Shown here piece after piece: positions 1 through 64,000 of a DNA stretch of 64,000 nucleotides (positions within the stretch are counted from its first letter, which is position 1; the number at the start of each line of letters is the position of its first letter). This DNA comes from Octopus vulgaris. Lineage: Eukaryota. Under the pieces are notes generated by a model. That model was not told the origin of the DNA. It ran no database searches and was given only the letters and a program-made list of their open reading frames with translations. The DNA is taken from positions 92,008,001-92,072,000 of the forward strand of contig OX597822.1 of assembly GCA_951406725.2 (NCBI GenBank), given 5' to 3'. A program made the translations under genes and the position numbers.

Positions 1-830
1 TCTAGCCAGACCACAACTTATGTCAGCTTTTCTTTGGCATAGATGCTTCCACATTCTTCCATGCTCTAGCAATGAGCCAAAGAACATCCTTTATGTTAAA
101 TTTTTTAATAAATGTTGGTACAGACTTGCCAGCATTCACTGCATCTTTCATAGATTTCCTGAAAATTGAGCAATTAGAGAGCACAGTATTCCTTGGTCTT
201 AAGGTTGGACAAATAACATATAGTTGTGTGTAAATACACCATATAAAGATTTTTCGTACACAGGAGTTCAGTTTTAGGGTGGACTGAAAAGTTGTCCAGA
301 ATAATAACTTTGCAGTCATCTAGTAAACCTACAGGTGTACAGTTTGCTCCGACTTCTTGCACAAAAATCTTCTCAAACCATTCTTTGCCGACCTCACTTG
401 TAATCCAACCATTCTTATTCGCACAGTATGCTGCTGAGTAAATTTTTAACACTTCAAGGCTCTGGCATATTTAGTTTTCCCTATCATCTGTGGTTTACAT
501 CTGTGCAAACCTGCTGCATTTGTGCACCCTATGATGGTAAGCCTGCCATGAGACTATGGATCCTGTGGGTGTTTCTTCATTTTCAGCTCTTAATGTTTTC
601 CGAAGTGTGCACTGGCAATATAATGCAGTTTCATCTGCATTATACTACCTTCTCAGGACTGAGATGCTCACAAATCCTTCTTATCTCTCTTAGAGGTCAG
701 AGCTGGGATTAAGTTTAAGCAAAATAAGCTCAGAATTTCACAAAATTGTATCAATCACTAGCAATTGCAGTGTAAACAATCCAAGTGTGGCTATATTCAA
801 TGCCATCTGTGGGCAACCCAATAGACTAGT
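1..830 (-). mobile_element. Degenerate Tigger/pogo transposase fragment
   Basis: Frameshifted ORFs 174-452 and 23-319 give NKNGWITSEVGKEWFEKIF, VIILDNFSVHP and NIKDVLWLIARAW, typical pogo/Tigger DDE_1 motifs. Ends not resolved. Confidence 0.75.
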
Positions 831-1270
831 TTGGTAGTCATGAAATTTTAATTTCCTGCTCATAAACTAGTACACATTATAAGCAGTTCTGGATCATAAG
901 TGTCTGGAAAGTTAGTGTTCAATTTCTGTGCAATCTACCCAGAAGGCTTTGGTCAGCATGGGGCTATAGCAAAAGACACTTACCCAAGGTTTCACAAAGT
1001 GGAACTGAACCCAAAACATTGTTGTTGGGAAGAAAACTTCTTATCACACAGCCATGTCTGCAACTATAATATCTGTACTTTTTATAATCGTTACTACTAC
1101 TTCTACAGCTGCTGCTGGTGCTAATACTACTACTCCTACTACTATTATTATACCCACCCCCATTTGGGGAATTTTAATTATTTAATTGTGTTGTTAATTG
1201 CCATTGTTATTTTATTGTTTACTTGATTTTTGTGTTAAGCCCCACATGTCCCTAGTTTTGTATTGTCCCT

Positions 1271-1670
1271 CTCTTTACTCTTTTACTTGTTTCAGTCATT
1301 TGACTGTGGCCATGCTGGAGCACCGCCTTTAGTTGAGCAAATTGACCCCAGGACTTATTCTTTGTAAGCCTAGCACATATTCTATCGGTCTCTTTTGCCG
1401 AACCGCTAGGTTATGGGGACGTAAACACACCAGCATCGGTTGTCAAGCGATGTTGGGGGGACAAACACAGACACACAAACATATACATATATATACATAC
1501 ACATACATATATATATATGCATATATATGACAGGCCTCCTTTGGCCTCCTTTGGCCTCCATCCACCAAATCCACTCAAGGCCTTGGTCAGCCCGAGGCTA
1601 TAGTAGAAGACACTTGCCCAAGGTATCACGCAGTGGGACTGAACCTGGAACCATGTGGTTGGTAAGCAAG
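1271..1670 (-). mobile_element. tRNA-derived SINE with internal (TA/CA)n (cephalopod-type family)
   Basis: Minus strand shows a B-box-like GGTTCAGTCCC, conserved body, internal microsatellite and an ...ACAAGTAAAAGAGTAA tail. Same family at about 11520-12960 (split), 22500-23090, 24383-24701, 34070-34370 and 57268-57715. Confidence 0.8.
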
Positions 1671-1919
1671 AGTACTAGAGTTGATGGTATTGACTAACTC
1701 CATCACTTCAGAATGACTGGCCTAGTACCTAAATTAGAAATTATTATTTTTAGTTTAAACTTTTGACTGGAGTTAGTAAAATATGCTAAATTGTTGATTT
1801 CATATTGTGTGTGTGTGTGTGTGTGCTTCTGTTTTTACAACAATTTCATTGCTTCAATTTTGTGTGTTGTCATACATCTTATTCCTGAATAAGCATAATG
1901 TATGGGCTAAGACAATGTA

Positions 1920-3193
1920 CAAGGTGGGTCAGAATTCATGACTCACTTGTTAGTTATATTTATTGATATGCATGTAAGCACACAAATGTACAAAGTTAAT
2001 GAATGCACTGTTTAGTTAAATCAGGTATCCATTTCATGGTCAACTGGGCTTCCTTCTGCTGCAAGACAGGCTTATATCTTTATTGAAACGTTTTGACATG
2101 CTTTACAACACATGTCTACTGGGATTGTTTCACATTCTTGGATAATAACTTGTTTAAGATGTTCAAGACTTAATCTTCTGACAATAGACACAGTCTTTTG
2201 GATAACCCCTCAAAAAAAGTCTGGTGGTGTTAAATCAGGTGAGTGAAGCAACCACTCCACAGGCCCTCACCTTCCAATCCAACAATCAATTTTCTTCAGC
2301 CAGTCACAGACAGCCAGTGAATGACGTGGGAGAGTAACATCCTGCTGCCACCATAATTCTACAAAGTCTTCTTGTTCCTTTAACTTAGGGAGAACTTGGT
2401 TTTGTAAAAGTTTCAAATATGTGACCCCATTTATGCCACCTTCAATAAAGAATGGCCCCATGAGTCCGTTGTTACTCACACCTGCCCACACCATTATGTG
2501 GTCATACTCAATCATAATTTGAAGACTTTCTTGTCTCCAGTACATACAGTTATGCTGAACAACACTCCCTGAAATATAAAATTTTGACTCATCAGTCCAG
2601 GCATGTTCTTCCAATATTGGGTCATCATTCAACTTGTCCAGCCATTCTTCTGCAAACTGCAAGTGATGCTCTGGATCATCTTCCACTAATCCATGAATCA
2701 AACAAGGGGTATAAGGATACAGTTTCATATGGAGCAAGCATCTTAAAGAAGTCCTTGAAATGTTCAGAAGATCTGATAAAGATCTTTGATGACTTGGATT
2801 TTTGTGAAGAATTGTCTAACTCGGTTCTCAAGCATTCTTTATGTTCATTTGTTCAAACAGATCTTGGTCATCCTGGTCTTTTGGGGTCCACAATACTACC
2901 TGTTTCATCAAATAACTTATTAATCCTAGCAACAGTCTTTCTCGTAGGTGCCAGTGGCCCATAAGTTGCTTCCATTACTCTGCAGACTTCAGTGATGTCC
3001 ATTTTAGCATATAATCTCACACATTGAACATATTTCTCCAAGCTTAGCAAAGGATGTGCCATGGGGGTTAATCAAATTCTGAAAAAAAATTTTTTAATCT
3101 GTTAGATTAAGAAATAAAATATTACAATAACAATAAAATAAGCATATTAAAAAATATAACTAATAAGTGAGTCATGAATTCTGGCCCACCCTG
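1920..3193 (-). mobile_element. Full-length but defective Tc1/mariner element (rosa/maT-like)
   Basis: TIRs CAAGGTGGGTCAGAATTCATGACTCACTT / AAGTGAGTCATGAATTCTGGCCCACCCTG, both flanked by TA. Broken transposase with HTH (KLFDETGSIVDPKRPG), WTDESKF, WWQQD and SPDLTPPDF; second-to-third D spacing is about 39 in this copy. Confidence 0.9.
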
Positions 3194-3344
3194 TACATAT
3201 TTAGAAATGGGAACTTGACAATGGTTAGAGATAAAAGCAATTGAAACATGGAAAGTGAAACACAAAGGATGAAGTTAAATGTTTGGAAAGCTTCAATTAG
3301 TGTTATTCTTGTTATTAATGTTTTTATTATATTATTTCCAAAAG

Positions 3345-3479
3345 AAATTCTTCTTCAAGACTAATCCTGGAGCCCGCAACAATGTAAGCTATGGAGACAT
3401 TTCTGAAAGACTGTCTCTGAGAAAATCTTTAGAGTGCCATTCCTTCAAATGGTATTTAGAAAATGTCTATCCAGAACAG
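3345..3479 (+). CDS. GALNT11: Polypeptide N-acetylgalactosaminyltransferase exon (end of catalytic domain)
   Basis: AG|...|GTAAGT, 135 nt, phase 0/0; [45 protein letters not shown] contains the GalNAc-T hallmark YGDISER...L.C.SFKWYL.NVYPE. Ortholog symbol is from remembered similarity to GALNT11. Confidence 0.92.
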
Positions 3480-3616
3480 GTAAGTGTTTTTGTACCTTTT
3501 AGCACTGAATTCTTGTGCCAACACAATAACTGTTATTTAATAGTAATTCATAGTATGATACATTATCTGGTAATAGTTAGTAATAGTCTTATCTGGGGTA
3601 GGCAAAAAGGTAGTCA

Positions 3617-3900
3617 TTTCATTTCATTTCATTTGAGTTTGAGTCCATGCTCAGGCCAAGTCGAAGACTCCACTCTCAGAGTCTGGTGTGGTTGCCAGGT
3701 TGTATTTTCTGTTTAATTTTGACATGTGTAGGAGCGAGTTTGAGTCAGTTTGTGCTCGTTGTGTATATCCTGGGAGATGGGGTTCATCTCTAATGGTGCT
3801 TAAGTATCTATCCAGCTGCAATTTGAATGATTCCACACTGCATCCTGATAGATTTCTGACATGTACCGGAATGGAGTTGAATAGTTGTGCTCCTCGAACC
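3617..3900 (-). mobile_element. 3' end of CR1/jockey-group LINE
   Basis: Minus strand GAQLFNSIP...SFKLQLDRYLSTIRDEPHLPGY...SNSL, followed by a (GAAAT)n-like tail. Confidence 0.75.
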
Positions 3901-4854
3901 AGTTTGATTTATTCTTTTACTATGCTGGGGTAGTTACACAGGTGGTATTAGTCAGTTTGGTTTATTCTTTTACTATACCACCTGTGTAACTGCCCTAGTT
4001 ACACAGGTATTAGATCTGTTTGGCAAGCACACTTTCTTCTATTCGCTGCACCATGCTCCAAAGGATAATATTGGACCTTTCTGTGCTTAACGATCATTCA
4101 ATACATTCTAACTGTCTTTCCTATAGGATGCCTAAATAATGAGATAGCATTGAGTTTGTTCGTATCTGATATACCCCCACCATCACCCTTTCTGTACTAC
4201 AAGCCATGACCCCCACTCTCAAACCATTTGTTGTTGACATCCATCATTCTCTATTGCTATGATGTATCACTCTTTTCTATTACCCTGCATCATTTCATCT
4301 CTCTCAGAATGGCAAGCATGTTGCTCTTCCGTTACTGCCCCTCTACCACCATCACATCCCAAACATTCTGTTTCTTCCCATCATGTGCTCACTCTACTCA
4401 CCCACTCAACCTGGTCCATCACCACTCTTTCTTCTCTTCATTCTCTCTTCCTCTCACTAAATTGAACAGTTATCACGGGGTCTTTAGTTTTGCCAAGGGT
4501 ATGACGACTTCTACTATTGGCACCACTATAAAATTTATCCACTGCTCTCTACACAATGGTTACAGAAGGCATTCAGCTACAGAAACCAAAATTGAAACAT
4601 ACAAGCAAGGTGTAGTCCTCCAACTCAACTTGGAGAGCATTAACATCAAAGAACTGACTCAAAATATATATAATGACTTTCAAGATTTTTATTGCATTTT
4701 ACTGCCTACAATCTCTAAAACTAAATGCAATTCGGTCAAGGCTGAAATTCCTAATTATAGGTTTGCTTGATCAGGGCTAACTTTAGGTTAAACAATAATA
4801 ATATTAAGCATAATTAAATCTCAGAATGAGATTGAAACAGTAATCGCTCGATAA

Positions 4855-5073
4855 TGTAAAGTATAGAAGCCATCTTATCATGGCTAACCACATTGAGGAG
4901 GGGGTGTTACTGTAGCTTTATAGCCCCAAGAGATCTTTCGTCTCTAGCTGGCTTTAGACACAATATCTGTGTCCTAGCCAGCTAGAGACAAAGATCTCTT
5001 GGGGCTATAAAGCTACAGTAACACCCCCTCCCCAATGTGGTTAGCCATGATAAGATGGCTTCTATACTTTACA
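4855..5073. mobile_element. 219-bp near-perfect hairpin MITE with TGT...ACA termini
   Basis: Arms of about 100 bp (TGTAAAGTATAGAAGCCATC... / ...GATGGCTTCTATACTTTACA) with few mismatches. Confidence 0.8.
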
Positions 5074-5307
5074 ATTAATAATATTATTTGAAAGAAATTA
5101 GTAAAGGATCCTCTATGTAGTTACTTCGCCTGCTAGAAATAGCAGCTAAATTTCTCTAAAGCCTTGTTCTACTAACTCAAAAATGGAAACTTTGGATAAT
5201 GTAGTACAGGATACACTATTTCTGAAAAAGAAAAAAAAGAGACAAAATGGTCATAGTTGAATACTTTTGATCAGGCTTAACTTGGGATAAACATCAACTA
5301 TATTTGA

Positions 5308-5720
5308 ATCATCAACATCATCATCATCATCATCGTTTAGCATCCGCTTTCCATGCTGGCATGGGTTGGACGGTTCAACTGGGGTCTGGGAAGCCAGAAG
5401 TTTGCACCAAGGCCCAGTCTGATCTGGCAATGTTTCTATGGCTGGATGCCCTTCCTAACGCCAACCACTCCATGAGTGTAGTGGGTGCTTTTTACGTGCC
5501 AGACAAGGCTGGCAAACGGCCACAATCGGATGGTGCTTTTTACGTGCCACTGGCACGGAGGCCAGGCAAGGCTGGCAACGGCCACGATCGGATGGTGCCT
5601 TTTAAATGCCACCGGCACGGAGGCCAGTCAGGGCGGCGCTGACAACGGCCATGTTCGGATGGTTCTCTTATGTGCCACCGGCACTGGTATCACAGCTACA
5701 ATTTCCATTGATGTTGATCA
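5308..5720 (-). mobile_element. RTE LINE 3' UTR fragment with internal ~45-bp repeats
   Basis: (CAT)n tail then CGTTTA..TCCGCTTTCCATGCTGGCATGGGTTGGACG; the same tail follows RTE coding sequence at 24703-25615 and 54503-55700. Confidence 0.85.
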
Positions 5721-5820
5721 AATATATTATTACATACTGAGTTGCAATTGTTTCTTACTCTAAGTTACTGTTTGATTGAGGTATTTATATATTTATCCTG
5801 TTTGTCATTTTTCCTAATAG

Positions 5821-5907
5821 ATCCTGCCAGATTCTGGTAAAAGATCACCCTTTCTTTTAAATATACCAGTCCATGCAAGACCTCTGAAGCCAAAAGCTGT
5901 TGACAAG
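5821..5907 (+). CDS. GALNT11: GalNAc-transferase exon (linker)
   Basis: ttttcctaatAG|...|GTATGT, 87 nt, phase 0/0; ILPDSGKRSPFLLNIPVHARPLKPKAVDK keeps the frame between neighbouring exons. Confidence 0.8.
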
Positions 5908-6434
5908 GTATGTGGTTGTATTGAATAAATGACGAATTTCTCTTGATTCATTGCCTGGTCCTGTGTCCCTTTAGCTGTATGCTTTCGGTTGCAAGCATTT
6001 GGTCTAAGTTACTGATGTAAAGATAATTTCCTCACTTCCTCCGACCAGTCATAAAAGTTCTAACAAAAGTCAAAGGTTCTGCCCTCTTTCTCACCAAGCC
6101 ATTAAAAAAAAAAAACCATTGCAACATAAGAAAACAAATATTTAAATGAGAACAAAAGTTATTTCTGTCATTAGCACATTTTGGTAAAGTAGTTGGGTTA
6201 ATTTAATAAAACTCCGATTTTGGTTGATTTGATTTAATAAAACTTGGTATTTAAATCCATACTAATGTCATTGCTAAACTCTTTGACAGTTCTTAGCAGC
6301 CCTCACCCCCCTTGGTAAGTGATGGGGAGAGCGAGTCATCTTGAAAGATGCCTTACATGATGTTAATACTTATTCCATTACGATTGTACATTATTTACAT
6401 TTAACAGATATCTGTCCTCATCTTGTTTATTGTT

Positions 6435-6480
6435 AACCCAATGTTTCGGCTGATATACCCTCCAGCCTTCATCAGGTGTC
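6435..6480 (-). ncRNA. Minimal type I hammerhead ribozyme motif
   Basis: GACAC-CTGATGA-A-GGCTG(gagggtatat)CAGCC-GAAA-CATT-GGGTT: intact CUGAUGA and GAAA cores, 5-bp stem II, stem I GACAC/G(T)GTT. Confidence 0.75.
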
Positions 6481-6526
6481 TTGGGGAAATTTTGAACCTG
6501 GGTTCTCATTCCTAAGGTATTTTTCG

Positions 6527-6636
<110 letters not shown>

Positions 6637-6639
6637 GAC

Positions 6640-7400
6640 GACGACGACCAGCGACCGAGACCTTTGGAAATATGCTGTACGTGAGAAGACCAAGCAGGAC
6701 AAGTGAGCCCAGCCCACTTATGAATGCCTTTCCTCCCTTGGACACAAAGACCGGTTGAGGCAAGCGAAGTCGATATACAACCTCATCCAACGACAGGCAC
6801 CCATGCCAACCCCTTTTGCTTGCGAAGACATGTTGGGGCAAGCGAAAGCGAAATCGAAATCGAACTGAACCAGCCAGGATCCCTGTTCTGGTGGTACGTA
6901 AAAAGCACTATCCGACTCGTGGCCGATGCCAGCGCTGCCTCCACTGGCTTCCGTGCCGGTGGCACGTAAAATACACCAATCCAACCGTACGACAGGCACC
7001 CATGCCAACCCCCTTTGCTTGCGAAGACATGTTGGGGCAAGCGAAATCGAATTGAACCAGCCAGGATCCCTGGTCTGGTGGTACGTAAAAAGCACTATCC
7101 GACTCGTGGCCGATGCCAGCGCCGCCTCCACTGGCTTCCGTGCCGGTGGCACATAAAATACACCAATCCGACCGTGGCCGTTGCCAGCCTCGCCTGGCAC
7201 CTGTGCAGGTGGCACGTAAAAAGCACCCACTACACTCACAGAGTGGTTGGCGTTAGGAAGGGCATCCAGCTGTAGAAACATTGCCAGATAAGACTGGAGC
7301 CTGGTGCAGCCTTCTGGCTTCCCAGATCCCCGGTCGAACCGTCCAACCCATGCTAGCATGGAGAACGGACGTTAAACGATGATGATGATGATGATGATGA
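6640..7400 (+). mobile_element. RTE LINE 3' end nested in the SINE linker
   Basis: DRDLWKYAVREKTKQDK* C-terminus, UTR with an internal ~180-bp duplication, (GAT)n tail. Confidence 0.85.
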
Positions 7401-7633
7401 TTATTATTACTCAGGTCACTGCCTGGAATCGAACTCGGAATCTTGGGGTTAGTAGCTCGCACTCTTAACCACTATGCCATATGCCTGTGACGTAGTGGTT
7501 AACAGCGTGGGCTACTAACACCAAGATTCCAAGTTCGATTCCAGGCAGTTACCTGAAAAATAATACTAATAATAATAACAACAACATCGAAAAATACCTC
7601 AAAAATGAGAACCCAGGTTCAAAATTTCCCCAT

Positions 7634-7679
7634 GACACCTGATGAAGGCTGGAGAGTATATCAGCCAAAACATTGTGTT
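7634..7679 (+). ncRNA. Hammerhead motif, degenerate (GAAA changed to AAAA)
   Basis: GACAC-CTGATGA-A-GGCTG(gagagtatat)CAGCC-AAAA-CATT-GTGTT. Confidence 0.6.
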
Positions 7680-8561
7680 GACAACAAACAAGATGAGGAC
7701 AAATATCCGCCAAATGTAAATAATATACATAATTCCTCATCTCTTGAATATAGAACTCCATTACGATTGTTTAGAAAAGATGTATGTATCATTTGTATAT
7801 TGTAAGTAGTATTAAGACATTAATTCTGCGGGTTTTCTATCATGAATTTTTGGTAGTAAGTAGATCGATCCTTCTGTTAGCCAGGCAAGTATTTGTTCAC
7901 ATTCTATCCAGTTGACTTCAGCATTAAACTCTTATCCATTGCTTCATATCTTCTTCCAAAACTCTTCCACCGCCTCAATTTTGGATCGTTCTTTTACCCA
8001 TATCTATTTTTGCCAATTTCCTTATAAAACTTCTTAGCATTGGTTTTGAATATTTTGTTTTGACGATAGAATTTGCTTCTTTTATCATGCCTTCTAACCT
8101 GTAGCTGTGTATAGTTTCAACAGTTTCTTAGCCACAGGAAGAGTTATAAGATCTTTGATTTTATATTTTTGCTTGATTTTTCCAACTTTTCTTGTTTTGA
8201 CATTTACTCCTCTAGAACATCTATTACATCTCACCAGCACAGGTGTCTTTTACATGTGACCGGCACAGGTGCCTGTTACATGTCACTGGCATGGGTGCTT
8301 TTATCTGACGGAGTAGGATATAACCTAGTCAGCTTTTCCATGAGGTAGTCATATCCAATGATTGGTGTAGCAGCATTATAGTCAACTGCTACAAAGATAA
8401 AGTTGACGCCTTAGACTGAATATTTTAACTGTAGCAAAACTTTGTAAAGTGAAACAAAAGAATTCTGTTGCCAGGATATGAACTGTCTCAGACTATAAGT
8501 CCAGCATAGTCTACTGTAATAGCTTTGCTAATGTTTATAACATTTTTCATTTTATTTGCAG

Positions 8562-8672
8562 ATTGTACATATTGCATCAGGCTTATGTATTCAGTCAGCT
8601 CAGGAAATATATACTAAGCATTCAAAGCTGATTTTAGCTAAATGTGATTCCAACTCCAAAATAAAGAAGCAG
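8562..8672 (+). CDS. GALNT11: GalNAc-transferase exon (ricin lectin alpha repeat)
   Basis: ttttatttgcAG|...|GTTTGT, 111 nt; IVHIASGLCIQSAQEIYTKHSKLILAKCDSNSKIKKQ has the ricin-type Cys pair. Confidence 0.88.
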
Positions 8673-10673
8673 GTTTGTATATTCTGTGATTACTCCAAAA
8701 TTGTCATTTGTATACCATATTAGAGTTGATTTATTGTTGATGTTCTGTTGTGATTTGCTACCAAATTTCTAAGCCAGGATTCAAAACTGAATCCACATTT
8801 TCCTACAAGTCCTCTGCCTGTTATTCTTGCTTGTTGCACTAGGAAATTTATGAAAGTGAACTGATCTCTTAGCCTTTCTCAAGTCATACATGGATCAAAA
8901 TTTATACAGAGGAAAAAATCAGTTGTTTAGCCTGACCTAGTTTCATTAGGAAGGATATAAATAAGCAAACCCAAATCATTTCTACCTCTTTTGGTCGTAA
9001 GGCCTCTGGCCAAAGAGCATCTGTCTTTCTTTTCCTTTCTTCCAGTCCTGATGGAGGAAGCACCTTTATGCAAAGGACTTTGCAGCTTTTACTTTCTACT
9101 TGGCTAGAATCACTCTCTCTAGTAGTCACCCACAGACGAATTTACTATCTACACAAGTAATATGTATACAACTACTTCTATAAGAAGTTGTCTTCTACAT
9201 TGTAACAATAATAACAATATAAATAAAAGACCATTTCAACTAACAATATCTTTCATTCAATGCATACTAACATTACATTTGATTATTATAATTGGTGACT
9301 TCCATTGTTTATAAACCATTAAAATTAGATCTTAATTTTAACTGTTATGAATTGGTGACTAACATTTATTAATCATTACAGTCCCATAAAGAAATTAATC
9401 ATACCCTTAGTCATATAAGTCATTCCATGGCATTTCTGCCAATATTTTTCTTCTCAGTCTTGAGCTTTCTTTATGGATTCCAATAATCACATTCCATTGA
9501 GTCTCTTCTAGGCTACTCTCTTTTCCTTTTACCTTCTATTTTTCAAAACATTATTGCAGTTTCAAGTGAACAAGCTTTTCTACAGATACACCTAAACCAC
9601 TGCACCTTTCTGTATTTTGCCTTTCTCTCTTCCAAACCAATGCATATTAAATATTCTAAAGCCGACTGTTTGGTCTAGTAACTCTTTTACATAATGTTAA
9701 TGTCAAGAATTCTGCAAAATATCTAATTTTGAATTCTGACGTTGATGTTAGTCAGAGATACACTTATACTATTAGTTTATCAAGATTTTCCTGCTTGTAT
9801 AGTGTCCCATGGCCTCATAGATTATTGGATCACTAGTCAGAGCATTGTCTTTATGTTGCTCCAAGGTAAAAATACTAGAGTATTTCCTATTGTTTCTCTA
9901 GGCCTATGAGTAATTTTGATCTTTACACTACAAACTAGTGAAACAATTGTCAAAGTCTTTCAATCTTACACCACTGTGCTGTGACATGTTATGGTACCTG
10001 TTTACAGCTAAATTGATTGTGTTACTGAGAATTATGCTAGGGATATTGTGAAACATTATTGATAGGATACAAACTGTAAGCTTTTAGGTCATCAGGGTGA
10101 TGCCCTTTTGACTTCTAATTTTTATCATAAATGAGGAAGTTTTGTTCTCTGTAAATACTGTACACTTGAGCATACACATGTACACAAAGAGTCAGACACA
10201 TTTCCATACATTTATAAATACAAGCACCTACAACAAATATCTGAGTTAGTTGACTGCTTGTTACTCACCTTGTTATTTATGTTGGGTCCATTTCAAAAGT
10301 GACTTATTTATCAGTGAATACCATTGGTTACTAGAATTCACTTCTGTAAACAATGGGAGCACTCTAAAATTGGATGTTTCAGTAGCATGTTGTATTGAGT
10401 GCATTTGCAATGATGAGTGTAATTAGGAGAGGATTATGCTTCAGATGTGCCATAGAGGCAAGTTTTCATTGGTGCCCTAATACCTCGATGTGTTAAGGGA
10501 CTCACCACTATGCATTTAATAAATGTGTTAATCTTTCAGGTTCAGACCTTACAGGTGTTTTGGATTTATGAAAGATATAAATTATAAAAACTTAACCAGT
10601 TTTCTTGTTCATTATTTGATGCTCTATATTTTTTTTGTACAATTTTACATCCATTATATATATTAATTTGCAG

Positions 10674-10820
10674 CAATGGTATCAAACATTTGATAATGAA
10701 CTGAAATTAGCTAATAAGTTATGTCTGGAAATCAATGATGTTGGATTCAAGAAAAGCTTTCCAAGGTTAATGAAATGTCATAATAGTAGAGGAACTCAAG
10801 AATGGATGTGGTTCAATTCA
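10674..10820 (+). CDS. GALNT11: GalNAc-transferase exon (ricin lectin beta repeat)
   Basis: tttgcAG|...|GTAAGT, 147 nt; QWYQTFDNELKLANKLCLEINDVGFKKSFPRLMKCHNSRGTQEWMWFNS. PRLMKCH..G.Q.W is GALNT11/pgant35A-like. Confidence 0.92.
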
Positions 10821-11277
10821 GTAAGTCTATTAGTTTTAATAAATGTGTTAATCTTTCAGATTCAGACCTTACAGGTGTGTTGGTCTAAACAGACCAGTTA
10901 GCCTGACAGATCTGAAAGATGTGTTTAATGAAGCCTGGGAGATATATTGGTCAAGTGAATCTAATAGATATGTTGGTTTAATGACCAGTCTAATCAAATG
11001 ATTTACTTTCATGTCAGTCTCAAAGCATATTCAATTTTAAAACCCCTGTCTTTTAAGTTTATCTTGTGTAAAATGTTTTTTTTAAAATCGAATCCTTTTT
11101 TTTTTTAGTTGAACAAATATTGAAATGTTTAATCATTTATTTTGTATTTAAAAAAATAATAAATCACAGCTTAAAATATCTTCTTTATTTACAATTAATT
11201 TAAATTAGTTATTTAATTTATATTCAAAACATAAAAAACAAAATTAATAATATATTTCGAATTTTTCTTATTTCCAG

Positions 11278-11421
11278 TCTGCACCATCAATGCTGTACAA
11301 TGAAGCCAGTGGTAAATGTCTTTCTGCTAACCCCAACAAAAGTATTCCATACTTAGAACTCAACATCTGTGATAACCAAAACGCAAACATGAAATTTGCT
11401 TTTGGTTTCCTAATTGATTAA
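11278..11421 (+). CDS. GALNT11: GalNAc-transferase terminal coding exon (ricin lectin gamma repeat)
   Basis: ttatttccAG| then SAPSMLYNEASGKCLSANPNKSIPYLELNICDNQNANMKFAFGFLID, stop TAA at 11419-11421. Confidence 0.88.
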   Translation, partial: SAPSMLYNEASGKCLSANPNKSIPYLELNICDNQNANMKFAFGFLID

Positions 11422-11715
11422 CAAATTTTTGTCATTTTTTTATATTTCTTAAAAATCATGATTTTTAAAATCTGGTCACAATTACTTCATATTTTCCTAA
11501 ATTTTATATTTTTGCATCCTTTTACTTTTTCAGTCATTGGACTGCAGCTATGCTAGTGCACTGCCTTGAAGGGTTTAGACTAACAAATAAACCCCAGTAT
11601 TTTTTTTTTTTGTTTAGTATTTATTTTCTTTGTCTCTTAATGCTAAACATAACCAAAGCAACATTGGTTATCAAATGGTGATGAGAAACAAACTCAAAGG
11701 TACACACACAGGGAA

Positions 11716-12786
11716 AAGAAGTTGAAAATGCAATTTGAGTGTATTAGGTAGTTTGTTTTTAAGGCTTAGCCAGTTTCACAGATTTTTCTAGTTTTCAGTA
11801 AAGTGAGACAGAAAGACATGAGGCTATGCCACAACTGTTATGGTTCTGACTGGAGTTCAAAAATTTTGTTGTTTTAACAGAGAGAACATGGCTTGAATTA
11901 GTATGTGTTTAGGATACAATTTGATTGGCAAAGGATGGTCACATGATTAGACTTTAACATTTTTGTGAGTTCCCCACTACATACATATATTAATGTCATG
12001 TAACAGTATTTTTGGTGCCATAAGTTATGGCTAAAAGAGTTGAGTAAATGTGCCTAGAGACTTGTGTCTAGGGAATTGCATCAGCTTTATTAAAGACATA
12101 TGTGCAAAAAATAGGTCCGCCAAATTCCAAGTCTTCCCATTTTACCTGTGTTCAGTCAATACCATAGATCAAACACAAATAAACAAAGGAAATATATTCA
12201 TACAAAAATACAAATCAAGACTGAATAAACTTTAACCCTACATTCACCAACAACTACTCATGCACAAACTCACTTGACATTGAATTCACACAGTTAATAA
12301 CCTAAACTTTGGATACAATCATGAGTTTTTCTCACATGACACTAACACAAAAAAATGTATGTTTACATGCATATGTACAAATGATAACCATTTAGCCACT
12401 GAAATACATACAAACAACTTCTATCCACGCTACCATTCGACAGATTACATTTAGAGAGCCCTGATTGTTTTGGACTGTCAGTAGACACATTCATTTAACC
12501 ATGTCAGCCATAACTTACATCATCAAAAATAGTGTCACATGACATTAATACATTTCTAAGCCTAATCACATTATCATCCTTTACCAATCAAATTGTATCC
12601 TAAACAGATACTAAATTGAGCCAGGCTCTCTCTATAAAATCAAGAGAATTTTCAAACTCCAGTCAGAAGCAAGACAGTTGTGGTGTAACTCCATATCTTT
12701 CTATTTCACTTAGCTTCTGAAAATCAGAAAAATCTGTGAAACCAGTCAAGCCTTTAAAAATACTCGTAGCGCATTTTCAACTTCTT
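11716..12786. mobile_element. Long-TIR foldback-like non-autonomous element inserted into a SINE
   Basis: AAGAAGTTGAAAATGC... / ...GCATTTTCAACTTCTT; imperfect inverted homology extends about 300 bp (TTTAGGATACAATTTGATTGG vs CCAATCAAATTGTATCCTAAA). SINE halves lie on either side. Confidence 0.7.
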
Positions 12787-13842
12787 GTTTCTATATTTTT
12801 ACCCATATTATATATATATATATATATATCTGTGTGTGTGTGTGTGTATATATATAGTTTCCATCTACCAAATTCCATTTGACAAAGGGCTATAGAAGGT
12901 GCCATGTGACTGAAACCAAAACCATGTTGTTAAGTAAGCTTGCAACTATAATATGCCTGCATTTATCTTAAGTGAAATTTTTACTGAAGTTTTTGTCATT
13001 TTTTTTATGTAATCATATAATTTTTGTTGCTTTTGAAGGAAAACTAGAAATTGCTAGCTTTCCTTCAAATTTATCTTCTATGCAAAGTGATATGAATTTT
13101 TAATGCTCTTAGTACACATGGTAGCCAAAACTCGAAATGGCAGGTAAATTCATAGCATAACTATGAAACTATTTTTATCATGTTGTTGGCTTTTCTTGTT
13201 TTGGGGATTTTTTTAAAAGCTGAATTACATCGAATTCTCATTAACACTATATTCTTTCTTTAATGCTAACTGAACAATTAACTTTCTTAAGAAATTTATT
13301 TTGGAGAAGATTTTCAACTACTCAAAACCCAATGTTTAGTGTAATCTCTTTTACATTAATAGAAAGAGATATTTGGCTGTCTGCAATCTCTCACCTGTCA
13401 ATCACATTGAAATATGACTTCATAGTAAAAGAAACTTACCTTCTCATGCCCTGTCACTGTTCCTGTGTTAAGTAGCTGTAGGCATGGCCCTTGCACCTAT
13501 GACCCAGTAGAAAATAACAGGAAGGAGAGAGGGCTGCATCTCTCTAACCTGCAAGTGGAAACAAAGTTTATTTGAAGACAACCTTAAAGTGTTATTTATT
13601 GTCATTCAAGAGTTCAGTTCCTCCTCATGTAGCTCTGCCTTCTACATTTAAGACAACAAATTAGCTCCTATATATTCACTTGCATGCTTGAAAAAGCAGC
13701 CAAGTCTCCTTCAAATTATAGTTTATAATCTTAAAAAAAGGAAACATATTGCATAGCATGATTCTGGATATACCTTTGAACATAGATCTATTCATTTAGT
13801 GCTCATGACATTCATTTACTCTCTGTCATTGTTAGTTTTTAC

Positions 13843-14050
13843 TTAACCCTTTATCATTTAAACCAACCAAATCTGGCCTAAATATTCTATGTTCTGTGTT
13901 CAAACTGGCTGATCCAGTCTCTTACACCTACCCTATTATGTCATTCTAAATATAAACAATCACATAAAAATCTCAAACCTACATTATGATTTATGATTAA
14001 TTCAAAACAATATGAATAAATAAGCATTGCATTTGACAGAGTGCTAAAGA
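13843..14050. mobile_element. piggyBac-type MITE, degenerate
   Basis: TTAACCCTTTA start; body homologous to 17012-17232. Confidence 0.65.
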
Positions 14051-14433
14051 GAAAAATACCATTGTCAATCTTGACTGAAACCATGTACCTGTACTATATT
14101 ATTCATTTTAAAGAGAAACAATGAAAAACTGTGGTAGTTGGTAACTATTACACTATAACCCACTTTCTCTTTCTCATGCACAGTTCACTTATTAGCTCCC
14201 ACTCTTCTTCTGCACTCCTATACAAGTCATGCAGTATAATTGTTTAATTCATTATGGTATTCAGACTAAAGTAACAAGTAGCAGAATATCCTCTCTCTAT
14301 CTTTCCAGTTTTCACTTATTGCTGTTCATTGGAGACACAACTAACTATAAAGTTTATGTATATTATAGTCAACAAGACACACATGAACACAACAAAATAC
14401 AAAAGATTTACAAACAGTTATATATACGAGCTG

Positions 14434-15915
14434 TCATCATCATCATCATTGTTTAATGTCCGCTTTCCATGCTAGCATGGGTTGGATGATTTGACTGAGG
14501 ACTGGCGAACCAGATGGCTGCACCAGGCTCCAATCTTAATCTGGCAGAGTTTCTACAGCTGGATGCCCTTCCTAACGCCAACTACTCCGAGAGTGTAGTG
14601 GGTGCTTTTACATGCCAGTGACATGGGGGCCAGTCAGACTGTACTTGGCAACGACCTCGCTCGAATGTTTTTTCACATGCCACCGGCACAAATGCCAGTA
14701 AGGTGACGCTGGTAACGATCATGCTCAAATGGTACCTTTTACATGCCACCGCTCTGGCAACGATCACACTCGGATGGGGCTCGTAGCACCCCACTAGCAT
14801 GGGGCACAAGTGCCAGTAAGGTGACGCTGGTAACGATCACATTTGAATGGTGGTTTTTACGTGCCACCGGCATGGAAGCCAGTTAGCCACTCTGTCAACG
14901 ATCATGCTCGGATGGTGCTCTTAGCGCTCCACTAGCACAGATGCCAGTCATCAAATTTGATTTCAATTTCACTTGCCTCAACAGGTCTTCACAAACAGAG
15001 TTTAGTTTCCAAAGAAGGAAAGGTACGCATAAATGGGCTGGTTACGCCCCTGGCATAGGCCATGAGGTTATGGTCTCATTTGGGTTGCCGGGTCTTCTCA
15101 AGCACAACATATTTCCAAAAGTCTCGGTCACTAGTCATTGCCTTGGTGAGGCCTAAAGTTTGAAGGTCGTGCTTCACCACTTCATCCCAAGTCTTCCTGG
15201 GTCTACCTCTTCCACAGGTTCCCTCAACCACTAGGGTGTGGCTCTTTTCACACAGCTATTCTCATCCATTCTTGCCACATGACCATACCAGCACAGTCAT
15301 CTCTTTTGCGCACCACATCTGGTCCGACTTTTCTCTCAAGGTACTTACACTCTGTCGAGTATGCACACTGACATTACACATCCATCAGATCATACTGGCT
15401 TCATTCCTTGCGAGCTTACCCATATCCTCAGCAGTCACAGCCTATGTTTCACTGCCATGTAGCATGGCTGTTCGTACACATGGGTCATACAATCTACCTT
15501 TTACTCTGAGAGAGAGGCCCTTTGTCACCAGTAGAGGTAGGAGCTCTCTGAACTTTGCCCAGGCTATTCTTATTCTAGTAGTTACACTTTCAGTGCACCC
15601 TCCCCCACAACTGACTAGGTCACCTAGGTAACAGAAGCTATCAACTACTTCTAGTTTTTCTCCTTGAAACATGGCGGAAGTTGTTCCCTGAGCATTTTCA
15701 GTGTTTATTGCTCCCGAGCATCTGCCACATACAAAAACTATCTTCCCAGTTAGCCTTCCTTTGATATTACTGCACCTCTTATGTGTCCATAGCTTACATT
15801 GGGTACATCTTATAGAGTTTTTACCTATGCCTCTACTACAGATTGAGCAGGGCCATCTACCTGAAGGGATTTGTGGTTCGCCTGTCTTCCTACTTATTAG
15901 GACTTTGTATCAAGA
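14434..15915 (-). mobile_element. 5'-truncated RTE LINE
   Basis: LEVVDSFCYLGD...RIRIAWAKFRELLPLL...KGRLY..CVRTAMLHGSET, then RTE UTR and (GAT)n tail. Confidence 0.88.
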
Positions 15916-16185
15916 CTAATATTTTAACGAATAAAACTGAAAAAAATAATTCAATGGATATTAATTAAAATGTGATTTCTACTCCATAACTTTACAAATA
16001 TACGTGCATACATATTGACATGTGTGTATGCATTTCAATATACATATCTATGAGGCTGTATATTCTATTTTTATATTATAACTATTTGTTTTGCCTCCCT
16101 ATCCATATCTCTTTATGAAGTCAAAAGTAATAGCTGTAAAATAGACGGAATATCCAGCTATAAAAAATATGTATAGTACTCTGTA

Positions 16186-16191
16186 AATAAA
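16186..16191 (+). terminator. Candidate polyadenylation signal of the GALNT gene
   Basis: CTGTAAATAAACATT context with T-rich downstream sequence. One of several AATAAA hexamers; would imply a ~4.8-kb 3' UTR. Confidence 0.3.
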
Positions 16192-17011
16192 CATTATCTT
16201 TTGCTTTCATAATGCTTCTAATTCGTTTTATCTGATTGTCTATCTGCTCTCTTTCTCTCTCTCCCTCTCTCTTTGTATATACATATATATTTCATCTGTT
16301 TTCTATGCTGGCATAGGTTGCATGGTTTGACAGGAGCTGGCCAGCCTAAGAACTCTCCAGACTCCAGGATTAGTCAAATAGGTTGAATTTCCAATCATAT
16401 TCTTTAAAGTAGAAATTTTCAAATTTTTTTTTAACTACAGACTCTGAATAAGGCACTCAAAGTTTTATATCATTCCATCTGCTTTTTAAAAGTTTTATTA
16501 TATAAAGACAAGTATCAAAATGGTTTTAAAACAGGGAATAGAGCATGCATTGCATTTTTCTACCAGTGCAATGCTTTTAAAACATCAGAGTTCTCTAAAA
16601 ATCCTTGGGTATTTTCTAACTTACCTCAAAAGCTTGCAAAACATCTGTAGACCATGCATTGGTACTGTTGTTGAAACTGTCTTCTCTAAAATAGTTTAAA
16701 ACAATATATAATTATAAACAGAAAATGTGAAGTAAATATAAAATGGTGTTACACATACTACACAAATGTGCAAGTGATGAATGCTTCTTTATAGTCACTT
16801 GACAGCCAAAGCAGCCAAAATGTGTAAAATAGGAGGGTTGGCTGAAAAGTTCATAGGCTTTTCATAGACTGTGACAAAATCAGGTTTGTTTTTCAACATT
16901 GTACTTATGAAACAAGACTCCTTTCATAATACTTCAGCAAGGTGGCTTAGTATGTGATCTGCTTGGTGTGCTTTTGATCTGTTGTTTTTTGCATTATGTA
17001 ATACAGTTTAA

Positions 17012-17232
17012 CCCTTTAGCTTTTAAACTGGCCATATCCGGCCAAAAGTATTCTGCCTCTTTTATGTTCAAACTGGCCAGATCTGGTCTCTCACACCAAC
17101 CCTACAATGTCGTTTTTAAAATTAACAGCTACTTCATCAAAATCTCATAGCCACAAGATAATGCATGATTAGTTCAAAACAATGTGGATAAAGAAGCATT
17201 AACTTTGGCAGAATAATGTGAACACTAAAGGG
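17012..17232. mobile_element. piggyBac-type MITE
   Basis: TTAA|CCCTTTAG ... CTAAAGGG|TTAA, 221 bp. Confidence 0.88.
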
Positions 17233-18629
17233 TTAAAATAATTTACTCACTTTTTTTTTCGCTTTATTACATTTTTTTATGAACTTGAAAAATTTGTTTA
17301 TTTACATATGGAATTCAAATGGAAGTTGACATTTAAAGCAGAAGCGAATCTTGTAATATTAAGCATTATGATTTGTTTAATATACAAATAAACTTTATAG
17401 TTAAGAAATTTTTTAATATTTATTTATCATTTTGGCAATCTTTTATTTTAACTTGAAGGCATGTGTGTGCAGCTCAGCTGTTACCTTACGATGTTCAATT
17501 TTTAAAAAAATATATATATATATATTAACCCCCACCCCCACGCCCTCAAGCAGGCTCTTTACATGCTAGAAATAACACCCAAATCTCACAAAACTTCGAT
17601 AACATAATGAAAAAAATGTGTAATCAATCTACTCACCTTTCTGCAAAGATTTCTTTCAGAATTTCCCGCAGAAATACGAAATTAGAGTGGGGGGGGGTTG
17701 TTGAAAGTTACAAAAAAACATGAGTTTTGCACTGGTCATGACTTCTACAGTTTGTTTGAAGAATTTATAGAAATTCTGGAAGTTTTTCTTCACAGTAGAT
17801 CCATACATTTCTCGATACATTGATTCATTGACGCGGGACCATTTCATGTCGCCTGATGATCCAGTCACATACTTTAGCCATCTTTTGATACGGGACCGAT
17901 TTTTTTTCTCATATGAGGTTTTTCATGCTAACTGCTTGATAAATTCTTATGAAGATTTTATCCTATTTTTAAATTGTAAATTTAACCGGAGTATATTCAA
18001 TACTGAATTTTTATTCTGAATAAGCACGTTGTTACCGAAATGCAATTCGAAAAAGCCCGCCATTTACATAGATGTATAAAGGGTGAACATTTCTACATGC
18101 TGCGTTGGATACAATGGTTGTTCACCTGGTATGTTGTTTTTGTTCATTCATTATAAATCTTGAATTATGCTTGCACTGAGGAGTAAAGAGTGCATACCAC
18201 TGTACTGATTACGAAATCACAGGTGATATGCAGCTGAATTCTGTTTTTAAATGACTTGCTTCGAAAATTGCATTCAGTTCGATATGTTTATTTATTTTAG
18301 TAGTTTTGACTTTAAGAGTCCCTAGTGTGTGGCATTCATGTGCAATAATGCCCTCTATATAATATATATGAATATATTTAAGTGAAAAAATTGATGGTTT
18401 ATTTTCTCTTATGAGGTTTTTCACACTAACTACTTGTTAAATTCTTATGAAGATTTTATCCTATTTTTATATTGTGTATTGTATATATATATGTATGTAT
18501 ATGTATATATGTGTGTGTGTGTGTGTATTTATATTGTTTATATCTATGTATTTATATGTATATGTATATGTGTATATATGTATATGTGTATATGTATATA
18601 TATGCTGAGTCATATATATATATATATAT

Positions 18630-18950
18630 GACTGAGCATGGGATTGCACCTAGAAAGTTACTCTCCCAGGCACAAGTCCGGGCAAGGTTGTTTATGGAAG
18701 ACCAGCAGTCGCCCATGCATACTGGCCTCCCCTCTCCACGCCACCAGTGTTATCCAAGGGAAAGGCAAAGGCCGATACAGCTTGGCACCTGTGACGTAGC
18801 AACTGATTTCAACAACTCAGTGAACTGGAGCAACTTGGAATAAAGTGTCTTGCTCAAGAATACAACACGCAGCCCTGGCCGGTATTCGAAATCACAACCT
18901 CACGATCGTAAGTAAGCTTGACGCTCTAACTACTGAGCCATGTGCCTTCA
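18630..18950 (-). mobile_element. tRNA-derived SINE (second family)
   Basis: Minus head AGGCACATGGCTCAGTAGTTAGAGCG...GATTTCGAATACC (A and B boxes), embedded in (TA)n. Confidence 0.7.
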
Positions 18951-19717
18951 ATATATATATATATGTATGTATATACATATATGTAGGGAGTTTTAGGTGT
19001 GATGTACAGAAATTGAATATTGAGAAAAATAAAGTCATCAGAATTTTGGAAAAAATCTTTAGATTTCTTCATTATTATTAGCGCTTTCTTTCATTTCTCA
19101 AACTTGTCAAATAAAATTTTGTGAATGTACAAACAGTTTCATTTATATGAAACAGATGTTTTTTGGCTGTCTTGTTTTGAAGAGAACATTTTTTTTTTTT
19201 TTTTTGGCTGAGGTTCCATGACAATGGAGGTAGAGAGATAGAAATATAGGTAGGTAGATAGATAGTCAGACAGATAGATAGGTAGAGGGAGTGAAAGGGA
19301 AGAGGTATCCCCCTTCCTATTCATTCATGTGCTTATATATTTATTTTAGTCATTTAGCATTGTATTGGGATTGGTTTAAGGATGGTGACCTCTTCAGAAA
19401 AAAGGATAGGTGCAGTATGGTCATCACTGAAGTCTTTTTGCTTTCTTTCTGTCTTCCCCTTTCCTCTTGTTTTCTTTTTCTCCTCTTAAAGTTATATTTA
19501 GAACACAAAATGTACTGTCTCCCCTTTTTCTTTCAAACATTCGATTTTGGAGAGAATTTTTTAATGAAAAAACATTAGTATAATTTTTGCAAATAAAATT
19601 TTTTTTAAATAAATAAAATAAAATTATATATATATATATATATATAAATTAATAATAAAATATTAGGGAATAAATCAGATTTAGGATTGAATCCAATTTT
19701 ATAGTAAAATATTATAT

Positions 19718-20054
19718 TATATTAAATTAGAGATAAAACCACTATTAGGCAAATCATACAATGAAAAACTTAAGCCAATATATAAGATTAATTAATTTAT
19801 ATTATTTAAATATATATCAAAATTATTAAAAAAGATAATTAATATAACACTACGATTGTTTCATGGCTGTTCAATTCTTAAAATTTTCAAAAATTTTAAG
19901 AATTGAACAGCTATGAAACGATCGTAGTGTTATATTAATTATCTTTTTTAATAATTTTGATATATATTTAAATAATATAAATTAATTAATCTTATATATT
20001 GGCTTAAGTTTTTCATTGTATGATTTGCCTAATAGTGGTTTTATCTCTAATTTA

Positions 20055-20059
<5 letters not shown>
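19718..20059. repeat. 342-bp near-perfect palindrome between (TA)n tracts
   Basis: Arms 19718-19887 and 19890-20059, two mismatches seen, 2-nt loop. Confidence 0.92.
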
Positions 20060-20086
<27 letters not shown>

Positions 20087-21059
20087 CTTAATCATATCAA
20101 AGGGAAATGGAAATTAATAGAAATTTTCATTTCCAGTGGCCTAACGTGTAAAAATTTAGTCCAAAGACTATGTATTAGTCATAAAATACAGTGTACATTT
20201 AAACATATTCCAAAATTCCTGTCTTATTGAACCTGTTAAAAGGATTTTGCTCCTGAAAAATGAGGTCATGGAGCTCTAAAATGTGAGAATTAAGGCCCCT
20301 ATTGGGGGTGGACATCTTAATGTCAACCAGAGAAGTTGAATTGTTGAGAATCTTTTTAACTTGGGTCGTATATCTATTGTTTGAATTTCTTTGAAATAGG
20401 AAATATATGTTCACTGGGTTTGTATAAGAGAGCAAAACTACAGGAAACCAAAAGACAAATGATCACAATAAGCAGTCAGCTAACCACTCCCAATGTAGTA
20501 TTCCTCACCATGCAGGTGACAAGGCACAGCTGTAAGATGCATTATGCATCTATAGCAATTGGAAGGGCATGACCCAACTGAAATAAACATTAACAACTGT
20601 GTGACATGAAGACTAAGGAGAAATGAAAGTGTCACCTCTAACTGGACAGAATAAATTTACAATCTATAAATATCTTTGAATAACTAGTCATCTGTGAATG
20701 CCTTGAAATCAATGTTACCATCTGGGGACTATATGTGACCCAGTGATAATAAAAAGACTGAAAGGAGATCTGCAATCAAATAACTTTACTCAACACTTTG
20801 CAACTGAATCAGTGGAGGCAAAGATGCCTCTCATTTAGTTGACAATTTATGCACCACATTGCAGAAATCACAATCTAAGTATATCTCAAAGCAAAGTGTT
20901 ACACTGTTGTACCATTGAATTACAAATAATGCCCATCTTCTATGCTCGGGTGACCCTACAGCTTCCAAGAGTACAACTGTATTCGTCTTTCCTTAGATAA
21001 AATGACTAAATTTTGGGTGTTAAGTCCCCATGGAGGGGTCTTTCTAACTTGTAAGAAGA

Positions 21060-21820
21060 TGAAATTTTATAAATTTTATGCATTTTGGGAGTAAAAACCC
21101 TGCGTCCACATACTCCCTCCACAACACTGATATCAAGAAATCCTCTTGCGAGCGTGACCTAGGCATCACTGTCAGCAGTGATTTGCGTTGGACAAAGCAT
21201 ATCTCTAAAATTGTCAAGAAGGCCGAGGGTGTCTTGGCATCACTCAGCAAGACTTTTGTTAGCCGCTCTCCAGCCATCTATTTAAAACTGTATACAGCTA
21301 TGGTACGACCACACTTGGAATTCGCATCATCAGTTTGGAATCCCTATCTTGCTCAGAACATTGACCTCCTGGAATCTGTCCAGAGACGTACAACCAAACG
21401 CATACCCTCCATCAGACACCTACCATATTCTGAGCGCCTTGTTTCCCTGGGCATGGATTCACTGAAACTCCGGCGTCTGGCGACGGACTTGGTAAACACC
21501 CACAAGGTTATCAACCACCTCACCAACAACAACACTGAACACCTTTTTGATCTCCATGTGTCTAACACACGTGGACATGCCTACAAAGTCAGAAAACAGC
21601 ACAGCTCCCATGACTTTCGGAAACATTTTTTCACGCTCAGGGTTGCTGAAGCGTGGAATAAACTGCCTGCGTCAGTTGTTGACTGCCATGACACTGCATC
21701 CTTTAAGGCCCTCATGCTTTCCGAAATCCGCCGAAACTACACCTGATTATATATACACTTTAGATGAGTTGTAGTGCACCTGAGCACTGTACACAATTAT
21801 TATTATTATTATTATTACTT
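21060..21820 (+). mobile_element. 5'-truncated CR1-group LINE
   Basis: ORF 21078-21746: ERDLGITV, LYTAMVRPHLEFASSVWNP, TRGH, RKHFFTLRVAEAWNKLP; (ATT)n tail. Confidence 0.92.
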
Positions 21821-23068
21821 CATTTGTATCTAATATCTATGGTTAAAATTTCATCAACAGCAAAAATATACGAATTGTCATGGGGGTTATGGCTCTTATG
21901 CATAGAATATAATTTCCAAATTTCGTAAAAATCCATTCAGTACTTTTGACTTAGTTTCGGATCATAAAAGAAATGACTAAAATTTGGGAGTTAAGGCCCC
22001 CATTAGGGTGTCTTGGAATCGTCATGTGAAGTGGAAACTGAGAATACTTCTTGATGTGTGTCAATTATCCATTGTTGAAATTTCATCACCATCGAAAATT
22101 TATGAATTTTCATGGGGGGTTCTGCTCCCTTTAAGCCATCTGAAATTCAAACCAAATATATTGCATTATACATGCCCTTATGCATTGAATCTAAGTTTCA
22201 AATATCATAAGGATCCATTCAGTAATTTTGGTCCATGAAATTGTATGAAACACACAGCATTACCCTTCTCCCTAGGCTTGGATTTTGTGTTCCAAATTTC
22301 ATTATGATTGGTGCAGCAGTTTTCAAATGTATAAGTAATACACGAACACATAAAGACATTGTCTTTGTTATAATAGATATGAATGTGCACATATACATAC
22401 ATATATATATATATGTGTGTGTGTATTATATATATATATACACGCACACACACAAAGATAAATTGATAGATACAACTGAGTGGGCAAAGAAAAATACGAG
22501 ACAAAGCGTAGTGCTTTTTTTATGTTGATAAGCCTGGTACTTATTTTATTAGTTTCTTCTTGTGAAACCAGTAAGTTATGGGGGATGTAAATAAACGAAC
22601 AGCAGTTGTGAAGCAGTGATGAGGGTGAAACAAAGTCACACACATACACTTAAATATATAAATACATATATATACGATTGATTTCTCTTAAGTTTCTGTC
22701 TACGAAATACATATATATATATATATATGTATACACACACACACAAAGATAAATTGTGTGGGCAAACAAAAATATGAGATACTGCCTAGTGGTTTTTTTT
22801 TATTTTGATAAGCCTGATACTTATTCTATCAGTTTCTTCTTGGGAACCAGTAAGTTAAGGGGCTCTGAATAAGTGAACAGCAGTTGAGAAGTAGTGATGA
22901 GGGAGAAACACAAAGACACACACATAGACTTACATATATACATACATATATATACGATTGATTTCTTTCAGTTTCCGTCTACAAAATCCACTGACAAGGC
23001 TTTGGTTAGTCTGAGGCTATAGCAGAAGACACATGCCAAGTCACCACACAGTGGGACTGAACCCAGGA

Positions 23069-23540
23069 CCACACAGCCACACCTGCACCTATATGTGTGT
23101 GTGTGTATGGGTGGGTGTATGTATATGTGTATATATATATATGTGGACATATTACATGTACATCTCTCTCTATATATATACATCTACACATACACTTATA
23201 CATATACATCTACATCTATATGTATAGAAATACATGTATATATATACATCCATATATATACATGTGTGTGCGTGTATATATATATGTATACACATATATA
23301 TATATATCACACAGCCACACCTGCACCTATATGTGTGTGTGTATGGGTGTATGTATATGTGTATATATATATATGTGGACATATTACATGTACATCTCTC
23401 TCTATACATATATACATCTACACATACACTTATACATATACATCTACATCTATATGTATAGAAATACATGTATATATATACATCCATATATATACATGTG
23501 TGTGCGTGTATATATATATGTATACACACACATATATATA
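23069..23540. repeat. ~238-bp tandem duplication of a compound microsatellite and SINE end
   Basis: CACACAGCCACACCTGCACCTATATG...GTGGACATATTACATGTACATCTC...GAAATACATG occurs twice in tandem. Confidence 0.88.
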
Positions 23541-23825
23541 TATATAGATCTATATATATATATGTGTGTGTGTGTGTGTACATGTAAATTTAAAATAATA
23601 AGGGTGAAAAATTGAATATTAATTTGATTAATATCAATTTAAAACCAGTGGTGTAGCATATTGAAAAGTCTGAAGTTTCAGAAAAAATTACATTACATAC
23701 ATATAAGAGGGATGTTCATTTTCAGTTCATGCCACTTATATAATAGTTTCACTATTAAAGTGAAAGCATTTGACATTACAATAGAGAGATCTTTTTGTTT
23801 CACTTTTGACATGTACTACTGAAAT

Positions 23826-24020
23826 AGTGGAGAAGATATGATATTGCTGCGGGCTCACCCTAGGCAAGAAGTTGAAAGGTTTTTTTTATTTTTCCCATGA
23901 CACTACATGGACCCTGAGTAAGGCATGTATAAAATATGAATGAAATTTGCTGTGTAGTTCTCAAGTTTTAGGGATCACACAGACAGACAGACAAACATTC
24001 TCAGTTTTATATATATAGAT
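23826..24020 (-). mobile_element. Short non-autonomous Helitron-like fragment
   Basis: Ends CACACAGACAGACAGACAAAC...TTTTATATATATAGAT, like the Helitron 5' end near 28833. Confidence 0.5.
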
Positions 24021-24290
24021 TGCAGATAAGAAAATGGAAAAGCACATTAGTTGGTTCATTAACTTTAGGACATTAAAATGTTGACTTATTTATTTATCAA
24101 AACAACAACCATAATAACATACATACATATAGTTTATTATTCTATGTATATGTGTGTATGTGTATATGAATGTATGTATATGTGTATATATGTATGTGTC
24201 TATTTACATGTATATATATATATATATATATAGGTGTAAGTGTGTATATATGTGTATGTATATGTATATTTGTATGTATATGTAGGTTCT

Positions 24291-24323
<33 letters not shown>

Positions 24324-24382
24324 GGTCTGAGTGTATGTATGTATGTATGTATGTGTATGACCATGTAGGTGTTGATGAATGT

Positions 24383-24701
24383 ATTACTCTTTACTCTTTT
24401 ACTTGTTTCAGTCATTTGACTGCGGCCATGCTATCGGTCTCTTTTGCTGAACTGCTAAGTGACGGGGACGTAAACACACCAGCATCGGTTGTCAAGCAAT
24501 GCTAGGGGGACAAAGACAGACACACAAACACATATATACGACAGGCTTCTTTCAGTTTCCGTCTACCAAATCCACTCACAAGGCATTGGTCGGCCCGCGG
24601 CTATAGCAGAAGACACTTGCCCAAGATGCCACGCAGTGGGACTGAACCCGGAACCATGTGGTTGGTTAGCAAGCTACTTACCACACAGCCACTCCTGTGC
24701 C
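24383..24701 (-). mobile_element. tRNA-derived SINE (same family as 1271-1670)
   Basis: Head GGCACAGGAGTGGCTGTGTGGTAAG...GGTTCAGTCCC; internal deletion. Confidence 0.85.
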
Positions 24702-24702
24702 T

Positions 24703-25615
24703 ATGTATATGGCAGTGAAACATGGGCCGTGACTGCTGAGGATATGCGTAAGCTCGCAAGAAATGAAGCCAGTATGCTCCGACGGATGTGTATTGTCAGT
24801 ACTCACACTCGGCAGAGTGTAAGTACCTTGAGAGAAAAGCTGGACCTAAGAAGCATCAGTTGTGGTGTGCAAAAGAAACGTTTGCGCTGGTATGGTCATG
24901 TGGCGAGAATGGATGAAGATAGTTGTGTGAAAAAGTGCCACACCCTAGCGGTTGAGGGAACCTGTGGAAGAGGCAGACCCAGTAAAACCTGGGAAGAGGT
25001 GGTGAAGCACGACCTTCGAACTTTAGGTCTCACTGAGGAAATGACTAGAGACCGAGTCCTCTGGAAGTGTGCTGTGCGCGAGAAGACCCGGCAGGACAAG
25101 TGAGTCCATAACTCGTGGCCTTCTACATGGGATGGAGCCAGCCTACGTATGCATACCTTCCCCTTCTTGGGACACAAAACTCTACTTGTGAAGACCTGTT
25201 GAGGCAAGTGAGGATCAGAATCGAAATCGATCAATGGAAATTGCAGATGTGTTACCAGTGCCGGTGGCATGTAAGAGAACCTTCCGTTTCGCGACCGTTG
25301 CCAGCACCGCCCCGTTTCGTGTCCGTTGCCAGCCCCGCCTGGCCCTCGTGCCGGTGGCACATAAAAAGCACCATCCGTTCGTGGCCGTTTGCCAGCTCTG
25401 TCTGGCACCTGTGCGGGTGGCACGTAAAAAGCACCCACTACACTCACGGAGTGGTTGGCGTTAGGAAGGGCATCCAGCCGTAGAAACACTGCCAGATTTG
25501 ACTGGGCCTGATGAAGCCTTCTGTCCAACCCATGCTAGCATGGAAAACGGACGCTAAACGACGATGATGATGATGATGATGGAAAACGGACGCTAAACGA
25601 CGATGATGATGATGA
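24703..25615 (+). mobile_element. 5'-truncated RTE LINE
   Basis: YGSETWAVT...RLRWYGHVARMDE...GRGRPSKTW...REKTRQDK*; UTR; duplicated (GAT)n tail. Confidence 0.9.
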
Positions 25616-26692
25616 ATACATGTATATATTTGTGTACATGCAGATATATATATGTTTGTTTGAGGAATGTGTGGTTGTTTGTATGTATGTATATGTAAGT
25701 GTCTATATTTATGTATTTATGGACATAGATATGTATATGTTTATTTAAGGAACGTGATGTCTATATAAAATTATTTAACAAATAATTAGATTATTTGTTC
25801 GATTGTTGAGTTAACTGTGTATATATGTATGTTTGTGTGTATGTGTATATATGTCTGTATGTACTTATATGTGTATATCGATGAGTATATATATCTGTGA
25901 CTATGTGGATGAATGGATGCGTATGTATGTGTGCATGTGTATATTTATGTGTATGTACATGTGTATATGTATATTTGTGTATTTCGACATTTATACGATA
26001 ACGGTATGTGATGTATATATAAAATTACATAAACTGTTGGATCAAATGTTTGTTTAGTTATCATGAATTACCCCCCTTCGTTCACTATGTTTTATACTAA
26101 ATACCTATTAAATATAACGGTAAATGAATAGATAGATATTAATGTCAAATTAATAAATAAATAGTTGGATAATTAAGTGACAATAAAATTTTATATGGAT
26201 TTCTACAGTATACACATAAATAAAAAAAAATAACCAGGCACCGAAAATATGGTTTTAAGCATAAATAAAAAGAAAAAAATTTGGTCAGATACAATAAATT
26301 TTCTAAATATTTATAACGGTAATGAATATAATTTAACTTATGCAAGTATAGCTAATAAATGAATTTATTGTGAATTTTTAATAACTAATTTGATAGTAAA
26401 TTTAACGATTTACTTTGTAAAACCGAGATTTCTATATACGGTGAATTTGATTTTTTGTATCTATCATAAATCTTTTCCAACTCATTTGAAATTTGTACTT
26501 CAAACTTATAATACCCGTTTAGGTTAATAAATATATAAGAAATCACATAGCTTTTACATAAAGTAAAACAAAATATATTATTTTACTTGTTTTTGTTATT
26601 ATTATTATTATGTATGTTAGTCCGTGTATATACATATGTGTATGTATATCTGCGTATATATATATCTATATTTACGTGTATGTATGTATATA

Positions 26693-28833
26693 CTAGCAGC
26701 ATAGCCCGGCGTTGCCAGGATATGTAAGAAACTGTCAATAAGCAATGCCCTTTACATTTTTACCCTTTTTTGTACTCATTGAACCGTTATTTTGTAAAAT
26801 GAAGCCTAGTGGCGTCGTAGTTGAATGCTAGTGTCGACCAGAAAGCGGGGGCAGGGGTACGTACACCACGAATGATATCCCGACGTTGGTTGATACTCTC
26901 AAGTCGAGTGCGCCGTGCCTCAGCAGATTGAGATGCGCGTGCGACAGCGGTAGCAGTGGCATCCATTGAAAGCCTTTCAGTTCTCGCCTCAGCACTCTCT
27001 GAAGTCCTAGCAGAAGCAGTGTAAATGGCATAACTGGATGTCCGAATAGTTCGTTGATCTGGTGTTTCGGCAGATCGGGCCATGGCTGTGTTTGCGGCGT
27101 CAGCAGCTTGGCGAGTTCTCCTCTGCTGTGGGGTTTCGACAGATCGTGCCCTGGCGGTGCTAGCGGCGTTAGCCGCATTCCGAATGGCCCTTTGTTCGGG
27201 GTTCTCGCGAGCTCTGCGGATGGAAGCACAGGAAGAAGCCCGTATGTTTTGGCTGGACTGTTGCTCTTTCGTCAACCTCGACGTAGGGAAGATCTGTACG
27301 TTGCGGCTCTTGCAAGTCGGATAGAACGGTCGCTAGTAGTTTCAGATGCCTGAGCAGCGGCAGAACGGGAAGCTTTTTGCGAGAGACGCAAGGCAGTTTC
27401 CTCGTGGGTCTCGCATGCCCTTCTAGCCCTAGCAGCCAATGCCTTGGCTGTCCGAGGGCTGGGGAGGGTCCTTCTCTTCTGGGTGGCATTTTGGTGGATA
27501 GCAATGTGTTTGGCAAAGGTGTAATAAAAAGGAACACGTGGGGTAAATATCCCAAAATGTATAAAAATGTACAAAAACGGGAAAAAAAGCGGGCAGCAAT
27601 GTGAGTGACAGCAACGAAAAAGCGAAGAGTGACCAAACTGAACAAACGAATGGAAAAGGTTTTTTGGTGCACACGACAAAAGCGGCTTATAATAAACCAA
27701 GAGTTTGCAAGTAGCGTCCGAGGACCCTTAGGGTACGTCAACAATTTAAGGTAAAACGTTTGGGGTGGTCGTTATAAAGTTTAAACAAAAAAAGTATTCG
27801 AATAAGCGATTAGCAGAAGTAGAGCGGGTGTGAACCGAGGGAAGTGGGAGTCACAAACTATACGCGCACAACTGAGTGTGTCAGTGCATGTGATTGGCCA
27901 AACGGTGTTTAATTGAGAGCATTGTTCACCGTTTGAGGAGCCAATGGGAAGAGCTGCAATCATCGTGTCAAGGACGCGCACACAACCGCAAACGCATCTA
28001 CAGCCCAACATTGCTCGGATTTGAAGCAAAAGGAAAACATATGCCATTTCTATGATAAAAGCGGCAAAAATCGACTAAATCGCCTGAATTCCGCCAACTA
28101 TTTAACAAAAGTCAGTTTTGTAGGGTTCGCATGGTCGGTCTCAAAGTGATATGGTTTTGTCGATTTCTCCCAATACTTGTTAACTGCATTGACAAAAGGT
28201 CGCTAGTTTGACATTTAATGCAAACTTGATGTCCAACATCGGTGTAGGGAAAATCTATGTGAACTTTCAAAAAATATCACAGAAAAATCGGTTTGCTATG
28301 TGTGCCACATATGATTTAATTAACCGATTTTTTCCAGTAATAACGTATCCTATTGGAATCAAAAGGGCCATATAGCTCATTGGAGCAGACATGATGCTCG
28401 CTGTGAATTCCCCCCAAAATTCCTGCCAATTTGTTAAAGATATTGTCGAAAATATGTCATCTTGAATTTGAACGCGATTTCCCAAAATGGCATGATTTTA
28501 TCGATTTTTTCTGATGGTAAGGTATTGCATGGAAAACTAACGTCAGAATTAAGTTCCTTAGGGTAACATTAAGCTTCACCATGAGTTTGGTGAAAATCGA
28601 TTGCAAGTTGCGAAAACTACAACGGAAAATGTGTTGCATATAATAAGCTTAGATTCTCGACCCCATGTCGAATTTATCGATTTTTTTCAGAACTGGGGGA
28701 ACTTTTCAAAATTTTCGCTGCGTTAGTTTTGAATTATGACATTGGGCTATGCGTGTGTCAAGTTTCATCAGAATCGGTTGAAAGCCGTGGTCAGACACAC
28801 AGACAGACAAACTGCCTTTTATATATAGAGAGA
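26693..28833 (-). mobile_element. Internally deleted Helitron
   Basis: Minus strand 5' A|TCTCTCTATATATAAAAG; 3' hairpin CCTGGC-AAC-GCCGGG (26705-26719) shortly before CTAG|T; carries a RepHel N-terminal-like ORF. Confidence 0.85.
26787..27489 (-). pseudogene. Helitron protein N-terminus with 23-aa STPR-like repeats (frameshifted, truncated)
   Basis: RENPEQRAIRNAANAASTARARS / VETPQQRRTRQAADAANTAMARS / AETPDQRTIRTSSYAIYTASART / SESAEARTERLSMDATATAVARA, then LAFNYD; no Rep or helicase motifs. Confidence 0.75.
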
Positions 28834-28855
28834 TAGAGATATTAATTAACATTTT

Positions 28856-29093
28856 GGATCTTTTCGGTTTGAACGGCAGTTTTTTCTAGCGGTGTCATAT
28901 GAAATTGTCACCAATAATTATGACCCTAGTATCGATCTATTGCATTTCTATCTGTTTTAGGGTTAGGGTTAGGGGTGGGAGGAAGGGTATCTTTTTTGCT
29001 TCACAAATGTAAATAAACCCAATCTGTTTCTTAAACGAGGGACATATTCATACGGCACAGAATGTTTATAACCTCAATAGACGTAATTGATTG
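28856..29093. mobile_element. Truncated copy of the 32056-32477 MITE
   Basis: Starts GGATCTTTTCGGTTTGAACGGCAG; homology stops at ACGTAATTGATTG. Confidence 0.85.
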
Positions 29094-29399
29094 TGGTATA
29101 TATGTGTGCGAGCGTGTTCTGCTTTATATATTTGTATTCACTCACACACAGATACGTACACCAATTAGCTTTCATATACACGTACACATATAAATAGACA
29201 TGTACAACAATTATTTTTCATATACACGTACATACATACATACATACACACACACACGCAGACGTACACCAATTAGCTTTCATAGACACGTGCATACTCG
29301 CGCGCTCGATCACCCAAAAACAAAAAGAAATTTTTCACGGAAAGTAACGAAGGAACAGCTGTGAAAATTTGACAGTTCTGAAACCAATTCCGAGCGATT

Positions 29400-30640
29400 G
29401 CCAAATTCTGATATAATCATAATCTATCTACACACTCTGAAAGGTATTTGTCGAAATCTTCATTCATTCAGCGTTTCTGTCACTGCAACTCCGTTTGTTG
29501 TTTTACTCTTCTTTTCCCAATGTCGCTGACGAGGTACACAGCGTTTTGTTCATGTAAGATGTTTACTATGGACCTCCCGTAACGCATTCGCAATAGTATA
29601 TCGTAACCGGCCGGAGTTAGCTGAAGCATACCTACTAGTATGTGTTCCAATGAATTTTTTCCCCATAAATTTAAGAAACATGGATATTTTTTACGAATAC
29701 GCTTCTGATGGTGCAGATTCGGATTATATTGGTATTTTTTGTAATTATATTCGGAAAACAAAATATGTTGAGTGTCAGTATGTAAGTGTGGTATCCCACC
29801 AATTTTTATTTGTATATTAAATTCTTACGCAGTCGCAATCTACACACTCTGAAAGGTATTTGTGGAAATCTTCGTTTAAAAATACTTATTTTTTCGAAAG
29901 TTATGCCGGAATAAAGCTGACTCATGTGAATTTTCTAAATCTTTTGTCCACATTTTTTTCACAACAAATTCAGATATAATCAGAATCTACACTAGGTGAC
30001 ACATATTTGTAGAACATTTCATTGATAAATTTCCGTTTTTGTGGAAGTTATGAGGAAACAAAGTCAGCAGAAGACACATTTGCTTACGTTACGCATGTTG
30101 CAGACGACAAGAAAGACTTCTTGACTTCCCGTAAAGCATGCGCACTGATATACAGGGACCGGCCAGAGTCAGCTGAAGCAGACCTACACATATGTGCTCC
30201 AACGAATTTCTTTCTACCTAACTTTAAGAAACATAGATATTTTTTAATGAAATTTTCTAGAAATACGCTTCAGATGGTGTAGGTTCGGATTATATTAGTA
30301 TTTATTGTGATTATGAATTTTTCGAAAAAAAAAAAAAAAAAATCCCAGAAAGTGATGAATGTCAGTATGTATGTGTGCTATCCCACCAGTTTTTATTTCC
30401 ATATTAATTTCTGACACAGTCGTGATCTACACACTCTGAAAGGAATTTGTCGAAATCTTCATTTAAAAGTACCCACTTTCCCGAAAGTTACGACGAAACA
30501 AAACTGACTCATGAGAATTTTCTGAATCTTGTCCACACTACCCGAAAACAGTTTTCTTACAAATTCAGATATAATCGGAATCTACATCATCTGAAGCATA
30601 TTTGTAGACCACTTTATTGAAAAAATATCCATGTTCGTTC
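29400..30640. repeat. Diverged ~590-bp tandem duplication with direct and inverted sub-motifs
   Basis: ATCTACACACTCTGAAAGG at 29426, 29838 and 30425; a related motif is inverted at about 29696 and 30262. Confidence 0.75.
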
Positions 30641-30766
30641 GTGGAAGGTATGGCGAGTGAGAGAGAGAGAGAAGTATCAGCAAAATGTAGCGAAGAGGAA
30701 GAAATGAAAAAGTTAAAAAGTAAATATTTAGGGTGAGTTGAAACAAAAGAGAGAAAAAGGAAACTA

Positions 30767-31907
30767 GGGGCTGATGCAGTTTCGCACCTCTCTTTGGAAA
30801 ATGCATTGTTTCCCAAAAAATTTTCGGATCCATACGTTTTAGATGTCGGAGATTACGAATATGCAAAAAAAAAAAAAAAAAAAAAATTAACCCCCCTCAC
30901 CACCGCTCCAACCCCTTAAGATTTTGAACTTGTTCGAAGTTGTTTTCGCCTATGTTTTAGATGACGGAGATTCTGCATATGCAAGAAACCACATTTTCAA
31001 AATTTTAAAGTCAATAAGCATATAGATATGTGTATAAAGAGAATAGATATGAATGTCTTCCTGGGGTTAAAAACAACAGCAACACCTTATTCTATAGGAC
31101 CACCACATTTAGTTGACAAATTTTACCAATATATTTTATGAATAAACGGACAGGGATAAATAGATAAAGTAAATGGATGAAAAAGTTCAAAATTTAAAAT
31201 TGGGGGAGGGGTGAATTTGTTTCTCATAAAATGGTGTATGTTTAGTTTACGATTATTTTAAGGCAAACAAGTAAAACGCTAATTCTTTTCACTTTAATGT
31301 TTTTGTCTGTATTTAATTTCGATTTGCATATGTTCGTCAATCAAAAATCAAAAATTTGAATGGGGGGGGGGGGGGCGGTTAGGGTTAAAAAATTTTTTTT
31401 TTGCATATTCATAATCTCCGATATCTTAAACCGCAGGAATCTGAAAAGTTTTTGGAAAAACTTCCTCCGCCCCACCCCATTTTCTCCCCCCCCTTTCCGA
31501 TACGGAGATTCCGGAAAATTGTCAAACATCGGCATTTTGAGATTTCGGTCTCCCGCTTCCCCCCAATTTCTTCATTTTCACTTTTTTCCCCTTAACTGTT
31601 ACCCTAACCCTAAGTACAAACATTTTTGGAAACTTTTTCAGAATCACAATCTCCGTATTTTTCTGAAAAAATTCTGAAAAAAGTTAAAAATGAAGAAATG
31701 GAGGGCGGGAGGAGAGGTAATTTCAAAATGCCGATTTTTGCCAATTGTTTGGAAGATTCGTATTTTCCGTAGCCGAAAACGGGGGCTTGTGTAGAAGAAA
31801 AAAATTAAATAAAAAAAAGGGGTGTTTTTTGTGGGGTGGGGCGGTTTTTTTTTTTTTTTTTCCAAAAAAATGCATTTTTCAAGAGGTGCGAAAGTGAATT
31901 AGCTCCC
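30767..31907. mobile_element. ~1.14-kb non-coding TIR element
   Basis: GGGGCTGATGCAGTTTCGCACCTCT..GAAAATGCATT vs AATGCATTTTTCAAGAGGTGCGAAAGTGAATTAGCTCCC; internal CGGAGATT subrepeats on both strands; no clear TSD. Confidence 0.65.
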
Positions 31908-32055
31908 ATTACACCATGTGTGCATACCACGCACGAAACTCTCGGCACACACACTCCTACAGAATGAGAGAGAAGAATAAAATATATCGGGCTATCCTTC
32001 GATATAACTCGCAGAAATAAAAAAGATTGCCTTTATGGGATTATGTCGTATAAAT

Positions 32056-32477
32056 GGATCTTTTCGGTTTGAACGGCAGTCTTTTCTAGCGGTGTCATAT
32101 GAAATTGTCACCCATAATTATGACCCTAGTATCGATCCATTGCATTTCAATTTCTTTTAAGGTTAGGGTTAGAAGTCGGGGACGGGTATCTTTTTTTCTT
32201 CACAAATGTAAATAAACCCAATCTGTTTCTTAAACGAGGGACATATTCATACGGCACAGAATGTTTATAACCTCAATAGACGTAATTGATTGGTTGAAAT
32301 TGCAGAAATTGAAGAAAAAAAAACAACAAATATCTTACAAACTATAGAATTTTCTCAATAAAGCTAAGAGAAAAAGATGTTTTATATAAACACATTCTAC
32401 CAGTATACGAAGTTTAAAAGTGTTTAGTTACGTGGAAATTATTTTTTAAAAAACTGCCGTTCAAACCGAAAAGATCC
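32056..32477. mobile_element. Complete 422-bp MITE, Merlin-like
   Basis: TIR GGATCTTTTCGGTTTGAACGGCAGT / ACTGCCGTTCAAACCGAAAAGATCC; 8-bp TSD GTATAAAT at 32048-32055 and 32478-32485. GG termini plus 8-bp TSD suggest Merlin (inference). Confidence 0.85.
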
Positions 32478-33039
32478 GTATAAATTAATTGTAAAAAAAA
32501 AAATTCTTGAAATAATAATGTTGTTTTTGAGTAAGGTAGACCAATAAAGTGATGTATGGATGTAGTGAGGTAAATGAAATGAGAAATGCTGTAGTAAGAG
32601 GTAAATAGATAAGTATTAACGTAAGGAGGAGGGGAAAATACAAACTGCCTGGGATAGGTGGGAAAACGTTTAGGAAATATAGGTAGTGCCAAAGCGGATT
32701 TCAGTTGAATTTAAAAATAAATAAAATAAAATATAAGTAATAAAATGGACGAGACTAGTAGGAAGAAATAACCGTAAATTAATATCACACAAGCACAATG
32801 ATTCGGGGAGAAATTCGTTCTATATTCGTTTCTCCTGTATAATATTTTCATTTTTTTCGAAGCACAAATTTCGTTTCCATTTTGCAATCGACTCATTGTC
32901 TATATGTGCGTAAGTATATTTAATACAGACTTGGAAACAAAACAAAAAGCAATAGGAATGTATCTTATCTAGAGATAAGCGTAAAATATGCCAGTGTAGG
33001 CTGGACTCGAACGTAAAACTCCAGCAAGGAGGTGTGAAG

Positions 33040-33090
33040 GTGAAGACGGCGGAAGTGACCTCTGAAGATGGCTGACGTTGAAATGGCGAC
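33040..33090 (+). promoter_or_regulatory. Housekeeping-type promoter motifs
   Basis: ETS-like GCGGAAGTG at 33049-33057; YY1-like AAGATGGC and AAATGGCG overlap the start codons; locally CpG-rich. Confidence 0.55.
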
Positions 33091-33197
33091 TGAAACAGAA
33101 GTAACAACAGTAGACGGTCGGGAATACCAGCGACAGAGGAGCAATAGCGATCCACAACCGGCTATAGAAGCTTTGAATGCATTGAATGTTCAAAACG
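33068..33197 (+). CDS. First coding exon of an unidentified gene
   Basis: AAGATGG Kozak context; MADVEMATETEVTTVDGREYQRQRSNSDPQPAIEALNALNVQN; strong donor G|GTGAGT, phase 1. Confidence 0.75.
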
Positions 33198-35699
33198 GTG
33201 AGTTTTAGTAATGTTTGTCTCATTATGTATTTTAAGGGGTGACTTAAGAAAAAAGTAGGTTTTAGATTTGTGTCTACAATATGGCCATAATCTTAACAAA
33301 CCTGCTTTGATATATAAATATAATATATAATGTATATATATATATATACATACACATTCGCGTGCGCACATACCTACTCAACCCTTACGTATGTACCTGT
33401 CTTTGTATATATTTATCTACCTATACACACGCACCCATAATCTCATACATACGTGTGTGCACACTAATATTTTTATGTATAAATACATACATATACAAAT
33501 GTATATGGCCTTTATATATATATACACACACATATGTATTTATATATATATATATATATGGAACGTCAGTGGATCATAAATCCAAAAAATGACCGGCCAT
33601 TTAATTTAACTTCCTGTAATATGTATATATATATTTCGAGTCTTGCTTCATTAATGTTTGTTTTTATATTATAATAAAAGCAGTTTTATATTAAACTAAA
33701 GGATTACTCAATAATTTTGGTAGAGTAGAAAATTTATTATTCAACAAGAATAGTATTCATAATGGCTTTGAAGATTCAGCCAGCTAAGCCATATCGGCCA
33801 GTGCATTGATTGTATTGCTGGCCGAGACTTCGAAGTCACTGTCAATACTTTATTTGTTTACGAATAATATATAGTTAATTTTAAATGCAAGTAATTAGGA
33901 CTGAACAGACACATTTATGAAAGAGAGTTTATAATAAACAGCCAAAGGTACAATGATCCACCGTTGTGAGGTACCCAGTTTATATATACTGCAATGGATT
34001 AGAAGTGCTTGCAAAACCTCTGAGTAGCTTCTGCAGTTTACTTGCAAACTAGATACAAAAACGAAGAATCTTTTACTTGTTTCAGCCATGCTTTGAAGGT
34101 TTTATAGTCAGACAAATGGAGCCTAGGACTTATGTTTTTTTTAAAGCCTAATATTTATTCAATCTGTCTTTTTTGCCGAACACACCAGCGCTGGTTGTCA
34201 AGCGATAGCGGGGGACAGATCTAGACACAAAACACACACACACACATGACGAGTTTCCGTCTACCAAATCCACTCGTAAGGCTTTGGTCAGCTCAAGACT
34301 TTAGCAAAAGACACTTACCCAAGGTGTCATAGTTCGGAAGTGAGCTTCTTACCACACATCTACACCTGCACACACACACACACATATATATTCATATTCG
34401 GAATCCCCGCAATCGAAAAGCGGAGTTTCTTTAGAAAAAATCCCAAATATTAACCGAAAGGGGATGAGGTCCATGTCTTTTAACTCCGCGCACACGCACA
34501 TACACACAGACGTTTTGCAAAATTCCTGTGTTGAAACAGATTGTATTTCTGGATGGTCATTTTATTTATTTATTTGCCAAATAAACACAGGCAATATATA
34601 TATTTTTTCTTCACTCGTTTATTCTGTTCTTATTTATGTCTATTATCCATCGACCCAATGACAGGATCACAGACGAGTCTGGTCCTTTCGATGGTGTTGT
34701 CACTGGGTCGGTGGACAATGTACATAAATAAGAGTAGTAAACGAGTGAAGAAAAATATAGTGCGTGTGTTTATTTAACATTAAAAAAATAAAATGATCGT
34801 CCCGAAATTCAACAATATATATATATATATATTAATAATATTGTGACAACAAAAGAATGAATGGGACCTCGATATTATGTAAAATAGAGGAATTTATCTA
34901 TAAATATAATATGTGTCAATTAGTTGGTTGTCATGATAAAAATTAGTTTCGGATATCGGGGCTGAAGTCTGCTCCGACATCTCTGAGATTTATTTGCGAT
35001 GATGATGATGAATCATGAGGTGATCTACTTGGTTCGGTCCCACTTGTGACTTGTTGAAGAACTGTCTTTGCAAAATGATTGGGACTGATATCTTGTGATT
35101 GAAACTAGAGATGATAAACTGTGGCAACCTGCCGGATGCCCAGATTTGTCACGTACTGCAATACTGGTTCTACATGGGAATTACATTAAAGGTACAGATA
35201 TTCAGGTGATTGAATATGTGAATGCTCATCATTGTAACTGATCAAGAATCTATCATGTCTGTATGTATAGAAATATATGTATGTGTGTGTGTGGGTGTGT
35301 ATATGTATATATGTGCACACATACATATTAGGTGGTTGTGTATGCCACCAAATTTCAAGCAGGGGTATAACAAAAGTTTTTCATTAAGATTTGTGATTAA
35401 ATTAATGAGTAAGGTTAATATTTATAATGAATTTACCATTTTTGATGGGTATGCAGCACACACCTAGCATACCTGGAATATACGTCCCTGATACATACCT
35501 TTTTCTTCTTCTTCATCTTTTTCTTCTCTACTCTTCTCTTTCTACTGTTTCCTCATTCCCTAACCATAATTTTATCAACATTTAACAGTCTGTTTATATT
35601 TTCATGCACAATTTAAGAGTGTACCTTTGATGCAGGTCTGAGGAGGTGCTACTCTCATGTTTAAAATCGCAAATCTTATGTAAATTTTCACTTAGGACG

Positions 35700-36775
35700 T
35701 TTGCGTGCAGAGTTGGAGATCTATCTATCTATCTCAATCAATCATCTTCTCTGCTTCCTCCTTTATAGTTAAGACATATACTTTCATTTAACTTCCCAGT
35801 TGCAAAGAAACTTTGGTAGAGGATCTGTAGTGGTCTTGTTAGAGCCCTATTGCATTTGTTTAGGACTGCTGGGAATTCATCAGGGCCTGGGACTGAATTT
35901 AAGCTTATTTCATCTGTTGCTAATATTACATCAGTTTCCTCTTTTGCTGTAACAATAATCACCATCTGCATGTGTAGAGCTGTGGTGCTGAAAAACTATC
36001 AGCCATAGCTATTTGCAAGTGTCCCATCTGAGTTGTGAAAACACTTTTGATTTGACATTCAGTATTTCATATATCCTCTGAGGGTCAGCAGTCAGTGAGC
36101 CATTTTCTATGAAAAATGGCTCTATCTTGTACCGTACTCATTTGCAAACCTGTAGATGGCTTTAGGGTTGAAGTTTACCTTTCTTTTTTTTTTACAGCCC
36201 TGGCTTCTTTTTCTGCCCTCTTCTTTTCATGTGAGTGTTTAAGTTCACTTTCAATCTCAAGCAATGTTTGTTTGAGATAGGAGCCTTTGCTCTCCTTTAG
36301 TGGACCATTTAAACAGATTGCAATCTTTGCTTGTTGTCTCATTAGAATCTTCTTATCTTTGGGGATTATATTTTGCTGTTGGTTTCGCATTCTCTTTGGA
36401 GCAAACTTACTACACATGCCATGCATGATTGTCATAAAATGCTGTAGCTTTATGTCAGTATCTTGCTTAGAAAGACTGATAATCAAGTTTTGTTCAATGA
36501 CCTTTCTGAATACTCTTCCAGTCAGCTTTATGAAAGTTCAGGCTGGAAAGGAGTTGGGTGCTTCTAGTAACCTGTATGCTTGCAGACCAGACATTGTTAG
36601 TTGTATTAAGTTATGGGCGGAAAAAATTGTCAGTGTCACCTTAACATCATGGACGAATGCTGTGTTATTTGTGAAGCAGAGGTCCAAAACATTTACTACT
36701 TGTTGGGTGGGGCACTATTTGGGTGGTTGAACAGAGACTCTGCTTGCAGTGATATATCTGAGAGAAAGCAGCCCT
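35700..36775 (-). mobile_element. Degenerate CR1/jockey-group LINE fragment
   Basis: Homologous to 62760-63500 (DIKLQHFM, NIIPKDKKILMR) plus SVPGPDEFPAVL; many stops. Confidence 0.8.
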
Positions 36776-36779
36776 CTCA

Positions 36780-37510
36780 TTATCATTGTCATTTAATATC
36801 CGCTTTCCATGCTGGCATGGGTTGGACGGTTTGACTGAGGGCAAACCAGAAGGCTGTGCAAGGCTCCTGTCTGATCTGGCAACGTTTCTACAGCTAGATG
36901 CCCTTCCTAATGCCAACCACTCCGAGAGTGTAGTGGGTGCTTTTTACATGCCACTGGCACGAGGGCCAGTCAGGTGGTAGTGGCAATGACCACGCTCGAA
37001 TGGTGGTTTTTATGTGCCACCGGCACAGGCCCAGTCATCCAGCACTGGCATCGACCATGCTCAAATGGTGCTTTTTACATTCCACCAGCACGAAAGCCAG
37101 TCAGGCGGCACTGGTATCGACCACACTTGTATGGTGCTTTTTATGTGCCACTGACATGGGTGCCAATCAGGTGGTACTGTCATCGGCCATGACAACAATT
37201 CAAGTGCAGTTTATTGCCCAATGATTGAAAGGTTCTCTTAAATGGGCTGGTTATGCTGCACTGGCATAGGCCACAGTTATGGTCTCACTTGGCTCGCCGG
37301 GTCTTCTCAAGCACAGCATATCTCTAAAGGTCTCGGTTACTTATCATTGCCTTAGTGAAGCCCAATGTTTAGAGGTCGTGCTTCACTACCTCATTCCAGG
37401 TCTTCCTGGATCTACCTCTTCCACAGGTTCCCTCTACTGCTAGGGGGTAACACTTTTTCACACAGCTGTCCATATGCAACACATGACAGTCGTGTCTCTT
37501 GCACACCACA
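36780..37510 (-). mobile_element. RTE LINE 3' fragment
   Basis: Same UTR and C-terminal GRGRSRKTW region as other RTE copies. Confidence 0.8.
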
Positions 37511-37603
37511 TCTATATATATAGATATGCATATATCTGTCTGTCTATATGTATGTATATATATATATATATGTATGTATGTATGTGTGTGTGTGTGTGTG
37601 TAT

Positions 37604-38443
37604 TGTTACGGGTTAGACAAAGGCAACAGCAAATAAAACAACCACCTGTAGGATTTTAGATGTGTATTGATTGTGTATTGATATAAATGAATAGCATAAA
37701 ACACACAGATTGAAGACAGCTCAAAGCTGTTATAATCATTCGAGTCCAAAACACAAGCAGTCACAAATAGTTTGAATATATATATATATCAGTTCTTAAT
37801 GGATTTCCTTGATGGGAGTTGAAACTCCAGCAGTTGCTATAGAAGTGAGCAATCAAAACAAAAGGGAAGTCACCCTTATCGTTTTCTTGTGTTGTTGTTT
37901 GCAGTAGATAGAGACAGCAAAATAAAGGAGATGGACAGAATGATGCCAATGTTCTGCCTGTCATTTCAGCAGCCACAACAGAGAAAGACAGAATGACACC
38001 ATTCTAAAGTGAGCCAAGGAAAGTTATAAATATCATAGTTGCCTCTTGTCATCTTCTTCATCTCACCAACTACTTTGAGGTCGCCCCTTTCTCGCCAACT
38101 CATTTCACTAACTGACTTTGGCTTGCTAATTTTCAATATTTATAATGATAGCAACATAGTGAGAAAGAGACATATCATAGCTCTCAAAACAATGGGAACT
38201 GCTGTAGGTATCTTCCTTATCAACTATTGTTTGTATAGGAGGGGTCAAGTGGGGTCGAGTGGAGAATACATAAATGGGCTTGGCATAGGCTATGTGTTGA
38301 GTGTTTCAGCTGTCAATTCTTGTTTCTCTGTGTGAATGTGTTGTGGTACTTCAAAAGGGAATTCTGTAGATTCAGGTTTGAACCAATATGCCTAAATGAA
38401 AATCCACCTTTTTTCTTTCCAAGTGAAACATTTTCGTGTAGCA
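37604..38443 (-). mobile_element. 3' LTR of a Gypsy-type element
   Basis: TGTTAC...GTAGCA termini; on the minus strand it is immediately preceded by polypurine tract AAGAGGGGACAGAG (38444-38457). Confidence 0.65.
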
Positions 38444-40629
<2,186 letters not shown>

Positions 40630-40630
<1 letters not shown>

Positions 40631-42230
40631 CAATGCTGAAGCGATATCGATAGGCTACCTCAAGTCCCCGTTGAGGAGTCAATGGACGTCGAACCAACTT
40701 TTGGAGGAAATTCTGAAGGCATGCCACCCACTGTCCAGTGGCAAAGTACCTTGTCTGGACTACATCCCAGCTGAAGTATTCAAAGAAGGCAGTATGGCCC
40801 CGACCAGGAAAATTCACCAGCTGTTTCAACTCATCTGGATGCACGAGACAGTGCCTCAAGACTTCAAGGATGCCTCCATCATCCACCTCTACAAGCGAAA
40901 TGGAAACCACCAGGTCTGCGACAATCATCGCGGAATTTCACTGCTGTCCACCACAGGCAAGATCCTGGCTAGAGTTTTGCTCAACTGCCTCATTGCATAC
41001 CTAGAGCAGGGACTCCTACCTGAGAGCCAGTGTGGCTTCCAGAAAGAGTGTGGGACTATCGACATAGTGTTTGCTGCTAGACAGCTGCAGGAGAAGTGTT
41101 GAGAGCAGAATGTCGACCTCTACTCCACCTACATCGACCTGACCAGGGCCTTTGATACCATTAGTAGAGAAGGTCTCTGGAGAATCTTGGCGAAGTATGG
41201 ATGCCCCAGAAAATTCATCACCATCGTAAGACAACTACATGATGGTATGTTGGCAAAAGTACAGGACAACGGAGAGACCTCTGATACATTCGCTGTCTCC
41301 AACGGAGTGAAACAAGGATGTGTCCTTGCTCCCACCTTGTTCAGCCTTACGTCCTCAGCCATGCTGAAAGATACTTTCAGGGATACAGACATAGGCATCG
41401 GCATCAAGTAGCAGTCCGACGGTTCAGTCTTCAACCTCATGAGGCTCAAAGCGAAAACCAAGGTTTCAGTAGATACCGTTAACGACCTGTTCGCCGATGA
41501 CTGCGCTCTCAATGCTGCCACGGAGTCCAACATACAGCACAGCATGTTGACTTGTTCTCTGGTGCCCGCAACAACTTTGGTCTTACTATCAATACAAAAA
41601 GGACTGAGGTAATGTATCAGCCAGCTCCAACCAAGCCCTACGTTGAACCCAACATCACCATCAACGGGCAGCGACTGAACACAGTGGACAAGTTCACCTA
41701 CCTTGGCAACACACTCTCTAGAAATGTCATCGATGACGAAATCAGTGCCAGACTTGCTAAGGCAAGTGCTGCCTTCGGCAGGCTACGCAAGACTGTCTGG
41801 GATAGGAGGGGGATCACCATCATGACAAAGAGCAAGGTGTGCCGGGCTGTTGTTCTCACAATGCTGCTTTACGGCTGCGAGTCCTGGACGGTCCACCAGC
41901 ACTATGCCAGGAAGCTGAACCACTTTCATACAATACACCTCAGAAAACTTCTCTGCATAAAGTGGCAGGACAGGATTTCAGATACCGAGGTACTAAAACG
42001 TGCTAACCTGCCCAGCATCCATACCATCTTGATGCAGTCTCAGCTTCCCTGGGCAGGGCACGTAGCTTGCATGTCAGACGATCGATTACCAAAATGATTG
42101 CTCTTTGGCAAGCTGCAAAAGGGAAAGCGCTCACAAGGTGGCCAGAAGAAGCGCTTTAAGGACACTGAAAGCCTTCAACATCAACCATGACACATGGGAG
42201 CAGTCTGCTCTAGACAGAGAAGGGTGGTGA
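40630..42230 (+). mobile_element. RTE-BovB-like LINE, degenerate RT
   Basis: CDNHRGISLLSTTGKILAR, LPESQCGF, GVKQGCVLAPTLF, LFADD, FTYLG; several stops and frameshifts. Confidence 0.93.
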
Positions 42231-42244
42231 TAAGCTGTCCTTCT

Positions 42245-43055
42245 GATCTGTTCTTTTGGAACAGATCAGAAGAAGATCTATGAACATTCCACAACATCCT
42301 CAACACACTGCACCCATCTATCAACTTCACGATAGATACCAGCCACAACGAACTTCCCTTCCTAGACATCAACATCAAGATACACAACTCCATCGTCACA
42401 ACAGACTTCTACTACAAAAAAACCGACACACTCCAATATTTAAATTTCTACTCCTGTCACCCATCCCACATAAAAAAAAACATTCCATATAGTGTGGCAA
42501 GATGCATATGCAGCATAGTAACCGACTCACAAACATGCCAAATAAGAGTAAATGAACTTAAAAACTTCCTACTAGAACAAGGAATCTCAAGAGCAATGAA
42601 ACTGGACATCACACAACTCAGAACTCCAAAAACGAAAAACAAAGAAAACATCACCCCCTTCATAAACACACACAACCCTGGAGTTGGCAAAATGTTTCAA
42701 ATCATACATTCAAACTTACCAATAGTCCTACAAAGCCCCAAAATGGGAAACATATTAAACAAATATTTCATAAAAAACAGTAAATGCCAAGACAAAAACC
42801 TGACGAAACAACTAACAAGAGCGAAATTCTTATCAGAAACTAAAACCGAATTCTTTGTAAAAGAGTGCAGAGATGGTAGATGTGGGATCTGCAGTAATCC
42901 CACCTACAAATATATAGAGGGGAAACAAACAAATAAAATTTAAGAGTGGTCACATATTCAAAGTAAATGCAGACATGAATTGCAAGACGCAGAACGTAAT
43001 ATACTGCATAACCTGTCCCACATGCAAGGAGAATTATATAGGCAAAACTAGAAAT
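42245..43055 (+). mobile_element. Penelope-like element fragment (RT C-terminus, Cys linker, GIY-YIG start)
   Basis: LNTLHPSINFT, LPFLDI, YYKKTDTLQYLNFYSCHP, CRDGRCGIC, MNCKTQNVIYCITCPTCKENYIGKT; ends at (TA)n. Confidence 0.88.
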
Positions 43056-45289
43056 TCTTATATATATATATATAGAATAAACTGTAGGTTTTGCAAATAG
43101 CGAATTAAAACTTGAAATGAAAACATTGAAGTGAATATATATTAAATTATCATTCATGAAAATAGAGGTGAGAGAGAGTGGGAGACTGTTGCAAATGAAA
43201 ACAGAAAATTTTGCCTGCAGCAAATATTGTTTATCAAACATTAAAATCTACTCTGCAGTGAATGTAGTGAGTATTTAAATTAGTAAAAAACTTGTTGTTC
43301 AAATATTCAATAAATTTCAGAAATCAAAATTACAGGAAATTTCCAGGCAGTCAAGCCCTTAATAATTTGCTTTCTTTTAGTAACTGTTACATTCCTAATT
43401 AATAAATAGCTTTCTCCATTATAATTTAAGATAGTTTTGGGCTCTAAATTCCTATTTGTATTTATAAGAATCCCAAGAGCCAGTTATCCATCCATCTCCA
43501 TACATTGACTGATAAGTATGATTAATCAAAACATTTCACGCACATACAAAACACACTTTGCAAATAACTTCTTGAGTGATCTTCTAAAAAAAAAAACTCA
43601 TCAAAGGATTTAATTCTGGTCAGCATTGTAAAGATTTTACTGACACAAACACTTGGCTATCATACTTAAGTCAATCCATTGTCAATTTTCATTGTTACTC
43701 AAAGAACTTTGAATTCAAATCCATGCTTGTTTGTAAGAGAATAATTTTCTTTTGTCATTTAATTAGTGTTAAAAAATAAATTAAAGATGTTTATTTAGTG
43801 GTACTTACAGTAATACACTAACGTGGTTTGGTATATTACTTTCGATTTATGTATATAATACATCAATGCCTTACATCTCTTTGGGCTTTTCATAATATAA
43901 GACTAGGGTCGATGGTATCGACTAAACCTTTTCTTTCAAGTTAGACTTGTGTCAAAATTAGAAACCGCATTAATGGATAGAGATACTTCAATACAATATC
44001 TGGGCATTGTTGGGACTGCATTAGCCTGGAAATAAGAAAGACATTTTAACTTTTTTTTTTATCTGGGTAATATTTTGGAATAGAATTTCAAGTAGCCTTT
44101 AAAATTAGTGTGAATATCCTCCTAGCAGGATATTGCTTCTTCTAAGACAGAAACAAACATTCATAAACTAATCCTATTTATTAGTCATCACCATGTGCCT
44201 GCTATTTCAACTGATGTTTCAGTAAAGTTTAACATTCATTATATTCTTGGCTTTGGGATGACATTAGAAATGGATATATGCCATCTTTTATTAAATAATT
44301 TCTTTTATAGGTTCCTCATTTGAATTTTTACATTCTCTTGGCTAAGTGGTTTGTTGAATTTTTTTCTTTCTTCTTTGAGGGTTGTTGGGGAAATACTTTA
44401 CACGTTATGGCAATTCTCCAACCCAGCTACTAAATTCTGTGGTTTGAACTAATTGAAGAATTATTAAGATTATTATATTGATTTCATTCTTTAATAATTT
44501 CCAAAATTTATTTTTTGCCTTTCTTTTTTTGATATTGTTTTACATTTTCAAAATTTTGATTTATATTAATTAAATCTTTATTTTTAATTTTATTATTAGT
44601 GCTTAGTCTATAGATCCCTTTTCTATATATGGAAGAAATACTTACTTTGACCAAAAACAAGAGTGTAGAAAGGAGTGTTTAGTCTTGTAGGGAACAAGCA
44701 GCAGCTAATGCAATTTCTTTTCTTTCTCTCACTCACTCTATCTCTCACAATTTACTATTATCAAATCCTTTTATTTTATGCTTGCTCCTCAATATCTCTC
44801 TGTCACCCTTTTTCTTTGTCCCACACATTCTTTTTCATTGTCTTTTATTCCTCTTTAGCTTGCTTGGGCAAGCATAATCTCTCTAGAGTCAGTGCCACTA
44901 TAAATGCACCCAGTATGTTCTGTGAAGTAATTAGTGATAGGAAGAGCATCTAACCATAGACAAAAACAGAACATATAAGTAAGATGAAATCCTCTGACCT
45001 ATCTAGGAGAGCAGTGATTCCAAATAGGAACTAACTTGGTCAGTGACAACCCATCCTATCCATGCCAACAGGAATAGGATGTTGTGGCAGTGGCAGTTAC
45101 AACGATGAGGAGGAACAGGGAGAGCTTTCTCAGATATACAGGTTTTAGGTTTTCTCTTCAATTGTCTTGGTATTTAGTAGTCTTCTGTTGTCTTGTATAC
45201 ATCTTGTTATATCAACTGAATAATAATTTTGCTTTCATCCTTGACAGACTAAACAGTTTACTCTCTGATCTGGTGTGAAAGTAAACACC

Positions 45290-45745
45290 ATCAGTTGATG
45301 TCCCAAATGCATGTTTCAGCATAACTGCAATGAAGATGCCAAACGGTGGGGGCAAGCACACAGCCTTGCTTCATGCCACTACATATGTTGAATGCTTCCA
45401 AAGAAGCACCATCAAATTGACCGATGCCTTTCATATCCACATGAAATGATTGGACAATACTGAGGTATTTTGGAGCACAGTCAATCTTGGCAAGAATTTT
45501 GAACAAATCATCTCTACTGACTAGGTCAGAAACCTTTGTGAGGTCAATGAAAGTGATAAAGAGTGGTTACCTTTGCTCTTGGCAGTATAGTTGTCAGAGA
45601 GAGAAGATTATGTTGATGGTGGAACGTTGTGATCTGAAACCACATTGAGATCAGGGTATACCTCTCAGCGATTTCCTGTAGACTGTTTAGGACTATGCGA
45701 GCAAAACCCTTCCAGACAATGCTTACTGGCAAGATGCCTCAGTAA
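45290..45745 (-). mobile_element. RTE RT fragment
   Basis: GMKQGCVLAPT, FKILAKIDCAPK. Confidence 0.7.
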
Positions 45746-45825
45746 TAGTTAAAGTGAATAAACAATGTGATTAAAATATAAGTAATGATTACTACTTATA
45801 AAACTGTCAACTTTTTAATGTTTAA

Positions 45826-46036
45826 CCCTTTAGTGTTCGCATTATTCTGCCAAAACAAGTGCTTTTTTATCCACATTGTCTTGAACTAACCATGCATTAT
45901 CTTGTAGTTATGAGATTTTGATGAGGTAGCTGTTAATTTTTAAGATGATATTGTAGGGTTGGTGTGAGAGACCAGATCTGGCCAGTTTGAACATAAAACA
46001 GGCAGAATACTTATGGCCGGTTTAAATGCTAAAGGG
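45826..46036. mobile_element. piggyBac-type MITE
   Basis: TTAA|CCCTTTAG...CTAAAGGG|TTAA; reverse orientation of 17012-17232. Confidence 0.85.
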
Positions 46037-46144
46037 TTAATGAATAGATGGATCTCTGTTGATGATAGGTATTCAGTTAACTGCTCATTGATTAGGGTCA
46101 AACAGCAATTACTTTATAAATTCAAACTCCTCATGATGTATGTA

Positions 46145-46990
46145 CAGGGGTTGAACAGAATAATGGAAACGCCTTAAAATTTCAATCAAATTTATTTTAA
46201 TATGGGGTAGAACCGCCTTTGGCAGTTATTACAGCTTGAATTTTATGAGGTATGGACTTGCACAAAGTTTGAATTGTTTCCAAAGGAATTTTTGTCCATT
46301 CTTCAGCTAAAACAGTCCCCAATTCTTGTAGTGATGGTGGTGGAGGATATCGACTCCTTACTTGTTTAATAATATTGAGATCTGGGGACTGTGGTGGCCA
46401 GATAAGATGTTCAACTTCACTAGAATGTTCATTGTGCTATTCAGTAACAACTTTAGCTGTGTGAATTGGTGCATTATTATCCTGAAAGATTGCGTTTCCC
46501 TTTTGAAACAGTTCTGCAACTATAGGATGAATTCGATCAGATAAAATGCTTTGGGCCGGTGGATTTCCAAGATATAGCCCTCCAGATCATCACAGATCCT
46601 CCTCCATTTTTAAGGCAGTCTGGGTCAAATGCTTCTTTTGGCTGTGTCCACACATATACTCTGCTGGTGGTCGGAATTCTGTAGGTTTTTACTCCACTCC
46701 AAATGCTTTGCAACGTTTGTTTTTGAAAGTAGTGGTTTTCTGATTGCAGCTTTGTGCAACTCCCATCAAGCAGTTTTTGTGGAAACTGGGTTCTCAAGGT
46801 GGTCATTAAGCTCTGCAGTAATTTTGGGAGCTGTACTTTTGTGATCCCTTCTAACAATTTGCGTAAGAGTCCGACGGTCCCTATCTGAAAGTTTTGGTTT
46901 TCTTCTGGAGTTTTATTTCGACGAGGTTTTTCCCTCTTTCTCAAAGCTGAGTTGAAACTTTCATTTGTTCATTTCAGGTCTGTTTTAATA
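46145..46990 (-). mobile_element. Tc1-type transposon relic
   Basis: TA|CAGGGGTTG TIR; GGGSVMIW, FQDNNAPIH, WPPQSPDLN motifs. Confidence 0.8.
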
Positions 46991-49939
46991 TGCAAATATG
47001 TGTTGGATGGCGATATATTTGCGGCAGGGTTTTATAGCTAGATGCACTTCCTATTGCCTCTCCCATCTGTTTTACTAGAAAGGGATTAAAAAAAAATTTC
47101 ATTTGTCTTTGAAGGCACAGTGTAACTAATTTATAAAGTGAAGAAGGAGTGGAAACATTACAGCTTGCTCAGACAGTGACAACTGAAGCGGTAGTGTGTC
47201 AATATGCATGCAGTGTGTGTGTGTGTGTGTGTGTGTGTCTGTTGGTTGACACTGGGCTATAAAATGTTCACTTGCTGAAGGTATCACACTGGGATGGGAA
47301 GTGATTTTAACCACACACCATGCCTGTATTTAAGATCATCATCATCATCATCGTTAAACGTCCTCCTTCTATGCTGGTATGGTTTGGATGGTTTGACAGG
47401 AACTGGCCAGGCAGAAGCCTTCAACATATTTCTGTGTCTGTTTTGGCATGGTTTTTACGGCTTGATGCCCTTCCTAACACCAACCACTCCACAGAGTAGG
47501 CTGAGTGTTTTTATGTGGTACCAGCACAGATGAGGTCAGTTTTGGCATGATTTTTACAGCTGGATGCCTTTCTGGATTGGATACTTTTTAAGTGGTGCCG
47601 CACAGGCAGCATCATATTTGCAAATGTTCTTGCTCCATGTTTTTTGTGTGCATATGTATGAGGGAGAGAGGGAGGGGGGACAGGCAGACTACTACACAAA
47701 CAGTTTTAAGGCTTGTTATTAAATGTAAAGAGGAAGAACAGCCATAGAATTCTGTTGTTATCAGGGATTTGAAACTCCAACTCCAAACTATTTTACACTA
47801 TATCTCAAATATCAGTTGTTGATGTTATCTCAGACTAAACCAATGAGATTTTTTTTCTGGTCAAAACCAGCCTGCCTGGAAAAAACAAACATTGAACTGG
47901 CTGAACCAGTGGTTTCTTAAGGGAATCAACCGACCTGAATGCTTGATGATCATCAGGCAAAAACAGATTACCAAATTCTTTGACAACATCAAAATGACTT
48001 AAACAGAAAATCAACCAGCCAGAGCATAGAGCATGGACCCCCTACTGGTCAACAAGGAATAAAAATATTCCACAAACAAATGATTTCATGGGGAAGTCAA
48101 CTGAACTTTGCCAAAGCAAAAAATATTTGACCAAAACAAATGACATCACATAATTTACAACCAATCAGAACTTGATCCTTTACTGTAGTCAACAAGGAAT
48201 GAAAACATTTGACAAACAAATAACATCATCAGAAAGTCAACCAAGTAGAAAGCTGGACTTTGCCAAAACAAAACTATTTGACCAAAACATCTATGAGAAT
48301 AATAAACATCATCAGATTCACAACCAATAAAAATTTGATCCTTTCCCATAAAAAAAAAAATATATATATTCTAAACAATTTCAACTTAAAATATTTCAAA
48401 TTTTAAACCAGTGACCAGCAAGGAAGAACTTCATGTACTGTGACAGAAATCAATGAAGCACTCCTTCATGCACTATGACATAAAATGTAAAAAACCTTTT
48501 TTCTTTCTCTCCATCTTTTTCTGTCTCCTTTTTTTAAATAAAAACCGTCCAACCCATGTCAGCATGGAAAGCGGATGTTAAACGACAATGATGATGATGA
48601 TGATTTTCAATAACTTCACAGCAATTGAACTTATAAAATTCTCTTATGGATTAATTGTTGTTAATAAAGAGGATCACTAGTTTCTTCCGATTGCGGCTTT
48701 TAATGTATTGTACTTTTATTAATTTGTTTCACTGTCACTCATTTTATTCCTTTATAAGGGACAGAATTGTTTGTTCAAAGGCAACCAATAGAAATATAGC
48801 ATCTAGATGGAATAGGCTGGGACTGGAATTTGAAAGAATCTTAGTTAAGAGAAAATAGTTTCTTTCAAAGTGTATAATTTCTGTTTGCAGGATTGTTGTC
48901 ATTGTCCTCCCCTTCCTCCTCCTTCTTCTTGATAATGGCAATAGAGGGTGAGATAGGCGTTATTCATAGTTTCACAGCAATTAGTATATTTTATTTCTAG
49001 TGAACTGCACTTTCAATGTAGCATGCTACGTTAAAGAGGGCCAAAACATTTTCCTGGTATTTTCAGAAAATAATGTTTCATGTGAATGATATTCCCTCAT
49101 CACTACAGTTAAATCTGATATTGTTTAATGAGGAATCTGTGTTCAAATCCAACTAAATAATTATTTTCATTCTGTTCTCAATAGCTTTCAATCAATTCTA
49201 GTTATGTCTGTGTCTTCTGTCTAGCAATTATTTCCCTTAAACTTTATTAGCATTTGTAAATATTCTTGCTAACATATCAATAATTGAAAAAAATTAGTGT
49301 GTGTGTTTGTGTGTTTATGTGCGTCTTTTGAGTAATATTTTAATATGATTAAAAGCCATTTTCATTATAAAGTTTAATATATATATATATATATATATAC
49401 ATGTTTTACATTGATTTAATATTGTATCATATATTCCTATGTATGCATATGGCAGTAATGCTGGCAAGGCATGCAATATGAAGGAAGCTTGAACATCAAT
49501 AGTGTAAAACATAAAGTAGAGCTGTAAGATGAAATGCAATTATGTTATAAGAACTTGCTTTTATAAAGCAGTAAAAAATTACTAGCTAAATACGGCTAAT
49601 AAAATTTTATTTTTAAATATATATATATATATACACACATGCACATATGTTTACAAATTTGTGTTGCAAGATTCCTTATGTGAAGTCATGTGTTGAAATA
49701 GATATTGTATTTTAGGATAGTCTTTTTTTTTTCAAAATAAACACAGGCACTGTATATTCATTCTTCACTTGCTTATCACTATTCTTATTCTAACTCATGT
49801 CTGGAATAAGAACAGTGCCTGGACATCTTTAGTCACACATCTGTGACTTCCTCAGCAACACTTTCCATCTTTGTGTTTGCTCTTCCATTCTGTTCTATGA
49901 TGTGTATCCTTATATACGCATATGTGTGTGTGTGTCATT

Positions 49940-50265
49940 GTTCTTGGTTGCAAGTCACACAGCTGCAAGAGAGTTAAGCCCTGTTCATTGTGTAACAACA
50001 TGTGGCAAGTCAATTCCATTAGGTATCATAACAGAAATGTTATGATTTATATAGAAGGTGGGATGTGCAGAGATTCCCATTTGGTGTTTGCAACAGAATG
50101 CTCCAAACACAACTTGATTTATGTTGGTTGTACAACAGAACAGTTTAGCAAAAGATTCAGTGGGCACAGATATGATGTCAGGCACAATAACAGTAGTTTG
50201 ACAGAACTTGCCCAACATTTTACATCAGATGTCTGCAATTTTGAAAAAGATTTGAAAGTACTTAA
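49940..50265 (+). mobile_element. Penelope-like GIY-YIG endonuclease fragment
   Basis: CSLC linker; CRDSHLVFATECSKHNLIYVGCT...KRFSGHR...LAQHF. Confidence 0.7.
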
Positions 50266-50644
50266 AATATTCTCAATTTGCTACACTTTCAGTCCTCAAA
50301 ATGCATGAGGAGAAATATGTTTGTGAGTTATTAACATCATGCCCTGAACGATTGTACAAAATGACAGGGGAATATCATCATCATCATATTTACACAAAAC
50401 TGCTTGATTAAATATTCTTTTTTTCTTTTGCCAGTTGTAAAATTGAAAGTTGAAGACTGATAATGTCATTCTATCAAAATGGGAACGCAGGTTGCCCTTG
50501 TTCAAATGTTTGAATTTGAATTTCTATGTATCACTTTTCATTTTGAACTTGACAAAGACAGGCAAGCTGTCAAAATATTGTTCAAACCAATAAAACATCA
50601 ATTGCAATCACATTGTGCTCTTCGTATTGTCTATTATTATTATT

Positions 50645-50868
50645 AAGGCAGCAAGCTAGCAGAATCATTAGCATGCTGGGCGAAATGCTTAGCAGTGTTT
50701 TGTCCGTCTTACATTCAGAATTCAAATTCTGCTGAAGTTGACTTTGCCTTTCATTCTTTCAGGGTTGATAAAATAAGTACCAGTTGAGCACTGGGGGTTG
50801 ATTTGGGGTCATTGTAATTGACCTAACTCCTCCTCAAAATTTCAGGCCTTGTGCCTTTAGTAGAAAGG

Positions 50869-50904
<36 letters not shown>

Positions 50905-50905
50905 T
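50645..50905 (+). mobile_element. SINE with Meta-like core (second copy 51466-51695)
   Basis: GTTGACTTTGCCTTTCATTCTTTCAGGGTTGATAAAATAAGTACCAG core and (ATT)n tail. Confidence 0.7.
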
Positions 50906-50951
50906 TGCAATAGTAAGGCTCAATAAGTACATCAAAGAAATCAGTATATAG

Positions 50952-51167
50952 CAGGGGTGGGCAAACTACGGCCCGCGGGCCGCATGCGGCCCGCCATAGG
51001 TTTTCATGCGGCCCGCCGAGAGCTTTTATGAATCCCAACTTCTATGCAGATACTTCGTAACTGTACGGTAATTCACAATATTTTCACTTGATTTTTATAA
51101 ATGAGGCCCGCCAAGATTCCAAAGACGCACTGTGCGGCCCGCAATCAAAAAAGTTTGCCCACCCCTG
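50952..51167. mobile_element. Complete 216-bp hAT (Charlie/Buster-type) MITE
   Basis: TIR CAGGGGTGGGCAAACT / AGTTTGCCCACCCCTG; 8-bp TSD GTATATAG; GCGGCCCGC subterminal repeats. Confidence 0.95.
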
Positions 51168-52339
51168 GTATATAGTGACCATTTTATTTGTCGTTATATA
51201 TTCTTTTGTTTATTGTCATGAAAAAACAAACACATTCTTGCAAAACTTTTTATACTCCCTCCCCATCACTTTGTAGTAAGCCATGAATTAAAATAGTGAT
51301 CAAGCAGCTCTGATATAACCTTATATAACAAAATCATTGAATTAGTTCAATAGTGGGTTGCTAACTTTCTCTTATGCACATTTGGTGGTAATCATATAAT
51401 ACATTTATTATATAGTGTCTCACTCATCCGTCATTCTGGAAAATAATAGAAATCATTATTATTATTAAGGTGGCAAGCTGGAGAAATTGTGAGCATGTTG
51501 ATAAAATGCTTAGCAGCATTTCACGCATCTTTACATTCTGTGTTCAAATTCTGCCAAGGTCAACATTGCCTTTCATCCTTTTAGGTTTGATGAAGCAAGT
51601 ACCAGTTAAGCACCAGGGTTGATGTAATTGACTTGCCTCCCCACAAAAAATTTCAGGCCTTGTGCCTATTGTAGAAAGGATTATTATTGTTATTGTCCTA
51701 TATATATATGAAGAAAAATTTTACTTTTTACTATCACTGAAGCAATAATAAACAAAGAATAATTTTTTTTTAAAGCCTGAGATATTAAAGGAACCTATAA
51801 CAGAAAAAGAAACTTATTTATTGCTTTATTATTGATTAAAATTCTAAAGTTGCTTTTGGCTGTATTTGCAACATACAATGGTTTGCCAATAAATAGCTTG
51901 TAATATGAAATTGTCTTGTTAAACAAATCACTAGGTCAACCAGCTTTATTTGATGTGTATTTTGTATAGACAACTGTAGTATGTTTGCTATTGTCCATTC
52001 CAACACAAATACATTTACATTATAATGCTGTGAAGATATGACTTATTTGGTCATTTTATGGACTGATTTATGAAATTTATTTTTCCAACAAACCTAAACT
52101 CAGCCTTTTATTTCTGTGGCACATTCTAGTGTCACTAATACTACTGATATCATCATCATCATCAACAACATTTAGCTTCCATTTTCCATGCTGGCATGGG
52201 TTGGAGAGCTTGACAGGAGTTGGCAAAGCTGGGGAATGGGAGTTGAGTAGGGGTTGTGCACTAAGTTCCATAGTCTTTTGGCTTGGTTTCTACAGCTGGA
52301 TGCCCTTCCTAATGCCAACCACTTTACAGAATGTACTGG

Positions 52340-52741
52340 GTTTCAGAAAAAAATCTCTCAAAATTCACGGAATTAAAATTACACTTCGATTATTGTACAA
52401 AACTGTAGTTGAACTGTTTACGAAGTATAATACGTGTTTTCACGAATGTACTAAAGAGATTTGCTCTGATATTCTCATTTAAATACGAATAGGTAAATTC
52501 GGGCGGCTTTGGGCGGTTTGGTCACATTAACCAAAATTTTTTTCGGGCGGCTTTGGGCGGTTTGGTAACGAAAGGGTTAATCATGCATTATCTCATAGCT
52601 TTGAGGTTTCAATGATATGATTGTTTATTTTTAGAATGTCAATGTAGGTTAGGTGTGAGAGGCTGGATATCGCCAGTTTGAATATAAAACATGTAGAATA
52701 TATTGGGCTGGATTTGGCCAGTTTAAACGCTAAAGGGTTAA
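52340..52741. mobile_element. Adjacent piggyBac-type MITE ends
   Basis: Two AAAGGG|TTAA termini (about 52580 and 52741); the first has a duplicated CGGGCGGCTTTGGGCGGTTTGGT. Confidence 0.6.
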
Positions 52742-53293
52742 GTAGTTTCAAATTGAATGTTGTTGAAAACTTCAAGTACTTAGGTGGTTGGTGGAGCAGT
52801 TCAGAAGTAGATATCAAGATCAGGAAGGTACAAGCATGGACAGCTTGTCAGAAACTAAAGAACTCCAAATTGCCCAAGTGAATCAAAATCAAGCTATTCC
52901 TTGCAACTGTCAAATCTGTGCTATTATATGACAGTGAAACATGGACATGAACAAAGATCAGGGGTTCCCAACCTTTTTTTACTGTGGACTACCAAAATAA
53001 GTAATTTTTTCCTGTGGACCACTTCAAATTTTAAATTTATTATAAAAGAACTGCTACTCGTAAATATTAGTATCATTTTCACTTTGCAATGAAAGTTCCT
53101 TTTTTGTTCTTGTAAGAGACATCACAGAGAACAAATAACAGAACACCAATAACAAAACCAATTTGCAGATGCACATGATTCACCAATAACAAAACCAATT
53201 TGCAAATGCACATGAGCTTTATTTGATAGAATCAAATAAAAAAGGTTACTAAGTCATGGAAAACATCCCCTTTTATTCAGTAAAAAAGCTGTA

Positions 53294-53437
53294 TGTTATT
53301 TACATTCGACAGATATTTGTCCTCATCTTGTTTGTTGTTAACACAATGTTTCAGCTGATATATCCTCCAGCCTTCATCAGGTGTCTTGGGGAAATTTCGA
53401 ATCTGGGTTCTCATTCCTAAGGTATTTTTCGATGTTG

Positions 53438-53487
<50 letters not shown>

Positions 53488-53798
53488 GTTCAGGTCACTG
53501 CTTGGAATTGAACTTGGAATCTTGGGGTTAGTAGCCCCACGTTCTTAACCACTATGCCATATGCCTGTTGTTATATGGCGATTCCAAGCAGTGACCTGAA
53601 CAATAATAATAATAATAATAATAACATCGAAAAATACCTTAGGAATGAGAACCCAGGTTTGAAATTTCCCCAAGACACCTAAAGAAGGCTGGCGGGTATA
53701 TCAGCCAAAACATTGTGTTAACAACAAATGAGATGAGGACAAATATCCGTTGAATGTAAATAATGTACATAATTCCTCATCTCTTAAATATAGAACTG
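53294..53798. mobile_element. Head-to-head pair of tRNA-head / hammerhead-tail SINEs (locus 2)
   Basis: 12-bp TSD AAAAAAGCTGTA at 53282-53293 and 53799-53810; same architecture as 6388-7756. Confidence 0.88.
53340..53385 (-). ncRNA. Minimal type I hammerhead ribozyme motif
   Basis: GACAC-CTGATGA-A-GGCTG(gaggatatat)CAGCT-GAAA-CATT-GTGTT. The partner at 53674-53719 (+) is degenerate (CTAAAGA, AAAA). Confidence 0.72.
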
Positions 53799-54502
53799 AA
53801 AAAAGCTGTACAGTTAAAATATAACAATGTGAAGGGTAAATTAAAAAAATGTGAGGAGTGAAATGGGATCAGTACAAAAGGTTGTGTAAACGTTTGAGGG
53901 AATATAGCAAATTGAATTAACTTAAAAATGTCAGCGACAAGTCGTCGGGAAAAACGTCAAACCTTCAGTGAGATCCTTGGGCTTGCTTTTTATCCACAAG
54001 CTGAAAAATCCTTGGCTCATTTTGGCTCAAGTGAATTCTCAAATCAGCATTGTTATCGAGGTTCAAACGCTTCCGCTACTTCATGAACAAGTGGATGACA
54101 AGGGAAAATCCCTTTTCAGCCAAGTAGGATGTCGAGAGATTTATGATAAAAGGCTTGACCTGTTCAAACAGCTTTGGATATTTGTGAGAATAATTCAACC
54201 AAGCCTCAACCCAGTTGTTTTCAGACAGTTTGTGCAGATTATCATCTACCGTTGCCTCACAAGTATATCGTTCATTGTGTGAAGAGAGACCACAAAAATT
54301 GAGATATTTAAAGCCAAAAGATCTTCAAAGCTAATATTGAAGTTTACGTGAAGGAAAGATAGATGCCCGATTACATATTTGTGCAAGTTGTTATCTACCA
54401 CATCCAATTAGCTTAGTAAAATCTGGACAGAGAAACAGGAAGATTTCTTAAAGTTAGTTATTCTATAGGAGAATAACAAAACCATATAATGTGTATTTTT
54501 TC

Positions 54503-55700
54503 AGGCAATAACAGAGGAATTCAAGACGGGTTGTCCCTGGGAGCTCCTCTATGCTGATGAACTGGCCCTCAGCAGAATCACTACCAGAACTAGAAAAGAA
54601 ATTTCGGGTGTGGAAGCTAGGTTTAGAATCAAAAGGCCTTAGAGTCAATGTAGCAAAGACCAAAGTATAGTAAGTAGGAAGGTAAACTCATCACACACAC
54701 CCTCAGGTAGGTGGCCCTGCTCGATCTGTAGAAAAGGTGTAGGTAGAAACTCCATAAGATGTACCCAGTGTAAGCTATGGATGCATTAGAGGTGCAGCAA
54801 CATCAAAGGAAAATTAACCGAGAACTTAGCTTTCGTGTGCCGCAGACACTCAGAAAACAGATTCCATCCCACTCCAGGGGGAGAAACTAGAAGCTGGATG
54901 TGTAATGTTAGTGTGCACACACGACAGAGTGTAAGCGCCCTGAGAGAAATGCTGGACATAAGAAGCATTGGATGTGGTGTGCAAGAGAGACGTTTGCGCT
55001 GGCATGGTCATGTACTACGGATGGATGAGGAAAGATGTGTGAAGAAGTGCCACTCCCAAACAGTTGAAGGAATTCGGGGTAGAGGTAGACCCAGGAAGAC
55101 ATGGGATGAGGTGGTCAAGCATGACCATCAAACGTTGGGCCTCACAGAGGCAATGACAAAAGACTGAGACCTCTGGAGATATGCTGTGACTGCGAAGAAC
55201 CAACAAATAACATGAGTTCATGGCTGTTTCCTGCACCAGCTTCACATAGCAGCCCCAGCCCATCCAAAGTGCCTTGGATCGCAGGACGGCCTTCTGTGCT
55301 TACCTTGTATCGTAGGGCGACCTATTGAGTCAAGTACATCAACATGAAATAAAAATCAAATGGAAATTGTAATTGTGATACCTGTGCCGGTGGCACGTAA
55401 AAAGCACCCTCCAAACATGGCCGATGCCAGCGCCGCCTTTACTGGCTTCCGTGCCAGTGGAACGTAAAAAGCACCAACCGATCGTGGCCATTGCCAGCCT
55501 CCCCTGGCACCTGTGCCAGTGGCACGTAAAAACACCCACTACACTCATGGAGTGATTGACGTTAGGAAGGGCATCCAGCTGTAGAAACACTGGCAAATCA
55601 GACTGGAGCCTGGTGCAGCCTCCTGGCTTCCCAGACCCTGGTCGGACCGTCCAACCCATGCTAACATGGAAAACAGACGTTAAGTGATGATGATAATGAT
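54503..55700 (+). mobile_element. RTE LINE 3' part with internal deletion
   Basis: GCPWELLYADE, RLRWHGHVLRMDE, GRGRPRKTW, UTR and (GAT)n. Confidence 0.88.
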
Positions 55701-57267
55701 GTGTATGTGATGGAGATTGGGGGAGTCAGCATTATGTATGGCTGGCACCATAGAACTGGATGTAGAAAGTTGTCTCAAAATTAAGGCCAGAACTGAAAAT
55801 AAAAAAAATTTTCTATCAGTAATAGAACAGTCAGATCACTTTTCATTTTAATTTTTTACTTTATGTTCAATAGTTATAGAAAATGTAGGAAAAACTCAAT
55901 GGTTTTTATTTGTAAAACTGAATATTAAAATGTATTTTCCTTTCTGAAATGTCTTTTCAACTTGAAAAGAAATATCAATAATAGCATCTCATATGTCATT
56001 ATTTTATATCAAGTTGGACAAGTTCCAATACTATTGATGTTTTTTGATGAAGCATAAGACCAGTGGTAGAGAGAGAGGGAGAGAGAATACTTCTTCCTTT
56101 CCAGAGGGAGGTAATGACCTGACTAATTTGAAATTGAATTCAAAACTGCAACATTTGAAGATGATGCAATATTAATTGATATAGCAGCTGATGCAGTAAA
56201 GTACATCGGCTCTTGGTATCTTTTCAAAAAGCACAAGGACAGTGTTTCAGTTATTCAGTCTGAAATATCTTCAGCACAACCTCATTGATGGTGACTTTCT
56301 CTGCTTTGAGAGTTAGATACATACAAAATATCAGTAAAATTTGATGTCCCACTTAGACTAAATATAATTCTATTCAAATCAAAACATCTGTAATTTTATT
56401 ATAAAGAGAATATATTAATTGGATTCCACATATAGATCTTCCACTGATACTGTTGTCTTTGTCTTTAACGTACAGAAAGCACATGATTAAAAATGTTAAA
56501 ATAGTGTATTTGACACTATCAGAAAGTTTTTGTTATTCAAATAACCCATTCACATTGTGTTATCTTTTTCTTTTGTTCTAGTGTTGAGTGTGTTTTTTTA
56601 GTGTCTCCCCCTTTTGTAAGCATATTACTAATAAACTACACGACTTGTGCATTGAAATTAATTTTGAAAATAATCAAGAAGTGATTTTGCAAGCTGCCTA
56701 CACTTCCAATTGCAGATGTCCAGTGGAATTGGGCTCATGACTATGTTTACCTTGTGGTTTTCAGTGTGTGGCTTAACCAGTAGACATGTTTTGAGCAAGA
56801 ATCAACCAACAGAGGCATCTTTTAAGCAAGGGAATATACTGAATACTGTATGCAAGTAATTCTTAATTGAAATTTCCCTCTTGACTGGAGAAAGAAAGCA
56901 GAAATGTATCGGCAGTTGTTAACAGCTCTCAAAAAAAGAGGGTAGTGTCATGTATTGAGCTCCTAACAAATGTTGTACATTTGTTTAAATAATTAAAGAC
57001 TGCCAGTCACATGGCATGCACGAGTTTAATGAACTTGTCTTTTTTTTTAATATATTGCAATTAAAATAAATGGGGACACATAATTGATGCCATTGCTATA
57101 GGATCATGGTTGGTGGTGTTATCCCTTTTCATACATTCTGCTGTTGGTTGTTCTTCTGCTATGGCAAGATAGAAATATGCAGTTCTCTGCTATTTGATCC
57201 TTGTTCCTATACCTGTGCTTATGAAATAAGCAAATTGCAAAATTTGACAGGTAGATAATTTCAATAT

Positions 57268-57519
57268 ATTCTTTTATTCTTTTACTTGTTCCAGTCATTT
57301 GACTGTGGCTATGCTGGAGCACTATCTTAAAGGATTTTAGTTGAAGAAATTGATCCCAGGACTTATTCTTTGTAAGCCTGGTAATTATTCTATTGGTCTT
57401 TTTTGCTAAACTGCTAAGTTACGGGGGGATATAAACACACCAACATCAGTTGTGAAGCGATGATGGTGGGGAGACAAACACAGATCAAACACACACACAC
57501 ACATAAATATCTACATACA

Positions 57520-57555
<36 letters not shown>

Positions 57556-57715
57556 TATGATGGGCTTCTTTCAGTTTCTGTCTACCAAATGCACCCCTGA
57601 GGCTTTGGTCAGTCCAAGGCTATAGTAGAAGACACTTGCCCAAGGTGCCACATAGTGGAACTGAACCCAGAACCATGTGGTTGGTAAGCGAGCTTCTTAC
57701 CACACAGTCCTGCCT
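57268..57715 (-). mobile_element. tRNA-derived SINE (same family as 1271-1670)
   Basis: Near-complete copy with internal (TACA)n. Confidence 0.85.
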
Positions 57716-58514
57716 ATTAATTTACACATATAAAGGAAAAGAGATGGATTTTTGTTTGCAGACAATAGACAATTATGGAAGTGCTTCAATCTGTTTGTAA
57801 AACTACATCAGCATAGTACAGTAATCTCAAACTGACTTGGCCAGATGATAAAGTTTTTACATATATAGAAAAAGTGTTACAAATAAAATTATAAACAATT
57901 TGGGTGTCATGTTTGGATATAATTCTGATCCACTCATAGCTGTCTACATCTGTCATACTCTTAAGTATGTACAGTCTGTGGTGATTAGTTGCAAAATTAG
58001 ATCCAGTTTACTGCAGAGTATTTATTGTATTTTTGAACAAGGACTTTATTCTGGTTATTTTAGTTCACTTACTATCTGGAACAGGCATTAAGGTTAGGAA
58101 AAGCTCATTAGAACTGATCAGTTATTAAGTGATACCTCACTAGCCTTAAAAAAGGTAACATTGCTTATTACATTTTTACATAAATATTTATTCTTTTGCA
58201 CACTAGTTGTGCTTAGTAAGGTTATTAACATTTTTATTTTGTTATTTCAATAATTAGATAATTACTAAAGGATTTGGTTATAATTTTGCAGCATTAAATC
58301 ATGTTAACTACAAGGTCTAGTTGTAGATATACTCTTGTATAAAGGGATGTATTATAAATTTGCTAGTTTCATTAAGAACCTCTGAGCAAGCTTCAGGCTG
58401 AAGTGTTACATACCTATGTTGTTTGAAAAATTAATTGACAAAAGGCATATATTTCATAGTCAAACAACATATTACATATATATCTATACCTGTGTGTGTG
58501 TGTGTGTGTGTATT

Positions 58515-59802
58515 TTATAAAGTTGTCTGGAAAGTTCTGAGCATTTTTTAATATGCAAAAAGGGATATAAGTTATTGACCTTTCAATAAATTTAATTCAA
58601 TGAAATAATTTCCATTATTATTAATGACCTTTGCCCATCTATCAGACAATTTAAATATCCATCAGCATAAAATTTGACTAGTTTTGAAGAAAAAAGTTAT
58701 CTAGTTACATTTTGACTCCATCTAAATCCTTAAATGTTTTTCTTTGCAACGCGTTCTGTAGAGACAAAAACAAGTGGTAGTCAGATGGTGCAATATCAGG
58801 AGAATATGGTGGATGGGGTAAGAGATCCCAGCGAGGTTCATGTAACTTTGTTTGGTTAGCCAAAGACACATATGGTTGGGTATTGTCTTGGAACACTATC
58901 CCTTTCCTGTTGGCAATCTCTGGCCTCAATTCTTTGATTTTTTTTGGTTCAAATTATCCAGCTGGTGACAGTGCACATCAGAATTAATGATCTGATTTTG
59001 TGGGAGAATCTCATAATAAATAATGCCTTTATGATCCCACCAAACACAAAGCATAACTTTTTTGGCATGCATATTCATCTTTGGTTGCTGTTTTGGAGGA
59101 CCCTTACTTAAACTCCAGGATCTTTTTCACACTACATTTTCGTACACAATCCATTTTCCATCTCCAGTCACAAGTTGTATCAAAAGAAGATATGCTTTCA
59201 TTCTGTTTCAAAAGCATATCACAAATGGAATACCAGTCCAAGCAATTCTTTTCTGAGAGTTTGTGAGGGACCCATACATTATAGTGAGAAATGCATCCTA
59301 GCTTCACTAGGTGTTCATGAGCTGTACTTTTAGAAACTTCCAATTCCTCTGCAAGTTCTCTAGTTGTGATATTTGAGTTTTCTTTGATTTTTGCCTTCAA
59401 AACATCTTCATCCAGCTTTGAAGGTCTTCCACTGTGACTGTTATCTTCCAAGCTAAACTATGCAGCTTTAAATTTTGCAAACCACCTTTGAACAGTTGAT
59501 TCACCTAAGCATCATCACCATAAGCTTCACAAATGTTTTTGCAAGTCTTTGCAGTATTTTCTCTTTTTTTAGAAAAGCAAAGCATTATAACGCAAATATG
59601 AAATTTTTGGTTATCCATTTCAAATGTCAATAAAGGATAACCGGGATGAAAGATAAATCTATTTTTAGTCAGGAACGAAGAAGATATGCACTACTACTTG
59701 AAGCAACGCCATAGTTTTAACTGTGTTACATTTCAAATGTGTTCAGTGAAGCATTAAAAGATTTAGCTTAAAAACATGCATAACTTTCTGGAGAACCTAA
59801 CA
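58515..59802 (-). mobile_element. Full-length defective mariner (DD34D)
   Basis: SGRPSKLDED, WVPHKL, FQDNTQP, HPPYSPDIAPSDYHLF; imperfect TIRs; about 1.29 kb. Confidence 0.9.
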
Positions 59803-60513
59803 TATATCTATAAATAATTATTTGAGTGAGGAAAAGAGAAGTCACATCAATGTTATGAAATGAATATTGTTGATTCCATACCTTATTTAAAGTTATGCAA
59901 TATATGCAAAACCATCATGTTCATTCACTTCCTAAGACATTCTGAGTTGAAACATAATCAATTTATGAAATAAATCTGCAAACAGGTTATATAACTTCAT
60001 TGATATGTCAATAACATGCAAATAGACCAAATGTATATACTCTATTATCAACAAATTATTCTCAGACAAGAGAATAAAGGAAATAAATAAATGAAAAAAT
60101 ACCAATATGAGAGAGAGAGAGAGAGATTTTGATATCTTTTCTTTTTATTTATTATTGAGATGTTTTCATTTCGCTCCAGGTTCATTTGAAGATAGCACAT
60201 TCCAAAGATTTTCTTATACTTTAAAAAAAAAAAAATTCAATTGGCCGTTTCTCTATTAAAAGTGAATTGTTTTCTATCTTTCTTGTAGTTTCTGAGATGT
60301 ATTTCACCAAATACCTTGACAATTTTCTCATTTTCTCATCACTAAGTAACTGTTTTCAACATGTGAAGAATATTGTATTGCTGCTCACAAACATTCACAT
60401 ATATACACTTTCACACAGACCCAGGTATTATTCTTAGTATCAATTTGGTGAAATGTTGCCAACATATTCATTTATAAGTCAATGGAGATGAAATATCTTT
60501 TTCTATTGTACAG

Positions 60514-60675
60514 CACTCTTTTCAAGAAGGAGATGGAGCCCCACTATGGAACGGAGAGTTTTGCAGTCATATCTTACACTTCCTCCCCATCGCCATTTAG
60601 AACCCAATCGATATGGAAATCTGGTGGCTACAGTTGTTCCTATCCAGCGGAATAAGGCCACAAATTCATCAACAG
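60514..60675 (+). CDS. Internal exon of the unidentified gene (phase 1/1)
   Basis: ctttttctattgtacAG|...|GTGAAT, 162 nt. The only open frame, (A)LFSRRRWSPTMERRVLQSYLTLPPHRHLEPNRYGNLVATVVPIQRNKATNSST, is the one that joins exon 33068-33197. Confidence 0.65.
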
Positions 60676-60994
60676 GTGAATTCCATAACCTCCATTCTAC
60701 ATGCACAAACATTTAAGCAGTCATGCTAGTTTCTTTTTCTATCTTGTGCTAAGTGTCTTTATTTTGTGTCTTATTGTGTTTTTGTGGAATTCAGTTTATT
60801 TTAGGTGTTGTTTAATTCCTTACCATCCAAATGTCAATGCTTATCCTTTCAATATGTAAGTTGCTTCATGAATGTAAAGAAAATTTATTCAAATATTCCT
60901 TTTGTTTTTATATATACAAATATGCATACATACACACATGCACGTGTGTATGTGTATTTCTTGTACATATCCAAAGAGGAGATCATTCTGTGAA

Positions 60995-61027
<33 letters not shown>

Positions 61028-61149
61028 GATTATGATTATATATATATATATATATTATATATATATATATATAAATGTATGTGTGTATGTATGTATATGT
61101 ATCTATATGTATGTATGTATATGTATATATGCATGTATATGTATGTATG

Positions 61150-61637
61150 AAATCAAAATCGTTGACGTGGCCGATGACAGTACCGTGCCAGTGGAACGTT
61201 AAAAGCACATCTGAGCATGATCGTTGCCAACACCATGGACTGGCTCCCATGCTGGTGGCACATAAAAAGCACCATTCGAGCGTGTTCGTTGCCAGAATCA
61301 CCTTAATGGCACATGTGCCAGTGGCACATGTAAAGCAACATTTGAATGTGGTCATTGCCAGTGCTGCCAGACTGGTTCCTATGCAGGAAGCTCGTGAAAC
61401 AACACCTTTTGAGTGTGGTCGTTACCAGAACCGCCTGATGGGCCCACATGCTACTAGCGTGTAAAAGCACCCACTACACTCTTGGAGTGGTTGGCGTTAG
61501 GAAGGGCATCCAGCTGTAGAAACTTTGCCAGATCAAATTGAGCCTGGTGCAGCCTTCTGGCTCACCAGTCCTCAGTCAAACCATCCAACCCATGCCAGCA
61601 TGGAAAGCAGATGTTAAACGATGATGATGATGATGAT
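61150..61637 (+). mobile_element. RTE 3' UTR fragment
   Basis: Internal repeats and (GAT)n tail. Confidence 0.8.
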
Positions 61638-61779
61638 ATATACTTATATATATGTATAAAGATCCTGCAAATGGACAGAGATTTAGAGACATATTACTCA
61701 AAGCCTAGAAGGGGATATAGCTTCACACAATGTAGAAGACAACTGGAGGTTTCAACGGGACAACCTGCTGAGGGCCACT

Positions 61780-62760
61780 GACCAGATGTCTGGATGGTGC
61801 AAAGTCCCTTCTCGACCCAAAATAACATGGTGGTGGAACAATGTAGTTGACAGGGCTATTAGAGAAAAGAAGCAGATTTGGAAGGACTGGAAGAACGGTG
61901 GTAGCAGGGAATTGTATCAGACTGCCAGAGGGGAAGCAGATAAGAAATAATATGCCAATGTTCTGCGCCATGAGGATCAAAGACTTGAAGTATTTCTTGT
62001 TGCAAGACAGTGTGTGAGAGAGAATCGTGATGTGGTAGGAGAGAAATGTATCCATATGGATGATGGTTCACTTGCACTAAATGAGGCTGCCAAGAGAGAG
62101 GTTTGGAGACGCCACCATGAAAGGTTGCTCAGTAAAGAGAATGAATGGGAGAAAGAGTTTGCCGAATGTCGACCCAACAGAGGGACCAGCTATCCGAATT
62201 GACGGTACCTTGGTAGTTAAAGCAATCAAGAGTATGAAGGCAGGGAAAGCCCCCGGCCCATCAGGAATCACTGCAGAGATGCACAAAATATCTGGCAGTG
62301 TCGGCTATAGCCTAGTCACCTGTATAGTTAACCAGGTGATACACGAAGGAGTCATACCCAATGACTGGTGTAGAAGTATAATAGTCAACTGCTACAAAGA
62401 TGACGCTCTAGATACAAATAATTACAGAGGTATCAAATTGCTGGATCAAGTAATGAAGGTCATGGAGAGGGTCATAGCCCAACTAATTAGAAAGAGTTAG
62501 TTTAGATGAGATGCAGTTTGGGTTCGTGCCAGGGAAAAGCACCACTGATGCTATATTCCTGGTAAGACAGCTGCAGGAGAAATACCTAGCCAAAGATAAA
62601 CCTCTGTACCTGGCTTTCGTTGACATGGAGAAAGCCTTTGACAGGGTCAACGAGTACAGTGAAGAATTCCGGGTAGAGGTAGGGGTCCACCAGGGTTCAA
62701 TCCTCAGCCCCCTCCTATTTATCATAGTCCTTCAGGCAATAACGGAGGAATTCAAGACAG
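61780..62760 (+). mobile_element. RTE LINE internal fragment
   Basis: KAPGPSGI, NYRGIKLL, QFGFVPGKSTTDAIF, FVDMEKAFDRV, GVHQGSILSPLLF; internal deletion. Confidence 0.9.
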
Positions 62761-64000
62761 GATTGCTGACTTGAAAATGCCCTAGGGGTGGAGTGAAAAT
62801 ACTCTTGAATTGCTCATTTAGTATTTCACTTATCCTCATTGGATTTCCTGTGAGTGTGCCATCCTTTTCGAGGAGTGGCCCTATCCTACAGTGCACCGTA
62901 GCTGTTTCTTTGGCATACCTGTAGAAAGCTCTGGGGTTAGATTTTATGTTGTCTATAGCCCAGGCTCCTTTGTCTGCTCTTTCTTTTTCATGGGAGAGTT
63001 GCAGACATTTTTCAATTTCCAACAGTTTTATTTTCAGGCGGGACTTTTCACTGCTTTCAATTTGTTTGTTTAGGTGATTTGAAACTTTTGTACGCCGTCT
63101 CATTAGAATTTTCCTCTCTCTGGGGATTTTGTTCTTGTGTACAGTGGCCTTTCTCTCTGGGACACATTTGTAGCATATGGCTTGCATTACAGACATGAAT
63201 TGTTGAAGTTTCATGTCGATGTCTGGCGAGGAGAGACGTTCAGGCCAGTTTTGTTTGAGGATCTCTTTCTCAATTTGTTTCCAGTTTGCCTTATGGAAGT
63301 TCAAGCTGGACAGATTCTGAGAGTTTCTTGTAGACTGCATGTCCATGCTTTCCTTTGGCCTGTACATGGTCAGCTCTACCATGTTGTGATCCGAGAGTAG
63401 TGTCGGTGTCACTTTCACATTATGGATGAGATCCATATTATTTGTGAAGCAGAGATCCAGTATGTTACCTGCCCTGGTTGGTTGGAGTATTATTTGCTCC
63501 ATGTACAGAGTGTTGATGAGGTTCAGGAGGGACCTCGCCTGTCCTCGTTCGCATCGTGTTATTCCTGGGAGAGAAAGGCCCTTGGGCCATCTGACATTGG
63601 GCTGATTGAAGTCTCCCATAAGAAGTACACTTATGTGTTGTTCTAATGTAACTAGAACGTCTTCAATTTTTATAAGGCAGTCTTCAAACTTGCCTACATG
63701 GCTTGGAGCATCTGGAGGGCGATATGCAGCACATATAACTACACCAAGTTGCCTTAAATGTACAATTAGTGTGTCACACACTGAATTTGAGTATGACAAA
63801 AGGACCTGTGGTGTGAGGTCCTCTCGGATGTACATAGCAACTCCTCCATGAGTCCTTTCTTTTCTGTCAGTCTGTAGTACAACATTATGTGGTATGTGTA
63901 TTTCCGCATCTACTATGTCCGGTTTCAGGTGTGTTTCCGTAAGTACTATGCATAAGGCTTGATTGCATGCAACAAGGTCTCTTAAGAAAGGGATTTTTGT
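62761..64000 (-). mobile_element. CR1/jockey-group LINE ORF2, AP-endonuclease region, open to the window edge
   Basis: LTETHL, DRKERTHGGVAMY, YRPP, MGDFN, PTRAGNILDLCFTN, SDHN; uninterrupted for more than 400 codons, cut off before the RT. Confidence 0.92.

Follow-up and report, generated by a model that had tools for sequence, protein, structure and literature searches.

The two inverted hammerhead-containing repeats at positions 53282-53810 of the window (the whole stretch of 64,000 nucleotides of Octopus vulgaris DNA analysed here) are a real, single insertion, likely of the Penelope-like element (PLE) type, of a non-autonomous hammerhead repeat, and a SINE that borrows the Penelope machinery is a more likely explanation for them than a new priming mechanism. 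The geometry of this locus (pair B) and of a second locus (pair A), with two start sites and a tail on one side only, is real, but it is already a published PLE signature. The match to the PLE arrangement of inverted pseudo-LTRs plus a tail, as described in the available text of PMC3846280, PMC8557442 and PMC11167929, had been missed in an earlier, sequence-only reading of this DNA.

Pair B is one insertion (53294-53798) in which two copies of the hammerhead repeat are arranged head-to-head inside a hAT-like relic. The features of the locus are as follows.

52959..54480, minus strand: host hAT-like relic, with a terminal motif at 52959 and a transposase-like remnant at 53968-54324; the far boundary is approximate and the flank has multi-copy depth
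53282..53293, plus strand: left copy of the target site duplication (TSD), 12 bp, the final 4 nt of which also match the continuation of the element
53294..53568, minus strand: inverted arm, with complete head, microsatellite and hammerhead body, without tail
53340..53385, minus strand: minimal type I hammerhead motif of the inverted arm; core and helices I and II present, helix III palindrome broken by one change
53433..53489, minus strand: (AAT/AAC)n stretch that links head and body and exceeds its forward-arm counterpart by 30 nt
53493..53568, minus strand: tRNA-like head with A-box-like (53549-53559) and B-box-like (53506-53514) motifs
53569..53578, plus strand: head-to-head junction, 10 nt, part of which matches the start of the head
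53579..53769, plus strand: body of the forward arm, with the 3' part of the head, microsatellite (53599-53625) and hammerhead
53674..53719, plus strand: hammerhead motif of the forward arm; palindrome broken, and three changes in the core
53770..53798, plus strand: tail of 29 nt, or 33 nt when the 4 shared nt are counted with the target, on the forward arm only, stopping at the modal family end
53799..53810, plus strand: right TSD copy, 12 bp

The 12-bp direct repeat occurs just twice in the 64-kb window, at these two positions. In one contig row (run X14, depth 106.5) the flanks of pair B were joined without the insert, with a somewhat longer A-run; this row may represent a paralogous hAT copy or an empty allele. 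The hAT-like terminal motif and the transposase-like remnant in the flanks bear out the claim that the pair is nested in a hAT relic. The motif at 52959 is, we assume, a hAT terminal motif. For the remnant at 53968-54324, 22 of the 30 Atlas matches fell in PF05699 clusters (15% of the members of the best such cluster carry PF05699), and a Pfam search gave no hAT match. Positions 52650-52958 hold a relic, presumably LINE RT-like, that is interrupted by the hAT-like element, so that three layers are nested at this locus; Pfam returned no match for that LINE RT-like relic.

Alignment of the two arms resulted in 183 matches, 18 mismatches and 78 gap columns, with a longest perfect run of 42 nt, and on folding 199 bp were paired and the tail was left unpaired. 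The "uninterrupted ~505-bp inverted repeat" described previously is thus a gapped structure in which ~200 bp pair, and the "long intronic dsRNA" deduced from it was overstated, also with regard to its location. GALNT11 is the only host gene found in the window; its last coding exon lies at 11278-11418 (tblastn), and one of its exons is 100% identical to an Octopus sinensis protein. Since the GALNT11 coding sequence ends at 11418, pair A is intronic, whereas pair B, 42 kb past the last coding exon, is not in this gene; it may lie within an intron of a gene with exons outside the window. Judging by the match of the junction to the start of the head, the forward arm may originally have been near full length and may have lost ~46 nt since. 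The copy has decayed and is likely inert, a relic without sign of function.

Each arm follows the order of tRNA-like head, (AAT/AAC)n, body with hammerhead motif and optional tail, and the unit, of ~280-300 nt, is non-coding. A scan with A- and B-box patterns returned three sites in the window, all of them within this repeat family. The head of pair B scored 17 bits (E 1.3) against the Rfam tRNA model, the gathering score of which is 29; pair A gave no Rfam tRNA match, and ARAGORN found no tRNA. At the gathering threshold there was no Rfam match anywhere in the window, hammerhead included. The tRNA origin of the head and Pol III transcription from it are putative.

A relaxed hammerhead descriptor matched exactly the four arms of pairs A and B in the window. 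The motif has a 6-bp helix II preceded by an unpaired base, a 5-bp helix I, and a helix III that is palindromic in the family majority; in the inverted arm of pair B, helices I and II fold as expected. The change that breaks the palindrome (position 53347) is carried by all four window copies, whereas 73-89% of the family depth is without it. Judged from their sequences, the forward hammerhead of pair B is likely dead, and so, likely, are the ribozymes of the window copies as a group. An ORF with a telomerase-like RT and a GIY-YIG endonuclease was not found in the 505-bp insert. Head-to-tail tandem hammerhead units are not the arrangement of pairs A and B, both of which are head-to-head.

The second locus shows the same organization.

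6375..7770, unstranded: pair A, of the same repeat family and geometry, with a 13-14-bp TSD (copies at 6375-6387 and 7758-7770) and a second SINE nested in its inverted arm; within a GALNT11 intron

The nested element (~6650-7400) is a different, repeat-rich, SINE-like sequence that sits in the microsatellite of the inverted arm. The proposal that pairs A and B are separate events was confirmed: their TSDs differ (12 versus 13-14 bp), and so do their central junctions, that of pair A being a near-perfect palindrome with no spacer. The inverted copy was also correctly said to end at the same point in both pairs, as both inverted arms cease to match the element at one common base, the equivalent of 53769, and this end overlaps the target by 4 nt in pair B and 3 nt in pair A. 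The tail, of 29-33 nt, is present on one arm only at both loci. The forward copy does have a defined end, but it lies one base later than claimed, at G53798, which is the modal end of the family.

To extend the analysis from two loci to the family, contigs of four public runs were compared with positions 53000-54100 at 80% likeness, an approximation of the sequence logo and breakpoint histogram that had been proposed as a check. The runs correspond to related species that share loci and are not independent samples. The rows evaluated were the best supported, namely 24 of 1532 loose-end rows, 15 of 305 joints and 40 of 226 variant rows. The contigs matched numbered 35,521, 33,630, 16,929 and 28,609 per run, which is not a copy number. 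Among the best 24 of 1532 loose-end rows, the strongest end was at 53798 (424, 495, 310 and 372 contigs in the four runs), followed by 53296 (295, 427, 276 and 321 contigs) and 53773 (116, 185, 125 and 117 contigs). Because the reference arm has two mismatches there, the end at 53296 pools tail-less ends equivalent to ~53763-53768. In the same 24 rows, the sums per run amounted to 655/768/407/595 for tail ends and 411/612/401/438 for tail-less ends, a tail share of 0.50-0.61, or about 1:1 as the pairs predict. Eight of the best 15 of 305 joints connect the inverted to the forward arm at other truncation points, and other head-to-head pairs thus exist; 7 "opposite strand" joints were set aside as likely artefacts of contigs that had been divided over both arms. 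The two classes of end, 25-35 nt apart, and the head-to-head arrangement thus characterise the family as a whole. The two defined ends ~30 nt apart noted at the outset therefore hold family-wide, with a sharply defined end of the tail (53798) and, 25-35 nt upstream of it, a zone of tail-less ends.

The head bins reached a summed depth of 59,000-840,000, as compared to 9-126 for the lowest flank bin. The head is thus no isolated sequence, and its high depth and the two independent loci together ruled out a one-off chimera. Head depth amounted to only about one tenth to one quarter of that of the body; many family copies may be truncated or carry other heads, the link between head and body across the microsatellite being untraceable in contigs.

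Several further observations concern the ends of the family. The tail-less end lies within a run of imperfect 9-nt repeats (53753-53773), and many family copies seem to have an extra one, as seen in the loose-end consensus and also in peptides such as P0004, P0009, P0017 and P0019. Possible causes are a peculiarity of a subfamily or slippage where the inner start lies. A joint from 53568 to 53753, at a short sequence common to the head start and the body, reached high depth (1429 in X1, 612 in X2) and may be a recurrent junction or an amplified composite. The plurality flank, in element sense, was T-rich ~10-18 nt beyond the ends 53296 and 53798 in all four runs, with an agreement of only 0.43-0.49, which hints at a two-fold symmetric target preference, as from a dimeric endonuclease. 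At the peptide level (P0002-P0057) there is a related repeat family of head-to-tail tandem hammerhead-plus-tail units with several different 5' parts and, judged by eye, the same two end classes.

The closest published parallels are EN+ PLE insertions. In Adineta, Pen2a has inverted pseudo-LTRs, a 31-bp tail on one of them and 8-10-bp duplications, and the pseudo-LTRs are reported to suffice for mobilisation in trans (PMC3846280). For the lizard Anolis Poseidon element, an in vitro study of 2024 reports that both strands are cut and extended, that two adjacent starts bound the tail, that the start is not homologous to the target, that the protein is a predicted dimer and that ribozyme cleavage is not needed; the later insertion steps are stated there as unvalidated (PMC11167929). 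As far as these accounts go, the octopus pairs share with EN+ PLE insertions the inverted head-to-head arms, one short duplication around the whole unit, a tail on one arm (29-33 nt, versus 31 bp and 30-40 bp in published PLEs), a hammerhead upstream of the tail with a cut site that does not define the ends, and a short frame through both. Unlike them, the octopus pairs lack an ORF for an RT-endonuclease, their arms each consist of a complete short unit headed by a tRNA-like sequence, many tail-less ends of the family carry extra 9-nt repeats, and the TSD measures 12-14 bp as compared to 8-10 bp in Adineta.

Similarities also exist with other hammerhead repeats. The minimal palindromic hammerheads of metazoan PLEs, some of which form opposite-strand pairs 100-700 bp apart (PMC4209133), resemble the octopus motif in their long helix II preceded by an unpaired base, short helix I and palindromic helix III, and in that most copies are dispersed and some form opposite-strand pairs (~300 bp apart in octopus); the available text of that study interprets dispersed motifs as truncated PLEs and describes no Pol III head. 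Animal non-LTR retrozymes, seen as non-autonomous PLE derivatives in tandem arrays (bioRxiv 10.64898/2026.07.22.740005), are likewise non-coding, have a type I hammerhead and, as proposed there, make use of PLE enzymes in the way that SINEs use those of LINEs. They are, however, defined as head-to-tail tandem arrays, whereas the octopus copies are head-to-head pairs with a duplication, and the words tRNA, tail, target site and polymerase III are absent from the main text of the preprint. The Pol III hammerhead SINE-like repeats of Schistosoma (review, PMC6765202) equally combine a Pol III-type SINE-like element with a hammerhead; these are tandem, their hammerhead frees monomers, and the available text of the review describes no tail, inverted pairs or PLE partner. 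According to PMC13282606, the O. vulgaris genome is 6.83% Penelope-like DNA, with recent activity of 31 Penelope-like families and 893 families of unclassified SINEs, and the available text makes no mention of hammerheads; that of PMC8969392, PMC10886601 and PMC6962438 held nothing specific on such repeats.

Considering this anatomy, we favour with moderate confidence the explanation that each pair is one insertion of a non-coding, tRNA-headed hammerhead repeat, likely a SINE-type PLE passenger, and that copying probably began at the two ends of a staggered cut simultaneously. What the analysis shows is the repeat unit, the duplication that flanks it, a tail on one side and, across the family, two classes of end; the steps below, together with the use of two RNAs, are what we infer. 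The unit would be transcribed by Pol III from its head. A PLE RT-endonuclease, a predicted dimer, would recognise the pseudo-LTR-like 3' part and nick both target strands 12-14 nt apart. Both 3'-OH ends would then serve as primers for reverse transcription: one would start at the tail end (53798), the other at an inner site ~30 nt upstream. Protein and RNA would fix these start sites, with at most an occasional contribution from a short match to the target, for example TGT(A). Both cDNAs would extend towards the RNA 5' end, which would explain why both arms hold the same sequence, and this would require two copies of the RNA, or a single copy that is read twice. The palindromic helix III of the hammerhead could hold two RNAs together. 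Finally, the cDNA ends would be joined head-to-head, and repair would leave the TSD.

The geometry at two independent loci, the end classes at about 1:1, the further head-to-head joints and the PLE-form hammerhead support a PLE as the driving element, as do the PLE-like relics in the window and the recently active Penelope-like families of O. vulgaris. Against this counts that no autonomous partner sharing the 3' end was found, and the case for a PLE drive hence rests on anatomy. The model is also weakened by the sub-threshold tRNA score, the pair A head with no tRNA match, the missing Rfam hammerhead match, the low depth of the head relative to the body and the local target match of 3-4 nt, which it treats as occasional.

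A possible, though rather unlikely, alternative is fold-back self-priming, also driven by a PLE, in which folding at the head of a cDNA, or of an antisense template, leads to a second round of copying, and the endonuclease resolves the product at the tail boundary to leave the tail on one side. Fold-back was proposed in PMC3846280 and, for the tail, in PMC8557442, and the spacer-free palindrome at the junction of pair A is what it would produce. Three variants, two in body columns (CpG-type sites) and one at a head site, are common to both arms of one pair as opposed to the other pair; they fit fold-back copying or gene conversion equally and count against the model with two starts. Two other variants are common to the same-orientation arms across pairs A and B. 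The arms differ at 12 and 13 of 139 positions within pairs, which is not below the 9-16 of 139 between pairs, although age would mask such a signal, and the arm comparison does not decide between priming on two RNAs and fold-back. Joints (best 15 of 305) that truncate either arm at varied points also argue against fold-back, as does the direct in vitro extension of both target strands from two starts matching the genomic ends (PMC11167929).

The sequence-only reading had offered a different explanation, as a defined mechanism: the inner start is picked by a target end in TGT(A) that anneals to the internal GUACA of the RNA. Such priming would resemble L1 twin priming, and we consider it improbable. 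The TSD does end in TGT(A) matching the element at both loci (4 nt in B, 3 nt in A), and the polarity is right, as a top-strand primer builds the tail-less arm. The chance of a target match of at least 3 nt at both loci was p ~0.010, and p ~0.002 with the same end base (200,000 random sites), under a permissive null and for a test picked after seeing the data with n=2; at the tail end, the target match was 0-1 nt. The check on breakpoints returned two end classes 25-35 nt apart, but TGT(A) was not visible as a family-wide rule. In the largest tail-less class, the plurality letter after TGTA was A and not C in all four runs, often with an extra 9-nt repeat or flank, so that the plurality is without the CA that annealing would need. 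Furthermore, ends exactly at 53769 or 53290 were absent from the best 24 of 1532 loose-end rows, where rows ranked lower may each hold up to ~100 contigs and the reference mismatch blurs that end, and the class at 53773 is a second tail-less one. In L1 twin priming, the inverted and direct segments derive from different parts of one RNA; both arms of each octopus pair hold one and the same region, which single-template twin priming cannot yield. The start of the lizard PLE is also non-homologous to the target (PMC11167929). A required annealing of TGT(A) is thus doubtful and unsupported as a rule, and a match of the target may at most give occasional help in priming.

Very improbable is an ordinary LINE-driven SINE or a MITE-like palindrome, with pairs from later duplication or inversion and an incidental hammerhead: no PLE partner was found and LINE relics are common in the window (we take them to be RTE-like), but a single TSD brackets both arms, the insert-free contig lacks both, TSD length varies (12 versus 13-14), the ends are asymmetric by ~30 nt, the tail end is without poly(A) or simple repeat, and the family retains a PLE-type hammerhead.

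The partner search made use of a 51-codon frame that runs through hammerhead and tail (7605-7757 on the plus strand, and in other arms) and resembles the ORF start in PLE pseudo-LTRs. In O. bimaculoides this frame has a protein annotation, and a dystrobrevin beta isoform (P0022) contains a portion of it. It had 57 matches among protein representatives; none was seen with an RT, four longer ones look unrelated, and no autonomous partner was found among the longer proteins. The named matches were an uncharacterised O. bimaculoides protein and the dystrobrevin isoform, which bears a piece of the repeat. A profile search with the frame gave 7 of 26 candidates, too few for sampling ends. Pattern scans had no match in metagenomes (0 and 0) or viral contigs (0); one GTDB match (18-23 nt, bacterial bin) was treated as chance, as nothing else there was alike.

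The window itself contains PLE-like relics. A GIY-YIG domain at 49901-50305 (E 0.0025) was below the cut-off; in the region 49901-50650, this GIY-YIG-like relic precedes a hammerhead-like motif that is decayed and differs in its stem, and the region is probably the 3' end of another PLE family. It was rejected as the partner, given the different stem and no BLAST match to the unit. A relic frame at 42284-42940 on the plus strand, with 29 of 30 Atlas matches in PF26215-bearing clusters, looks to us like the C-terminal region of a PLE RT. Other inverted structures in the window are an AT-rich palindrome at 19713-20064 (175-bp arms, 98% complementary, 2-nt spacer), a palindrome at 4855-5073 in a GALNT11 intron (84-bp arms at 99%, with a further paired centre) and inverted 154-bp arms at 11801-12711 (81% complementary, 603 bp apart).

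The literature searched, which did not extend to Repbase, Dfam and subscription journals, contained no account of a SINE that combines a tRNA head with the hammerhead and tail of a PLE. Such a SINE, very abundant and moved by the PLE machinery, is possibly new, and the family may already be catalogued. In its strongest form, which we put forward only tentatively and do not expect to hold in full, this would be a genuine Pol III SINE with a tRNA head, which has exchanged the LINE machinery for that of Penelope and is inserted mainly as head-to-head dimers by symmetric double priming, with the two RNAs held together by a dimeric hammerhead. If that were true, octopus genomes would be seeded with very many ready-made hairpins of ~200 bp, a candidate source of their high dsRNA content and hyper-editing; PMC5625713 reports unusually many dsRNA-forming loci and hyper-editing in octopus, and heavy editing of lizard Penelope. 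A tRNA-headed SINE with a PLE partner would also add a SINE class. The origin of the inverted repeats and one-sided tail of PLEs is still debated, earlier papers having proposed fold-back. Many short, complete insertions would show, with statistics at the level of single bases, how the two start sites of PLEs are selected, and a short, very abundant family with clean duplications could separate priming on two RNAs, fold-back and microhomology from a single assembly.
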